Under the pieces are notes generated by a model. It did no database searches and had not been told where the DNA came from. It saw only the letters and a list, made by a program, of their open reading frames with translations. A stretch of DNA of 61,853 nt, filler included, from Coriobacteriales bacterium (GTDB lineage Bacteria; Actinomycetota; Coriobacteriia; Coriobacteriales; UBA8131): the NCBI GenBank assembly GCA_031263105.1. It is 5 parts of 5 records of this genome, joined end to end, with 100 filler letters (N's around TTAATTAATTAA, not from the genome) between each part and the next. Parts side by side here need not be neighbours in the genome. Positions count along the whole stretch, not along the records: positions 1 to 13,256 come from JAISGJ010000107.1; 4 more parts are not named here. One strand, 5' to 3'. Positions 1 to 61,853 of this stretch are shown piece after piece (the stretch's first letter is position 1; the number at the start of each line of letters is the position of its first letter). Made by a program: the position numbers and the translations under genes.

Positions 1-368
1 GAGAATGTTATTCCGATGTTTGTGGCGAGGCGCTTTGCCTATCAGGCGCTTTGCCACAAGCGCGGAATAAGTGAGAAGTCGGAATAATCGGAGTTATTCC
101 GACAACGGAGTAACTCCGACAACCGTGATTCGATTTGAGGGATATTCCGCAAGGCGAGCTTGACGATGCGGGGATACTGGTCGTCGAGCCTGTCCAGCAG
201 CGCCGCCTTCAGCCTCCGTGTTGTACGCAAAGTCATGGTGTCTCCTGCTCGGCATTTCGCACGCCAACAGAGATAAGTATACCATCGATCCCACCTATGG
301 GCTTTGTGGGACTTCCGAAGCCTCATTGTGCACCATTCTCACCGGAGGCCAGATGCTGGTCGCGTCAG

Positions 369-770
369 TCAGTGGATGACCCGCAGGCCGCCCTGTGTGT
401 AGGCGTCGCTTCCGGCATCGGCGCTCAGCAGCACCAGGTCGCCTTGGATGGCCTCCCAGAACAGCAGGCGGTCGAACGGGTCGCGGTGGTGGGAGGGAAG
501 CCGGTAACTGGATATGAGGGCCTGCGGGTCGAGCGGCCGATAGACGAAGAAGCTGCTCTCCAGTTCGACAAAGAACTCCTCGGGGCTGTGCCCGAGAAGA
601 TCGAGCTTCCCCAGTCCATACTTGATGGCGATCTCCCAGAGGCTGACCGGACTGTAGCGGACGACGGCATCGCCGTCGGAGAGCACCGACCGGATGCCTT
701 GCGACAGCCGCTCCGGCCGATTGAGCGCCCAGAGCAGGATATGGGTGTCAGCGAGATAGCGCAGGCCCAT
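369..770 (-). CDS. vapC: VapC-family PIN-domain toxin
   Basis: N-terminal YLADTHILLW, central SLWEIAIK and C-terminal HHRDPFDRLL...SAD motifs typical of PIN toxins; overlaps the antitoxin gene. Confidence 0.92.
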   Translation of the reverse strand: MGLRYLADTHILLWALNRPERLSQGIRSVLSDGDAVVRYSPVSLWEIAIKYGLGKLDLLGHSPEEFFVELESSFFVYRPLDPQALISSYRLPSHHRDPFDRLLFWEAIQGDLVLLSADAGSDAYTQGGLRVIH

Positions 771-1005
771 GACCCAGAAGCTCCTCGTCGGTCATCTGCC
801 AGTCATCGGCGAACCGTATCTCTCCCCAGCCTCTAAGCGTCCCGAGGCGACGCTCGTTCTTCTTGCGCCACTCGCCGATGGGGACGATGACGGCCACTTC
901 CTCCTTCTTGCCGCCACGGGTGATGAGGACCTCCTCGCCGCCCTCGACGGCCTTGACGATCTCCGAGAAGCGGCTTTTCGCCTCAGCGATTGGATACGAC
1001 GTCAT
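748..1005 (-). CDS. Phd/YefM-family antitoxin
   Basis: 85 aa, IAEAKSRFSEIVKAVEGGEEVLITRGG signature; immediately upstream of the PIN toxin. Confidence 0.9.
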   Translation of the reverse strand: MTSYPIAEAKSRFSEIVKAVEGGEEVLITRGGKKEEVAVIVPIGEWRKKNERRLGTLRGWGEIRFADDWQMTDEELLGHGPALSR

Positions 1006-1051
1006 GCAAGCCTCCCTTCAAGCGGAGCGAGAAATTCTGCCTAATAGGCCT

Positions 1052-2087
<1,036 letters not shown>

Positions 2088-2371
2088 CCGAGGAAGCCTC
2101 TCCTGCGACGGAGTGGGCGGGATGTCCGTATCGCCTCCGGCGCCTCACTCCCTGTTGCCGCACACACCTCTTCGCTACTCGTAATGTGCCCGGCACTGCT
2201 GATATGGAGGTCGCCGTCCTCCAAGTTACATGGTTTGAACAATGTAGTACATTACCCTTTTGCTTTCAGCCCTTGTCGCAGCATACTGCGACGCGACTTG
2301 CCGCAATCGCCGACAACAGGGAGTCGAAGCTCTGCGTGCCCTCGCCCTCGCATATCTTCGGCGAGCTCCGC

Positions 2372-3364
2372 TCAGGGCACGTGCCTGCCAGCCTCAAGCT
2401 GATCGTAGATGAACGACGAGAGATCGACGATCTGCTGTTGGGCGGCCTCGGTGTCCGGGAGATCGTTGCCCATGATGCAGACGAGGTAATCTCCCCAGGG
2501 AGCGAAGACAAGCGCCGTGTCGTTTTCGGTATCTGGAAGCTCACCGGTCTTGTTGGCACTCTGAACCCCGGATGGAAGGCCGCTCGGAATCTTCCAGATA
2601 CGCGTCTGCGCCCGCAACAGGTCAAGCATGTCCTCATCCGCATCCGGAGAGATGCATTCCCCATGATATATGCGGTCAAGAAGCAGGCCACAATCATCGA
2701 CGGAGGTATAGTTCTGCTCGGGTATGGGCACAGGGCGATAGTCCTTCATATCGCGTTGCTGCTCCGTATCGGGATAACCGTGGGAAAGGACGTACTCGTT
2801 GACCTTCTCCATGCCAAGTCCAAAGTCGCCATCGCCTAGAATCGCAACAAGCTCGTTGGAGGACTCATTGTCGCTGACGGTAATCATCTGCTCCAGCAGA
2901 GCGCGTATCTGCGCACTGTCCGCAAGCATGCCCGCATCAATCCGATCGAGAACAGCTGCCATGATGAAGAGCTTTATAAGGCTCGCAGAGACCATCTTGC
3001 CGTTGTTGATGGAGAGGTCCTCGTCGATTGAGATATCCTTGACGTAAACAGCCCACGTCCCCTCCTGCATGGCAAGCCGCTCCTCCAGCAGAGCCTTTAG
3101 CTCGATCAGCTTAGGTTCAGAGGCCGGAGCAGACGGCTGCGCTTCCTCCGTAATCGCTTCCTTGGTCTTCTCGATGCCCTCCAGCACAAAGGCACCAAGA
3201 GGCACCGCAGGAGGGCCTTCGGCCATCTGGGCATTTGTCGCGGCGCATGCCTCCGTAATAATCAGGACAAAGACGAGCGCCACCGAAGCCATGCCACGCA
3301 CAGACAAGAACGGATCATTCGTCCTGCCGCGCCGGAACGTTACACGCCTATGCTCGTCCGTCAT
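2372..3364 (-). CDS. Membrane-anchored serine hydrolase, class A beta-lactamase/PBP fold
   Basis: N-terminal hydrophobic segment; SxxK (SASLIK), SDN and KTG motifs all present. Confidence 0.88.
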   Translation of the reverse strand: MTDEHRRVTFRRGRTNDPFLSVRGMASVALVFVLIITEACAATNAQMAEGPPAVPLGAFVLEGIEKTKEAITEEAQPSAPASEPKLIELKALLEERLAMQEGTWAVYVKDISIDEDLSINNGKMVSASLIKLFIMAAVLDRIDAGMLADSAQIRALLEQMITVSDNESSNELVAILGDGDFGLGMEKVNEYVLSHGYPDTEQQRDMKDYRPVPIPEQNYTSVDDCGLLLDRIYHGECISPDADEDMLDLLRAQTRIWKIPSGLPSGVQSANKTGELPDTENDTALVFAPWGDYLVCIMGNDLPDTEAAQQQIVDLSSFIYDQLEAGRHVP

Positions 3365-3370
3365 ATTCGC

Positions 3371-4810
3371 CTATCGTCCCAAGCTCGCATAGACATAGTC
3401 ACCCAGCGTTTTCGCAACATCGGCGCTGCGCTCCCACTCGCCCTGGGTGCCCAAAAAGGCAACGATGTAGAGTCCTTGGGTGGAACCGCCTGTCGGCCTG
3501 GCGACAATGGCGACCTCGTTATACTTGTCCGTAGTGAATCCGTTGAGGTTCATGAACATATCCGAGCTGGATACCGCCGCACCCAAACCTCTGCGAGCGA
3601 GGGAGTCGTCGAGGAAGAAGTGACTCTCAAGAAACCGCCTGTCCGATTCGTCCGCGTAGACCTCGTTGAGCATGGCGGCCAGATCGAATGCGCTCAGATA
3701 GTTGTCCCGTGTCGTTTCGCCCAATACGATGGGTCGCTCAAGCTGTACGCTCGTGTAGCCGCTCTCATTGCAGACCCGGTTTATCTTATCCAGCCCCAAG
3801 TAATCGATGAGCGTGTTGGTCGCGTTGTTGTCGCTGTAACGGAACATCGTGTCAAGCAGACTGCTGATGTTCATCTGCTCTCCGTCCTGGGCCGCAGTCA
3901 GAACACCGCGACCGCTCACAGAGTGACGGAACGTTATGGTGTCGGAGAACGAGAGGTTGCCAGCCAGACGTTCCTTGTGGAGCGTGTAGTATATGGGGAT
4001 GTCTATCAGGGCTGACGCTTGGTATTGGTTCTGCGCGTTTGCCGACAGGTAGGTCTGTCCATCCGTGAGGTCGAACACCGCGACACCGAGATTTCCGGGA
4101 GCCCCGCTGTTGCTGATAATCGCATCAAGCTCGCCCGGGTCCAGCCGCACCTTGGGCGTTTCCTCAACCGCGACCTCAGGGGCTTCCTTCTCCTCATCCT
4201 CACGAGTGTTTGAACTCTCCTCGTTTTGAGATGCCTCCTGCTCCACAACCTGCCCATTGGTCGAAGGTTGCGCCTGCTGCTGGCTGCCGACAAGGATGCC
4301 GACCGCGACACCTCCGGCAATCAGGAGTACGGCAACCACGCAGATCACAGGAATGAGGAACTTGTTGCGCGGAGGCTTGGCCGCAGGGGCGGAAGCACTT
4401 GCAGGCTCATAGGTCGGCGAGGTGAAGGCGGCGGGAGGCATATACGTCGGAGCTTGAGGCAGAGACGGGCTGGCAGCAGTGGTTCGTGCCTGCTGGGCCG
4501 CAGGAGCGACGGACACGTCTGCCGCCGCTACCGCAAAAGGCTCATCTGTAGGCGTCGTGACCGGCTCGATCGCTGCCACCGCAGCAGACTCAGGTTCGGT
4601 CGTTACCACAGCCGCAGCAGGCTCAGGCTCAGTCGTCGGTGTCGCAGCGAACCTGATCGCTGCCACGGCCGCAGCCAGACCATCCGTCGCCGCCAAGGCC
4701 GACTCGGTCGTTGCCGCCCCGTCTGCATTGTCTGCATTCACTGACTTCTGACAATGGGGGCAGACTCGATGGCTTTCTTCGATGGTATGACCGCAATTCC
4801 TGCAGAACAT
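3371..4810 (-). CDS. Zinc ribbon + low-complexity linker + TM + degenerate beta-lactamase-fold domain
   Basis: CRNC...CPHC N-terminus, Ala/Pro/Thr linker, one TM helix; C-terminal domain keeps SDN but has ASALID and NLNG in place of SxxK and KTG. Confidence 0.82.
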   Translation of the reverse strand: MFCRNCGHTIEESHRVCPHCQKSVNADNADGAATTESALAATDGLAAAVAAIRFAATPTTEPEPAAAVVTTEPESAAVAAIEPVTTPTDEPFAVAAADVSVAPAAQQARTTAASPSLPQAPTYMPPAAFTSPTYEPASASAPAAKPPRNKFLIPVICVVAVLLIAGGVAVGILVGSQQQAQPSTNGQVVEQEASQNEESSNTREDEEKEAPEVAVEETPKVRLDPGELDAIISNSGAPGNLGVAVFDLTDGQTYLSANAQNQYQASALIDIPIYYTLHKERLAGNLSFSDTITFRHSVSGRGVLTAAQDGEQMNISSLLDTMFRYSDNNATNTLIDYLGLDKINRVCNESGYTSVQLERPIVLGETTRDNYLSAFDLAAMLNEVYADESDRRFLESHFFLDDSLARRGLGAAVSSSDMFMNLNGFTTDKYNEVAIVARPTGGSTQGLYIVAFLGTQGEWERSADVAKTLGDYVYASLGR

Positions 4811-4888
4811 GGGATTCCTTTCGTCGCTCCAAACATCGATTCCCTACGAACGAGAGCAGCGTCTACCGCTCAATAACCAGAAAACCGT

Positions 4889-5575
4889 CTACTTGTTGCT
4901 CAGCATCAGGCTGCGATTGCGATTCCCGATAAGAGTGCGCAACTCCCCTATCCGCTCGGCAACTGTCTCAGAAGGCTGCGTTGTAGCGTTGTCGCGCAAC
5001 CATTGGATAGAGAGCTGGATGTTCTTCTCGATCTCATAGACGGCATCACTCGACCTCGCGGGCGAGGTGCGCAGATCGTCGTAGGCAGCTTCCATCTGTT
5101 TGCGCAGAACCTGATCCTGCAGGCGCGAAAGAAGCGATTGCAGCACGACCGCGTTGCCCTGAAGGAAGTCGACCTGAGCCCGGTGTTGCCGGACAGTCTC
5201 ATCGGTCTTGGAGTTCGCCAGCAGATTGACAGCCGCAAAGAGCACAAACAGGCCGAGAAGGACGAGCTGGATAAGAAATGTCGCCGTCCAGTCCTCCGCC
5301 CTGAGCAGAATGCAGATAACGCCGACGACGAACTCGGCAAAGAAGTACACCGTCGCCCCCACCGAGACGGGCAGGCCGATGACACGACGCTGCTCCGCAT
5401 CGCCTTTTGCAAGGGAAGGCGATGCGACAGCGAGCGCATACGAAAGGTGAACGAAGGCATAGGAGAGCCAGACCGAAACAGGATGCTGGGCTCCACCAAT
5501 CAGGAAGAAACACGCGTTGAACAGGACGACGAACACCGAGTAGACGACGATCCAGAGCACGGCTCTCTTTGCCAT
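4889..5575 (-). CDS. Hypothetical membrane protein (about 4 TM helices plus a helical C-terminus)
   Basis: Four hydrophobic segments in the first 120 aa; RBS and operon position. Confidence 0.8.
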   Translation of the reverse strand: MAKRAVLWIVVYSVFVVLFNACFFLIGGAQHPVSVWLSYAFVHLSYALAVASPSLAKGDAEQRRVIGLPVSVGATVYFFAEFVVGVICILLRAEDWTATFLIQLVLLGLFVLFAAVNLLANSKTDETVRQHRAQVDFLQGNAVVLQSLLSRLQDQVLRKQMEAAYDDLRTSPARSSDAVYEIEKNIQLSIQWLRDNATTQPSETVAERIGELRTLIGNRNRSLMLSNK

Positions 5576-5587
5576 ATCCCGTTCTCC

Positions 5588-6781
5588 TTACAGGTTTTCG
5601 ATGAGTTTCTGCTTGGCAGCAGCAAACTCCTCGTCGGTCACAACACCTGCGTCCAACAGCTGCTTGAGCTTGAGTATCTCGTCCGCCACACCAGGGCCGG
5701 CACTGGGCTGGGGAGCCTGTCCCAACATCGACTGACTGTTTTGCGGATTCGGCTGGGCAGATGCTTCCATACCTCTCGCCGGAACCGGAGCCTCCTGGCG
5801 CTGCACGAAACGCGATGAGGGCATCACAGGCTCCTGTTGCTGCACAGGCTGTGGATTCATGGGAGCGAACATCTGTTGCGCCATGCCGCCGAAGACGCCT
5901 CCGGCCGCCGCGCCCATGCCGATTCCGGCACCCATGGCCGCCATGCCGCCGGCACCGGGGTTGTTTGCCAGATCCTTGAGTATGTCCGCAGACTGCTGAC
6001 GTCCCCAGTCGTCGCCGAGGATGCCCATGACACCCTTGCTGGCAAAGGCGTCCTCAAGCCGCTGACGGTTGGGGTCATCCTCCGGGATATCGATTCCCGA
6101 TATCGCAAACACCACGAGCCTGATTCCGTAGTCGTCGAGAATCTCCTGAAGAATCGGCTGGATGCGATACGCAAGCTCATCCTGCTGTGCCACAATCCCA
6201 AGGATTTCCTGACCGGAGTCCATGATTGCCTTGGCAAGGCTCGATTTCACGTGTTGCTGGAACTCGTTGTCGAAGTAACGGTTGAGTTCGTCCTGCAACG
6301 CAAACGAGATGTTGTTGCCCAACAGCTTCGTCAAAAACTTCGCGCCGTTATCGATCTGCACCTTGTACGAACCACGGGCCCGCACGCTGGTCATGATATG
6401 CATGACCGGGTCGCGCACCTGAATGGGCGAACTGGTGCCCCAGAGTATCTCCATGCTGTGTGCCTTGCGGACGAAGTAAACCACAGCGCTGAAGGTGCTG
6501 ACACCGCCCGTGAAAGCATTGCGCAGACGGCTTATAAAGGGGTAGTTTTCCGTCGAGAGTTGATATGTGCCTTCCTTGAAGGCCTGTTCGATGTTTCCGC
6601 CTTTGATAAAAAGAGTCTCCTCGCCGGGCATGACGACAAGCGTCGAATTGGTATTGAAGTCTTCCTCGGGCTGTCGCCAGATCAGCAGTTCCCCAGGTCC
6701 TGAGTTCTTGATGACGTCAGCCCAGTGCTTCTTTCCTCCCACATACGCCGCTTCATTCGGATTCTTGTCGAATAATCCCAT
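5588..6781 (-). CDS. SPFH/band-7 (YdjI-like) protein with C-terminal SHOCT domain
   Basis: EDFNTNSTLVVMPGE, GTYQLSTENYP and WGTSSPI motifs, Gly/Met-rich AGIGMG tract, terminal LKLKQLLDAGVVTDEEFAAAKQKL (SHOCT). Confidence 0.85.
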   Translation of the reverse strand: MGLFDKNPNEAAYVGGKKHWADVIKNSGPGELLIWRQPEEDFNTNSTLVVMPGEETLFIKGGNIEQAFKEGTYQLSTENYPFISRLRNAFTGGVSTFSAVVYFVRKAHSMEILWGTSSPIQVRDPVMHIMTSVRARGSYKVQIDNGAKFLTKLLGNNISFALQDELNRYFDNEFQQHVKSSLAKAIMDSGQEILGIVAQQDELAYRIQPILQEILDDYGIRLVVFAISGIDIPEDDPNRQRLEDAFASKGVMGILGDDWGRQQSADILKDLANNPGAGGMAAMGAGIGMGAAAGGVFGGMAQQMFAPMNPQPVQQQEPVMPSSRFVQRQEAPVPARGMEASAQPNPQNSQSMLGQAPQPSAGPGVADEILKLKQLLDAGVVTDEEFAAAKQKLIENL

Positions 6782-6813
6782 CGAATTGACCTCCTGGCCT
6801 CTATTCCTGCCCG

Positions 6814-7962
6814 TTATTTTGGCCTGACCTCATGTGTAACGCTGACAGGGATATCGTGTCCCAGCTCTTGCGCTGCCAATATGCGATGCCTGCCGTCCTG
6901 CCCAAATAAATAGCTTTCTCCGGAACGCGTGACCTTCACCATATTCTCCGGGTCAAAGTACTGATTCGCCGTTGCCTGCAGCTCCGGATCGGCCTTTATG
7001 TCGTCCAGCGACTGACCGCTGTCGAGCTTTTCCTTTACATCGGGAATCCTCGAGGCAAGATCGAGGTAATCGTCCTTATTATTGTCATGATGGTTCCAGA
7101 AATCCTCGTCGGGGAGATCGTCCTGGTAGCGCATGCCATATATGTCATTCGGATTGACGGTCGTCTGCTCTGGTGTCTCGAGCTTATCATGCTCGTAGTT
7201 CTCAAGATTATTCATATACTCGTCATAGGGGTCGGCGGATTCATCCCGATGGCTTTCCGTGATGTCGTCACCTGATGAGTCAGTTGTTTGCTCAGGTTCG
7301 ATTGCATCGTGGCCCTCTTCCTCAGCGTAGGGCGTGTCGGTTTGCTCGGTGAACCTGTCGTCGAGCTCTGCAGCATCCTGTTCTGCTTCCTGTTGGATCG
7401 CCGCATACTCGTCCTGAATATCCTGTGGGGTTATGCCAGTATCTTCCACATCGGCTGTGTCCTCTGGCTGCGTATCCTCCACCCTTACGTTTTCCCCCTC
7501 TGCGGAAGCCTCGTCATGCGACACGTCGTAGGACTCGTCGGACTCCATCTCGACCGGCTCGTCGGAAGCTTCGGGCACCTCCTCCGCTTCCGGAGTCTCA
7601 AGCGTCTCAGACGCTTCCTCCGACACGGGAGCCACGTCCTCAGGGATGTCCTGCGACTCGTCTGGGACGCCCTCTTCCGAAACCTCGGGATCCTCCGCCC
7701 CTCCTTCGGGAATGTCCTCGGGGATATCGGTCAAACCTTCGGGTACGGAATCAGCGGAATCCTCGGCATCTACGGGCACCTCATCGACCCCCGTATCCTC
7801 CGGAATGTCGGTCGTGGCATCGTCACCGGCAGCAATCCCCACGTCATCCCCGCCTGCGTCATCACCGAAGTCACTGTCGACATCGCCGCCGACATCCGCA
7901 CTGATATCCGCGCCGACATCGCCGCCGGTGTCCATACTTATGTCGCCGCCGCTTTCATCCAT
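6814..7962 (-). CDS. Highly acidic low-complexity protein with C-terminal ParB/Srx-like domain
   Basis: About 250 aa Asp/Glu-rich N-terminus with recurring DIPED; C-terminus VKV...YLFGQDGRHRILAAQELG..IPV matches the ParB/sulfiredoxin GxxR motif. Confidence 0.75.
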   Translation of the reverse strand: MDESGGDISMDTGGDVGADISADVGGDVDSDFGDDAGGDDVGIAAGDDATTDIPEDTGVDEVPVDAEDSADSVPEGLTDIPEDIPEGGAEDPEVSEEGVPDESQDIPEDVAPVSEEASETLETPEAEEVPEASDEPVEMESDESYDVSHDEASAEGENVRVEDTQPEDTADVEDTGITPQDIQDEYAAIQQEAEQDAAELDDRFTEQTDTPYAEEEGHDAIEPEQTTDSSGDDITESHRDESADPYDEYMNNLENYEHDKLETPEQTTVNPNDIYGMRYQDDLPDEDFWNHHDNNKDDYLDLASRIPDVKEKLDSGQSLDDIKADPELQATANQYFDPENMVKVTRSGESYLFGQDGRHRILAAQELGHDIPVSVTHEVRPK

Positions 7963-7967
7963 GTCCG

Positions 7968-10646
7968 CTACTCCTTTGCCAATGAGTTGTTCACTGTCGC
8001 TTCAGGGAGCCTTAGTTTGGTTCCGTACCGGACTTTACGGAAAAGGTGCACTTTGACGCATGAGAGGAGCGGCCGCCCAAAGGCCTCGTCGTTGAGTTCC
8101 GCTTTCACGAGCGCCGAGATCCTGCCCAACACCCGAACCAAGGGGTCCAACTGGTCGGTCTCCAGCTTGAAGTTCTTCGTGAAGATCCTCCGGGCCACCT
8201 CACTCGCGAGCTCGCGCCGCGCCAGACTGCAACCTTCTGTGCAATAAGGGGTTCTCCTGCACTGGGGATACGGCCGCAGATCCCTCTCTTTGCCTGTCCA
8301 GTATGTCGACTGCCTGCGAATGTCCTCGTCGGAGAGAGTGATGTCAATGGCGTTTTCAAGGCGATAGTCGGGCGTGAGCACCTCCTCGGGCTCCTCCAGC
8401 TTGCCAAAGAACAGGAAGGCCTCGCCGGGACGCAACTTGGCCAGACGCCGAGTCTGCGCCTCATCCATATTCGTACTGGCAGCAATGATCTGTTTGTCCT
8501 CTGCTTCCACCAGCCGGAAGGCCAACTTGATGTCTGTCAGCGCCACGATGTCAGTGGTGACCTTACGGGGCGACTGATCCGCGATTATCAGGCTCACACC
8601 GTAGGAGCGCAACTCCGCCAACATGCGTCGCACGAGTGCTTTGGCGACCGCACTCGGATCGGCCGCACTCTGCCCTGCGCTGGATTCAGATGCGAGCAGC
8701 ACATGCGCTTCCTCGAGCAGTATGACATTGCGCAAGTCTCCCGTACCCATATAATTGCTATTTATATAAGCTAATATTGAGAGCAGGAGCAGTGCTATGA
8801 TGAGCGCCTTCTGCTCTGAATTCTCGATGGCGGTGAGTTCGATGAGCGTCGGTTTGCTGAGCAAATCCTCAATCGGCAGGGAAAAGTAATTATCGAAGAG
8901 ATTGACGAGGCTGGCAAGCCTCACGACGCCGGCCCGCCCGATGTTCCTTGCATCACCCGTGTAGCCAATTGACTCGAAGGTCTCCTCGAAACACTTGACG
9001 AAGTCAGAGATGTTAAAGACCTCCCCCGCATCGTCGCTCGTATAGCTGTTCAGCCAGCGAAAGTTCGAGTAGCATCTGCTGATGCTCTCTTCGAATATCT
9101 TGTCCAGCGGTGTGGTCATGGCGACCCCGGCCTCGAATGCCGTCTTGAGTGTGGACTTGTATGCCTCAAGTCGCACGTTTTTCGGCGGCAGAAAAGGATT
9201 GAACACCAGAGGCGAGATAAAGCTCTTGCCCGGCGTGAACACCTGAAGCTCAGGAATGCTCTGAATCAATGCCCGATACTCGTTCTTGGCCGGCTCGATG
9301 ACAAGGAAAGGTATACCGTACCGCTTCCAAAGCCGATCGAGCAGCCCCACAGAAAACGTCGTCTTGCCCGAACCGGGAGTTCCAGTAATAAGCATGTGCT
9401 TTGTGAGGTCGTGCCTCGAAAAACCTATAGTGTGCTCGACTGCGGAGGACTTGAGTACGCCGACCTCGAGCTCGCTCGCATCAATCAGGTCGTCACGGAA
9501 GGTCTTGCTCGACTTGCTCGATTCGTTCACATTGAGCCCGGCTGAAAGGCGGTCGCTGCCCAAGGGCAGTCGGAAGAACTCGGACGCCTCCCGTGCTGTC
9601 ACGATGGTCGGGAGGCGATAGAACGGCGAGAATCCCTGCTGCGCGTCACGCGGGTTGATGTTGCGCTCGAGGTTGAGCACGACCTCATCCATCGCCCAAG
9701 GCAGAGGAAAGAGGTTCCGCTTGAGTTGAATTTCCCCAGAGGTCAGAGGAACAAGCCCCATCTCATTGGTGACATCGAGTTGCCCTATCATGCGTGTGGC
9801 AATCGTGTGCGCAGCATCGCGCGAGCCATAGACGACGATGTTGAAGGAATAGAGGGCGGCATTCCTGTTGTCCACGTAGTATTGATAGGTCTTGGCAAGA
9901 CGCGCGGCCATGGTGAAGCTCACGCTCCCTATCGTAGTGTCTGCGACCCCTCTGCCCAGAATGTTGAGGTTCTGGGAGGTAGCCTCGATTGCATCCAGTT
10001 CGGCAGCGGTGAACTGGGCGGGGATGAGTTGCAGCGAAAGGGCCGTGTTCGGTCGCTCTATGAGTGTATTGACGATGCGCGCCAAGTCGTTGGCAGTCAC
10101 CGGCAGATCGCTATAGGCAAAACAATAGGGAATGGCCTGATTCTGCAGGTTCTCGATCCGCTCGGTTTTCTTGAGCACGTAGGCTGCGGAATCGTCCAGC
10201 TTTCCCACAGCCTGCATGAGGTCGTCAAGGGGACAGAGGCGATACCCGTAGCGCTCCAACGAGAGCGTGAACGTACAGATATCCAACAGATTGCCCAAGG
10301 CCTGCGTGGCTCTTGTCTCATCGACATCGACGCAGCGCACGATGACGAACAGCCTGATGCGCGCCTGAAAGGGCTGGTTCTCCACGGGTTCAGCGCACCA
10401 TAGCAACTCAAGCGCCACCTCGCGCAACAAGCCGTCGAGGCGATAGGAGATACGGCACTGCTGATGTATCTCCGCAAGGAACCGCGCCATGTCTGCCTTG
10501 TATTCAAGAAGCCAGTCGGTGCCGACCCTACCGCAGTTTCCCAGAATCGAAACATGCGGGACAGACATGACCTCAACGGCCGCGAGCCAAACCGACTCAT
10601 TGCCCTGCAGCAGGGCAGTCGAGACGTAAGGGCGCTCCAGCTTCAT
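7968..10646 (-). CDS. HerA/FtsK/VirB4-like ATPase (DUF87-type)
   Basis: KHMLITGTPGSGKT Walker A, VIEPAKNEY, ILLEEAH Walker B, ELRSYGVSLIIADQSP, LRPGEA; long N-terminal extension. Confidence 0.88.
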   Translation of the reverse strand: MKLERPYVSTALLQGNESVWLAAVEVMSVPHVSILGNCGRVGTDWLLEYKADMARFLAEIHQQCRISYRLDGLLREVALELLWCAEPVENQPFQARIRLFVIVRCVDVDETRATQALGNLLDICTFTLSLERYGYRLCPLDDLMQAVGKLDDSAAYVLKKTERIENLQNQAIPYCFAYSDLPVTANDLARIVNTLIERPNTALSLQLIPAQFTAAELDAIEATSQNLNILGRGVADTTIGSVSFTMAARLAKTYQYYVDNRNAALYSFNIVVYGSRDAAHTIATRMIGQLDVTNEMGLVPLTSGEIQLKRNLFPLPWAMDEVVLNLERNINPRDAQQGFSPFYRLPTIVTAREASEFFRLPLGSDRLSAGLNVNESSKSSKTFRDDLIDASELEVGVLKSSAVEHTIGFSRHDLTKHMLITGTPGSGKTTFSVGLLDRLWKRYGIPFLVIEPAKNEYRALIQSIPELQVFTPGKSFISPLVFNPFLPPKNVRLEAYKSTLKTAFEAGVAMTTPLDKIFEESISRCYSNFRWLNSYTSDDAGEVFNISDFVKCFEETFESIGYTGDARNIGRAGVVRLASLVNLFDNYFSLPIEDLLSKPTLIELTAIENSEQKALIIALLLLSILAYINSNYMGTGDLRNVILLEEAHVLLASESSAGQSAADPSAVAKALVRRMLAELRSYGVSLIIADQSPRKVTTDIVALTDIKLAFRLVEAEDKQIIAASTNMDEAQTRRLAKLRPGEAFLFFGKLEEPEEVLTPDYRLENAIDITLSDEDIRRQSTYWTGKERDLRPYPQCRRTPYCTEGCSLARRELASEVARRIFTKNFKLETDQLDPLVRVLGRISALVKAELNDEAFGRPLLSCVKVHLFRKVRYGTKLRLPEATVNNSLAKE

Positions 10647-11107
10647 GGCTCATCGACCCCACCGTTGGGTTCATGACATCTCATAAGTCTCCCCACGCCT
10701 TTGACGATGCCCGGCAAAAGACCGTAGCGTTCGAGGGAACGTAGCATGTACTCCGAGCAGCTAGGTTCGAACACACAGGCCCTGCGCACATGCCTCGGCG
10801 CAAAACGCTGGTAGATGAGAATGCCCCAGATGACAAGTCGTCTGAGACGCAGCGCCACATAAGCGACGAGCAAAACAGAAAAGAGCAACATGACCTGGGC
10901 GGCATCGAGATAGAACTCGACCCCCACCATGGGAAGGACGACTGCAAGCAAAACGGGCGGCAAGAAAAAATCGAACAGGCAGGCAATCAGCGAGAAGCGC
11001 GGACGAGTTATCCTGTGCAGGGGCGGAGCGCCTTTGACAGGGGTGCTGGGAGGCTCCCAGTCCCTGTTATGGCGCACAGCGTCCGCCGCTGGAATCTTGT
11101 TCATCAT
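10643..11107 (-). CDS. YidD-like (membrane insertion efficiency/haemolytic domain) protein with 2 N-terminal TM helices
   Basis: IYQRFAP...CVFEPSCSEYMLRSLERYG...GVGRLMRC...GGVDEP signature. Confidence 0.85.
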   Translation of the reverse strand: MMNKIPAADAVRHNRDWEPPSTPVKGAPPLHRITRPRFSLIACLFDFFLPPVLLAVVLPMVGVEFYLDAAQVMLLFSVLLVAYVALRLRRLVIWGILIYQRFAPRHVRRACVFEPSCSEYMLRSLERYGLLPGIVKGVGRLMRCHEPNGGVDEP

Positions 11108-11158
11108 CGACCCTTGCCGTTTGACACAAGACGGTCTGCAAAACCGAACAATCTCACA

Positions 11159-12022
11159 TTAGGCCAGCTGCTTCTTTTCTCTGAGTTTCGCAGTCATCGC
11201 CTGAATCTGAGACTCGTTCTCAGGTCGCATGACGCAGACGAAGCTATCGCCGGGAACAGCGAGCATAAAGCTGTAACGGGGAAACTCGATCCAGCGGATA
11301 TCCATACCGAGACAACCAGTCGTATGCTGAAGGTTCTCGACATTGTAGTTAGTGGTAACGCTTGTAACGTCACGGTAGAAGTACTCCTCGGTATGTTCCT
11401 TGATATCCTTGTCCAACAGACTGAAGGTCAGACTATAGAGATAGACCTGATCGGAGCTGAAAAGCAGACAGGACATCTGATAATGGGAGGTTCGGAAGAC
11501 GAAGTCGTCTCCAATTTTAAAGAGAACGCTATCCAGCGCCCAGCCGTCTGTGAATACCGGGTTGATTTCGGACACCTGGTCTACGTCCAGCCCCAACTTG
11601 CTCAATGCCATCTGAAAGATGTTGTACTGCCCGACACGCTCCTTGAGAATGCTGTCGAAGCGCGCATCGCTTATGCGGAAGAGATTCTGCAGGCATCCTC
11701 GACCGTACACAAAGTACTTGATGACATCCTTCTCGGCCTGCGTGCGGCCACGGAGGTTAAAGCCACCGACCATTTTGCTGCCGCCACCGAACTTGCTCAG
11801 AGCGAATCGTCCAATAAAGAAGAGGACGGCCAGTCCGATCAACAGCCCTATCAGGCTCATAATGGCACTGATGATTACCGCGAATATGTTGCCGCCGGAT
11901 GATGAGGAACATGCCGTCAACGCAACCAACAGTGTCAGGCTCCCCGCCAAAGCCAAAAGCTTGATCCCCCTGATGGCGACTGCCTTTGTCTTCTCTCTGT
12001 CTCTGTCTTTGTCTCGCTTCAT
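11159..12022 (-). CDS. Hypothetical membrane (possibly lipo-) protein, first gene of the operon
   Basis: Basic N-terminus, LTAC lipobox-like segment, second TM helix, soluble C-terminal domain; AAGGAG RBS at 12032-12037. Confidence 0.8.
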   Translation of the reverse strand: MKRDKDRDREKTKAVAIRGIKLLALAGSLTLLVALTACSSSSGGNIFAVIISAIMSLIGLLIGLAVLFFIGRFALSKFGGGSKMVGGFNLRGRTQAEKDVIKYFVYGRGCLQNLFRISDARFDSILKERVGQYNIFQMALSKLGLDVDQVSEINPVFTDGWALDSVLFKIGDDFVFRTSHYQMSCLLFSSDQVYLYSLTFSLLDKDIKEHTEEYFYRDVTSVTTNYNVENLQHTTGCLGMDIRWIEFPRYSFMLAVPGDSFVCVMRPENESQIQAMTAKLREKKQLA

Positions 12023-12038
12023 TCCCCATCACTCCTTT

Positions 12039-12244
12039 CCCAGTCCCAAAAGGTGTAGGTTTTGAGAGTGGTCCGTCCGTCCGCTCCTAAATTCCCCGCC
12101 TAAAACCTCCGCATAGTATATCAGCACCTAGACAGGGCGTGCACGTGAATCTGCAAAAAAAGCGCAGTTTCGCGAACCCTGCCGACAGGGGGCAGCAGGG
12201 GCCGCTGCGGACCACTCTCAAAACCTACACCTTTTGGGACTGGG
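12039..12244. promoter_or_regulatory. Putative invertible promoter bounded by perfect 37-bp inverted repeats
   Basis: CCCAGTCCCAAAAGGTGTAGGTTTTGAGAGTGGTCCG at 12039-12075 and its exact reverse complement at 12208-12244; minus-strand TGA-TATACT at 12123-12115 lies inside. Confidence 0.72.
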
Positions 12245-12511
12245 GCAGCGGTTCCGTCTTGGGCATTTCCCCATACGCTGACAGCGGAACTACGAATCTA
12301 TATTCCTTGACGCTATCGACACACAGGTTCATAGCAAGAAAACAGGGCTGGGAATCGTCTGCACCTTGCTCTGCTGGATCTTCGCGTCGGAAATCATTGG
12401 CTTCGTGGAGGGCGTCGCCTCCCTTACAAAGCAGGCAGATGCCAGCGACGGCATATACGTTTAGGAGCAAAAGGCAAAAGCGAAAGACCGGATAAGGGAA
12501 CGAATCTCCGG

Positions 12512-13105
12512 CTACAATTCAGATGGCCTAGGCACACTAAGGATTTCCCAAAGTTGATTGACATCAAAGTCTGAAAGGCCCAGCGCCTGTGCCTGGCTCA
12601 ACGCCTCCTCGTAGGTCGGTGAGGTATTGAATTTCTTTCGCGCAAAATAGTCTTGTTTGATGTACGCAAGGAGATACCAGTAGATACCCTTTGGCTCAAT
12701 CATGTTCGCAGCATTGAGGTACGATTCAATCTCGTCAATCACGGGACGCAGCATCAGGAACGGCTTTTTCCCACCAAGAAGGCTTACCGCCGCGTAGAAA
12801 AAGGCTTCTGAGTTGTCGAAATTCTCCTCCAACGCCTTTTTGAATGCCTCGTTCGCCTTGTCGTAGAGCTTGAGCTTCAAATAGCAGAACGCAACGGAGT
12901 ACCCCAGTTCCGAGTTGTCGGGATTAGATGCCAGTTCGTTGCGGTACACCGATGCGTATTTGCTGACCATCGGAAGAGGCATGGCATACACGCTGTTGAA
13001 GGTCGAAATGACAACCGGATTCTTACAATAGGTACAGATGTTTTGCCCGGTATCCACCTGCGCCCCACAATTCGGACATTTCATATCGACAATCTGATAC
13101 GCCAC
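12512..13105 (-). CDS. Zinc-ribbon + TPR protein
   Basis: CPNCGA...CTYC followed by TPR-like helices (YDKANEAFKKALEENFDNSEAFFY). Confidence 0.82.
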   Translation of the reverse strand: MAYQIVDMKCPNCGAQVDTGQNICTYCKNPVVISTFNSVYAMPLPMVSKYASVYRNELASNPDNSELGYSVAFCYLKLKLYDKANEAFKKALEENFDNSEAFFYAAVSLLGGKKPFLMLRPVIDEIESYLNAANMIEPKGIYWYLLAYIKQDYFARKKFNTSPTYEEALSQAQALGLSDFDVNQLWEILSVPRPSEL

Positions 13106-13256
13106 GGTATTCCATTCCCCTCTGTTCTATGACCCGGCCTAGGGAAGTGCCGATTAATTGCTTGTGCGCCAGATTGCGCCTGATCTGCCCCAGGTCTGTT
13201 CGGGGGCGCAACGCCACTACTTGCGGTAATGGCGTTGCGTTCACGGGCAGAGCTGG

Positions 13257-13356
13257 NNNNNNNNNNNNNNNNNNNNNNNNNNNNNNNNNNNNNNNNNNNN
13301 TTAATTAATTAANNNNNNNNNNNNNNNNNNNNNNNNNNNNNNNNNNNNNNNNNNNN
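13257..13356. other. Artificial contig linker
   Basis: N-run/TTAATTAATTAA/N-run of 100 nt; the same linker recurs four times. Confidence 0.98.
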
Positions 13357-13514
13357 CTGTCATTCCGAACCGAGGGCGAAGCCCGAGCGTGAGGAACCTT
13401 TGGCTGCGAAGCGGCCAACCGGCCCGGCTGAGCACTCAGGCGCTCAAAGATTCCTCGGTTCCGGGGCTTGCGCCCCTGCCCTCGGAATGACAGTAGGGGG
13501 GAGCGGCCTGTAAC
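13357..13514. mobile_element. Diverged MITE copy truncated by the contig start
   Basis: CTGTCATTCCGA ... CTCGGAATGACAGT...TGTAAC ends resemble the other copies. Confidence 0.6.
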
Positions 13515-13642
13515 ACATCCTGCCAGCTGCTCCCGCCAGTTTACCAGAACGCTGACAGGGTGTGTCGGCTCCATGGTACAATCGGGCATCCGGTTCTGGC
13601 GCTGCCTGCCGGAGACGAAAGAAGGAGACGAGGAGGAACCCT

Positions 13643-14665
13643 ATGAGTTGGTCGAAGCCGATGCCCGCACGTCCTGTTGTCGCCGTCGCAGGGGCGACGG
13701 GCGCCGTCGGGCGGGAGATGCTGCTGGTGCTCGAACAGCGCGGCTTCCCGGCCCGGGAGGTCAGGTTGCTGGCGAGCGCACGGAGCGCGGGCAGCACCCT
13801 GCCCTTCAAGGGAGGGGAGCTTGTGGTCGAGGAGATGACGGCCGCCTCCTTCGAAGGGGTGGATCTCGCGCTGTTCGCGGCAGGCGGCTCGGTCTCCGAG
13901 GCGATGCGCGAGGCCGTCGTCGGCGCAGGTGCCGTGATGGTCGACAACTCGTCGGCCTTCCGTATGGAGGAGGGCGTGCCGCTGGTCGTGCCCGAGGTGA
14001 ACCCCGATGCGGCCCGTGCGCACAGCGGCGTCATCGCCAACCCCAACTGCTCCACGATCCAGATGGTGGTCGCCCTCGCCCCGCTCCATCGGGCCGTTCC
14101 CCTCAAGCGCGTCGTGGTCTCGACCTATCAGGCGGCCAGCGGTGCGGGCGCGGGCGGGATGGACGAGCTGTATGGGCAGACCCGGCAGTTCCTCGACGGC
14201 AAGCCGCTTGTGGTCGCGCACTTCGCGCACCAGATAGCCTTCAATTGCATCCCGCACATCGACGTGTTCCTCGACGACGCCTCCACCAAGGAGGAATGGA
14301 AGATGGTCGTCGAGACGAAGAAGATCATGGGGACGGCAGGCATCGAGGTCGCTGCCAACTGCGTGCGCGTGCCCGTGCTGCGCTGCCATGCGGAGATGGT
14401 CAACGTGGAGCTGACCGCAGCCCTCAGCGTCGAGGAGGCGCGTGCGGCGCTGGCGGCGGCGCCCGGCGTCGTCCTTGTGGACGACCCTGCGGCCAAGCTC
14501 TACCCCATGCCCGGCCTGCTGGCCGGGACGGACGCCACCTACGTCGGCCGTCTGCGCAAGGACCCTTCGGTCGCCTTCGGCCTGAGCTTCTGGTGCGTCG
14601 CCGACCAGCTGCGCAAGGGCGCCGCCCTCAACGCGGTCCAGATAGCCGAGCTGCTGCTGCCCTGA
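13643..14665 (+). CDS. asd: Aspartate-semialdehyde dehydrogenase
   Basis: VAGATGAVG, DNSSAFRM, PLVVPEVN, IANPNCSTIQ, STYQAASGAG, DQLRKGAALNAVQIAE; start at 13643 or 13661. Confidence 0.97.
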   Translation: MSWSKPMPARPVVAVAGATGAVGREMLLVLEQRGFPAREVRLLASARSAGSTLPFKGGELVVEEMTAASFEGVDLALFAAGGSVSEAMREAVVGAGAVMVDNSSAFRMEEGVPLVVPEVNPDAARAHSGVIANPNCSTIQMVVALAPLHRAVPLKRVVVSTYQAASGAGAGGMDELYGQTRQFLDGKPLVVAHFAHQIAFNCIPHIDVFLDDASTKEEWKMVVETKKIMGTAGIEVAANCVRVPVLRCHAEMVNVELTAALSVEEARAALAAAPGVVLVDDPAAKLYPMPGLLAGTDATYVGRLRKDPSVAFGLSFWCVADQLRKGAALNAVQIAELLLP

Positions 14666-14734
14666 GCCAGCGCACGGCGGCGCGGCGGCGTGTGTGACAA
14701 GGGGGACAGGGGGACAAGGGGGACGGTTCCCTTG

Positions 14735-15310
14735 TCACCCCTCTCCCTCCTGCCCGAACAGCCTCGTCGCGCGCAGCGCGCGCAGCAGCGGCAGGCCGAG
14801 GCCGTAGACGACCAGGGCCTCGCCTGCGGCTATCGCCACGAAGCCGAAGAGGTACATGAGGGGGTACGAGCCCGCGAGGTCGATGCTCGTGAAGGGGACG
14901 GTGTAGAAGCCGAACGCGGCCAGTATCACGGGGAGATAGGCGGGCACGATCAGGGCGTTGGCCAGCACGGGCCCGAGGAGCGCCACGGCGGGGCGGCGGC
15001 GGAAGCGCCGCATCCAGAGCGCCCCCAGCAACGTCGCCAGCGAGCCGAGCACCACGTCGAGCAGGCCGAGCGCACCGGAGCCGGTCACGGCGATGCCGAC
15101 GAGGTTGGCGACGATGCAGCCGATGGCAAGCCCCGGCACCGCAGCAGGCGTCAGGACGGCGAGCACGCACAGCGCCTCGGAGAGCCTCAGCTGCACCGGC
15201 CCCCATGCAAGCCCTTGGAGCAGGGTGAGGCAGAGCACGGTCAGCGCCGCATAGGCGGCGGCTATCATCCCCGCACGCGCAAGCAGCTTCGAACGGTTTC
15301 CGGTATCCAT
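14735..15310 (-). CDS. queT: QueT-family queuosine precursor transporter
   Basis: AGMIAAAYAALT...WGPVQLRLSEALCVL...AVPGLAIGCIVAN...DVVLGSLATL pattern. Confidence 0.85.
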   Translation of the reverse strand: MDTGNRSKLLARAGMIAAAYAALTVLCLTLLQGLAWGPVQLRLSEALCVLAVLTPAAVPGLAIGCIVANLVGIAVTGSGALGLLDVVLGSLATLLGALWMRRFRRRPAVALLGPVLANALIVPAYLPVILAAFGFYTVPFTSIDLAGSYPLMYLFGFVAIAAGEALVVYGLGLPLLRALRATRLFGQEGEG

Positions 15311-15408
15311 GGTGAGCTCCCTTGACGAACAGACGTTACGCCCTGCGGGCGTCTGGGCAACGTTCCCTTCTTCGGCGCGGCAGGGCCCAGCGATGACGCG
15401 CTCTCTCA

Positions 15409-15959
15409 GTTACCGCTCGCACCCCACTGTCATTGTGAGCGAAGCGCCCGCAAGGAAGGTCCTCACGCTGCGCTCAGGATAAACTCCGCGTGAGAATCCT
15501 TGGACACGCAGTGTCCAACTGGCCCGCTTGAGCGCTGGTGCGTTCCGTGGGCCTGTCGGTTCCATGGGCTCACCCGCTCAGGGGCTCATACGCTGCTTCG
15601 CAGCTTCGCCCGGAAACAGCCCACTGGGCTGTTTCCCAACGCAGCTTCGCCCGGAAACAGCGCACCGCGCTGTTTCCCAGCCCACTGGGCTGTCGCGCCG
15701 TCCTCGCTGAAAACGCGGTGCGTTTTCCGGGCGCTCGAACCCAAGGATTCCTCGGCAGGCTCGGAATGACTGTGGGGCGGTTACTGTTCACACCCCACTG
15801 TCATCCCGAGCCTGCCGAGGGATCTTCGACCGTGCCAGCGGTCGACCGCAGGTCGAGAGGCCCCTGACCTGCCGTTGGACACTGCGTGTCCAAAGATTCC
15901 TCGGCGGAGCTCGGAATGACAGTGGGGTGTGAACAGTAACGTGGGGCGCGGACAGTAGC
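15409..15959. mobile_element. Older MITE copy containing a nested younger copy
   Basis: Left end GTTACCGCTCGCACCCCACTGTCATT; right end GAATGACTGTGGGGCG/CGGACAGTAGC interrupted by the nested copy; degenerate flanks CTCTCTCA and CTCCTCA. Confidence 0.75.
15780..15940. mobile_element. MITE copy (161 bp) nested in the right TIR of another copy
   Basis: TIRs GTTACTGTTCACACCCCACTGTCAT ... ATGACAGTGGGGTGTGAACAGTAAC; TSD GTGGGGCG at 15772-15779 and 15941-15948. Confidence 0.9.
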
Positions 15960-16065
15960 CTCCTCAGTATACCCCAGTCACGGCTGTCGGCTTCTTGGGG
16001 TATAGTAGGTGGAGGCATCGTATGCGGTGCCGTCGTACAGGAACCCCTCACGTCGAAAGGGCACC

Positions 16066-17830
<1,765 letters not shown>

Positions 17831-17842
17831 GGGAAGCAGACC

Positions 17843-18736
17843 GTGTCGTACCGTGTGAGGATAGAGTCGTTCGAGGGGCCCTTCGACCTGCTGCTGGCCT
17901 TGGTCAGCGAGCAGAAGATCGACATCGGCGCCATCTCGGTGACCGAGGTCGCCGACCAGTACCTCGCCCACGTCGGCGTGATGCGCGAGCTGGACATGGA
18001 CGTCGCAAGCGACTTCCTCGTGGTCGCAGCCACCCTGCTCGCCCTCAAGGCGGCCTCCCTGCTGCCCGACGAGACGGCCGTGCTCGGCGAGGAGCTCGAC
18101 GAGCTCTCCCCGGCGGAGGCCCGCGACATCCTCATCGCGCGGCTTGTCGCCTACAAGCAGTTCAAGAACGTCGCCGCTTCCCTCAACGCGCGCCTCGAGG
18201 CGGAGGGCCGCACGTATGCGCGCCAGGCAGGGCTCGAAAGCCCCTTCGTCGGCCTTCTGCCCGACTACCTCGAAGGGGTCACCCTTCACAGCCTCGCCGT
18301 CATCTGCGCCGACCTGGCGGCACGCCGAGAGGTGTTCCTGTTGGAGGCCGAGCATATCGCCGCGAGGCCCCTGCCGGTCGAGGAGCGCATCGACGTGCTG
18401 CTCAGGTGCCTCGAACGAAGGCGGAGCCTCACCTTCAGCAGCCTGCTCGACGATGCCGCCGGCACCGTCGGTGCCGAGGGGACGTCCGGCGCGGGGACGG
18501 GCGACGCTGCCGATGCGGTTCTCGTCGTCGTGAACTTCCTCGCCCTGCTCGAGCTCTACCATCGCGGGGCGGTCGACCTCGAGCAGCAGCAGCAGTACGG
18601 CGAGATCGTCATCCACTACCGCGACCCTGACCAGTGGACGCCTGCGACCGGCGGGGAGCAGGGGGAGCAGGGCCCGGACGATGCGCTGGAGGAGTTCATC
18701 CAGGCGCTGGAACAGGACGGAGAGGCCGATGCCTGA
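17843..18736 (+). CDS. scpA: Segregation and condensation protein A
   Basis: FEGPFDLLLALV, ASDFLVVAATLLALKA, FLALLEL; adjacent to scpB. Confidence 0.94.
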   Translation: MSYRVRIESFEGPFDLLLALVSEQKIDIGAISVTEVADQYLAHVGVMRELDMDVASDFLVVAATLLALKAASLLPDETAVLGEELDELSPAEARDILIARLVAYKQFKNVAASLNARLEAEGRTYARQAGLESPFVGLLPDYLEGVTLHSLAVICADLAARREVFLLEAEHIAARPLPVEERIDVLLRCLERRRSLTFSSLLDDAAGTVGAEGTSGAGTGDAADAVLVVVNFLALLELYHRGAVDLEQQQQYGEIVIHYRDPDQWTPATGGEQGEQGPDDALEEFIQALEQDGEADA

Positions 18737-19496
18737 CACCTACGAGAACACCGGGGACTATTCGCTCAAAGGCGCCGTCGAGGCCCTTCTCTTCGTCTCC
18801 GACGAGCCCGTGAGCGCAGCGACCCTCGCAAAGATTCTCGACAGGGCCCCCACCGAGGTCGATATCGCGCTCACCTCGCTCGCCACGCTCTTCGAGGAGG
18901 AGGAGCGCGGCATCCAGCTGCGCGAGGTCGCCGGAGGCTGGCGGCTCTACAGCCACCCCGCCTACCACGACCTCATCGAGCGCTACGTCGTCTCCTGGGA
19001 CACGCGCTCCCTGTCGCAGGCGGCCCTCGAGGCGCTTGCCGTCATCGCCTACCACCAGCCGACGACCCGCGCCGGCGTCAACGGCATCCGAGGCGTGAAC
19101 TCGGACGCCGTCATCTCCTCGCTCGTCGAGAAGGGCCTCGTGCGCGAGGCGGGCCGTGACTCCGGCCCCGGCAACGCCATCCTCTACGCGACGACCCGTA
19201 CCTTTCTGGAGAAGTTCGGGCTCAAGGGCCTCAAGGACCTTCCGCCGCTGGAGGACTTCGCCCCCGACGAGGAGAGCCGCGACTATATCCGCGCCCGCCT
19301 CTCGACAGGGGCGTCCCCCTCGGCCGCAGACGACGGGGAGGACGAGGACGCTGCGGGGGGCAGGGGCGGCAGAGCGGACACAGACGACGGGTGGGAGGAA
19401 GGGGACGTCGAGGCCGACGGGGTCGGCGGGTCGTCCGACGACAGGGCCGACGACCCGCTCGACGACTCGAAAGAGGACCTTGAGTTCATCGACTGA
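18729..19496 (+). CDS. scpB: Segregation and condensation protein B
   Basis: VEALLFVS, LSQAALEALAVIAYHQP, IRGVNS, YATTRTFLEKFGL..L.DLP. Confidence 0.95.
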   Translation: MPDTYENTGDYSLKGAVEALLFVSDEPVSAATLAKILDRAPTEVDIALTSLATLFEEEERGIQLREVAGGWRLYSHPAYHDLIERYVVSWDTRSLSQAALEALAVIAYHQPTTRAGVNGIRGVNSDAVISSLVEKGLVREAGRDSGPGNAILYATTRTFLEKFGLKGLKDLPPLEDFAPDEESRDYIRARLSTGASPSAADDGEDEDAAGGRGGRADTDDGWEEGDVEADGVGGSSDDRADDPLDDSKEDLEFID

Positions 19497-20358
19497 CGCC
19501 GCCCGCCCGCCCGCCGGCGCCTCCCTTCCTCCCGCAGACCCCGCCCGCCCGCTGCGCCTCCAGAAGTTCCTTGCGCGCGCAGGTGCGGCCTCGCGGCGTG
19601 GCTCCGAGGACCTTATGACGGCAGGACGCGTCACGGTCAACGGGACGGTCGTCACCGAGCTCGGCAGCAAGGTCACGCCGGGCCTCGACGAGGTCTGCGT
19701 CGACGGCGCCCCCGTGCACCTTACGGACGAGGGCACCTACCTCATGCTCAACAAGCCTGCGGGCTACCTCACCACCATGGACGACCCCCAGGGGCGCCCG
19801 ACCGTCAAGGAGCTCGTCCCCCACCGGGAGTGCCCGGGGCTCTTCCCCGTGGGGCGGCTCGACTACGACACGACCGGCCTGCTCCTCTTCATGACCGACG
19901 GCGACCTCGCCCATACGCTGCTGCATCCCCGCCACAAGGTCGCAAAGCGCTACCGCGCGCTCGTCGACGGCGTCCTCACCGAGCGCGAGGCCGACTTCCT
20001 GCGCGAGGGCGTCCTGCTCTGCGACGGCCCCACCAGCCCCGCGACCGTCGAGGTCGGCGCGGTCACGGAGAAGCGCCTCGGGCCGCGCGAGCAGCACCGC
20101 CTGGACGGGGATCCGGCCTTCTCCCCCTTCCAGACGACGGCGTGGTGCAGCATCACCGAGGGGCGCAAACGCCAGGTCAAGCGCATGTTCGCCCACATCG
20201 GCCATCCGGTCCTCGCTCTTGAGCGTGAGGCCTTCGGCCCCCTTGAGCTCGGCGCCCTCCCCCCGTCCTCATGGCGCCCCCTTGCCCCCGAAGAGCTCGA
20301 TGCCTTGCGCTGTCCTTCCGACACGCCCGCTCAGCCCGGTGGGCGCCAGGAGATGTAG
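19480..20358 (+). CDS. rluB: rRNA pseudouridine synthase (RluB/RsuA family)
   Basis: S4 domain RLQKFLARAGAASRR, LNKPAG, VGRLDYDTTGLLL, EGRKRQVKRM; probable TTG start overlapping scpB. Confidence 0.92.
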   Translation: MSSSTDAARPPAGASLPPADPARPLRLQKFLARAGAASRRGSEDLMTAGRVTVNGTVVTELGSKVTPGLDEVCVDGAPVHLTDEGTYLMLNKPAGYLTTMDDPQGRPTVKELVPHRECPGLFPVGRLDYDTTGLLLFMTDGDLAHTLLHPRHKVAKRYRALVDGVLTEREADFLREGVLLCDGPTSPATVEVGAVTEKRLGPREQHRLDGDPAFSPFQTTAWCSITEGRKRQVKRMFAHIGHPVLALEREAFGPLELGALPPSSWRPLAPEELDALRCPSDTPAQPGGRQEM

Positions 20359-20449
20359 GCCCAGCGGGTGATGCGCTGCTTGCTCTGGCCGGTGGCGCTG
20401 GGCTTGAGACAGTTGATGTTGCGCAGGCTGGGGCGGCGGCCCATCTGGT

Positions 20450-20483
<34 letters not shown>

Positions 20484-20583
20484 NNNNNNNNNNNNNNNNN
20501 NNNNNNNNNNNNNNNNNNNNNNNNNNNTTAATTAATTAANNNNNNNNNNNNNNNNNNNNNNNNNNNNNNNNNNNNNNNNNNNN
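20484..20583. other. Artificial contig linker
   Basis: N-run/TTAATTAATTAA/N-run. Confidence 0.98.
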
Positions 20584-23126
20584 GCGATGCGGATGGCGTC
20601 CATGGCGCTTTCTGCGCCCAGCTTGTCGTAGATCATCTGCAGCATCGTCTTGACGGTGTTGATGGATATCCCGTGCGCAAGCGATATCTCCGCCCGCGAG
20701 AGGCCCTGCGAGAGGTCGCGGAGCACCTCGACCTCCTTGTTCGTGAGCTGGATGCTCGCATCGGGGTCGCGTCCCTCAAGGTAGCGGGAGCGGACGAAGG
20801 CGACGCGCTTTGCATAGGTCGTCGCCTTGCTGCGGATGGTCGTGAGCCATGCGGTCGGCAACCCGGGCGCGGAGTCCTTGAGCGCGGCGGTGGCAAGGCC
20901 GCGCATGTTGTTGCCGAACTCGACGAACGGCATGACGAGGTCGCAGGGGCGCGCCCGGTCGTAGGCCTCCTTCAGATGGGCGAAGGCCTCGGCACGGTTC
21001 CCCAGGCGCAGATGGGCGATGGCCTTGGTCACGGTAAGCCCCACCTGTCCGACATAGAAGCGCATGATGCCGAAATGCGTGCTGCGGTTCTCGGCGAAGG
21101 CGAGCAGGGTCTCGTAGTCCTTTATCGCAAGGTAGTATCTGAGCTTGGCGAAGTCCTCCACGCCGCCGATGAGCTGGTTCAGCCCCGATGACCACAGGTC
21201 GCTCTTGAGCCAGTTCTCCACCTGGCCCACCTCCCCGATCATCGCAAAGAACCAGCTGGTGGCGATGTCGTGCAGCAGGTAGCGGTTCGCGAACGTGGGT
21301 TGCCTTATCAGCTCTTCGAACTGCGAGAGCACGTCCATGGCTTGCTCGTACTTGCCTGTCTGGAGATAGATGCGCAAAAGCAGGTACAGGGCCCTGCCCA
21401 CGATCTCGTACTGGTCGTAGGCCTGGGCGTCGCCGATACAGTGCAGCGCATGGTTCTCTGCCTCGGTGCTCAGGCCACGGAAGTACGCATACTCGGCGCT
21501 CATCAGGCCGTCCAGGCCGACCATGCAGCCCCTGAAGGTGATTGCCGTGCACGCCGTCGCCTGCCGCACCGCCTCGATGCAGGCCTCCGGCTCGCCCTTC
21601 CTGCCGCGTCCCACCAGCAGGGCGAAGGGCCCGATGTTGTACAGCATCCGCCCTCCGACAGGGGGCCGTGACGCCCGATCGAAGTACACGAGCGCATCCT
21701 TGAAATGCCGGGCGAAATCGTAGTCATGCGTCTCGGGGCAGATGGCCATCTTGGCAAAGCCGAGCGTATTGTGCAGCCCCATCAGGGTGCGACAGGTGCC
21801 TGCGTCCAACGGGCGACCCTCAAGCAGCGTCAGGTACTCGTGGATCAGGTCGATGGCCTCCTCGACCCTGCCCAAGGTCATGATGAGCCGGGGATGGAGC
21901 GCGCGTGCGCCCGGGTTGCCTTCGAAGAACTCGTCGGGCGCCTGCTTGAATATCTCGAGCAGCACCTCGGCCACATCGAAGGGCATGACCAGCGGATAGG
22001 TGTAGGCGACCCGGATGATGGCGTCGTAGTCCCCCAGCATCTGGTAATACGAGATGGCATCGATGCGGTAGCCGTTCCTCTCGCACCAGCACGCGGCCTT
22101 TTGGTGGACCTCCTGGCGCTCCTGCTCCGTGAGCAGGTCCCTCTTGTCCTCCAGGTACTGCAACAGCAGGTGATGAAGATGGTACACGTGCATATAGTGG
22201 TCGTACCGTATGAGCGAACCAGTGAGCATCAGCTCGTCCATCGCCTCCTGCCCGCCCTTCAGCTCGGCTATCATCTCAGGGGACAGATGCCTGACGAGCG
22301 AGAGCATGACGAGGAACTTCTGAAGGTCCTCGGAGACGACGGAGAAGACCTGCTCGTCGATGAGCCGGTTGATGTTCCCCCTGAGCGCGAGACGGAGGTA
22401 GGCGCTGTCCTTCGGGCTGCGTTCAAGCAGATGGGCCGCAAGGGAGACCGCAAAGGGCATGCCCTCCGTATCGTGGTAGATGTCGCTCGCAAGGTCGGCG
22501 CAGGACGCGACGCCCATCAACTCGAAATACTCCTGTATCTCGCTTTTGGTGAACGCGAACTCGCCCTCGTCGATGCGTGAGAGCAGCTTCTTGCGCACCA
22601 TCTCATACGTGTTGGGGAGGTTGTCGAAGCGCGACAAGGTGACGGCGGATATGCCCGGGGAGAGCGACTCGACGAAATGGGAGATAAGTTCGAGGACCGG
22701 GCCGTCCTTGAGGAGGTGCAGGTCGTCGAAGACGACCACATAGCGATAGCGCGGTTTGAACTCGTTGCGGAGCATCCTTGCCAGGTTGGCCTGCATCTCC
22801 TCGGAGGCGGGGAAGCCCATGGCGAGCATCGACTTCGCCAGATCGTGGTTCAACGGCGCAATCGCGCACTGGAAGGTCTCCCAGAAGTGGGACGCCATGT
22901 TGTCTTGGCTTGAGAGCTGCACCCAGACGGTGCGGATGCCCTTCGCCCGCAGGTACGAGTACAGCGCGGTCGACTTCCCGTATCCGGGGCCTGCGACGAC
23001 AGAGGTGAGCGGGCGGAGAAGGGCGCGGTCGAGCAGGTCATCCAGCCGCACCCTGCGCAGGATGTTCTGATCCTCGAGGCCTGTCAACGGTATAGACGGC
23101 CTAGACTCCCCCTTGTGCCCAGCCAT
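20584..23126 (-). CDS. MalT-like LuxR-family (LAL/STAND) transcriptional regulator, 3' end cut by the contig edge
   Basis: VAGPGYGKST Walker A, VVFDDLH Walker B, TEGMPFAV, C-terminal HTH LTNKEVEVL...ISINTVK...IYDKLG. Confidence 0.9.
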
Positions 23127-23578
23127 GCTCTTCGCTTTCTCCCCATACCCACAGTGGAAGGAATTATAGCACAAGACAGACAGCTTTGCGCAAACGGCCT
23201 CGCATGGCGGCACAGGGCCCGGCGGGACGGTGGTTACGGTATGGGGGATTATGTGGTTTGAAAGGATAGACGAGTGCCGCGTGAAGGGAGTGGGGCTGAA
23301 GCAATGGCACAGGATAGGTGCCTGGTGAGGGGAGTGGTGCTGAAGGCACGGCACTCGTCTTGTCGGGAGCACGCCACATCCGAGACGGGGACAAAGGAAG
23401 GGCGTCGCGATATGTCAAGTTGCGTAGGTACATCGGCTCGGGTACTTGTTTCCGGCTCTTTTTTACTCCTCTACCGTTATACCAAGCGCACGCGTCGCAA
23501 ACCTCACCCTGTTTTCGGTTTTATGGCGATTTCACGAATCTTTTATAGGTTTTGTGGGCGTAAGGGGGGCGAAAGGCA

Positions 23579-23621
23579 GAAAAAACACCCCACCTGCGCT
23601 CCTTTCCCGTAGGTGGGGTGT
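23579..23621 (-). terminator. Rho-independent terminator after the flavoprotein gene
   Basis: Minus strand ACACCCCACCTACG...CGCAGGTGGGGTGT hairpin followed by a T-run. Confidence 0.65.
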
Positions 23622-23696
23622 CCGTGCAGGGCCCCTTCATGGGGGACGGCGTCCCCGACGTCCCGCGCCTGCCGCCGCGCGTCACGAGGGCGGGAC

Positions 23697-25541
23697 CTAG
23701 GCGGCGGCGTTCCTCCCGGCAAGGCGCCCGAAGCTGAGCGCGGTTCCCAGGCTGACGCCGGCGACCGTCACGGGGTACTCCACGAGGAAGCGCCCGCCCA
23801 TGTTGTTGCCCGTGGCGAACAGCCCAGGCACCGGCTTCCCTGTCGCGTCGAGCACGCGCAGGTCGAGGTCGGTCGTCAGGCCGCCCATGACGACCAGCAT
23901 GCCCGCACTGCCGAACTCGCAGGCGTAGAACGGCGCCTCGGCGACGGGATAGAGGCGGCGGGGATCCTTGCCGAAGTCATCGTCGCTGCCCTGTGCGCAA
24001 AGCTCGTTGTAGCGTGCTATCTCCGCCGCGACCACGTCGGCAGGCAGGTTCATCTGCGCCGCAAGGTCCTCGATGGTGTCTGCCTTGCAGGTCACCGCGT
24101 CCTCGACCATCTGGTTCGTGGTGTAGCCCAGACCGAAACCGGCAAGCACAGTCTCGTACTCGGCCATCTTGTCGTCGGGCACGAAGTAGTTCACGTAACC
24201 GTGCCCGGTCGGCTGGCTGAGCAGCTGCTCCGGCCATTTGGCATCGAATATCTGCCACGACCCCTTGCCAGGCTGGCGGGAGAGCTGGTCGGCGATGTTC
24301 TGCCCGGGGATGTCCTCGTTCATGAAGCGCTTGCCTTCGAGGTTGAGCTGCAGGAAGGCGTTGACGCCCAGTGCGCCGCCCATATGGTGCGTCATCGGTG
24401 CCAGCGGGCCGAGCTCCATCTCGCCGCCGGCCCAGATGCCCATGAGCTGTCCGTCGCCCGTGTTGCAGGGAACGCCGAGCGGGTCCATCTGCGTGTAGAA
24501 GCAGACGAACTCGTTGGCCCAGGGGACGTAATAGTCGCGCATCTCGGCGTTGTTGCCGAAGTCGCCCGTCGCCAGCACGACGCTCTTGGCGTTGATCTGC
24601 CGGTAGACGCCGTCCTTGTCATGCACGTAGGCACCCGTGACCGCACCGCTCCCGTCCGTTATCAGCTGCTCGCCCCACGTGCCGAACAGCACCTCGGCAC
24701 CTAGGCCCTGGGCGACCTTCAGCGAGTTCTCGCAGGCCCATTGCATGTTGGGATTGGTGGTGATGGTGCCGTGGAAGTAGGGGAAGTACTCCGTGCGGTA
24801 GTCGTAGCCCTCAAGGGGCGGGAAGCACTTGGGGCGGATGTAGTTGGGCAGGTCGGTCGCCTTGTTCGCGGCCGTCGAAGGCAGCACCTCGAACTCGGCG
24901 CCCTCGACGAGCCAGTCGAAGTCCTCGCCCGAGTGGTCGTACCAGTAGTTGAACAGCACGGGGTTGGGCCGATAGGTCATGTCCTTCTGCAGCTGGTTCA
25001 CGATGACGGACTTGGGCGCCCATTCGATGCCCAGATCCTTCTGTATCTGCGAGCCGACGACGCCGAAGTCGCCCGCCATGCTCACTACGCCGAAGGCCTC
25101 CTGCTTCTCCACGCCGATGACCTTCTTGCCGGCCTCCGCCGCCTCGCGCAGCGCGGCGACCCCGGCAAGCCCCACGCCGACGACGAGGACGTCGCAGTCC
25201 AGGACCTCGGCGATGTCGGCGGGCACGGGCGGGGGCGTGAGGAAGCCCGGGGCGCCGCCGGTCGCGGCGGGGCCGGTCGTGACGGGGGCATCCGCAGCGG
25301 CATCGGCCTGGCCGCCTGTCGCCGCATCCTCGTCCGCGCCTGCATCGGCCGCAGGTGCAGGCGCAGGTGCGCAGCCGATAAGTCCCGCTGCGGCCACGGC
25401 AGCCGCCGCACCCACGCCGCCAAGGAACACGCGGCGAGAGAAGCCCTCCGCCTGTCCTGTGTCCGACGCCTCGGCCTGCGATGCCTCGCCTGCCTCGAAC
25501 AGCTCCTGTGCCTCAAGCTTCCTGTGCGTGCTCCTGTTCAT
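23697..25541 (-). CDS. Tat-exported FAD-dependent oxidoreductase (fumarate reductase/flavocytochrome c flavin subunit family)
   Basis: SRRVFLGG twin-arginine signal with LIGC lipobox-like site, DVLVVGVGLAG, VVLATGDF, NTGDG, GKRFMNE, PGLFATGN, ALSFGRLAG. Confidence 0.92.
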   Translation of the reverse strand: MNRSTHRKLEAQELFEAGEASQAEASDTGQAEGFSRRVFLGGVGAAAAVAAAGLIGCAPAPAPAADAGADEDAATGGQADAAADAPVTTGPAATGGAPGFLTPPPVPADIAEVLDCDVLVVGVGLAGVAALREAAEAGKKVIGVEKQEAFGVVSMAGDFGVVGSQIQKDLGIEWAPKSVIVNQLQKDMTYRPNPVLFNYWYDHSGEDFDWLVEGAEFEVLPSTAANKATDLPNYIRPKCFPPLEGYDYRTEYFPYFHGTITTNPNMQWACENSLKVAQGLGAEVLFGTWGEQLITDGSGAVTGAYVHDKDGVYRQINAKSVVLATGDFGNNAEMRDYYVPWANEFVCFYTQMDPLGVPCNTGDGQLMGIWAGGEMELGPLAPMTHHMGGALGVNAFLQLNLEGKRFMNEDIPGQNIADQLSRQPGKGSWQIFDAKWPEQLLSQPTGHGYVNYFVPDDKMAEYETVLAGFGLGYTTNQMVEDAVTCKADTIEDLAAQMNLPADVVAAEIARYNELCAQGSDDDFGKDPRRLYPVAEAPFYACEFGSAGMLVVMGGLTTDLDLRVLDATGKPVPGLFATGNNMGGRFLVEYPVTVAGVSLGTALSFGRLAGRNAAA

Positions 25542-25606
25542 AAGACCTCATCCTTTCTTTCCATACCAACGCTGTGTCACTTCCCTTAGGAGGCGCCGAT
25601 TGCATC

Positions 25607-25768
25607 GTTACTGTCCACACCCCACTGTCATTCCGAGCTCCGCCGAGGAATCCTTGGACACGCAGTGTCCAACGGCAGGTCAGGGGGCCTCTCGACCTGC
25701 GGTCGACCGCTGGCGCGGCCGAAGATCCCTCGGCAGGCTCGGGATGACAGGGGGGTGTGGACAGTAAC
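25607..25768. mobile_element. MITE copy (162 bp) with 8-bp TSD
   Basis: TIRs GTTACTGTCCACACCCC ... GGGGTGTGGACAGTAAC; ATTGCATC at 25599-25606 and 25769-25776; nearly identical, inverted, to 15780-15940. Confidence 0.9.
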
Positions 25769-25798
25769 ATTGCATCAGCTTCGAATCGGCACTTCCCT

Positions 25799-25835
25799 TC
25801 CGTTTGTTGACAAACGGATACCGCTACCGTACAGT
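25799..25835 (+). promoter_or_regulatory. Promoter of the LuxR gene with overlapping palindromic operator
   Basis: TTGACA(25807)-17 bp-TACAGT(25830); palindrome TCCGTTTGT-TG-ACAAACGGA at 25799-25818 covers the -35. Confidence 0.65.
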
Positions 25836-25952
25836 CAGGATGTGAGGAAGGCTCCATCTGTTAATGGCGAAACGTTTGAAGGGCTCGCCCGTTTCGGGTG
25901 ATATTCGGGCGATGCCCACGCGGTACCAGAAGACGAGGATCGGGCTGTGTCT

Positions 25953-27545
25953 ATGGTTTCCCTCAAAGACGCGGACAAGGGGATGCTCGGTCGAACGACC
26001 TTGGGCTATGCGCTCCTTTTGCTCTGCGAGTTTGCCTGCGTGCACAGCGCCACCGTGTTCGCACGAACATCCCTGCCCGACTCCGGGCACATCGACCTGT
26101 TCGGCATCCTTGTCCTGGCTGCGGAGCTTGTCGTCTTCGTGGCAGGGGCCGGCACGTGGCAGCACTTTGCCCGACGGGCGCAGCAGGCGCTCATCGGCAT
26201 CGCCTGCCTGTTGGCCATCGCGGGGCTGGTCTGCGTATTCCTGCTCGAAGCCCTGCGCGTCTTGCAGCCGGACGCGCTGTTCGGCCTCCTGGTCGCCGCA
26301 GCCGTCACGCTGGGACTGGGAATAGCCCTCTACAGCCTTGCCTGGGCCCGGGTGTTCAGCGGACTCAGCCCCAAGGAGCTGTATCGACGGGTCATCTTCA
26401 GCTATCTTGTCGGCCTTCTCCTGTACCTGCTCCTCATGCTCATGCCTACGGAGGCGGTGGTGCCCCTCGCCCTCGTCGCCGTCATGGGCAGCGCGGCGCT
26501 GTTCGCCTCGATAGCCGCATCGTCTGCGCCTGCGGCGGCTGCGGCTGCGGACCCGTCGGCGCTGACGCCGCCTGTGGCCTCGCCCGCAGCCTCGCCCGCG
26601 CCGTCTGCGCCTGCGGCCCTGTCGGCCGCGGCGCCCCCGTCGGCATCGGCGACCGCGGCCCCGCCTGCGGCCTTCCGGGCGGGAGGGCCGCTCAAGCGCG
26701 TGGCGCGGCTGCTCTGGCGACCGGTCCTCTGCACGGCGGCGTTCGGCTTCATGAGCGGGCTGACGTCGCAGATTTCCGCCCAGGGGCGTCTGCCCCTTGA
26801 GTCGTTCCAGCAGACATCCATACTGGCAAGCCTCATCGTCGTGGGGATACTGCTTCTACCGGCGCTCATCCTGTCCAAGCCCCCGGACATCACGACCGCC
26901 TACCGCATCGCCCTGCCCATCACCGCCGCCGGCTTCATGCTGCTGCCCTTCGTATGGGACACGCTGTTCGGGCTGGCCAACGCCCTGGTGAACATGGGGC
27001 TGATGGTGGTCTCCATCATACTGTGGTGCATGCTCGCTTCCACGACGGCGCAGACCCGTCTCCCGGCCCAGGTGGTCTTCGGTGCCTGCCTGGCGGTCAC
27101 CATCGGGGCGCGGCTGCTCGGCAAGGTGCTGGGCTTCGTCTACGAGAGCCACCTGACCCAGGACTTCCTTTCGCTCGCTGCGGTCGCCCTCGTTTCCATC
27201 TACCTGCTCAGCATGCTCTCACTGGTGCTCTTCAAGGGGCAGCGCTTCACCCGTGGGCACGAGGCGGAGGGCGAGGGGCTCAAGGTCGTCGTCTGGGGAG
27301 AGGACCGCTACCGCGAGTGCTGCGGCGACATCGCCCGGACGGCGGACTTCACCCCTCGCGAGTTCGAGGTGCTGCTGCTGTTGGGGCAGGGACGTTCGAT
27401 TGCCAGCGTCTCCAAATGCCTGTTCGTCTCGGAGAACACCACCAAGTCCCATATCCGCAGCATCTATCAGAAACTGGGAATCCACTCCAAGCAAGAGCTC
27501 ATCGACCTCGTCGGCGACTCCCTCGGCTCCCTCGAGAAGGCTTAA
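25953..27545 (+). CDS. Multi-TM LuxR-family transcriptional regulator
   Basis: About 12 hydrophobic segments, then FTPREFEVLLLLGQGRS...VSENTTKSHIRSIYQKLGIHSKQEL; divergent from the flavoprotein gene. Confidence 0.92.
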   Translation: MVSLKDADKGMLGRTTLGYALLLLCEFACVHSATVFARTSLPDSGHIDLFGILVLAAELVVFVAGAGTWQHFARRAQQALIGIACLLAIAGLVCVFLLEALRVLQPDALFGLLVAAAVTLGLGIALYSLAWARVFSGLSPKELYRRVIFSYLVGLLLYLLLMLMPTEAVVPLALVAVMGSAALFASIAASSAPAAAAAADPSALTPPVASPAASPAPSAPAALSAAAPPSASATAAPPAAFRAGGPLKRVARLLWRPVLCTAAFGFMSGLTSQISAQGRLPLESFQQTSILASLIVVGILLLPALILSKPPDITTAYRIALPITAAGFMLLPFVWDTLFGLANALVNMGLMVVSIILWCMLASTTAQTRLPAQVVFGACLAVTIGARLLGKVLGFVYESHLTQDFLSLAAVALVSIYLLSMLSLVLFKGQRFTRGHEAEGEGLKVVVWGEDRYRECCGDIARTADFTPREFEVLLLLGQGRSIASVSKCLFVSENTTKSHIRSIYQKLGIHSKQELIDLVGDSLGSLEKA

Positions 27546-27556
27546 GGGTCGTCGCC

Positions 27557-29473
27557 TCAGAGCCGGGCGGCCTCGATGAGGGCGGAGAACTCCGCCAACG
27601 GCTGCGAGCCGAGGTCTCCCTCCTTGCGCTCGCGCACGCTGACGGTGCCCGATGCGGCCTCCTTGTCGCCGACCACGAGCATATAGGGTATCTTGCGCGA
27701 CTGCGCCCGCGCTATCTTCGCGCGCATCGGCTCGTTCTGGTCGAAGACCTCGACGCGCCCCCCGACGCGCCCGAGCGCGTCTCTCACCTCGAAGGCGTAG
27801 TCGTTATGGCGGTCGGCGATGGGGATGACCGCGACCTGCAACGGCGCAAGCCACAGCGGCAGCGCGCCCGCGTAGTGTTCGAGCAGTATCCCTAAGAAGC
27901 GCTCGATGCTGCCGAAGATCGCACGATGCAGCATCCAAGGCTGCTCCTCGCTGTTGTCGGCCGTGCGGTACGTGAGGTTGAAGCGCTCGGGGAAGTTGAA
28001 GTCGACCTGGATGGTCGAGCACTGCCAGGTGCGGCCGATGGCGTCCTTCACCTTGATGTCGATTTTGGGGCCGTAGAACGCACCGTCGCCCTCGTTGATG
28101 TCGTAGGCGAGCCCGTGCGCCTCGCACGCCCGCTCGAGCTGCTCGGTCGCGAAGGCCCACTTCGCGTCCTCCCCGATGGACTTCTCGGGACGGGTGGATA
28201 TCTCGGCCGTATAGGTGAACCCGAAGGTCTCCATGATGTGGTCCACGAGGTCGAGCATGGAGACCACCTCGTCGAGCACCTGGTCGCTGCGGCAGAAGAT
28301 ATGGGCGTCGTCCTGCGTGAAGCCCCGCGCACGCAACAGGCCGTGCACGACGCCGCTCAGCTCGTGGCGGTACACCGTCCCGAACTCGAAGAAGCGCAGG
28401 GGCAGATCGCGATAGGAGCGCAGGTCGTTCGCGTAGAGCATCACATGGCCGGGGCAGTTCATCGGCTTCACGCCGTACTCCGAGACCTTGCTCCTGTCCT
28501 TGGCCTCGGACTCGTCCACCTGGAAGAAGTACATGTTGTCCTTGTAGAAGTAATAGTGCCCGGACTGCTTCCACACGTCCGCATGGTAGATATGCGGGGT
28601 GATGACCTCCTCGTAGCCACGGTCGTACAGGTCGCGGCGCAGCCACTCCTGCAGCAGCCGGATGACGCGGGCCCCGTTGGGCAGGTAGAGCGGCAGGCCG
28701 ACGCCGGCCCTCTCATCCATCGTATAGATGCCGAGCTCACGGCCGAGCTTGCGATGGTCGCGCTTCTCCGCCTCCTCGATGCGCTCAAGGTAGGCGTCGA
28801 GGTCCTTGGGGGAGAACCACGCCGTCCCGTAGATGCGCTGGAGCATCTGGCGGTCGCTGTCGCCGCGCCAGTAGGCGCCCGCGAGCCTGGTGAGCTTGAA
28901 GGCGGCCACACGGGAGGTGTCCGGGATATGCGGGCCCCGGCACAGGTCGAGGAAGGAACCCTGCTGATAGACCGAGATGACGCTGTCCGGGGGCAGCTCG
29001 TCGATGAGCTCGAGCTTGAGGGGCTGCTCGGCAAACAGCTGGCGTGCCTCGGCGAGCGAGACCTCGCGCCGGGCGAAGGGGCGCGCCTGGCCGATGATGG
29101 CGGCCATGCGCTCCTCCAGGGCGACGAGGTCGTCGGGGGTGACCGAGCGTCCTATCTCGATGTCGTAGTAGAAGCCGTCCTCTATCGCCGGGCCGATGCC
29201 GAACTGCGCCTGCGGGAACAGCTCCTGGACCGCTTCGGCCATGATGTGGGCGGTCGAGTGGCGCAGTATCCCCAGCGCCTCGGGATCCCTGTTCGTGACG
29301 ATCTCGACGGTCGCGCCGTCGTATACGGGGCAGGAAAGGTCGACGAGGGTGCCGTCCAGCCTTCCGGCAAGGGCGGCCTTCGCAAGGCCGGCGCCGATTC
29401 GTGCCGCCACATCGGCAAGCGTCGCGCCGGGCTCCTGTTGTTGGATGGAGCCATCCGGGAGTTTGATATCCAT
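27557..29473 (-). CDS. thrS: Threonine--tRNA ligase
   Basis: TGS domain MDIKLPDG, LRHSTAH, DLCRGPH, RDHRKLG, KPMNCPGH, GAFYGPKID, HRAIFGSIERF. Confidence 0.98.
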   Translation of the reverse strand: MDIKLPDGSIQQQEPGATLADVAARIGAGLAKAALAGRLDGTLVDLSCPVYDGATVEIVTNRDPEALGILRHSTAHIMAEAVQELFPQAQFGIGPAIEDGFYYDIEIGRSVTPDDLVALEERMAAIIGQARPFARREVSLAEARQLFAEQPLKLELIDELPPDSVISVYQQGSFLDLCRGPHIPDTSRVAAFKLTRLAGAYWRGDSDRQMLQRIYGTAWFSPKDLDAYLERIEEAEKRDHRKLGRELGIYTMDERAGVGLPLYLPNGARVIRLLQEWLRRDLYDRGYEEVITPHIYHADVWKQSGHYYFYKDNMYFFQVDESEAKDRSKVSEYGVKPMNCPGHVMLYANDLRSYRDLPLRFFEFGTVYRHELSGVVHGLLRARGFTQDDAHIFCRSDQVLDEVVSMLDLVDHIMETFGFTYTAEISTRPEKSIGEDAKWAFATEQLERACEAHGLAYDINEGDGAFYGPKIDIKVKDAIGRTWQCSTIQVDFNFPERFNLTYRTADNSEEQPWMLHRAIFGSIERFLGILLEHYAGALPLWLAPLQVAVIPIADRHNDYAFEVRDALGRVGGRVEVFDQNEPMRAKIARAQSRKIPYMLVVGDKEAASGTVSVRERKEGDLGSQPLAEFSALIEAARL

Positions 29474-29564
29474 AGCAGCTACCTCTGTTGGTCGGGGCCC
29501 ACGGGGAGAAGCAAGGGGGGAACCAGGACGAGCGGGGCCAAGGGAGGGCGCCGGCAGGGCAGGC

Positions 29565-30002
29565 CTACCGTCGAACCTGCGTACAGCAGAACGGACAGAC
29601 CCTCCAGTCGGGGTTGAGGGCATGGCCGCAGGTCTTGCATTCGTTCTTCAGCTGTGTGCCGCATTTGGGACAGACAAGGTATTCCCGCTCGACGGGATAC
29701 CCGCATTTCCCACATTCTCCATACTTCATCAGTTCGCGCTGCTTGAGCGTGAAGTCGAGGTCCTGCTCGTCGCGGTCGGAAAGGAGCATCGGCGGCCGCA
29801 TCATCGAGTAGGCGACGGCCCCCAAAAACGGCACCAGCGAGACGACGCCCCAGATGATGGGGTTCGACCCTCGCAGATAGGAGTCACGGATGACCCAGAT
29901 GATCGAGATGAGGTACAGGATGCCGACGACGATGATGACCCCCATGAGAAACATCTTCATCTGCGGCGTGATTATCGACTCTAAGACTTCTCCCAAATCC
30001 AT
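29565..30002 (-). CDS. Membrane protein with C-terminal double zinc ribbon
   Basis: Two TM helices then CGKC/CPKC/CKTC/CPFC. Confidence 0.85.
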   Translation of the reverse strand: MDLGEVLESIITPQMKMFLMGVIIVVGILYLISIIWVIRDSYLRGSNPIIWGVVSLVPFLGAVAYSMMRPPMLLSDRDEQDLDFTLKQRELMKYGECGKCGYPVEREYLVCPKCGTQLKNECKTCGHALNPDWRVCPFCCTQVRR

Positions 30003-30114
30003 AGGGGATTCCTTTTCTCTGGCACATCTTGCACGATGGGACGCAACCGTACAATTCTACCAGAAGCAGCCATGCCGCACATTCGACGTCCAAACGTCCC
30101 ATAAGGGGCACAGA

Positions 30115-33100
30115 TTACGACGAACCGGCATTTGCGCTGTTGTCGGCAGCCCAGCGGTCGGTTATCCAGCAGAGGGCATCGGCGATGCCGCCGCGCCAAC
30201 AGGCGTAGTCGTGCCCGCCGTTGTACTCGATGTAGGCGCAGTCGAGCTTGCGCCGCCGGAGCATCTTGGCGAGGTCGCGGGCGAGGGGAAGCAGGACCCA
30301 CTCCTGCTTCCCGACCTCCAGATAGACGCGCGCCGTGAAGCCCCTCAGCAGGCCCTTCTGCCCCGTCATCCGCGTCAGGAAGCGCCCGCGCCAAAGGGAC
30401 GCGGACTGCAGGACCACGTTCTGGAAGCACGCAGGCCGCCGTATGGCCACCCAGAACGCGGTAAGGGCGCCGAGGCTCTGCCCGGCGATGACGAGGCGGG
30501 CGGGGTCGTCGGTTATGGGGTAGCGCCCGCGCGCCCAGGCGAGGAGGCCGTCGGCGACGAAGTCCTCGATCCTGGAATCCGTGCTCAGCTCGTCCCAGCG
30601 TGCGGCGATGTCGTCGGTCTCGACGAGCAGCGCATACATCGGCGGTATCCTGCCCTCGCCGATGAGGTTGTCGAGCGTCTCGTGGAAGCGCTCGGTGCGC
30701 ATCCACACGTCGCCGTCGAACATGACGAGCGCGGGCAGGGCGGCATCCTTGCCTCGGGGCCCTTCGGGCAGGGCGTCCCGGCCTCGGGGCTCTTCGGGCA
30801 GGGCGGGCTCGTAGACCCAGACCATATGCCCGTCGGGAAGCTGGTGGGAACTGACCTTGCCGCGCCTGGCGACCTGCGGCCTGATGCCGAGCCAAGGCTG
30901 GGGCGGGGCGTCCGCGAGCTCCACCACGGAAAGCGTGTTACGGGCGCGGTTCTGGCATTGCAGGGGGTTGCGCGGGTCGGCGATGCCCCGGTCGAGCGTC
31001 CTGCGGATGGATGCCTGATGCACGCCGGTCATGTCGGAGACGCTCTTCTTGTCGTAGCAGGGCACGAAGCAATACGAGGCGCGCCAGTCCGTCTCCATAC
31101 GGTAGGTGAGGTGCCAGATGTCCGTGTGCCTGATGCGCTTCAGAAGGCTCTTGCCGAGGTCGGTCTCGTCGGTGATGCGGTTCGCGAAGAGCAGGACGGC
31201 GGACGCCCTGCTGTCGCGCCACAGGAAGGTGACGAAGGCATGACCTTCGCTCTTGGGGTCGGGGAGTATGACGGGGGTCTGCCTGCCCGTCGTCTCCCAG
31301 AAGTCCTCGACAGCGGCATCGATGAGGCGTTGGCGCTCCTGTGCGTCGGCGCCCTGCTCCCTGCAGGTGGCATGTATCGCACGTATCGCGGCCTTCAACG
31401 GAGCGATGACGGCGGTCCTCGTTCGTGGCGCCGGCTTTGGGCGGGCGACCTTGGGCGGGATGATGCCCGCCCCCCTGTCGTCATGCTGCGTCTTGCCGTA
31501 GAGCCTTTCGCGACGCAGCTGCCGGACGGTCGGACGTGCAGGGGCGGGGGCCTGGCGGAGGCTGGGCTTCTGGGGCCGGGGGACGGGGGGCAAGGGACGA
31601 AGGGCCGGCCCTGCGGCCCCCTGCTCCTCGGCCCCGTCGCCTGCGGCCCCGTCCTGCCTTGCCGCGTCCCCGGCATCGGCCAGCCAGCCGTCGGCCACCC
31701 AGCACAGGCCGTCGGCGATGCCGCCGCGCCAGCAGACGTAGTCGTGCCCGCCGTTGTACTCGACGTAGCTGCAATCGAGCCCCTGTTGCCGGAGCATCCC
31801 CGCAAGGTCGCGGCTGTACGGCAAAAGGACGTGCTCCTGCCTCCCGACCTCAAGGTAGACGCGCGCCGTGAAGCTGTGGAGCAGGCCCTCGGGGCCTTTC
31901 ATCTGCTCCAAGAGCCTGCCGCGCCACAGGGAGGCGGACTGCGCAATCACGTTCTGGATGCTCTCGGGGCGCTTCGCGGCCACCAGGAGCGCGGTGAGCG
32001 CACCGAGGCTCTGCCCGGCAACGACGAGGCGGGCGGGGTCGTCGGTTATGGGGTAGCGCCCGCGCGCCCAGGCGAGGAGGCCGTCGGCGACGAAGTCCTC
32101 GATGCCCGAGTCCTCGCCGAGCTTCTCCCAACGCGACGCGACGTCACCGGTCTCGACGAGCAGCACGTACATCGGCGGCACCCTGCCCTCGCCGATGAGG
32201 TTGTCGAGCGTCTCGTGGAAGTGCTCGGTGCGCATCCACATGTCGCCGTCGAACATGACGAGCGCGGGCAGCGCGGCGGATGAGGAGGAGGCGGGCGGAC
32301 GAGAGCCGGCGGCACTGCGGGAGACGGCGGGCTGCGCAGCGGCAGACAGCCCGGGCACGCCCTTCCCGCCGCCGGGCAGCGCCCACTTGCCCCGTGCCCG
32401 CACGGGCGCGGCAGGGGGCTCATAGACCCAGACCCTGTAGCCCTCGGGAAGCTCGTGCGTGCTGACCGTGCCATGCCGGGCGACCTGGTGACGGGGGCGC
32501 AGCCAAGGCTGAGGCGGGGCGTCTGCGAGCTCCACCACGGACAGGATGTTGCCGACGCGGTTCTGGCAGCGCAGGGGGTTGCGCGGGTCGGCAATGCCGC
32601 AGTCGAGCGCATGACGGACGGAGGCCTGGTCCGCGCCCAGCAGGTCGGAGACGCCTCCTTTGCCGTAGCAGGGCAGGATGCAGTACGAGGCGCGCCAGTC
32701 CGTCTCCATGCGGTAGGTGAGGTGCCAGACGTCCGTGCCTGGGACACGCCTCATGAGGCTTTTGCCGAGGTCGGTCTCGTCGGTGATGCGGTTGGCGAAC
32801 AGCAGTACGGCGCGTGCCCGATCGTCGCGCCACAGGAAGGTGACGAGGGCATGGCCTGCGCCCTTCGGGTCGGGGGCCATGACGGGGGTCTGCCTTCCTG
32901 CCGTCTGCCAGAAGTCCCTGACGGCGGCATCGATCAGCCGCCGGCATTCCTGCGCGTCCGTCTCCCCCGCCTTCAGCCCGGAGCGTATCTCGCGCAGGCT
33001 GCGCTTGAGGGAGCCGATGACGGGCGGCGTGGGCCCGTAGAGGGGCGCAGGCGTGGGACGCGGGGTCTTCGGCGGCGTCAGGGGCGCAGGCGGGACGGCA

Positions 33101-33147
33101 GCACCCTCATGGGCCGAGGGCATCAAAGCTGCTGGCATCTCGCACAC
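30115..33147 (-). CDS. Tandem-duplicated enterochelin esterase (Fes)-like protein
   Basis: Two full units, each with VTFLWR, WHLTYRMETDWRASY, DPRNP, FDGD, GQSLG nucleophile and YNGGHDY.CWRGG. Confidence 0.88.
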   Translation of the reverse strand: MCEMPAALMPSAHEGAAVPPAPLTPPKTPRPTPAPLYGPTPPVIGSLKRSLREIRSGLKAGETDAQECRRLIDAAVRDFWQTAGRQTPVMAPDPKGAGHALVTFLWRDDRARAVLLFANRITDETDLGKSLMRRVPGTDVWHLTYRMETDWRASYCILPCYGKGGVSDLLGADQASVRHALDCGIADPRNPLRCQNRVGNILSVVELADAPPQPWLRPRHQVARHGTVSTHELPEGYRVWVYEPPAAPVRARGKWALPGGGKGVPGLSAAAQPAVSRSAAGSRPPASSSSAALPALVMFDGDMWMRTEHFHETLDNLIGEGRVPPMYVLLVETGDVASRWEKLGEDSGIEDFVADGLLAWARGRYPITDDPARLVVAGQSLGALTALLVAAKRPESIQNVIAQSASLWRGRLLEQMKGPEGLLHSFTARVYLEVGRQEHVLLPYSRDLAGMLRQQGLDCSYVEYNGGHDYVCWRGGIADGLCWVADGWLADAGDAARQDGAAGDGAEEQGAAGPALRPLPPVPRPQKPSLRQAPAPARPTVRQLRRERLYGKTQHDDRGAGIIPPKVARPKPAPRTRTAVIAPLKAAIRAIHATCREQGADAQERQRLIDAAVEDFWETTGRQTPVILPDPKSEGHAFVTFLWRDSRASAVLLFANRITDETDLGKSLLKRIRHTDIWHLTYRMETDWRASYCFVPCYDKKSVSDMTGVHQASIRRTLDRGIADPRNPLQCQNRARNTLSVVELADAPPQPWLGIRPQVARRGKVSSHQLPDGHMVWVYEPALPEEPRGRDALPEGPRGKDAALPALVMFDGDVWMRTERFHETLDNLIGEGRIPPMYALLVETDDIAARWDELSTDSRIEDFVADGLLAWARGRYPITDDPARLVIAGQSLGALTAFWVAIRRPACFQNVVLQSASLWRGRFLTRMTGQKGLLRGFTARVYLEVGKQEWVLLPLARDLAKMLRRRKLDCAYIEYNGGHDYACWRGGIADALCWITDRWAADNSANAGSS

Positions 33148-33317
33148 CTCATCTCTCGCACATCCCGCCTTTCACATGCCCCGCCTTCGATGCGACGTCC
33201 CCGTCGCCGTCCGAACAGGCCGTATCCCGAATAAGTTATAGTTTACTTACTTAATGATAAGAAAAAGAGGCCGTCCCGGTCAAGTGCCTCTTCCCTTCCG
33301 AGGCGCGAAACCGCTGT

Positions 33318-33476
33318 CGGGTTCGAATCCCGAGGGAGTCTTTTGGGGCCTGCTGGCGGAGAGACAGGGATTCCCAATCGCTCGCTGCGCTCGCGCTTGG
33401 AGGCCTCGCGGGTTCGAATCCCTGTCTTTTTAGCCAGCAGGCCCCCGCGAAACCGGGGGGTTTCGCGGGGGCCTGC
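33318..33476. repeat. tRNA-3'-end-derived direct and inverted repeats
   Basis: 33345-33373 is identical to 33468-33496; 33410-33446 is an inverted near-copy of the tRNA T-arm/acceptor; extra GGGTTCGAATCCC at 33319-33331. Confidence 0.85.
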
Positions 33477-33569
33477 TGGCGGAGAGACAGGGATTCGAAC
33501 CCTGGGAACGGGGGTTGCCCGCTCAACGGTTTTCGAGACCGCCGCTTTCGACCTCTCAGCCATCTCTCC
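33477..33569 (-). tRNA. tRNA-Ser(CGA)
   Basis: GGAGAGATGGCTGAGAGGTCGAAAGCG, anticodon arm GCGGT-CTCGAAA-ACCGT, long variable arm, GGGTTCGAATCCC, acceptor CTCTCC-G-CCA. Confidence 0.96.
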
Positions 33570-33644
33570 GCATGGGCTTGTGATTATACCATCTCGGGCA
33601 GGAGGAGGGGGCTGGTGCCCCCTCCTACCTACGTAACCTGACGT

Positions 33645-33988
33645 GATACACCCCCACTGTCATGATACGCCCCGCTGTCATCCCGAGCCCCCACTGTCGC
33701 CCCGACCCCCCACTGTCGCCCCGAGCCCCCACTGTCGCCCCGAGCCCCCACTGTCATCCCGAGCCCCCACTGTCATCCCGAGCCTGTCGAGGGATCTTCG
33801 ACCGCGCCAGCGGTCGAGCGTGGCCAGAGGGCGCCTCGGCCCGCGCTCGGCTGCTTTGCGCTCCGTGGGCCTGTCGGCCCGTCCTCGCTGAAAACGCGGT
33901 GCGTTTTCCGGGCGCTCGGGTCCCGTGGGCCTGTCGGCCCGTCCTCGCTGAAAACGCGGTGCGTTTTCCGGGCGCTCGGACCCAAGGA
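33645..33988. mobile_element. MITE copy with internal tandem amplifications, cut by the contig end
   Basis: About 6 tandem 19-bp units of the TIR core CTGTC(AT/GC)CCCGAGCCCCCA and a 60-bp-period duplication (33862-33919 and 33922-33979) of a module shared with other copies. Confidence 0.75.
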
Positions 33989-34088
33989 NNNNNNNNNNNN
34001 NNNNNNNNNNNNNNNNNNNNNNNNNNNNNNNNTTAATTAATTAANNNNNNNNNNNNNNNNNNNNNNNNNNNNNNNNNNNNNNNNNNNN
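33989..34088. other. Artificial contig linker
   Basis: N-run/TTAATTAATTAA/N-run. Confidence 0.98.
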
Positions 34089-34987
<899 letters not shown>

Positions 34988-35095
34988 GTGCGTTCCTTCC
35001 CTGTCGTCCGGTCCGTCGGTTCCTGCACCGCTGCGTCCCCGTGTCCTTGCGTCCCCGTGTGCCGTGAGGCCCGAGGCCCCGTGTCCGGGGAGGCG

Positions 35096-35905
35096 CTACC
35101 CGTCGATCGGGCCGAAGCGCTCGAAGGGCAGGAAGCGCAGGAAGGCCTTTCCTGTGATGTCGCTTTCGGGCACCGGCCCGAAGTACCTGCTGTCGAGCGA
35201 GTTCGTGCGGTTGTCCCCCATGAGCCAGACCGCGCCCTCGGGTATGGTGTAGGGATAGCTGATGGCGATCCCCGGCATCTCCTGAAGGGCCACCGAGGGC
35301 TGGCCATGGGTATAGGGCTCGTCGAGGAAGACCCCGTCGACGACGACCTTGCCGTCCCTCAGGTCCACGGTCTGCCCGCCGACGGCGATGCAGCGCTTGA
35401 TGAGGATGCGCCCCTCCTCGATGGGGTCGTCGAAGGTGACGATGTCCCCCTGCCTGGGGCCTCCGAGGTAATAGCTCACCTTCTCGGCGAACAGGCGGTC
35501 GTTCACCTCGATGGTCGGCTCCATCGAGCCGGTCGGGATCTTGTACTGCTCCACGACAAAGGTCTTCAGCAACGCCGCGACGCCGATGGCGACCATGACG
35601 ATGACCAGGAACTCGATGACGTCCCGCAGGATGCGCCTGCTCCTGCTCCCGGCAGCGGGGGACCTGTCGGCATCGCCTTGCCCGCTCGGGGCGGCATGTG
35701 CGAAGCCGCCGGTGGGGGCGTTCGGGGAGACGGTCGGGAGGTCGCCGGGAGGAGCGCCCCACGCGTCGCCCTGTCCGCCCGCAGGGGCGACGGGAGGGCC
35801 GCCCCACGAAGCGTCCGGCGGCACCGCGTCCGGCAGCGCCCCTTGAGGGCCTGTCGCGGGGCCGCCCCAAGGGCCGTCCGGCGGATATCCTCTTTGGTCT
35901 TCCAT
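35096..35905 (-). CDS. lepB: Signal peptidase I
   Basis: TM helix, IPTGSMEPT, LIKRCI, MGDNRTNSLDSRYFG; TGATG overlap with trmD. Confidence 0.95.
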   Translation of the reverse strand: MEDQRGYPPDGPWGGPATGPQGALPDAVPPDASWGGPPVAPAGGQGDAWGAPPGDLPTVSPNAPTGGFAHAAPSGQGDADRSPAAGSRSRRILRDVIEFLVIVMVAIGVAALLKTFVVEQYKIPTGSMEPTIEVNDRLFAEKVSYYLGGPRQGDIVTFDDPIEEGRILIKRCIAVGGQTVDLRDGKVVVDGVFLDEPYTHGQPSVALQEMPGIAISYPYTIPEGAVWLMGDNRTNSLDSRYFGPVPESDITGKAFLRFLPFERFGPIDG

Positions 35906-36690
35906 CAGGTCAAAGCCCTCTCCTCTTGCCAGAGACGAACCGTCTCCCGCTCCTGCTCGGTCAGATCGGCGTGGTCGAGCAGGTCGGGGCGCAACTGCGC
36001 TGTCCTGATTATAGACTGTTTGCGGCGCCACTGCGCTATGAGCCGATGGTTGCCCGAGAGAAGGACCTCGGGGACGTCCATGCCGCGATAGGATGCGGGC
36101 CGCGTGTACTGCGGGTACTCGAGCAGCCCCGCACAGAACGACTCGTCCAAGGGCGACTGCGCATCACCGAGCACGCCCGGCAGCAGGCGGCAGACGGCAT
36201 CGGTGACGACCATGGCCGCAAGCTCCCCGCCCGTGAGGATGTAGTCCCCCAGGCTGATGCAGAGGTCGGCGCGGGTGTAGACCCGCTCGTCGAAGCCCTC
36301 GTACCTGCCGCAGACCATGACGATGCGCTCCTCTTGGGCGAGGTCGGCGGCAAGGCGCTGGTCGAAGGGCAGGCCGACCGGCGCGAAGAAGACGACACGG
36401 GCCGGGGCGTCGCCAAGAAGGTCGTCGAGCGCCTCGAAGACCGGCTCGACCTTCATGAGCTGCCCCGCACCGCCGCCATAGGGCTCGTCGTCGGTGGTGT
36501 TGTGGTTGTCGTGCGTCCAGTCGCGCAGGTCGTGGGCGACAAAATCGAGCAGTCCCGCCCTGCGCGCCCGCCCGATGATGGAAAGGCCCATCGGCGACTC
36601 GAACATCTGGGGGAACACGGAAAGGGCCTCCACGCGCAAGGCCCCTGCGCCCGCTCCCTGCGCTCCCGCAGGCCATGCCTCGTGCATCAT
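35905..36690 (-). CDS. trmD: tRNA (guanine-N1)-methyltransferase
   Basis: DDEPYGGGAG, CGRYEGFDER, SLGDYILTGGE, LLEYPQYTRP, LLSGNH. Confidence 0.97.
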   Translation of the reverse strand: MMHEAWPAGAQGAGAGALRVEALSVFPQMFESPMGLSIIGRARRAGLLDFVAHDLRDWTHDNHNTTDDEPYGGGAGQLMKVEPVFEALDDLLGDAPARVVFFAPVGLPFDQRLAADLAQEERIVMVCGRYEGFDERVYTRADLCISLGDYILTGGELAAMVVTDAVCRLLPGVLGDAQSPLDESFCAGLLEYPQYTRPASYRGMDVPEVLLSGNHRLIAQWRRKQSIIRTAQLRPDLLDHADLTEQERETVRLWQEERALT

Positions 36691-37244
36691 CGGTTCAGCT
36701 CCAACAGCCCCTGGGGGAGGACGACCCTCACCACGTCCCCCTCGCGCCCACGGACGAACTCGTCGACCACGGGGACGAGCAGCTCTCCGAAGGGGCCGTC
36801 CACCACCCAGAGCGCCTGTGCGGCGCCTTGGCGCTCCTCGACGACCGTGCCGAGGACGCCCCGTGCGGCATCGGACACGGTCAGGCCGACGGCCGAGGAC
36901 GGGCCATCGACCGGGGGCGAACCGGGGGCCGGGGGCGGGCCGGGGGCGGCACCCTCCTCTCCCACATCGGCGGTGCGGGCGAGCAGGAAGCGGCCGACGA
37001 GCCGCTCCGCGTCGTCGCGGCCGTCCACTCCTTCAAGGGAGAGGAGCAGGTGCCCGCCCTTCTCCCCCTTCTCGACGGCCGCACGCACGCAGGTCTCCCG
37101 CACCAGGCCGTGGGCAGGCGGGACGACCCAAAGCATGAGGCCTGCCCAGACGTGAGAGGGCAGGCCGTCAAGAGGGTCTGCCACCACCTGCCCGGCAAGG
37201 CCCTTGGCACGGGATATATGCGCTATGCGTCGATAGCCCGGCAT
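36687..37244 (-). CDS. rimM: 16S rRNA processing protein RimM
   Basis: IAHISRAKGLAGQV, EGVDGRDDAERLVG, ELLVPVV...LPQGLLE; position between khpA and trmD. Confidence 0.85.
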   Translation of the reverse strand: MPGYRRIAHISRAKGLAGQVVADPLDGLPSHVWAGLMLWVVPPAHGLVRETCVRAAVEKGEKGGHLLLSLEGVDGRDDAERLVGRFLLARTADVGEEGAAPGPPPAPGSPPVDGPSSAVGLTVSDAARGVLGTVVEERQGAAQALWVVDGPFGELLVPVVDEFVRGREGDVVRVVLPQGLLELNR

Positions 37245-37272
37245 GGTGCTGGTGCTGCCCTCTCAAGGACGG

Positions 37273-37530
37273 TCAGTCCATGACCTCGACTTCGATATGC
37301 GCGCCGCCCGCATACGACGATGCCGCACGCGCCAAGGTCCTGACCGCCTTGATGATCCTGCCCTGGCGTCCGATGACCTTGCCGGCGTCGTCTGGCGCGA
37401 CATGGATCTCGATGACGAGCGTATCGCTCTCGCCCTGCACGCCTGCGACCCTGACCTGCTCGGGCTCATCGACGAGCGAGGTGACGATGGTCTCGACCAG
37501 GCCGATGACGTCTCCCTGCTGGCCGGACAT
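37273..37530 (-). CDS. khpA: KH-domain RNA-binding protein
   Basis: LVDEPEQV...DAGKVIGRQGRIIKAVRT; directly after rpsP. Confidence 0.92.
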   Translation of the reverse strand: MSGQQGDVIGLVETIVTSLVDEPEQVRVAGVQGESDTLVIEIHVAPDDAGKVIGRQGRIIKAVRTLARAASSYAGGAHIEVEVMD

Positions 37531-37934
37531 CACAGGCCCGCTTCCTGGGCCGGATCCACAGGCTCCGCTGCCGCATCTGCTGTGGGCTGGTCTGCCTCCT
37601 GGGCCGGATCCACGGGCTCTGCTGCCGTCTCCATGGGTCGGTCTGCCTCCTTGGTCTGGGCCACGGGCTTCGCTGCCGCCTCCCTGTACCGGTCTGCTTC
37701 CCGGGCCTGGGCCACGAGCTTCGCCACCGTCTCCGTAGGCTGGGCGCCGTCCTTGACCCACCTGTCGATCTTCTCAAGGTCGAGCTTCACAAAGGCCGGC
37801 GTGGCGCAGGGGTTGTAACGGCCGACCTCCTCGATGAAGCGTCCGTCCCTGGGCGAGCGGGCATCGGCGACGACCACGCGGTAGTAGGGGGCTTTCTTGG
37901 CGCCGTGGCGCGCCAAACGAATCTTGACTGCCAA
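37530..37934 (-). CDS. rpsP: 30S ribosomal protein S16 with repetitive C-terminal extension
   Basis: [34 protein letters not shown]...[11 protein letters not shown] start after AAGGAG. Confidence 0.96.
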
Positions 37935-37956
37935 AACAGACTCCTTCGTCGACTGG

Positions 37957-38349
37957 TTACTTGAGGGTGACGGCGGCACCGGCATCCTTGAGCTTCTGCT
38001 CGATCTCTTCGGCCTTGGCCTTGTCGACGCCTTCGAGGATCGGCTTGGGGGCGCCCTCGACCAGGTCCTTGGCCTCCTTCAGGCCCAGGCTGGTGATCTC
38101 GCGGACGACCTTGATGACGGCGATCTTGTTGTCGCCGAAGCCTTCGAGGAGGACATCGAAGCTGGTCTTCTCCTCGGCGGCCTCGGCGGCACCGTCGCCG
38201 CCGGCCCCGCCGGCAGGCATGCCGCCTGCGAACACCGGTGCGGCCGCAGACACGCCGAAGACCTCCTCCAGCTCCTTGACGAGCTCGGACAGTTCGAGTG
38301 CGGGCATCTCCTTGAGCGCCGCGATGATATCGTCTTTCGTCACAGCCAT
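37957..38349 (-). CDS. rplL: 50S ribosomal protein L7/L12
   Basis: [51 protein letters not shown]. Confidence 0.98.
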
Positions 38350-38362
38350 GGTATGGCTCCTT

Positions 38363-38446
38363 TCGTGTTCGTCGGCCCGGGCGCCTCATGCGCCCTGCGG
38401 CCTGTCGTGTTCGTCGACCCGGGCGCCTTCTGCGCCCTGCGGCCTG
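38363..38446. repeat. 42-bp tandem duplication in the rplJ-rplL spacer
   Basis: TCGTGTTCGTCG(G/A)CCCGGGCGCCT..TGCGCCCTGCGGCCTG twice. Confidence 0.75.
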
Positions 38447-38503
38447 TGGTTCTCCTGTCCTGTCGCCCCGTCCAAGGCGGGGCAGCGCACGACGCCTCGT
38501 GCG

Positions 38504-39019
38504 CTATGCGGCCTTCTCGGCAACGGCGCCAAGGGTACGGACCAGCTTGGATGCAGGGCCGTTGAGCACCCGGACGATGCCGGTGAGCGGGCTTGCACAC
38601 ACACCGAGGAACATGGCGACAAGCTCCTCGCGGGACGGCAGGTCGGCGATGGCCTTTATCTGCGCATCCGTCACGACCTCCCTGTTGAGGAGACCGCCTT
38701 TTATCCCCAGGTTCTCGTTCTCCTTTGCGAAGCCTTTGATCGCCTTGGCCGAGGCGACCGGGTCCCCGCTGACGAAGACGAAGGCCGAGGGGCCCTCCAA
38801 CACCGGGCCGAGGCTCGGCAGCTCGAGGTCGGCCAGGGCACGCTCGGTAAACGAGTTCTTGTAGATTTTGAGCGCCGCCCCCTGTGCGCGGATGCGCCGA
38901 CGGAGGTCCTCCTCCTGCTTGACGGTCAGGCCCCGGTAATCGACGACCCAGACCGCATCGGCAGCCTCAAGGTCCTCCTTGATCCGGCCCACAAGCTCGA
39001 CTTTTGCCTTATTGGGCAT
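38504..39019 (-). CDS. rplJ: 50S ribosomal protein L10
   Basis: VDYRGLTV, LRRRIR, KNSF, LEGPSA, IADLPSREEL; upstream of rplL. Confidence 0.96.
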   Translation of the reverse strand: MPNKAKVELVGRIKEDLEAADAVWVVDYRGLTVKQEEDLRRRIRAQGAALKIYKNSFTERALADLELPSLGPVLEGPSAFVFVSGDPVASAKAIKGFAKENENLGIKGGLLNREVVTDAQIKAIADLPSREELVAMFLGVCASPLTGIVRVLNGPASKLVRTLGAVAEKAA

Positions 39020-39108
39020 ATAACACCTCCTCTCATACAAAACGACCCCCGCTCTAGACAGTGGGGGCCGCCGATGACTTGAGGGCTACGTGCGCCTTCT
39101 CGACAAAC

Positions 39109-39176
39109 GGCCACCTCGGCGGGCGGGGCCCAAAGCCCCATTACGTCCCCTGCGGGACACCGGCTGTCTCAGGTAG
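39109..39176 (-). promoter_or_regulatory. L10 leader (ribosomal protein autoregulatory RNA)
   Basis: ACCTGAGACAGCCGG-hairpin-TAA-hairpin-CCCGCCGAGGT upstream of rplJ fits the L10 leader layout. Confidence 0.8.
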
Positions 39177-39296
39177 CGAGTCCTATAGGTTTTCAAACAG
39201 GGATATTCTCCCAGTTTCTCCCTCTGAGGTCAAATGGAGCCGAACGGGCGACAGAAGGCAAAAGGGGGAGCGCCATACAGGGGACGCTTCCCTGCT

Positions 39297-42200
39297 CTAT
39301 TCGACGTGCTTGACGAGGGCCGCCTTGCCGCGCGTCACCACCCAGCCGAAGCCCTCCGGCACCGGCTGGCGATAATCGGGCAGATAGCGGCTGACCTTCA
39401 AGGCCTGCTGTGAGTCGAAGCCGTCGGCCACCCATATGCCGTTGCCCGTCGATATCAGCTCACGGTACCACTGCTCATAGCCGAATGACGAGAAGCGGCC
39501 CGGGTCGCCGCCCACCACCACGCCGCCCAACTCCGACTGCCGCCCTGCCGCGAAGAACTGCTCCCAGGCGGCCTTGGTCTCGGCCTCCAGCGCATCGAAG
39601 GCCTCACGCAGGTCGGTGAAGACCACGACCCTCCGGGAGAGCGCCTCCTGCCCGTCGACAAGCAGCGCCGCAAGCGAGGCACTGGTCCGCTCCCTGCCGG
39701 ACACAATCTCGGCGTCGAAGGCCGCACCAACAGTCGCATCGCCGACCGCGTCCTCGGCCTCCAAAGAGCCGCCGACATCGTAGACCGTCAGGTGCTTGCC
39801 CTCGACCCTGCAAAGGACCTTCGTCAGCCCGCGCAGGAACGCCAGGCGCCGCTCGGTGTCCGGACCGACCGCCAGAAAGACCCTGCAGGCGTTGAAGTCG
39901 GCGAAGACCGCCGATATGCTCTCCTTGTCGAAGCCCAGCGGCACACGCTCGAGCGCAACCGATGTCAGGCCGAAGCTGTCGAGGCCGACCGTCTCAGGCA
40001 GCACCGGCAGGGCAGGCGCCTGGAAGCGCTCCGGGTGCGCCTCCTGCTCGGCGGCCAGCCGTGAGACCAGTGCACGGACACTCTCCAGGTCGCTGCCGTC
40101 GAGGGCAAGGTGTGCGCCCTGGAACTCGTGGATCTCGTCCTGCCGCACAAGGCCGCGCATCTTGCCGCTGGGGCGCACCACGCCGCGTATCGACCCGAAG
40201 ATGCTCATATAGTCGTCGTCGCTGTTCATCTCCAGCGCCAGGAACTGCTTGAAGTTCGGGGCGAGCCGGTACGAGACACCGTTGCCGCGCGAGCAGGTGA
40301 GAACGAAGGTGATGCCGTAGCGCGTGCCGTCGCGCGTCAACGCGGTCAGGGCGTCCAGATGCCTGTCATAGAGCTCGTTGAAGACCTCGAAGTTGTTGAT
40401 GACGACGACGATATTGGGCTTCGGTTCGTCGATACCGACGACCCTCCCGTCGGCTGCGGCGTAGGCGGCGTAGCCGCCGTCGATAGCGGAGAACAGGCTG
40501 CGACGGGCATTGAACTCAGCCTCCATCAGCTTGAAGAAGGTCTCGAACTTCTCGGCATCGGCCGCGTAGACGACATCCCCCACCTGCGGGGCGGACCCGA
40601 ACAGCCCCAGGCTCTCCGCGCCGAGGTCGAGGATATAGACGTTGAGGGTCCGGGCGCTGTGCCTTTGCAGCAGGTCGTAGAGAAGGGTGACCAGAAGCTC
40701 GCTCTTGCCAGCGCCTTGGGAGCCGTAGACGACGGCATTGCCGCCCTCGCTGAGCGGCAGCGTGAGCAGGCGCTGCGACTGGCTCTTAGGGTCGTCCAAC
40801 TCGCCGATTGCCGGGTCAAGGCGCATCGTGTCGCCCGCCGTCGCCCTTCCGGCATACTTCTGGCACAGATCCGCCAACGAGACGACCGGCGGTATCGGGG
40901 GCAACCAGAGCTGCGGGGCGACGGCCTTCTCGTCTGCGGCAATCTGGTGGAGGTGCTTGAGCACCGCGACCGACTCCGGCTCACTGGCAGATGCCACAGC
41001 GACAGACAGGCCAACAGGGCCGCCAGACGCCCCTGAGGCACCTTGCCGCCCCTTGGGCTGCAGCTTGGCCTGGAGCAACGGACGCGCCACGTTGGAAATC
41101 AGCACCACCGCATCGTCGACCTTCTTCACGAACTGCTCCTGCGGCCTATACGTGCCGCCGGCATACGCGCCCTGCCCGACGGTGAAGAACTCGTTGTAGC
41201 CCACCAGCAGGCAATAGCGGCCGGGATTGGTGAACTCGGCGGCATCGTCGCGCTTGATCATCTCGCGGCTGTCGGCGGCGTCGGCCACCTTCAGGCAGAG
41301 CTTGAACTTGGCGTTGCTCCAGATCTGGTCGTTGACCACGCCGGAGGGCTTCTGCGTGGCCAGCACCAGATGCACGCCCAGCGAGCGGCCGATGCGGGCA
41401 GCGCTGATCAGCTCGTCCATGAACTCCGGCTGCTGGCTCTTCAGTTCAGCGAACTCGTCTGAGATGATGAAGAGGTGCGGAATCGGCTCCGCGACCACAC
41501 CGGAGCGATACAGCTCCTGGTACTTGTAGATGTCAACCGAGCCCAAGCCTGCCAGGTCGCGGGCGCGGTTGAAGGCGTCCTGGCGTCGCTTCAGCTCCGA
41601 GTTTATCGAGACCAGCGAGCGGTTGATGGCAGCACCGTCGAGATTGGTGATGGTGCCGGACAGGTGCGGCAAGCGGTGCTTCTCCGAATCGAAGATGCCC
41701 GCAAGCCCGCCGCCCTTGTAGTCGATGAGCACGAAGGCGACCTCCTGCGGGCGATAGCTCACCGCCAGCGACAGTATCCACGTGATGATCAGCTCGCTCT
41801 TGCCCGAGCCGGTGGTGCCCGCCACCAGGCCGTGCGGCCCATGGGCGTCCTCGTGGGCATCCAGCATGCTCAAGGCACCCTGCGCATCCACGCCAAGCGG
41901 CGCCTCAAGGGTGTTGATGGGGTCGCTCTCGGCCCAACGCCTGGAGATGTTCAGGTGCTCTGCCCTGCCGACCTCGAACATCTCCAGGAAGCCGATGCCG
42001 TTGGGCAGCACGCCCTTGCCCTCCTCGGAGGCGCTGAGGTACTCGATCCGGCCCAACGCCTCGGAGAAGTCGTTGGCCACTTGGGCACGCACCGCTATGT
42101 CAGGGATAAAGCTCGTCGTCTGCATCGGGCTGGCGGGGTCGCGGTAATCGGCTCCGTTGGGGTTGTCCTGCGGGTAGAGGCGCAGGATGCAGTTGATGTC

Positions 42201-44147
42201 CTTGGGCAGGGCGTGGATGGCGTCGGACAGCGCCAGCGTGTAGAATCCGTAGACGCCGCTGAGCTTCTGCACCTTGGCGAAGACGCCAGCGGACTTCGCC
42301 AGGCCCCTGCTGGCATCGATCAGCACATAATGCACGTCGTAGCTTTCGTCGGACCCGCCCTTCTCGTCGATGCGCTTGGCCAGCGTCGCATCCAACTGCT
42401 TGGAGAGGTAGGTCGCCTCCTGCTGGCTGGTGGCGATGAAGCGCAGCAGCCCGTTGGCGTCAAGGCAATGCGGCAGCCCCTTCATGAAGCCCCAGGCAGC
42501 CTCCTCCCTCGGATCGGCGAGCAGCACGAGCTTCACCTCGTCCGGGGCATGCAGGGCGCAGATCTGCATGATCAGCCCGCGCAGGAAGCGCCAAAGCCCG
42601 TTGCGCGCATCGATGCCCTCCCTGGCGTTACCGAGAAGGCCGCAGTTGTGGTATGTGGCAAGCGGCAGCGAGATGGGGGCGCCTTTCAGCTCCAGCGGGT
42701 TACGAGCGTACTCGAAGGCGCGTTCCAACAGAAGGTCGTCGGTCAGCGCCAGCTTCTCCTGGGGCCACTTGACGCTGGCGGCGAACGGCAGGTCGCCCGT
42801 GCCGACGCGCAGCTCCAAGAAATCGCTGTGGCCGGGTTTGCGCTCGAAGAGCCGACGGTCGCGCTGGCGCACCCGCACGTAGCACTCCTCCACCGAGACC
42901 CGGTTCTCGGTGTGTATCTCCGTCTGGACAAGGCGCTCGTGCTCGATCTCGGCCCAGCGCTTGTCGAGGTATGACACGTACACCTGCTGCCGCCTGGCCT
43001 CGGCCGCATCGGCCTTCCGCTTGTTGTAGCGAGTCTGCAAGGTCGGCCAGAGCAGAGCGCCGGCCAGCATCACGACGACCATGCCCAGCATCGGCACAGC
43101 CTGGGCGATGCTGCCGGAGCCGTCAATGACGTTGGAGAACATCGAGAAGCCCATCAGGGCAGAGACCAAGGCCATGCCGAGAGAGGGACCGATGCGCAGG
43201 ATGGCCGGCGGATCCTCCTGCTTCTGCATGGCAGGCGGCTCTTCGACGGTAAGCTCAGCAGAGGTCACCGAGCGCCAAACGCGTGGCGAGCGGTAGAAGG
43301 CGTTAGGGCTGTCTGTGCCATCGCCGTCGGCATCGCGGTCGAAGGACGCTGCGGCAGCGACACTGCCGACCCTGCCGACGTCCGTGCCGGGCAACTCCGG
43401 CTCCAAGGGGGCGACGACCTCCTGCGACGGCACCGAGAGCAGGCCCTCGGGGTTGTTGACGGCGATGAACCCCGCGCCCAGGATAAGCCGGAACCCCATG
43501 AGGTAGACGCAATCCCCGACCTTCATCTCGAGGGAGCGGCCCGCCCCAAGGGCGACGCCGTTGAGGTAGACCCCGCCCGACCCGGGCAGCGCAACGAGCG
43601 TCACCCCGTCGCACCGCACCTGCAATGCAGCATGACGGGCACCTACCGCCCGACGGTCGAAGACGAGGACGCCGGTCTTTGCGCGACCGATGGTGACCTC
43701 GCCCTCGCGCGGCAAACGGTATTTGCGGTAGCTGCGCGTGCCGTCGCTGACAGGCTCGACGAATAAGGAGAACTCGGCAGCGGTGCCTGCGGCTCCTGTG
43801 CCGCTGTCCACAAGGCCGTCGCACGCTGCGCCCACGATGTCCGCTGCGCCCAAAGCGCCCGCCCCGCCTGTCCGTTCCGCTGCGCTGACAAGGCTGAAGA
43901 GCCCGCCTGTCTGCGGCAGGGCAAGCTCCCGCACAGGTTCGCTGCCCGGCGTGCCGTCAGGCGCCAACAAAGCAAAGGAGGCCGAGGGGCTTATCGCCCA
44001 GATATCGCCGTGCGCCTCGATGGCGGCAATGCGCCGCTCCCTGCCGTGCGCATCCGGCAGTGTCAGCCAATGTTTGCCGGTCACCTCATCCGGCAGAACG
44101 ACGGTCGACAGGCGCTTCCGTGACATCAGCGTCGCCGTATAGGACAT
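39297..44147 (-). CDS. essC: Type VII secretion ATPase EssC (FHA + TM + tandem FtsK domains)
   Basis: FHA-like VTIGR, FYRSPR, two TM helices, HGPHGLVAGTTGSGKSE, LIDYKGGG, ISDEFAELK, RIGRSLGVHLVLATQKP, second Walker A GSQGAGKS, degenerate last domain. Confidence 0.95.
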   Translation of the reverse strand: MSYTATLMSRKRLSTVVLPDEVTGKHWLTLPDAHGRERRIAAIEAHGDIWAISPSASFALLAPDGTPGSEPVRELALPQTGGLFSLVSAAERTGGAGALGAADIVGAACDGLVDSGTGAAGTAAEFSLFVEPVSDGTRSYRKYRLPREGEVTIGRAKTGVLVFDRRAVGARHAALQVRCDGVTLVALPGSGGVYLNGVALGAGRSLEMKVGDCVYLMGFRLILGAGFIAVNNPEGLLSVPSQEVVAPLEPELPGTDVGRVGSVAAAASFDRDADGDGTDSPNAFYRSPRVWRSVTSAELTVEEPPAMQKQEDPPAILRIGPSLGMALVSALMGFSMFSNVIDGSGSIAQAVPMLGMVVVMLAGALLWPTLQTRYNKRKADAAEARRQQVYVSYLDKRWAEIEHERLVQTEIHTENRVSVEECYVRVRQRDRRLFERKPGHSDFLELRVGTGDLPFAASVKWPQEKLALTDDLLLERAFEYARNPLELKGAPISLPLATYHNCGLLGNAREGIDARNGLWRFLRGLIMQICALHAPDEVKLVLLADPREEAAWGFMKGLPHCLDANGLLRFIATSQQEATYLSKQLDATLAKRIDEKGGSDESYDVHYVLIDASRGLAKSAGVFAKVQKLSGVYGFYTLALSDAIHALPKDINCILRLYPQDNPNGADYRDPASPMQTTSFIPDIAVRAQVANDFSEALGRIEYLSASEEGKGVLPNGIGFLEMFEVGRAEHLNISRRWAESDPINTLEAPLGVDAQGALSMLDAHEDAHGPHGLVAGTTGSGKSELIITWILSLAVSYRPQEVAFVLIDYKGGGLAGIFDSEKHRLPHLSGTITNLDGAAINRSLVSINSELKRRQDAFNRARDLAGLGSVDIYKYQELYRSGVVAEPIPHLFIISDEFAELKSQQPEFMDELISAARIGRSLGVHLVLATQKPSGVVNDQIWSNAKFKLCLKVADAADSREMIKRDDAAEFTNPGRYCLLVGYNEFFTVGQGAYAGGTYRPQEQFVKKVDDAVVLISNVARPLLQAKLQPKGRQGASGASGGPVGLSVAVASASEPESVAVLKHLHQIAADEKAVAPQLWLPPIPPVVSLADLCQKYAGRATAGDTMRLDPAIGELDDPKSQSQRLLTLPLSEGGNAVVYGSQGAGKSELLVTLLYDLLQRHSARTLNVYILDLGAESLGLFGSAPQVGDVVYAADAEKFETFFKLMEAEFNARRSLFSAIDGGYAAYAAADGRVVGIDEPKPNIVVVINNFEVFNELYDRHLDALTALTRDGTRYGITFVLTCSRGNGVSYRLAPNFKQFLALEMNSDDDYMSIFGSIRGVVRPSGKMRGLVRQDEIHEFQGAHLALDGSDLESVRALVSRLAAEQEAHPERFQAPALPVLPETVGLDSFGLTSVALERVPLGFDKESISAVFADFNACRVFLAVGPDTERRLAFLRGLTKVLCRVEGKHLTVYDVGGSLEAEDAVGDATVGAAFDAEIVSGRERTSASLAALLVDGQEALSRRVVVFTDLREAFDALEAETKAAWEQFFAAGRQSELGGVVVGGDPGRFSSFGYEQWYRELISTGNGIWVADGFDSQQALKVSRYLPDYRQPVPEGFGWVVTRGKAALVKHVE

Positions 44148-44261
44148 AGATACTCTCCCTGCTCTCACATTCCGGCTGTGGAAGGCGCCCCGACGCGCCA
44201 GCCTCGCCTTATCCGCTTCCCACCCATCGGCCTCGCCGCCGCCATGCCCGTCCCCTCCCGG

Positions 44262-45011
44262 TCACCGGCGCTCATCGGATTCGGCGGCCGGGCCCGCATC
44301 GCCGTCGCTGCCGTCCACGATCTCGCATCGCCAGTTTGTGGCGCGGCCCGTAGCGCGCACAACCGTCCCCGCCTCGTCGCTGTCCAAGAAGGCGCGCGCC
44401 AAGAAGGTGTAGGTGTAGATTTTCTCCGATGTCGTCTCATCGCTCACCAGATTCAGCACGGTCAGCTTCATGTCGCCTGTAAGTCCGTTTTCCTCCAAAA
44501 ACCCGTCCAAGGCCTCGTAGAGCGCACTCCCGTTAATTTCCTGGGGCGGCACATCGTCGTCAAGCCCAACGAAGGTCAGCCTGCCTAAGATAAGCGTATC
44601 GGGGACGTGGGCAGCGCGCACTTTGCACTCCCAACCAGCACCCGTCTTCTGAGCCAAGAGGATCCAACCCGTGCCCTCCGCCCCCTTGTAGGTTATCGGC
44701 ACCTCCGTGTAGTCGACGCCCTTGAAGGGCTCTCCGCTGGTCGTCGGCAGGTACTCCAAGCCGATGTCGCCCGTATAGCCCTTGGAGACAAGTTCGTCGA
44801 GCATAGCAGCCAAGATGAGGTCGGCATCATCCGACACCTGCCCAGGAACCTTGTCCAGCGTCAACCTCAGGTTGTAGGTTTCCCCCACTATCGGCGGAAC
44901 AGCGCAGCCGAGTACACCGAGAGCCAAGAGCGCCAGCAAGGCAACGGTCGTAAGCCGCCCAATAGCAACAACCGCAGCACACTTCCTATCCATCGACTTC
45001 ACCGCCAGCAT
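44262..45011 (-). CDS. Hypothetical lipoprotein in the T7SS locus (candidate immunity/accessory protein)
   Basis: Hydrophobic signal ending VLGC lipobox; ATG after AAGGAAGG. Confidence 0.7.
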   Translation of the reverse strand: MLAVKSMDRKCAAVVAIGRLTTVALLALLALGVLGCAVPPIVGETYNLRLTLDKVPGQVSDDADLILAAMLDELVSKGYTGDIGLEYLPTTSGEPFKGVDYTEVPITYKGAEGTGWILLAQKTGAGWECKVRAAHVPDTLILGRLTFVGLDDDVPPQEINGSALYEALDGFLEENGLTGDMKLTVLNLVSDETTSEKIYTYTFLARAFLDSDEAGTVVRATGRATNWRCEIVDGSDGDAGPAAESDERR

Positions 45012-45047
45012 GGCACCTTCCTTCAATCTCGCATGGGCGCTTGGGGC

Positions 45048-45956
45048 TCATCTCCCATCGCCGCCCGTCTTCTTCCGTGCCCATAAGGCACAGCCACCGA
45101 CTATCAGCGCGTATGCCCCAAGGACGAAAATCAGTATGAGCTGCCAGTAGAGGCTGTCGCCACCGTTTATCACGGTGACGACGTAGATGGCACCGAGTGC
45201 GGCGACCAACACGCCGACCACAACGAGCAGCACGCCGAGCGCCTTAAGGGCGACGGCCAGGGCCTTGCGCCCCCTGCCTGAGCCGCGCTCGACGCCCGCC
45301 GCCGCCTCGTCCGCATCCAGTTTGCGCCTGACCTTCCCGGCACCAACCAGCCTGCCGTAGAGATCCTCCTCTGTGGGCGCCGCGACCTGGTAGGAGCCGT
45401 CCTCGGGGTCGTAGTAGGCCTTGGCCATCCGAGGAAACATGAAGGCCACCACGGCAATCTGCAGCAGGGTTGCCCCGATACAGGTAAAGACCAGCGACCC
45501 CACCATCGGATCCTCTCCGGCCTCAATATCTTTGAGCGCAGTGCTTACCAGAACCAACACGACGAAAGCGTTGACGATACCGAGCGCTATGACAAGGCAC
45601 CTCACGTACAGCGAGCGCTTCGCCTTGGCGAGCGCCACCCTCTCCTGCTCGCCTGTCGCAGCCTCCTGCTGTTCCGTCAGCTCGGCCATCCGGTGGTAGA
45701 ACTTGCACGTGTAGAGCGCAAGGAGGAACAGCACCGGGCTGCCGAAAGCGACGAAACCGCAGACGAGCGCGAGCAGAGCAGCAAGCGACTCAGACATGCC
45801 CAGGTCATACTCAAAATCTACCAGCACCTCCCCGGGGGCGGCCACGAGATAGACCGCCATGGGTACCGAGACCACGAGGCTCGCGACACCGGATACCAGC
45901 ATGATTCTGCGCCAAAGCGCCCTCTTCTTTGTGGTGACCTTGCCACCCTCCTTCAT
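45048..45956 (-). CDS. Multi-TM protein, paralogue of 46673-47569 (candidate immunity protein)
   Basis: About 6 TM helices; LWRRIM, YDPEDGSY and LKALGVLL motifs shared with the paralogue. Confidence 0.78.
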   Translation of the reverse strand: MKEGGKVTTKKRALWRRIMLVSGVASLVVSVPMAVYLVAAPGEVLVDFEYDLGMSESLAALLALVCGFVAFGSPVLFLLALYTCKFYHRMAELTEQQEAATGEQERVALAKAKRSLYVRCLVIALGIVNAFVVLVLVSTALKDIEAGEDPMVGSLVFTCIGATLLQIAVVAFMFPRMAKAYYDPEDGSYQVAAPTEEDLYGRLVGAGKVRRKLDADEAAAGVERGSGRGRKALAVALKALGVLLVVVGVLVAALGAIYVVTVINGGDSLYWQLILIFVLGAYALIVGGCALWARKKTGGDGR

Positions 45957-46014
45957 ATGCCCTCCATCTGAAATACCTCTATCCTTCCTCTAAAACGAAA
46001 CTGCCGTCGGCTTC

Positions 46015-46302
46015 TCACTTCATCTCTTTGGAGAGGGCGTCTATCTCCTTTTGGATGTGGCACGTGGCCTCATAAAGGTCCGAGTCGCCGGAACTCTCGT
46101 ACAGCTCGCCTGCGACGCCCCACATTTTGCCCCCTAGGATGTCAGAGAGCCGGTTGACGTCGTCTCGGAGCGCATCTACCTCGCTGTTGATGTTGTCGAG
46201 CGAACCGAGGTCGTCGTTGATGTCGTCCCTGTAGCGCACCAGCTTGTTGTACTTCTGCCGCGCCGTGGCTGCAGCTATCTTTGCTGCCTTCGAAGTGGCC
46301 AT
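46015..46302 (-). CDS. Small helical protein (WXG100-like partner candidate)
   Basis: 95 aa, helical/charged with a central Trp-Gly; RBS AAGGAAGG; lies among WXG100 genes. Confidence 0.65.
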   Translation of the reverse strand: MATSKAAKIAAATARQKYNKLVRYRDDINDDLGSLDNINSEVDALRDDVNRLSDILGGKMWGVAGELYESSGDSDLYEATCHIQKEIDALSKEMK

Positions 46303-46362
46303 GGCCTTCCTTTCTGTCACTCGCTTCCGACATCCCCACCAAGGGCAGAAGCCGCCCGTCGC

Positions 46363-46656
46363 CTACGGCTTGAGCTGAACGGCGACCCCCGAGTCCCAGT
46401 CGACGTACGACTGCTTCATGGCGGTCAGGTCGTCCCTGATGACCTTGAGGTTGTCGAGGTCGTCCCCCATCTCGGTCCTCAGCTTGTCGTAGACCTTCAC
46501 AAAGGCATCCCGACCGTCGCCCCTCCAAGTCTTCAGCAGGGCATCCGTGGCCGACTCCGCGTCCTTCCTCGACTTCTCGAAGGCACTCGTCGCCCTTTTC
46601 AGGGCGGCAAGCGTAGCATCGAATTGCTTGGTGTCTATCGACTTTACCTGTGCCAT
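46363..46656 (-). CDS. WXG100-family protein
   Basis: 97 aa, central TWRGDGRDAF; ATG after GGAG. Confidence 0.88.
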   Translation of the reverse strand: MAQVKSIDTKQFDATLAALKRATSAFEKSRKDAESATDALLKTWRGDGRDAFVKVYDKLRTEMGDDLDNLKVIRDDLTAMKQSYVDWDSGVAVQLKP

Positions 46657-46672
46657 AATCGTTCTCCTCCGA

Positions 46673-47569
46673 TCATCGGCGGGTGCCGGGCCCGGCACCC
46701 GGGTCCTTCTCGCCGCCGTCCCCACGCGGCTGGGGCCGCGCCTTGCGCTTCTTGGCCGCACCCGTCCTCCTCTGCGCCCCCAAGGTGCGACCGCTACCCA
46801 TCAGCACGGAGGCCACGAGAAGCAGTATCACGGCCCTATAGGTGTCGCCGTCGCCGCTTATCAGGGTGGCAACACCGTAAACAGCTGCGATTACGGCAAG
46901 CAGCACTCCGAGCACCTTCAGGACGACGGATGCCACGCCGCCGTCCGTCCGCACCCGCCTGCGGCGGGCGCGCCCGCCGTCGAACAGTGCGCCCCAAAGC
47001 ACCTCTTGGGTCACCTTGCCCTTCGGGTAGGAGCCGTCCCTGGGGTCGTAGAATGCCCTGCCTATCCCTCTCCAAGTGAGCAGCACCGTCGCCGCCACCG
47101 CCAGGTTTGTCACGCCGAAAACCCAAGGGTAGACCTCCACCGGATGCCCAAGTATGGCATCCTCTTTGAAGGCGATCATGATCGTGCCGTCAATAATGAG
47201 GAGCATCCCGCCCATGACGACGAAAATGACATTCCTCGTCAAGGCGCGATGCCTCTTGGCCAAGACGAGCCGCTCCGCCTCGTCCGTCGCGGCTTCCCGC
47301 ATCTCGATCAGCTGCGCCCCCCGGGCCCTGTAGAACAGCAGTACCGCGAAAAAGAGCAACAACGGAACAAGGAGTACGCAAAAAACGATGGCGGAAACGA
47401 CGGGCACCTCAAACGCTCCCAGAAAACTGAGGTCTATGTACGACGTGTCAAGCCCCATCTCATCGGCGGCGATCCACACACCAACAAGGAGACAGACCGT
47501 GCCCGATGCCACCATGACCCTGCGCCAGAGCACAGCCCTCTGCTCCGATGTCTTGCCGCTTTTCCTCAT
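46673..47569 (-). CDS. Multi-TM protein directly after the candidate effector (candidate cognate immunity)
   Basis: About 6 TM helices; LWRRVM, YDPRDGSY, LKVLGVLL. Confidence 0.78.
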   Translation of the reverse strand: MRKSGKTSEQRAVLWRRVMVASGTVCLLVGVWIAADEMGLDTSYIDLSFLGAFEVPVVSAIVFCVLLVPLLLFFAVLLFYRARGAQLIEMREAATDEAERLVLAKRHRALTRNVIFVVMGGMLLIIDGTIMIAFKEDAILGHPVEVYPWVFGVTNLAVAATVLLTWRGIGRAFYDPRDGSYPKGKVTQEVLWGALFDGGRARRRRVRTDGGVASVVLKVLGVLLAVIAAVYGVATLISGDGDTYRAVILLLVASVLMGSGRTLGAQRRTGAAKKRKARPQPRGDGGEKDPGAGPGTRR

Positions 47570-47586
47570 CGGTCGTCCTTCCGGGG

Positions 47587-48777
47587 TCAGAAGGCGGGCA
47601 CGGAGCCGGACAGGGAGGCCCAGGGAGCGTACCTGCTGTTGCCTATGAACGCCTTCTTGAAGCCCGCGACGGGCTTGATCATGGTGAAGAGGTTGGCACC
47701 CTCAAGAAGCGGGGTGACAGTCGAGTAAGCGGCATGCACGTTTGTCGTGTAGGTCGCAACTTTCTTGATGGTCTGGGCCGACCTTTGGGTCGGCAGCTTG
47801 AACCACGACTTGAGCACCCTCAGCGTCGTGCGCTTCTCCTTCGTGGTGTCGCTCCACCCGACGAGACCCTTACCGACCTGAGCGAGCCCCGACCCCCAGT
47901 TTTTCTTGACCGCACCTAGGTTCTTCTTGACGACCGTCGTCAGCTTCCAGCTCTTGTTGTAACGGTGGAGGTTGAGTGCCTTGCCGACGCTTTTGAGACT
48001 CTTCGCGCCGCCATAGGCAAAGCTCGCCACTTGGCAACCGCAATACAGGTAAGAACCAGCCTGCCGCCCGGCATCCTCCTGTCCGAACTGCGAGCCTACC
48101 CACCCGCCAAGATCCATGAACCCCTCAGCCAGTAAATCCCTGTCGGCCCACCGCTCAGCCTCCAGCCTGTCACCCTTCCGCCATGCGTCGTATGCGGCGA
48201 TCGAGGCGGTCGCATCACTGATCGCACTGATGGCGCCCCAGGTCGCGGCGGCAGCGGCGAGCAGCGCCACGATGCTAAAAGGCATCAGGGCGGCTATCGC
48301 GACGACCGCTAGGACCACTGCGGCTATCGCAAAGACAGTATCCAAAACGGCGTTTATCCAGTACTTGTTCTTCTCGTAAGTCTCAGCTATCCAGTTGCCA
48401 ATCTTCTTGAAGCCCTTGACGACCCTGTCGCAGAACTCGTCCCAGCCCGTCTTGATACCCACGGCCTGGTAGAAGCTCGCCGACGAGTCCCTGACGTGGT
48501 CGGCGACCCTCCTGTCGGCGGCCTCGGCATGCTCGACCGCAGCGTCTATCTTGTCGCGCAGGTTGCGAACCCTGCCGGCCTTGTCGTCGAGTTTCTGGTT
48601 CTTGCAGCGCAGGTAGTAGCTGCACGACGCGAGGTTTGTCCTCGACGTCTTGACGCCGTCGACGCCGCTGGCAATGCCGTCGTAGTCGCTGACGCGGCTC
48701 TCGTACTTGCCGATGAGCACGTCGGCATGATGAGCGACGTCGTCGCGGTAGTCCAGATTTATTATCAGCTTGGCCAT
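47587..48777 (-). CDS. Candidate T7SS effector (helical N-terminus, hydrophobic hairpin, basic C-terminus)
   Basis: About 100-aa helical N-domain, long Ala/Val/Leu-rich hydrophobic stretch, Lys-rich tail; follows two WXG100 genes. Function inferred from context only. Confidence 0.65.
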   Translation of the reverse strand: MAKLIINLDYRDDVAHHADVLIGKYESRVSDYDGIASGVDGVKTSRTNLASCSYYLRCKNQKLDDKAGRVRNLRDKIDAAVEHAEAADRRVADHVRDSSASFYQAVGIKTGWDEFCDRVVKGFKKIGNWIAETYEKNKYWINAVLDTVFAIAAVVLAVVAIAALMPFSIVALLAAAAATWGAISAISDATASIAAYDAWRKGDRLEAERWADRDLLAEGFMDLGGWVGSQFGQEDAGRQAGSYLYCGCQVASFAYGGAKSLKSVGKALNLHRYNKSWKLTTVVKKNLGAVKKNWGSGLAQVGKGLVGWSDTTKEKRTTLRVLKSWFKLPTQRSAQTIKKVATYTTNVHAAYSTVTPLLEGANLFTMIKPVAGFKKAFIGNSRYAPWASLSGSVPAF

Positions 48778-48856
48778 GATAGGGCCTCCGTGGTCGTTGC
48801 CGTGACAAACAGCAGGCCGAAGCCCCGCGTCAAAGCGGTTCTCCGGGCCACATCTC

Positions 48857-49156
48857 TCAGCCCTTCAGCTGCGAAGCAAGATCCGCATCGGTCTGCTCAA
48901 GGGAATCGGCCACACCAGCGAGCTGTTTTCCCAAACCGGCGAGCAGCTCGGGAATCTGCGTTGTGAGCAGCTTCCGGTACTCCCTGTTGTAGGTCGAAAG
49001 GAAGGTATCCCGCGCCGCGCCGTCCCAAGAGCTAACCAAGGTGTCGAGGTCTTTGTTGACCCGCCTTGCGATGTTGCCGATGTCAGTTGAATATGTCGCC
49101 AGCTTTTTGTTTGTTCTTCTCAAATCGTCAGGAGTTATTCTTATGCGTCCTGCCAT
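48857..49156 (-). CDS. WXG100-family protein
   Basis: MAGRIRITPDDL...SWDGAARDTF...ADSLEQTD. Confidence 0.93.
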   Translation of the reverse strand: MAGRIRITPDDLRRTNKKLATYSTDIGNIARRVNKDLDTLVSSWDGAARDTFLSTYNREYRKLLTTQIPELLAGLGKQLAGVADSLEQTDADLASQLKG

Positions 49157-49178
49157 GTTCTCACTTCCTCATATGATG

Positions 49179-49475
49179 TCATAGATACAATGACTTCAGC
49201 TCGTCGTAGATTGCCAGGTACTCTTCTCTGGCCTTTTGCAGACAGCTCTCGATATGCTTCAGCATCTTCACCCGCTTGGTCATGTTCCCCGTCCAAGCGT
49301 TGTTGTAGTGCTTGAAGTAGGCCGTGGCTGCACTGGACTTCCAGCCGCTGTTCTTGAGCAGGTTGATGGCCTTGTCCAAGCTCTTGATCGAACTCTCAAG
49401 GTCTCTGACGACCCTAGTGTAGGCCGACTGCGCCTTCGCCAGCTTGTTGAGGTCTATCTCTACCCGGCGCACCAT
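49179..49475 (-). CDS. WXG100-like protein
   Basis: 98 aa, GWKSSAATAY variant of the WxG turn. Confidence 0.8.
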   Translation of the reverse strand: MVRRVEIDLNKLAKAQSAYTRVVRDLESSIKSLDKAINLLKNSGWKSSAATAYFKHYNNAWTGNMTKRVKMLKHIESCLQKAREEYLAIYDELKSLYL

Positions 49476-49476
49476 C

Positions 49477-50814
49477 TCAGTCCGCCTCGCCTCTCGGCGC
49501 CTTGCCTTTAGGGACAACGGCCGCCGCCTTGAGCTGCGTGAGCAGGTCGGAGAGCTGATACGCGAGCGCACGGTCCGCCTCCGCCTTCTTCACCTCACCT
49601 GCGGCATCATAAATCTGCGCCCGGATAAAGTGCGCCTCGCCGATGTTGTCGTTGAGGTTCAAGACATACTGCACCATCTCCAACGCCCGCTCGTTGTCCT
49701 CCAACTCCAAGTACGCCATGGCACGAAGCAGATAGAGGTCGAGCAACCCCGCGTTGACGGAGCAGGCCATCTGCAGCTCCTTGGCAGCAGCCTCGAAGGC
49801 AGCCTTGGCCTCTGCGACATCACCCGTCTGCTTCAGGGCAAAGCCCTTGTAGTAGAGCGCCGAGAAGTAGTTGAGGTCGTACTCCTCGCTGCTGGTGCTC
49901 AGGTCGATGATCTCCTCCGAGTACCTGAAGGCCTGCTCGAAGTCCTCCCTGGCGATGCCTGTCATCACAAGCAGCAGCATGATGCCGCCGTTTGGCTCCT
50001 CAGCGTTCTGTTCTTTGAGGACGGCCTCGGCCTCCGATATCCGCTCGAGCCCAAGCAACAGACGGCCCTTCTCCAGGGCGGCCACCTCCTTCGGCACGGC
50101 GTCCAGTTGATCCAACAGGCCCAGCGCCTGTTCGTAGTGTCCCTGGCCGTCCAGCAGCCGCACCTTGTCGAAGATGAGGCCCTCGTCGTCCGGGAACATC
50201 GTCAGGGCGAAGTCCAAGGCCTTCTCGGCCTCCGCTGCCCTGCCCAGGTGATCGAGGATGAGATACTTGTAGTGATGCCCCTCGAAAATCTCCGGCTGAA
50301 TCTCCACCAGCCCCTCTATGGCCTTGAGCGCAGCCTCGTTCTCGTTTAGGGACATCAGCAGCTCGGTCTTGCGTATCCGCGCATAACTCATGAAGCGGTC
50401 ACGGACGATGGCTTTGTCGTAGTAACGGATGGCCTCGGGCACATCGCCCTTCTCCTCCTCCAGCGAGGCAAGGTTCACGTGCATCTGCGCAGTGTCGAGT
50501 CCCCGGTTGAAGGCCTTGGCATAGTTCTCTCTGCCGCCGCCGTAGTCGCCTTCGAGGAAGTCGATGTTGCCGAGATGGTAGTACGCCTCCCCGTCGTCGG
50601 CATCGAGTGCCAAGGCCTTCCTTATGACATCGCGGGCCTTGGCATACTCGTCCTTCATCACATAGGCCTCGACGAGGTTGTAATAGGTCTGCCTCTCCTG
50701 CCCGTCCAAGGCCAAGGCCTTCTGATAGCAGGCGATGGCATTGTCGTACTGGTCGGCAGAGAAGTAGACCCTGCCCTGTTCGTTCAGTTCTTTGAGATCG
50801 AGGTTCTCGTCCAT
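49477..50814 (-). CDS. Tetratricopeptide-repeat protein
   Basis: Repeated TPR helices (YDNAIACYQKALALD, AYYHLGNI, AIRYYDKAI) over the whole length. Confidence 0.92.
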   Translation of the reverse strand: MDENLDLKELNEQGRVYFSADQYDNAIACYQKALALDGQERQTYYNLVEAYVMKDEYAKARDVIRKALALDADDGEAYYHLGNIDFLEGDYGGGRENYAKAFNRGLDTAQMHVNLASLEEEKGDVPEAIRYYDKAIVRDRFMSYARIRKTELLMSLNENEAALKAIEGLVEIQPEIFEGHHYKYLILDHLGRAAEAEKALDFALTMFPDDEGLIFDKVRLLDGQGHYEQALGLLDQLDAVPKEVAALEKGRLLLGLERISEAEAVLKEQNAEEPNGGIMLLLVMTGIAREDFEQAFRYSEEIIDLSTSSEEYDLNYFSALYYKGFALKQTGDVAEAKAAFEAAAKELQMACSVNAGLLDLYLLRAMAYLELEDNERALEMVQYVLNLNDNIGEAHFIRAQIYDAAGEVKKAEADRALAYQLSDLLTQLKAAAVVPKGKAPRGEAD

Positions 50815-50927
50815 TCGTCGCCTCTTTTCATCAGCCGCCGCCGTGCCGCGCATGGTGACATGCACCGGCCCTACAGGCCCGGTGCCGCGTCCACGCAGCG
50901 CGGCACATGCCGCGAGAGTCCCCTTGG

Positions 50928-51230
50928 TCAGCCACTGATGGACGAAGAGATCGCCCGGTCGGTCTCCTCTAGGATCTGGGCGGTCTTGTCGAGCGAGGCA
51001 GCAAGGTCGTCGATGAGCTGTTCGATCATCGACTTCGTATCAGGCCGGACGCTGCCGCGCCAGCGGTCGGCATAGGAGCGCGAAGCCTCGCCTTCCCATT
51101 CGCTTTCCAACGTCGATAGCATCTGATCCATCTTCTGGATGAGAGTGTTGAGCTCATTGGTCTTGATGTCACGGTACTCTTTGGCGCGGGTGCGCATCTG
51201 GTCCGGGGTGATCCTGATCTGGTTAGCCAT
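50928..51230 (-). CDS. WXG100-family protein, EsxA/YukE-like
   Basis: MANQIRITPDQMR...EWEGEASRSY...AQILEETD. Confidence 0.94.
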   Translation of the reverse strand: MANQIRITPDQMRTRAKEYRDIKTNELNTLIQKMDQMLSTLESEWEGEASRSYADRWRGSVRPDTKSMIEQLIDDLAASLDKTAQILEETDRAISSSISG

Positions 51231-51383
51231 GTTTCTACTCCTGTCTTTCCGGTCGATATTGCATCCTTGTATCTTTACGCCCCTGCTTCGGTGCCCTTGC
51301 CAAGACTCGCCATAGACCTCCTAACCTTGGGAAGCACCTGATCGACTGCTTCCCTCGCTCGCGTCTCCTTGCCTGCGTCTCGC

Positions 51384-51653
51384 CTATACCATCATCAGCC
51401 GTGCGCCAGGGGACAGGCCGACGGCGAATATCGGCTTGTCGATCTCCAATGGCTCGCCTCCCGGCAAGCGGTAGAGGCGCACCTGAGGACTGTCCATGAA
51501 GCAGTGGCCTGCCCGGCTCTCGACCAGCTGGGCCAGGAGCCGTGTCGCATCATAGGCGCCGATCGCCTTGGGCACCCAGAAGTCGTAGGTCTGACCGTTG
51601 GCCGGCAGATACACCGAAATCAGCAGTTTTTCGTTCACTCTTACCTTCCACAT
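51384..51653 (-). CDS. EsaB/YukD-like ubiquitin-fold protein
   Basis: ISVYLPANGQTYDFWVP...GLSPGARLMMV, about 85-90 aa, T7SS context; start may be GTG at 51638. Confidence 0.75.
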   Translation of the reverse strand: MWKVRVNEKLLISVYLPANGQTYDFWVPKAIGAYDATRLLAQLVESRAGHCFMDSPQVRLYRLPGGEPLEIDKPIFAVGLSPGARLMMV

Positions 51654-51703
51654 CCTTCCGTCTGCAGTGCCCCGCAATCGTTTGGTGATTGCCGCGCTCT
51701 GCC

Positions 51704-54700
51704 CTACCGCTTGCCGCGCCGCATCCTACGGTCACCAGATGCACTGGCCGCGCCTGCATCCGCAGCGGCTGCGGTGCCTGCCGCGAGTGTGCCGGAGAGC
51801 AGAAGATACAGCAGCACCATCCCACCGCCGATCACCACTACGACACCGACGATGCTGCCAACAAGCAGCGGGGTGTTGTTGACGAACTGCACCCAGCCGT
51901 TGGTGGTAATCAACAACCCGGAGACCGTCGTCTCGAAGCTGTTGCCGGCCAAGTCGTCCACTACCACACTGATGGATTGGCGCACGTCTGCAGCCTGGAC
52001 GACGTAGTCGACGTAGCCGCCGTTGCCATTGACCTCATCGGCTGTCCAGGTAGCGACGGGAGTGGCGGCACCGTTGAGGTAGAGCTTGGCGCCCTTAAGG
52101 GTCACGTCGGAGATATCGACACGCGCCGTCCGCACGTCCTCACTGTAACGACCGTCCTGCTCAACACCGGTTATCACCACAGAGGGCAGGGTCGCATCGA
52201 GCATGAACTCCACGGCAAGCGAGGAATCGCTCTCGTAGGCCTCGTCGTCCTTGACGGCGGTGTTGCCGGATCTGTTGCCGACCTCGTCCTCGGAGAGGAA
52301 ATTGACGACAAAGGCACCGTCAGCCACAAAATGCTCGGACGGTATGGTGTAGACGTACTCATGCCAGCCGTCGCCAGCCGTCTGCTCGTCCACACGCCAA
52401 TCACCCTCTTCCAACACCTTGGTGCCGCTGCCGGAATGGACGATGGAGATATCCGAGAGTGCAACCGCAGTGGGGTTGACCTCGTGGATCTCCAGCTTTG
52501 GCGCATCGTTGGTGTAGTAGGCCGCCAGCAGGTCGTTGGTGCTGTCGCCGGCGTACCAGGTCGAGCCCCAGCGGTTGACCGAGTAGATCATGTCGACGGT
52601 CGTCTCGTTGCCAGCCTTGTCGGTGGCCTTGGTCTGCAACGTGTAGATGCCGTCGTCGGCGCGGCCGGTATTTTCATTGTGGTACTCAACGGCGACCACC
52701 GAGCCGCTGGTGACCTCCCGCTGGTCGGAAGCGACAGTACCGCCGTCCCCCTTCAGGCTGGCCTTCGTGATGGTGTACTCGATGGTCCCGTCGTTAGTGT
52801 CCGTGAGCGCAAGGGCCACAGGCAGGGACTCGATGCCGTAGGCATGGGCATCCTCCACGCCGCTGACCGCCAGCTCGGGGTTCGTCAGGTCAACGGTGAA
52901 GCTCTCGTCCAGGGCTTGGTCGGCCGCCCTGCCCGACGCGTCGGTATAGGCGAAGTGCAGCACGTACTCATTGTCTGTGGGGAAGGACACCGTGATGCTG
53001 TGGCTGTCCGGGTCGTCCGGGTCGGTTGTCCAGGTGCCGTTGGTTCCGTTGGTCGACTCCCAGTCAAAGACATTTGCCTGCCCCGAGGCATTGTCCGCTG
53101 CGCCCTGGCCGGGCAGGAAGTTGTGCTCGCGGACTGTGACGGTGCAGATACGGGCGGCCTTGAAGTACTCCACGTCTTCGACGCTGCGCATATCGTCGTT
53201 ATCGAAGCTCAAGGAGATGACGGGGTCGGTGAGATCCACCGTGAATGCCTGCGCGGCGGTTCCGGAATAGTCGACCGTGCCCGTGGCACCGCCTGCGGTG
53301 CCCCTGTCGGCGGTGACGTGCCCGGCATCGTCGGCGACTTTGACGGAGAGGGTGTAGTCGGCATCCTCGCCGTAGACGACCTGTTTGGAGTAGGACCTGA
53401 AGCCGTCGCGGCGGGCCTGGGCGGTATCTTCCGTCCAGTCGCCTTGGACGCCCTCGGTGTCGACGACGGCCCACTCGGGGTCAAGATCGAGATTGCGATC
53501 CGAAACGGTGACAATGGCCGTGCGCGGGGTCTGGAAGTAGGCCTTGCCTGCAATCTCGTAGGCCCGCTCGTTCTGGTCGAGCTCGACGGTGACCGTCGGC
53601 GCCTCGGTGTCGATGGAGAAGGGGCGGGTGGTCGTGGTGGTCGCGTTGCCGACGTTGTCCGTGGCCACCACCCTGACAGTGACGCCGTTGGCGTTGTGGC
53701 TGGCGGCATCGACCGCAAAGCCGAAGTCGCCGCCCTCGTAGCTGCCCTTGACGATAGCCGCCCACGTCAAGCCGATGCCTGCGTCAAGGCCCTTCTCGTA
53801 GCTGCCGCCACCGGTCGGGACAAGCTCCTCCTCGCCTTGGCCGGGAACGTTGATATAGGCCCGCACGCTCTTGATCAGGGAGGCTGTCTGATAGCCGTAG
53901 CCGTTGGCGGCCTTGACGTCCACCTTCGGGTCGATGACGTTGGCGGTGAAGGTGAAGTCCTTTGTGTAGAACTCGCCGCGCGGCGAGGATGTGTCCGGCG
54001 TGAGCTTCGGCGTCACCGTAGGCTTGGTGGCGTCTATCAGGCTTCCGCCATCGGAGATGAGCCATGCACTGTTGTCGGCCCAGTCGACGGCGTGAACGGC
54101 GTAGACGTACCTCCCGTCGCCCTTTGGGCTGTCGGTGGCCGTGTACTCGGTGGCCACTCCCCCGCTTGCAGGCAAGGCCGCATTGACGCGGGTCGCGTCG
54201 CCCAGCAGGAAGTCGCCGATGCTTTGCTCCGACCACTGCTGTGGATTGCTCTCTGGGTCCTCGATGCGATAGACGGCGGCGGTCTTCAGGCCGTAGGCAT
54301 CGCTGCTCGCCAAAGCGTAGGCAGGTGCCGTGCCCCTGTTGGCGATGTACCAAGAGACGCTGCCTGCGGAGAACGTGCCGTTGAGGACAAGGCCGAGCAG
54401 ATCCATGCTGCCGCCGTTGCGCGTGATGGTGACCTCAGGGGCGGTGTTGTCGAGCACGAAGCCCGCCTGGGCGCGGGCGGCCTCGCTCGTGAGCGCGCCG
54501 TCCGTGAAGCTGGTGGCGAGGCGCGTGACGGTGCCCCCTCCTGCACTTGCCAGGCTGGCGGGGACGCCGGACCTGCTGGCGATGCCGCCGATGCCGAAGC
54601 CGTCGTAGACGGCGTCGCCGGACAGCGCCGCCGTGCTCGCCGTCCAGACGGAGGCGGCGGGGTCCCAGGCGAGGCCGCCGAGCGCGGCGTCCTTGCCGTC

Positions 54701-55879
54701 GACCCTGTAGGACAGGCTCGACGCGGGGTCGAGGACGCCCTCGGCATCCGCGACCTCCACCGTTATCCGCGCACTCTTGTAGTACGGCGCCGTGCCGCCC
54801 GCGTCCCCGCTCGCGTCGGCCACCTTGACGGTGACCTTCGGAACCATGGTGACGACCATGAAGCCGTTGGCGGCGTCGGCGGCGCCCTGCGCGTCGAGGA
54901 GGTCGCCCGTCGCCGAGACGTCGCCATGGGGGTCCAGGACGGCGGGGTTGCCGGCCTTGTCCCTGATGCCGGCGACGCTGAAGCCGTCGTAGGCGCACTT
55001 GACCTCGGCCGCAGGCTCGAGCGCCATCCCGGCGGTCCAGGCGGGGGAGCCGGCGCCGTAGGCGAAGGCTGGCAGCGAGACGGGGGCGCCGTTGAGGGCG
55101 TAGCGCACCGTGTTGCCCTGCGCCGCAGCGTCGAAGGACCAGCTGGTCTCGCCCGTGATCGCGGCGCCGAGCGTGGCCCTCCGGTAGTAGGGCGCGTTGC
55201 CCTCGGTGCCGCTCAGGGAGAGGGTGACCGTCGGGGCGGTGTTGTCGATGTCGAAAGCAGCAGGAAACGATGGCGGCGATGGTGATTCCGTGTCTTCGTT
55301 GAGGAGATACGTGTAAGACGTGGCGCTCGTCGCTACATTTCCAGATAAATCTTTGATGCCGGAGAGTACGTCGAGCGCGGTTATCCGGTGCTGGCCTGAG
55401 AAGGTGGCAGTTGGGTTCTGAGAGTCCTGAGTGAGCTGTCTGCTCTGCTCCTTGCCGTCCTCTTCGTATGCCACAGCCGAAGAGGCGTAATCCGGATAGC
55501 TTTCGCCCCCATTGAAGGCGACGGCGAGCCTGGCACCTGTATAATAGCCTTCCACGGCGCCTTGGTTCGCCGTCCTTGACAGAACGACAAGCGGCTTGGG
55601 GGCGGTGTTGTCGATAACGAAGCCGTTGGCGGCGACGGTTGCGCCGTCGACTAGGAAATCGCCCCTCGCCACGATGTCGCCTGCGGGGTCGAAGATGGCC
55701 GACATGCCGTTCTCGTCCTCAGAGTCGTCGTCGTCGTCACCAGCATCAAGGGTGACGATTTCTTCTCCCTCTTCTCCCTCTTCTCCCTCTTCTCCCTCTT
55801 CTCCCGCTGCGCCCGCGAGGAGCGGGGGGGCGCCGTGGGGGCCGGCTGGGGGGGCGGGGCGGGGGGCGGGGCGGTGGCG
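51704..55879 (-). CDS. Large Ig-like (Big) repeat surface protein with C-terminal TM anchor, 5' end cut by the contig edge
   Basis: Repeated (F)xIDxTAP and D(K/x)AGN motifs; C-terminal TM helix and basic tail; frame stays open upstream of 55705 (EEG repeats). Confidence 0.88.
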   Translation of the reverse strand, partial: RHRPAPRPAPPAGPHGAPPLLAGAAGEEGEEGEEGEEGEEIVTLDAGDDDDDSEDENGMSAIFDPAGDIVARGDFLVDGATVAANGFVIDNTAPKPLVVLSRTANQGAVEGYYTGARLAVAFNGGESYPDYASSAVAYEEDGKEQSRQLTQDSQNPTATFSGQHRITALDVLSGIKDLSGNVATSATSYTYLLNEDTESPSPPSFPAAFDIDNTAPTVTLSLSGTEGNAPYYRRATLGAAITGETSWSFDAAAQGNTVRYALNGAPVSLPAFAYGAGSPAWTAGMALEPAAEVKCAYDGFSVAGIRDKAGNPAVLDPHGDVSATGDLLDAQGAADAANGFMVVTMVPKVTVKVADASGDAGGTAPYYKSARITVEVADAEGVLDPASSLSYRVDGKDAALGGLAWDPAASVWTASTAALSGDAVYDGFGIGGIASRSGVPASLASAGGGTVTRLATSFTDGALTSEAARAQAGFVLDNTAPEVTITRNGGSMDLLGLVLNGTFSAGSVSWYIANRGTAPAYALASSDAYGLKTAAVYRIEDPESNPQQWSEQSIGDFLLGDATRVNAALPASGGVATEYTATDSPKGDGRYVYAVHAVDWADNSAWLISDGGSLIDATKPTVTPKLTPDTSSPRGEFYTKDFTFTANVIDPKVDVKAANGYGYQTASLIKSVRAYINVPGQGEEELVPTGGGSYEKGLDAGIGLTWAAIVKGSYEGGDFGFAVDAASHNANGVTVRVVATDNVGNATTTTTRPFSIDTEAPTVTVELDQNERAYEIAGKAYFQTPRTAIVTVSDRNLDLDPEWAVVDTEGVQGDWTEDTAQARRDGFRSYSKQVVYGEDADYTLSVKVADDAGHVTADRGTAGGATGTVDYSGTAAQAFTVDLTDPVISLSFDNDDMRSVEDVEYFKAARICTVTVREHNFLPGQGAADNASGQANVFDWESTNGTNGTWTTDPDDPDSHSITVSFPTDNEYVLHFAYTDASGRAADQALDESFTVDLTNPELAVSGVEDAHAYGIESLPVALALTDTNDGTIEYTITKASLKGDGGTVASDQREVTSGSVVAVEYHNENTGRADDGIYTLQTKATDKAGNETTVDMIYSVNRWGSTWYAGDSTNDLLAAYYTNDAPKLEIHEVNPTAVALSDISIVHSGSGTKVLEEGDWRVDEQTAGDGWHEYVYTIPSEHFVADGAFVVNFLSEDEVGNRSGNTAVKDDEAYESDSSLAVEFMLDATLPSVVITGVEQDGRYSEDVRTARVDISDVTLKGAKLYLNGAATPVATWTADEVNGNGGYVDYVVQAADVRQSISVVVDDLAGNSFETTVSGLLITTNGWVQFVNNTPLLVGSIVGVVVVIGGGMVLLYLLLSGTLAAGTAAAADAGAASASGDRRMRRGKR

Positions 55880-55880
55880 G

Positions 55881-55980
55881 NNNNNNNNNNNNNNNNNNNN
55901 NNNNNNNNNNNNNNNNNNNNNNNNTTAATTAATTAANNNNNNNNNNNNNNNNNNNNNNNNNNNNNNNNNNNNNNNNNNNN
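55881..55980. other. Artificial contig linker
   Basis: N-run/TTAATTAATTAA/N-run. Confidence 0.98.
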
Positions 55981-56008
55981 CCGGCGCGCGCCCGCCCCCG
56001 CCCCCGCG

Positions 56009-56042
<34 letters not shown>

Positions 56043-56053
56043 ACCCAGTCAAC

Positions 56054-56082
56054 TTGACCAAGTCTGGTAATTCACGTACCAT
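56054..56082 (+). promoter_or_regulatory. sigma70-type promoter of the second TA operon
   Basis: TTGACC-17 bp-TACCAT about 40 bp upstream of the antitoxin ATG. Confidence 0.6.
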
Positions 56083-56123
56083 GGAAGCCACGCGACAGAC
56101 AGAGACGTGAGACGGAGGACGAC

Positions 56124-56357
56124 ATGCCCGTGACCATGAACATGCAGGAGGCGAAGACCAACCTGTCGAGGCTGGTCAATGCCGCGCTGGCAGGGGACGA
56201 GGTCGTCATTGCGAACCGTGGCGTGCCGGCGGTCAAGCTGGTGCCCTACGTGCGCCCCAAAAAACGCGAGCTGGGCTTCGTGAAGGGCGACGAGTCCTGG
56301 GACGACGCATTCTTCGAGCCTCTCTCAGAGGAGGATCTGGAACTATGGGGGAGCTAG
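56124..56357 (+). CDS. Phd/YefM-family antitoxin
   Basis: NMQEAKTNLSRLV...GDEVVIANRGVPAVKLVP. Confidence 0.92.
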   Translation: MPVTMNMQEAKTNLSRLVNAALAGDEVVIANRGVPAVKLVPYVRPKKRELGFVKGDESWDDAFFEPLSEEDLELWGS

Positions 56358-56767
56358 TCGCGCTCAACGGCCACAGGGGCTATCTGCTTGACACGCATAC
56401 CTTCCTCTGGGCCGCGAGAAATCCCAAGCGACTGGGAAAAGCCGCCCGCGCTGCGCTGGAGGCACCGGACCGACGCCTCTACCTCTCGTCGTTCAGTGCG
56501 TATGAGGTGGCCCGGAAGCACCACATCGGCAAATTGGATCCGAGCTATGCCTTCGTCGTCGAGAACTACACGGAGGTTGCGCGCAGGCTCGGCGTGACGG
56601 ACCTTCCCGTCACCCTTGCCCATGCCTACCAGGCCGGACAGATGGACTGGCCTCACCGCGACCCCTTCGACCGCGTCATCGCCGCCCAGGCCGCGCTGGA
56701 GAACCTGGTGCTCATCACCAACGACGCCGCACTGGGCGTCCACCCCTGGGTAGAGACCGTCTGGTAG
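56345..56767 (+). CDS. vapC: VapC-family PIN-domain toxin
   Basis: YLLDTHTFLW, SAYEV, HRDPFDRVIAAQA..E...LITND. Confidence 0.92.
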   Translation: MGELVALNGHRGYLLDTHTFLWAARNPKRLGKAARAALEAPDRRLYLSSFSAYEVARKHHIGKLDPSYAFVVENYTEVARRLGVTDLPVTLAHAYQAGQMDWPHRDPFDRVIAAQAALENLVLITNDAALGVHPWVETVW

Positions 56768-56800
56768 CATGGCGAATGCTTATTTTGCAAGGAAGGTTGC

Positions 56801-57187
56801 ATGGATAACTACCGAGTCATAATCCCAACAGACATCAGCCCGTATCCGTGGCCACATGAGGTTAGCGCAGCAGTCATCCTCGCAGAGCATTTCCAAGCCG
56901 ATGTTGAGTTCTTGAAACGAATAGTCAATTCAAGGTCAGCAGATGTCTTGATAAAGAGCACGATTTGGGAGATAAAGAGCCCCACCGGTAAAGGCAAGCG
57001 CAACATCCAGCACACGCTGAGCGCAGCGCTCAAGCAGTCCCGCTGCATTGTGTTCGATGCCCGTCGGTCTAAAATTCACATCGACAGAATCGCTGGCGAG
57101 CTGCAAAAGCAGCTCGCAATGACCGCATCCATCGAACGCCTGATTCTCATCCGCAAAGACAAAACCGCGCTTGAGCTTTCACGCTGA
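56801..57187 (+). CDS. Stand-alone PD-(D/E)XK nuclease resembling the CdiA C-terminal tRNase family
   Basis: HE...A..L, ADVLI, WEIKSP, NI....ALKQ...IVFD pattern recognised by eye. Confidence 0.62.
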   Translation: MDNYRVIIPTDISPYPWPHEVSAAVILAEHFQADVEFLKRIVNSRSADVLIKSTIWEIKSPTGKGKRNIQHTLSAALKQSRCIVFDARRSKIHIDRIAGELQKQLAMTASIERLILIRKDKTALELSR

Positions 57188-57289
57188 GTCTGATACCCTA
57201 TAGGCATCGAAAGCCCAACAGCGTTGGATAACGCATGTATGGGCTTTCCTTGTGTCTTGGCTCCGCGGCATCACCGCAGCAAGCGTCCT

Positions 57290-57381
57290 GCGGATTCGCA
57301 ACTTTGTGGGTCGGTTTTGGCGACTACCGGGAACTGGATGACGGAGTACCTCAGATTCCCCTCGATTGTCTGGAACCGTAA
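57290..57381 (+). pseudogene. 3' fragment of a DUF4143-type gene
   Basis: Translates GFGDYRELDDGVPQIPLDCLEP*, paralogous to the end of 58533-59024 (GFGTCRELDDGVFQIPVGCLGA*). Confidence 0.7.
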
Positions 57382-57432
57382 GTGCACTTCTAGAAGCGAG
57401 AGCGATACGGCACAAAGCGACAGTTCTCCTCA

Positions 57433-57654
57433 TGGGACGACGCATTCTTCGAGCCTCTTTCAGAAGAGGATCTGGAACTATGGGGGAGCTAGTCGCGCTC
57501 AACGACCATAGGGGCTATCTGCTTGACACGCATACCTTCCTCTGGGCCGCGAGAAATCCCAAGCGACTGAGGAAGGCCGCCCACGCTGCGCTGGAGGCAC
57601 CGGGCCGATGTCTCTGCCTCTCGTCGTTCAGTGCGTATGAGGTGGTCCAGAAGC
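57433..57654 (+). pseudogene. Partial duplicate of the antitoxin 3' end and vapC 5' part
   Basis: 222-bp near-identical direct repeat of 56298-56519. Confidence 0.88.
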
Positions 57655-57660
57655 TACTGC

Positions 57661-58269
57661 CTATAGCCCTCCAGGTACCGCACTCATCTCGTCGTGGGTG
57701 TTGACCTCAAGGCTGCGGTAGACCTGGTGCAGGTGAAAGCGTACCGTGGTGGCACTGATGAACAGGCGATCGGCAATCTCTTTGGTGCCCAGGCCCTGAA
57801 CGGCCAGAATGAGAACGTCTCGCTGACGCTGAGTGAGGGCATGGTGCTCGCAGACCTCCAAACAGATGGAGACCAGCTCTTCGCTACCCAGCTTGTTGGC
57901 CTCCACCAACGGAAAGAGCATACGCTGGTTGAGCAAAAACGTCGAAGCCACGAGCAACGCAATGATCAGCGGCGGCAAGGCCATGATGACATCGACAGCG
58001 AATGTCTGGGCCACTAGGTTGACCAAAAAGCCCAAGGCGATGCCTACGAACATGAACAGAAAGGCGGAGCTGTGATAAAGCGGCAGGCGTTCGATGGTCT
58101 GATAGCGCGAGAGCGTCGCATACACTACGAACACGCTGGTCATGAACAGCACCGATCCCACGATCGTCGCCAGCTGGGCGACGATATCGTAGATCCGGTA
58201 AGAGCCATGGGCAGACAGGAAGATGCCCAACAAAGCCAGGATAACGGCGCTTTGGGCTGCCAGGAGCAC
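57661..58269 (-). pseudogene. Probably truncated multi-TM LuxR-family regulator
   Basis: About 4 TM helices then LTQRQRDVL...ISATTVRFHLHQVYRSL; no clear start or RBS, and the end abuts the vapC fragment. Confidence 0.62.
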
Positions 58270-58355
58270 GTTTTTGAGGTTGCCGACGATGGGTCATCTG
58301 ACCAAGCTTACTTGACTCAGTCTTGTTGTTCCTGCAAGGCAACGGGCCTCAAATG

Positions 58356-58512
58356 TGTTCACACCCCCACTGTCATCCCGAGCCTGCCGAGGGATCCTCG
58401 GCTGCGAAGCAGCCGACCGCAGGTCGCAGGATCTTCTGACCGCAGTCGACCGCTTGCGCGGCCGAGGATCCCTCGGCAGGCTCGGGATGACAGTGGGGGT
58501 GTGAACAGTAAC
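58356..58512. mobile_element. MITE copy lacking the outermost left bases
   Basis: TGTTCACACCCCCACTGTCATCCCGAGCCTGCCGAGGGATC ... GATCCCTCGGCAGGCTCGGGATGACAGTGGGGGTGTGAACAGTAAC; no TSD visible. Confidence 0.8.
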
Positions 58513-58532
58513 CCTCTCCCTATCTCAATGCC

Positions 58533-59024
58533 TTGGAGCGACTGATGATCCTTGAGCCCCTCTTCAGTAGGTCCGTCCGCATGCGCTCCAAAGTCGGCCT
58601 GAGCCTTTCTCCACACCTGCACTTTGTGGATCCGTCGCTGGCTTGCGCCGCCTTGAGGACTCAGACAGAGGATCCGATGGACGACCTTGGGGCTTTGGGG
58701 CTGCTCTTCGAGTCTCTGGTCATTCGTGATCTGAGGACATACTCGCAAGAGGCACGGGGCGAGGTTCGCTTTTTCGGAAGTTACGACGATGACGAGATCG
58801 ATGCGATCATCACCTATGGCAACAAGCGCTGGGCGGCCTGTGAGATCAAGCTGAATCCTGAAAAGGCCCCCGCAGCAGCCGAGGACTTGAACAGGATTAT
58901 CAGGAAAATCGACACCGACCATGCCGGGAAACCGGCTTTCAAAGCCGTTATCACTGGCTTTGGCACCTGCAGGGAACTGGATGACGGAGTGTTCCAGATT
59001 CCCGTCGGATGCCTGGGGGCATAG
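58533..59024 (+). pseudogene. DUF4143-domain fragment (N-terminal AAA ATPase missing)
   Basis: SPHLHFVDPSLA, GLLFESLVIRDL, EIDAII...WAACEIKL; begins right after the MITE. Confidence 0.72.
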
Positions 59025-59225
59025 GAGCGCTCCCAAGAAACCCCTCGTATTCCTTGGAGGCCAATGAGGGCGGTTCTCGGGTCTTTCGCTACAGGAGTCG
59101 CTCTGTATCACCGTCCCCCGTCCCCGTCAGTCCGCAGCGGTGCCAATCTGTGCTATCGTATCCACTCCGAGCCGCAAGGGACTGCGCGGCGCGGCGCGAC
59201 GTTTCCCCACGCACAGGAGGGCCAC

Positions 59226-61739
59226 ATGCCAGACCTACAGCTCCGTTTCGACCGTGACGTCATCGTCGTCGACGGGGCAATGGGCACCATGCTTCAGCGC
59301 GAAGGGATATCCCCTGACGAGAGCGGCATGCTCCTCAACGTGCTCGAGCCCGACCTCATCGTGGGCATCCATCGGCAGTACCTGCTCGCGGGCGCACAGG
59401 CCCTGACGACGAACTCCTTTGGAGGGAGCCGCGCGAAGCTGGCCGATTTTGGGCTTGAGGAGAAGGTCGAGGAGCTGAACCGCGCGGCCGTCCGTCTCGC
59501 GAAGGCCGCCGGCCCCGAGCACGTGCTGGCGGACGTGGGCCCCTGCGGCCTGGTCCTTGAGCCGCTGGGAAACGCCCGATTCGACGAGGTCTTCGCCCAG
59601 TACGCCGAGCAGGTGCGCGCGCTCGCCACCGAGGGGCCCGACGCCATCCTCATCGAGACGATGGCGGACATCGCGGATGCCCGTTGCGCCCTGCTCGCCG
59701 CGAAGTCCGTCTGCGACCTGCCCGTCATCGTCTCGTGCACCTTCGATGCGACGGGGCATATGGAGCTGAGCGGCACGTCGCCTGCCACCGCCGCCGTCAT
59801 CCTCGAAGCGGCAGGAGCCGCCGCCGTGGGCATGAACTGCGGGCTCGGCCCCGAGCAGCTCATCCCCCTCGTCGAACAGATGGCAAAGGCGACGGCCCTG
59901 CCGCTCGTCGTCCAGCCCAATGCCGGGATGCCCCAGCTCGACGACAAGGGAGGCACCTGGTACACGGGCAGCGCCGAGGACTTCGCGGAAGCTGCCGTCT
60001 CGCTTTGGAGCATGGGCGTGCAGCTCATCGGCTCATGTTGCGGCTCCACCCCCGCCTTCACCGGCGGCATCTACGCGAGCGTCGGGGGCAACGACGTCAC
60101 GGCGCACCTGCGGCCCTCCTTTGCGGGGAGCACCGTTTGCGCCTCCCCCATCGCGACCGTCGTGCTGGGCCCCGGCCACCCCGCCCGGATAATCGGTGAG
60201 CGCATCAACCCCACGGGGAAGCCCAGGCTCGCTGCCGAGCTGGAGCAGGGCCTCATGTCCCTCACGCTCGGCCTCGGCGAGTCGCAGGCCAAGGCGGGCG
60301 CCGCCCTCATCGACGTGAACGTGGGCGCCCCCATGGTCGACGCCAAGGCCGCACTGCCCGCTGCCGCCTTGGCGCTGCAGGGCTTCATAAGCTGCCCTCT
60401 CGTTTTCGACACGACGGACTACGACGCGCTCGAGGCGGCGCTGAAGGCATACCCCGGCCGCGCCCTCATAAACTCCGTGAACGGCGACGCGGCAAGCTAC
60501 GAGCGCGTCTTTCCACTCGCGCGGCGCTACGGGGCGGCCGTCATCGTGCTGGCCCTCGACGAGACGGGCGTCCCCACGACGGCAAAAGGGCGGCTCGCCA
60601 TCGCCGAGCGCGTGCGCGCCGAGGCGCACCGTCACGGCCTGCGCGACGAGGATCTCGTCTTCGACGTGCTGACCATGGCGGCCGCCAGCGACCCTGCGGC
60701 GCCCGAGACGACGCTCGAGGCCCTGCGCAGCCTCGCATCCCAAGGCCTGGCGACGGTGCTCGGCGTGTCGAACGTCAGCCACGGCCTGCCCGAGCGCCCG
60801 GCCCTGAACGCGGCCTTCGTCGCCGCCGCCATAGCCGCAGGGCTCTCACTGGCCATCGCGAACCCCAACGACCCCGTTATGAGCGAGTCGGTGCAGACGT
60901 CGAACGCCTGCCTCGCCACACGCGGCTTCGACGAGGCGCTCGCGGAGTGGCGCGAGGTCTACGAGCGGGTCATGGAGCGGTCGAAGGGGCCTGCGGGCGG
61001 CTTTGCGCCCAGCCGAGGGGGCGGCGGCGATGCCGCAGGCGCCGCAGGCGCCGCCGACGCGTCCGTGCCTGACGGACAGGGCGATGCGCGCTCCCGGCTC
61101 GAACAGGCGGTGCTGCGCGGCGACAGGGACGCGGCCCCCTCCCTCGTCGATGCGGTCGTAGAAGGCGGCCTGCCCGCCGAGCGCATCGTCGATGAGGTCC
61201 TGACCCCCCTCCTTGCGGAGCTGGGCGAGGCCTTCGCGCGCGGCGAGGCCTTCCTCCCGCAGATGATGCTCGCCGCCGGCGCGATGAAGGCGGCGGTCGG
61301 GCGCATCAAGGAGCACCTTCCCGAGAGCGCCGCCGCAGACATAGCCGGCAAGGTGCTGTTCTGCACCGTCAAGGGCGACGCGCACTCCATCGGCAAGGAC
61401 ATCTGCACGGCCCTGCTCGAAAGCCAGGGCTTCAAGGTCTACGACCTCGGCGTCGATGTGGCTCCGGAGAGGGTCGTCGAGACGGCGCGCGCCGAGGACG
61501 TGGACGTCGTCTGCCTCTCTGCGCTCATGACCACGACCCTGCCCTCCATGAAGGAGACGGTGGAGAGGATATATGCGGAGCTGCCCGCCTTCGCTCCCGG
61601 GGGCCGCAAGGCGGTCGCCGTCGGCGGGGCGGTCGTGACCGAGCGCTGGGCGACCAGCGTGGGCGCCGCCTACGCGCCCGATGCGCCCTCCTGCGTCCGC
61701 CTCGTCCAGTCGGTCGTGCAGGGGCAGCGGGCGCACTAG
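59226..61739 (+). CDS. metH: Cobalamin-dependent methionine synthase-like protein (Hcy, pterin and B12 domains; no reactivation domain)
   Basis: DGAMGTML, TNSFG, GMNCGLGP, PNAG, GSCCG, IIGERINPTGK, DVNVG, NSVNG, GVSNVS, KGDAHSIGK, SALMTTT. Confidence 0.9.
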   Translation: MPDLQLRFDRDVIVVDGAMGTMLQREGISPDESGMLLNVLEPDLIVGIHRQYLLAGAQALTTNSFGGSRAKLADFGLEEKVEELNRAAVRLAKAAGPEHVLADVGPCGLVLEPLGNARFDEVFAQYAEQVRALATEGPDAILIETMADIADARCALLAAKSVCDLPVIVSCTFDATGHMELSGTSPATAAVILEAAGAAAVGMNCGLGPEQLIPLVEQMAKATALPLVVQPNAGMPQLDDKGGTWYTGSAEDFAEAAVSLWSMGVQLIGSCCGSTPAFTGGIYASVGGNDVTAHLRPSFAGSTVCASPIATVVLGPGHPARIIGERINPTGKPRLAAELEQGLMSLTLGLGESQAKAGAALIDVNVGAPMVDAKAALPAAALALQGFISCPLVFDTTDYDALEAALKAYPGRALINSVNGDAASYERVFPLARRYGAAVIVLALDETGVPTTAKGRLAIAERVRAEAHRHGLRDEDLVFDVLTMAAASDPAAPETTLEALRSLASQGLATVLGVSNVSHGLPERPALNAAFVAAAIAAGLSLAIANPNDPVMSESVQTSNACLATRGFDEALAEWREVYERVMERSKGPAGGFAPSRGGGGDAAGAAGAADASVPDGQGDARSRLEQAVLRGDRDAAPSLVDAVVEGGLPAERIVDEVLTPLLAELGEAFARGEAFLPQMMLAAGAMKAAVGRIKEHLPESAAADIAGKVLFCTVKGDAHSIGKDICTALLESQGFKVYDLGVDVAPERVVETARAEDVDVVCLSALMTTTLPSMKETVERIYAELPAFAPGGRKAVAVGGAVVTERWATSVGAAYAPDAPSCVRLVQSVVQGQRAH

Positions 61740-61743
61740 TAGT

Positions 61744-61800
61744 TTGATTCATCTAAAATCAATGATATAATCACTCCTGTCATCTACAATGAGAGGAGTG
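61744..61800 (+). promoter_or_regulatory. Promoter plus RBS-occluding hairpin
   Basis: TTGATT-16 bp-TATAAT (61744-61771); CACTCCT-G-TCAT...ATGA-G-AGGAGTG stem at 61772-61800. Confidence 0.6.
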
Positions 61801-61806
61801 GTATCA

Positions 61807-61853
61807 ATGAAACCAAAGTATGACCTGGTACATCTCAGCATGTCTGATCGCGC
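61807..61853 (+). CDS. Start of an ORF running off the window (MKPKYDLVHLSMSDR...)
   Basis: ATG 8 nt after AGGAG, downstream of a promoter; too short to identify. Confidence 0.55.
   Translation, partial: MKPKYDLVHLSMSDR

Follow-up and report, generated by a model that had tools for sequence, protein, structure and literature searches.

The window analysed here, 61.8 kb in all, consists of MAG contigs chained via N44-TTAATTAATTAA-N44 spacers at 13257-13356, 20484-20583, 33989-34088 and 55881-55980, and the locus described below sits in the first contig piece (1-13256). The G+C content of this piece is 57.6%, compared to 64-68% in the other pieces. It probably belongs to the same genome as these, because a MITE-like repeat is common to both. 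Copies of this repeat family, which has terminal inverted repeats of ~32-51 nt, were found at 1110-1412, 15409-15940, 25601-25774, 33868-33988 and 58356-58514, on four of the five contig pieces, and one of them overlaps the annotated start of the open reading frame of a recombinase, P0040. Beside this recombinase, a PIN-domain ORF follows a small upstream ORF on the minus strand (369-770 and 748-1005) in a toxin-antitoxin-like layout. The other end of the contig (13092-13256) is high-copy in metagenome runs (depth 358-609 versus ~20, with many loose ends) and therefore probably accounts for the contig break; no tRNA was found when this stretch was checked for one.

The operon under study lies on the minus strand of the first piece. 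A Zn-ribbon/TPR gene (12512..13105) precedes P0001 (11159..12022), which encodes a 287-aa membrane protein with a lipobox-like LTAC motif and no Pfam family (35 homologues). Further downstream are the genes of a 154-aa YidD-like domain protein (10643..11107; PF01809, E=2.3e-17; TIGR00278, 64.9 bits at a cut-off of 40), an 892-aa HerA/FtsK-like P-loop ATPase (7968..10646; PF01935, E=1.6e-7), a 382-aa protein with no family match (6814..7962), a 397-aa SPFH/Band-7 protein with a SHOCT tail (5588..6781; PF13421, E=1.9e-32; PF09851, E=6.9e-8) and a 228-aa membrane protein (4889..5575), which also comes after the SPFH gene in the relatives L005 and L007. When the operon proteins were searched with PADLOC, only the ATPase gave matches (mad8, 1.7e-18, and HerA models), and every NCBIfam match of the ATPase was far under its cut-off. 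These defence-model matches are weak, and a defence role for the operon is speculation. Downstream of the operon and on the same strand, two class-A beta-lactamase-fold proteins are encoded (2372-3364 and 3371-4810), one of them with an N-terminal zinc ribbon. We do not call them resistance genes, because they reach 41-58 bits against an NCBIfam cut-off of 200.

Between the TPR gene and P0001 lies a unit of 206 nt that is bounded by a perfect inverted repeat. As the original prediction had stated, its two arms (12039..12075 and 12208..12244) are 37 nt long and 100% complementary, with 132 nt between them (12076..12207). The 37-mer occurs in only two places in the 61.8-kb window, and none of 100 shuffles gave two matches. 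The predicted quasi-palindrome was seen in both arms, built about an asymmetric centre and reaching out to ~15 nt per side, and we read the left arm as a recombinase crossover site and the right arm as its partner. The 20-nt core of the left arm, CCAAAAGGT-GT-AGGTTTTGA, is at 12046-12065, with 12055-12056 as the putative central dinucleotide GT; the core of the right arm is at 12218-12237, with the central AC (plus strand) at 12227-12228. Exchange at the centres of these sites would turn 12057-12226. Inspection of the flanks, CACTCCTTT and GCAGCGGTT, confirmed that they carry no target duplication.

On the minus strand, in the direction of the operon, the order of elements is right arm, GC-rich hairpin, a run of seven T (12155..12161), TGATATACT (12123-12115), left arm, AAGGAG and ATG. 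The left arm ends 1 nt from the ribosome-binding site AAGGAG (12032..12037) of the first downstream gene, which is in the place predicted for it, 9 nt before the ATG (12022-12020). An extended -10 element facing the operon had been proposed, and its sequence, TGaTATACT, is indeed present on the minus strand at 12115..12123; however, a two-hexamer promoter scan of 11900-12700 found no promoter-like site, and no good -35 hexamer was found for this element, so that its function as a promoter remains a prediction from the sequence. Similarly, the T7 run was predicted to end transcription together with the hairpin. The run is there, ~32-38 nt upstream of the -10 element, but a terminator scan found no terminator-like site inside the unit, the run included. 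An UP-like A/T tract is one possible reading of the run, and a weak tail of a terminator is another.

We also searched for the unit and its parts elsewhere. Exact searches returned no copy of the 37-mer from genome_contigs and none of the 23-mer core from metagenome_contigs. With 12000-12300 as the blastn query, neither plasmids nor phages returned a match, and Rfam gave a single chance-level match (17.7 bits, cut-off 50). No remnant of a recombinase was detectable in 12000-12530 (best E 0.09), and an 81-aa ORF in the 267-nt spacer that separates the stop codon of the TPR gene from the right arm (12245..12511) had no Pfam match.

The surroundings of the unit were compared with nine distant loci from metagenome_contigs and with one rumen MAG locus added by the HerA query. 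In genome_contigs no relative was found with P0001 alone, and alignment A1 found none in genome_contigs or viral_contigs. The near relatives P0005-P0008 are 67-98% identical. In all seven metagenome loci with both genes (L003-L009) the TPR gene, 51-66% identical, is directly upstream of the P0001 homologue. The gap between these two genes is 31-77 nt in the relatives, compared to 489 nt in the window, and therefore the 206-nt unit and the further 267 nt form an insert inside a conserved operon. The prediction that the switch controls the HerA-SPFH operon agrees with an arm that adjoins the ribosome-binding site of the first downstream gene, but the position is inside the operon and not at its head, as the TPR gene is co-operonic in seven of seven relatives. 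No perfect inverted repeat of at least 14 nt, no site of the family described below and no P0040 homologue was found in the distant loci (L001-L010). Imperfect inverted repeats in L005 and L006 were considered as switch arms and rejected, being chance matches inside the TPR gene.

The recombinase P0040 (1383..2087, plus strand) is encoded on the same contig, ~10 kb from the switch. It is a small serine recombinase with a Resolvase domain (E=1.3e-25) and a helix-turn-helix, and a candidate invertase; its true start is probably M26 at 1458. Its YVRVSS serine motif is present, as is the DRLGR motif, and its reading frame has no internal stop. In a PDB search, Sin/Bin3 and the gamma-delta/Tn3 resolvases scored highest (E from 1e-24 to 1e-19), whereas the matches to the 'DNA-invertase' chains 4m6f and 3uj3 were weaker (E 1.5e-12 and 5e-12). 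A family site was sought near the 3′ end of the gene (2087) and none was found, the sites in the window being ~10 kb off. The genome thus holds a matching recombinase on the contig of the switch, with homologues beside sites that have the same core, and P0040 is likely the enzyme that acts on this switch.

These homologues came to light when the genome and viral collections were scanned with an 18-mer taken from the arm core. This gave 80 loci, most of them single matches in Flavobacteriaceae. In seven of the 80 loci, all from Clostridia (L018, L025, L026, L044, L055, L065 and L078), a second, inverted site with 2-3 mismatches is found 138-200 nt away, and in L018, L026, L044 and L065 consensus-like promoters could be read between the sites from the printed sequences. 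A P0040 homologue (54-60% identity) ends at or next to the site in five loci (L018, L025, L048, L065 and L078).

One genome, a termite-gut Oscillospiraceae MAG of 2.2 Mb (G001), contains 14 matches to a 20-mer, compared to 0 for the reversed control. They are spread over eight contigs: four carry pairs, and the other four carry single sites, 86-119 nt past the start of the contig. The starts of contigs C10, C14, C11 and C32 (L066, L079, L123 and L124) overlap pairwise by 65 identical bases, which lie inside the switch segment. The genes behind the switches on these contigs encode paralogous RCC1-repeat surface proteins, and this RCC1-repeat set is a multi-gene phase-variable family. The idea that such cassettes spread as mobile promoter units was rejected, since the copies in G001 precede paralogous RCC1-repeat genes, which fits plain segmental duplication.

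The association between recombinase and inverted repeat was then counted in 201 sampled genomes of the order of G001. At a threshold of E <=1e-40, P0040 homologues were present in 50 of them. Sixty-five of the 66 matches were taken as loci, and one that is 21 nt from a contig start was left out. An inverted repeat was defined by 16-nt arms with at most two mismatches that start within 160 nt of the end of the recombinase gene, at loci with at least 250 nt downstream. With this definition, a repeat directly follows the recombinase gene in 33 of 58 loci, among them L143, whose GC-rich pair lacks the motif. For upstream control regions the count is 4 of 29. In the window, by contrast, the inverton does not lie within ~160 nt of the 3′ end of the recombinase gene. 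In seven of the 65 loci (L096, L099, L101, L119, L126, L148 and L158) the contig ends less than 250 nt past the recombinase gene or inside it. Breaks of this kind would be expected of switches that disrupt assembly.

We derived the consensus cTnTCAAAArGT-GT-ACyTTTTGAnAg from 27 sites, which come from 15 of the first 30 loci. In it, two inverted half-sites surround an asymmetric GT centre; the central GT is present in 22 of the 27 sites. The arm core of the window fits this consensus, with three differences, and differs by one base from TCAAAAGGTGTAGGTTTTGA. Written as CCAAAAGGTGTAGGTTTTGA, it has one mismatch to the GTAGG variant common to L018, L026, L044, L055, L065 and L078. The outer bases of the half-sites vary between loci (GTCAAAA, ATCAAAA, CCCAAAA, CTCAAAA) but agree among the four half-sites of each switch, which hints that each recombinase has its own, co-evolved site variant. 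Between the inner segment in the window and those of the other family members, no similarity was seen. The targets behind the family switches include surface proteins with SLH, Flg_new and VWA domains as well as NERD, PP2C, ECF-sigma, SHOCT, SLOG and DUF4760 proteins. A literature search of main texts with 12-15-nt pieces of the motif returned only unrelated primer matches.

Inversion within this family is seen in a pair of paralogues in one genome, L137 and L157. As far as the first site, the recombinase gene included, the two loci match at 92% identity in the same direction. Over 588-719, which is exactly the stretch from site to site, they match at 86% identity in reverse, and past it they are unrelated. 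A TTGAAA-N17-TATAAT promoter points at the downstream gene in L157 and at the recombinase in L137. Six pairs of family loci have homologous inner segments; only L137/L157 is flipped, and the other five are in the same direction.

For the switch in the window itself, the opposite orientation was sought in homologous DNA, as had been suggested, and it was found in a related strain. We used Logan contigs (k=31, which cannot bridge the 37-nt arms) of three runs: X1, a termite-gut metagenome that may be the source sample, X2, a second sample of the same study that holds part of the stretch, and X3, which covered four of 30 bins, none of them near the switch. Record 9 of X2 (1872 nt, depth 6.5), from a strain ~95% identical to that of the window, aligns to 10600-11977 on the plus strand, to 12092-12158 on the minus strand and to 12216-12287 on the plus strand. 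The inner piece with the -10 element is thus turned relative to both flanks, which are on the same strand. Compared to a simple flip, the record has ~88 and 10 extra nt, and the left arm is unaligned. This is a difference between strains, seen at low depth, and does not by itself prove switching within a population.

The contigs of X1 (records 1-3) stop inside the arms, as a 37-nt repeat predicts, and since k=31 contigs break there they are uninformative on orientation. Their depth is 9.6 for the inner piece, compared to 21.7 and 19.1 for the flanks. In addition, a contig of depth 16.3 joins 12075 to 12202. Neither the half depth nor this join is predicted by inversion; they may reflect another allele of the inner segment or a form with a deletion.

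Arms that fit the family consensus, a recombinase on the same contig, the reversed piece in X2 and the flipped paralogues together indicate an invertible element served by a serine invertase; on these four counts the predicted switch is supported. We consider it probable that the unit of 206 nt is an inverton, a DNA switch turned by site-specific recombination, that belongs to the P0040-type family of serine recombinases, carries an outward promoter and was inserted in an operon. Each arm would hold a crossover site, with inverted half-sites (C/T)C(C/T)CAAAA... around the asymmetric central GT, to which a dimer of a P0040-family serine recombinase, likely P0040 itself, would bind. The arms would then pair in a synapse, where cleavage at the central dinucleotide, a rotation of 180 degrees and religation would turn the ~170 nt between the centres; the exact crossover position and the activity of the promoter are both predicted from the sequence. 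In the assembled orientation, transcription from the extended -10 promoter would cross the left arm, reach the ribosome-binding site and continue over the genes of the membrane protein P0001, the YidD-like protein, the HerA-like ATPase, the 382-aa protein of no known family, the SPFH protein and the further membrane protein. This state is probably ON, because the only promoter-like element faces the operon. After a flip, the promoter would read antisense into the Zn-ribbon/TPR gene, and the operon would be OFF or low. Since this ON/OFF assignment follows from the extended -10 element, it is conditional on that element being a promoter. The switch was inserted between the first and the second gene of the operon, whose genes are contiguous in other genomes.

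A real inverton could also have an output other than a promoter: its orientation might decide if read-through from a promoter of the TPR gene is blocked, on the T7 side, or passes, or if the transcript contains both arms and forms a 37-bp stem next to the ribosome-binding site. As the TPR gene is first in the operon in seven of seven relatives, an upstream promoter probably exists, and the segment has no two-hexamer promoter. A transcript across both arms folds at -124.6 kcal/mol (z = -8), as one with any perfect repeat would. Nevertheless, we regard this reading as unlikely: the segment lacks a terminator-like site, its extended -10 element faces the operon, and consensus-like promoters lie inside the family segments of L018, L026, L044, L065 and L157. 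Alternatively, the unit might be a relic that now serves as a fixed promoter or 5′ leader, in which case the difference in X2 would be an old fixed inversion between strains. The distance of 10 kb to the recombinase, the MITE-like repeat over its annotated start and the orientation evidence, which is between strains only, fit a relic. The two arms, however, have 100% identity across all 37 nt, whereas the flanks in the ~95% identical strain have diverged; this fits ongoing exchange or a recent origin, and P0040 retains both sequence motifs and an uninterrupted reading frame. A relic therefore appears quite improbable to us.

The absence of a target duplication, the presence of only two arms in the window and of no exact copies in the collections searched, and the match of the arms to sites beside recombinase genes make it very unlikely that the unit is a MITE or transposon remnant with terminal inverted repeats unrelated to inversion, even though it is an insert relative to other genomes, the genome has another MITE-like family and related cassettes are multi-copy in G001. 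An assembly artefact, either a fold-back or a chimeric join, might be suspected 1 kb from a contig end that is itself a high-copy repeat. We judge it extremely improbable, as records 1-3 of X1, independent contigs from what may be the source sample, contain the two joins between flank and arm as well as the inner piece, without a single difference, and the related strain in X2 has the same parts.

We also compared the inverton of the P0040 family with known systems. The master invertase Mpi of Bacteroides fragilis is a serine recombinase that acts on promoter invertons distant from its own gene. The switch described here resembles this system in that the inverton is apart from the recombinase gene and in that a genome can hold many loci (eight contigs in G001). 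However, P0040 reaches 25.7 bits with the Mpi-family model NCBIfam PRK13413, against a cut-off of 272, and the phylum is a different one.

Another well-known case is the Hin-hix switch of Salmonella, and the Din family comprises Hin, Gin, Cin, Pin and Min. Both the Din systems and the P0040 family have a small serine recombinase with a C-terminal helix-turn-helix. In contrast to the Din systems, the segment of the P0040 family is 130-170 bp long and has no recombinase gene inside. Din-family sites are of the form 12-2-12, as in hixL, TTCTTGAAAACC AA GGTTTTTGATAA (PMC3241671, Table 3). Judged by the sites in that table, both families have inverted A-tract half-sites with a 2-bp asymmetric centre, and an inverted pair of sites flanks a promoter; however, the centre in the P0040 family is GT and not AA or GA, and the A-tract is one base further out. 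The likeness of the arms to hix/gix sites that had been proposed thus holds for the half-site architecture but not for the centre or for the position of the A-tract.

A close likeness in layout is described in a 2026 paper (PMC13418256): in the Oscillospiraceae Flavonifractor plautii and Oscillibacter, csrA-tldR loci are preceded by a 'hin' recombinase with a promoter inversion of ~120 bp. This module is from the same bacterial family as the genomes nearest to the switch described here, and in it, as at most relatives of P0040, the recombinase gene is directly followed by the promoter segment, which in that report is inverted between related loci. In comparison with the module as described there, the switch in the window is 10 kb from the recombinase and inside an operon, its promoter element is a housekeeping-type extended -10 and not of FliA type, and its targets are membrane, HerA-like and SPFH genes instead of csrA-tldR or flagellin. 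The P0040-type recombinases and the 'hin' of PMC13418256 are presumably one family. Gut Clostridia also have short promoter invertons next to a recombinase gene in 'inverton group 139' (PMC11892184), which was detected by reads and is paired with a tyrosine 'invertase group 35'; the recombinases there are of the tyrosine type, whereas those described here are of the serine type. In addition, a preprint (10.1101/2025.10.07.681051) links small serine recombinases to defence islands, which inversion may regulate. The mechanism is textbook, and mechanism and module are already known. What is new is the target operon, the placement within the operon and away from the recombinase, and the explicit site consensus.

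It is possible, though we put it forward only tentatively, that the P0040-family switches are natural orthogonal pairs of invertase and site, and that the switch in the window was transplanted away from its enzyme, making the HerA-like/SPFH system phase-variable at a distance of 10 kb. If this is true, the HerA-like/SPFH membrane system would possibly be one of defence or envelope stress. For the annotation of phase variation in gut Clostridia, a site of ~24 bp together with a recombinase family present in 50 of 201 genomes is useful, and the P0040-type recombinases are a possible source of small invertase-site pairs. For the organism itself, the finding places a conserved operon of Zn-ribbon/TPR, membrane, YidD-like, HerA-like and SPFH genes under on/off control in one lineage. 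Such control marks the products of the operon as costly or exposed, like surface structures, phage receptors or defence systems, and it is thereby a handle on the function of the operon.
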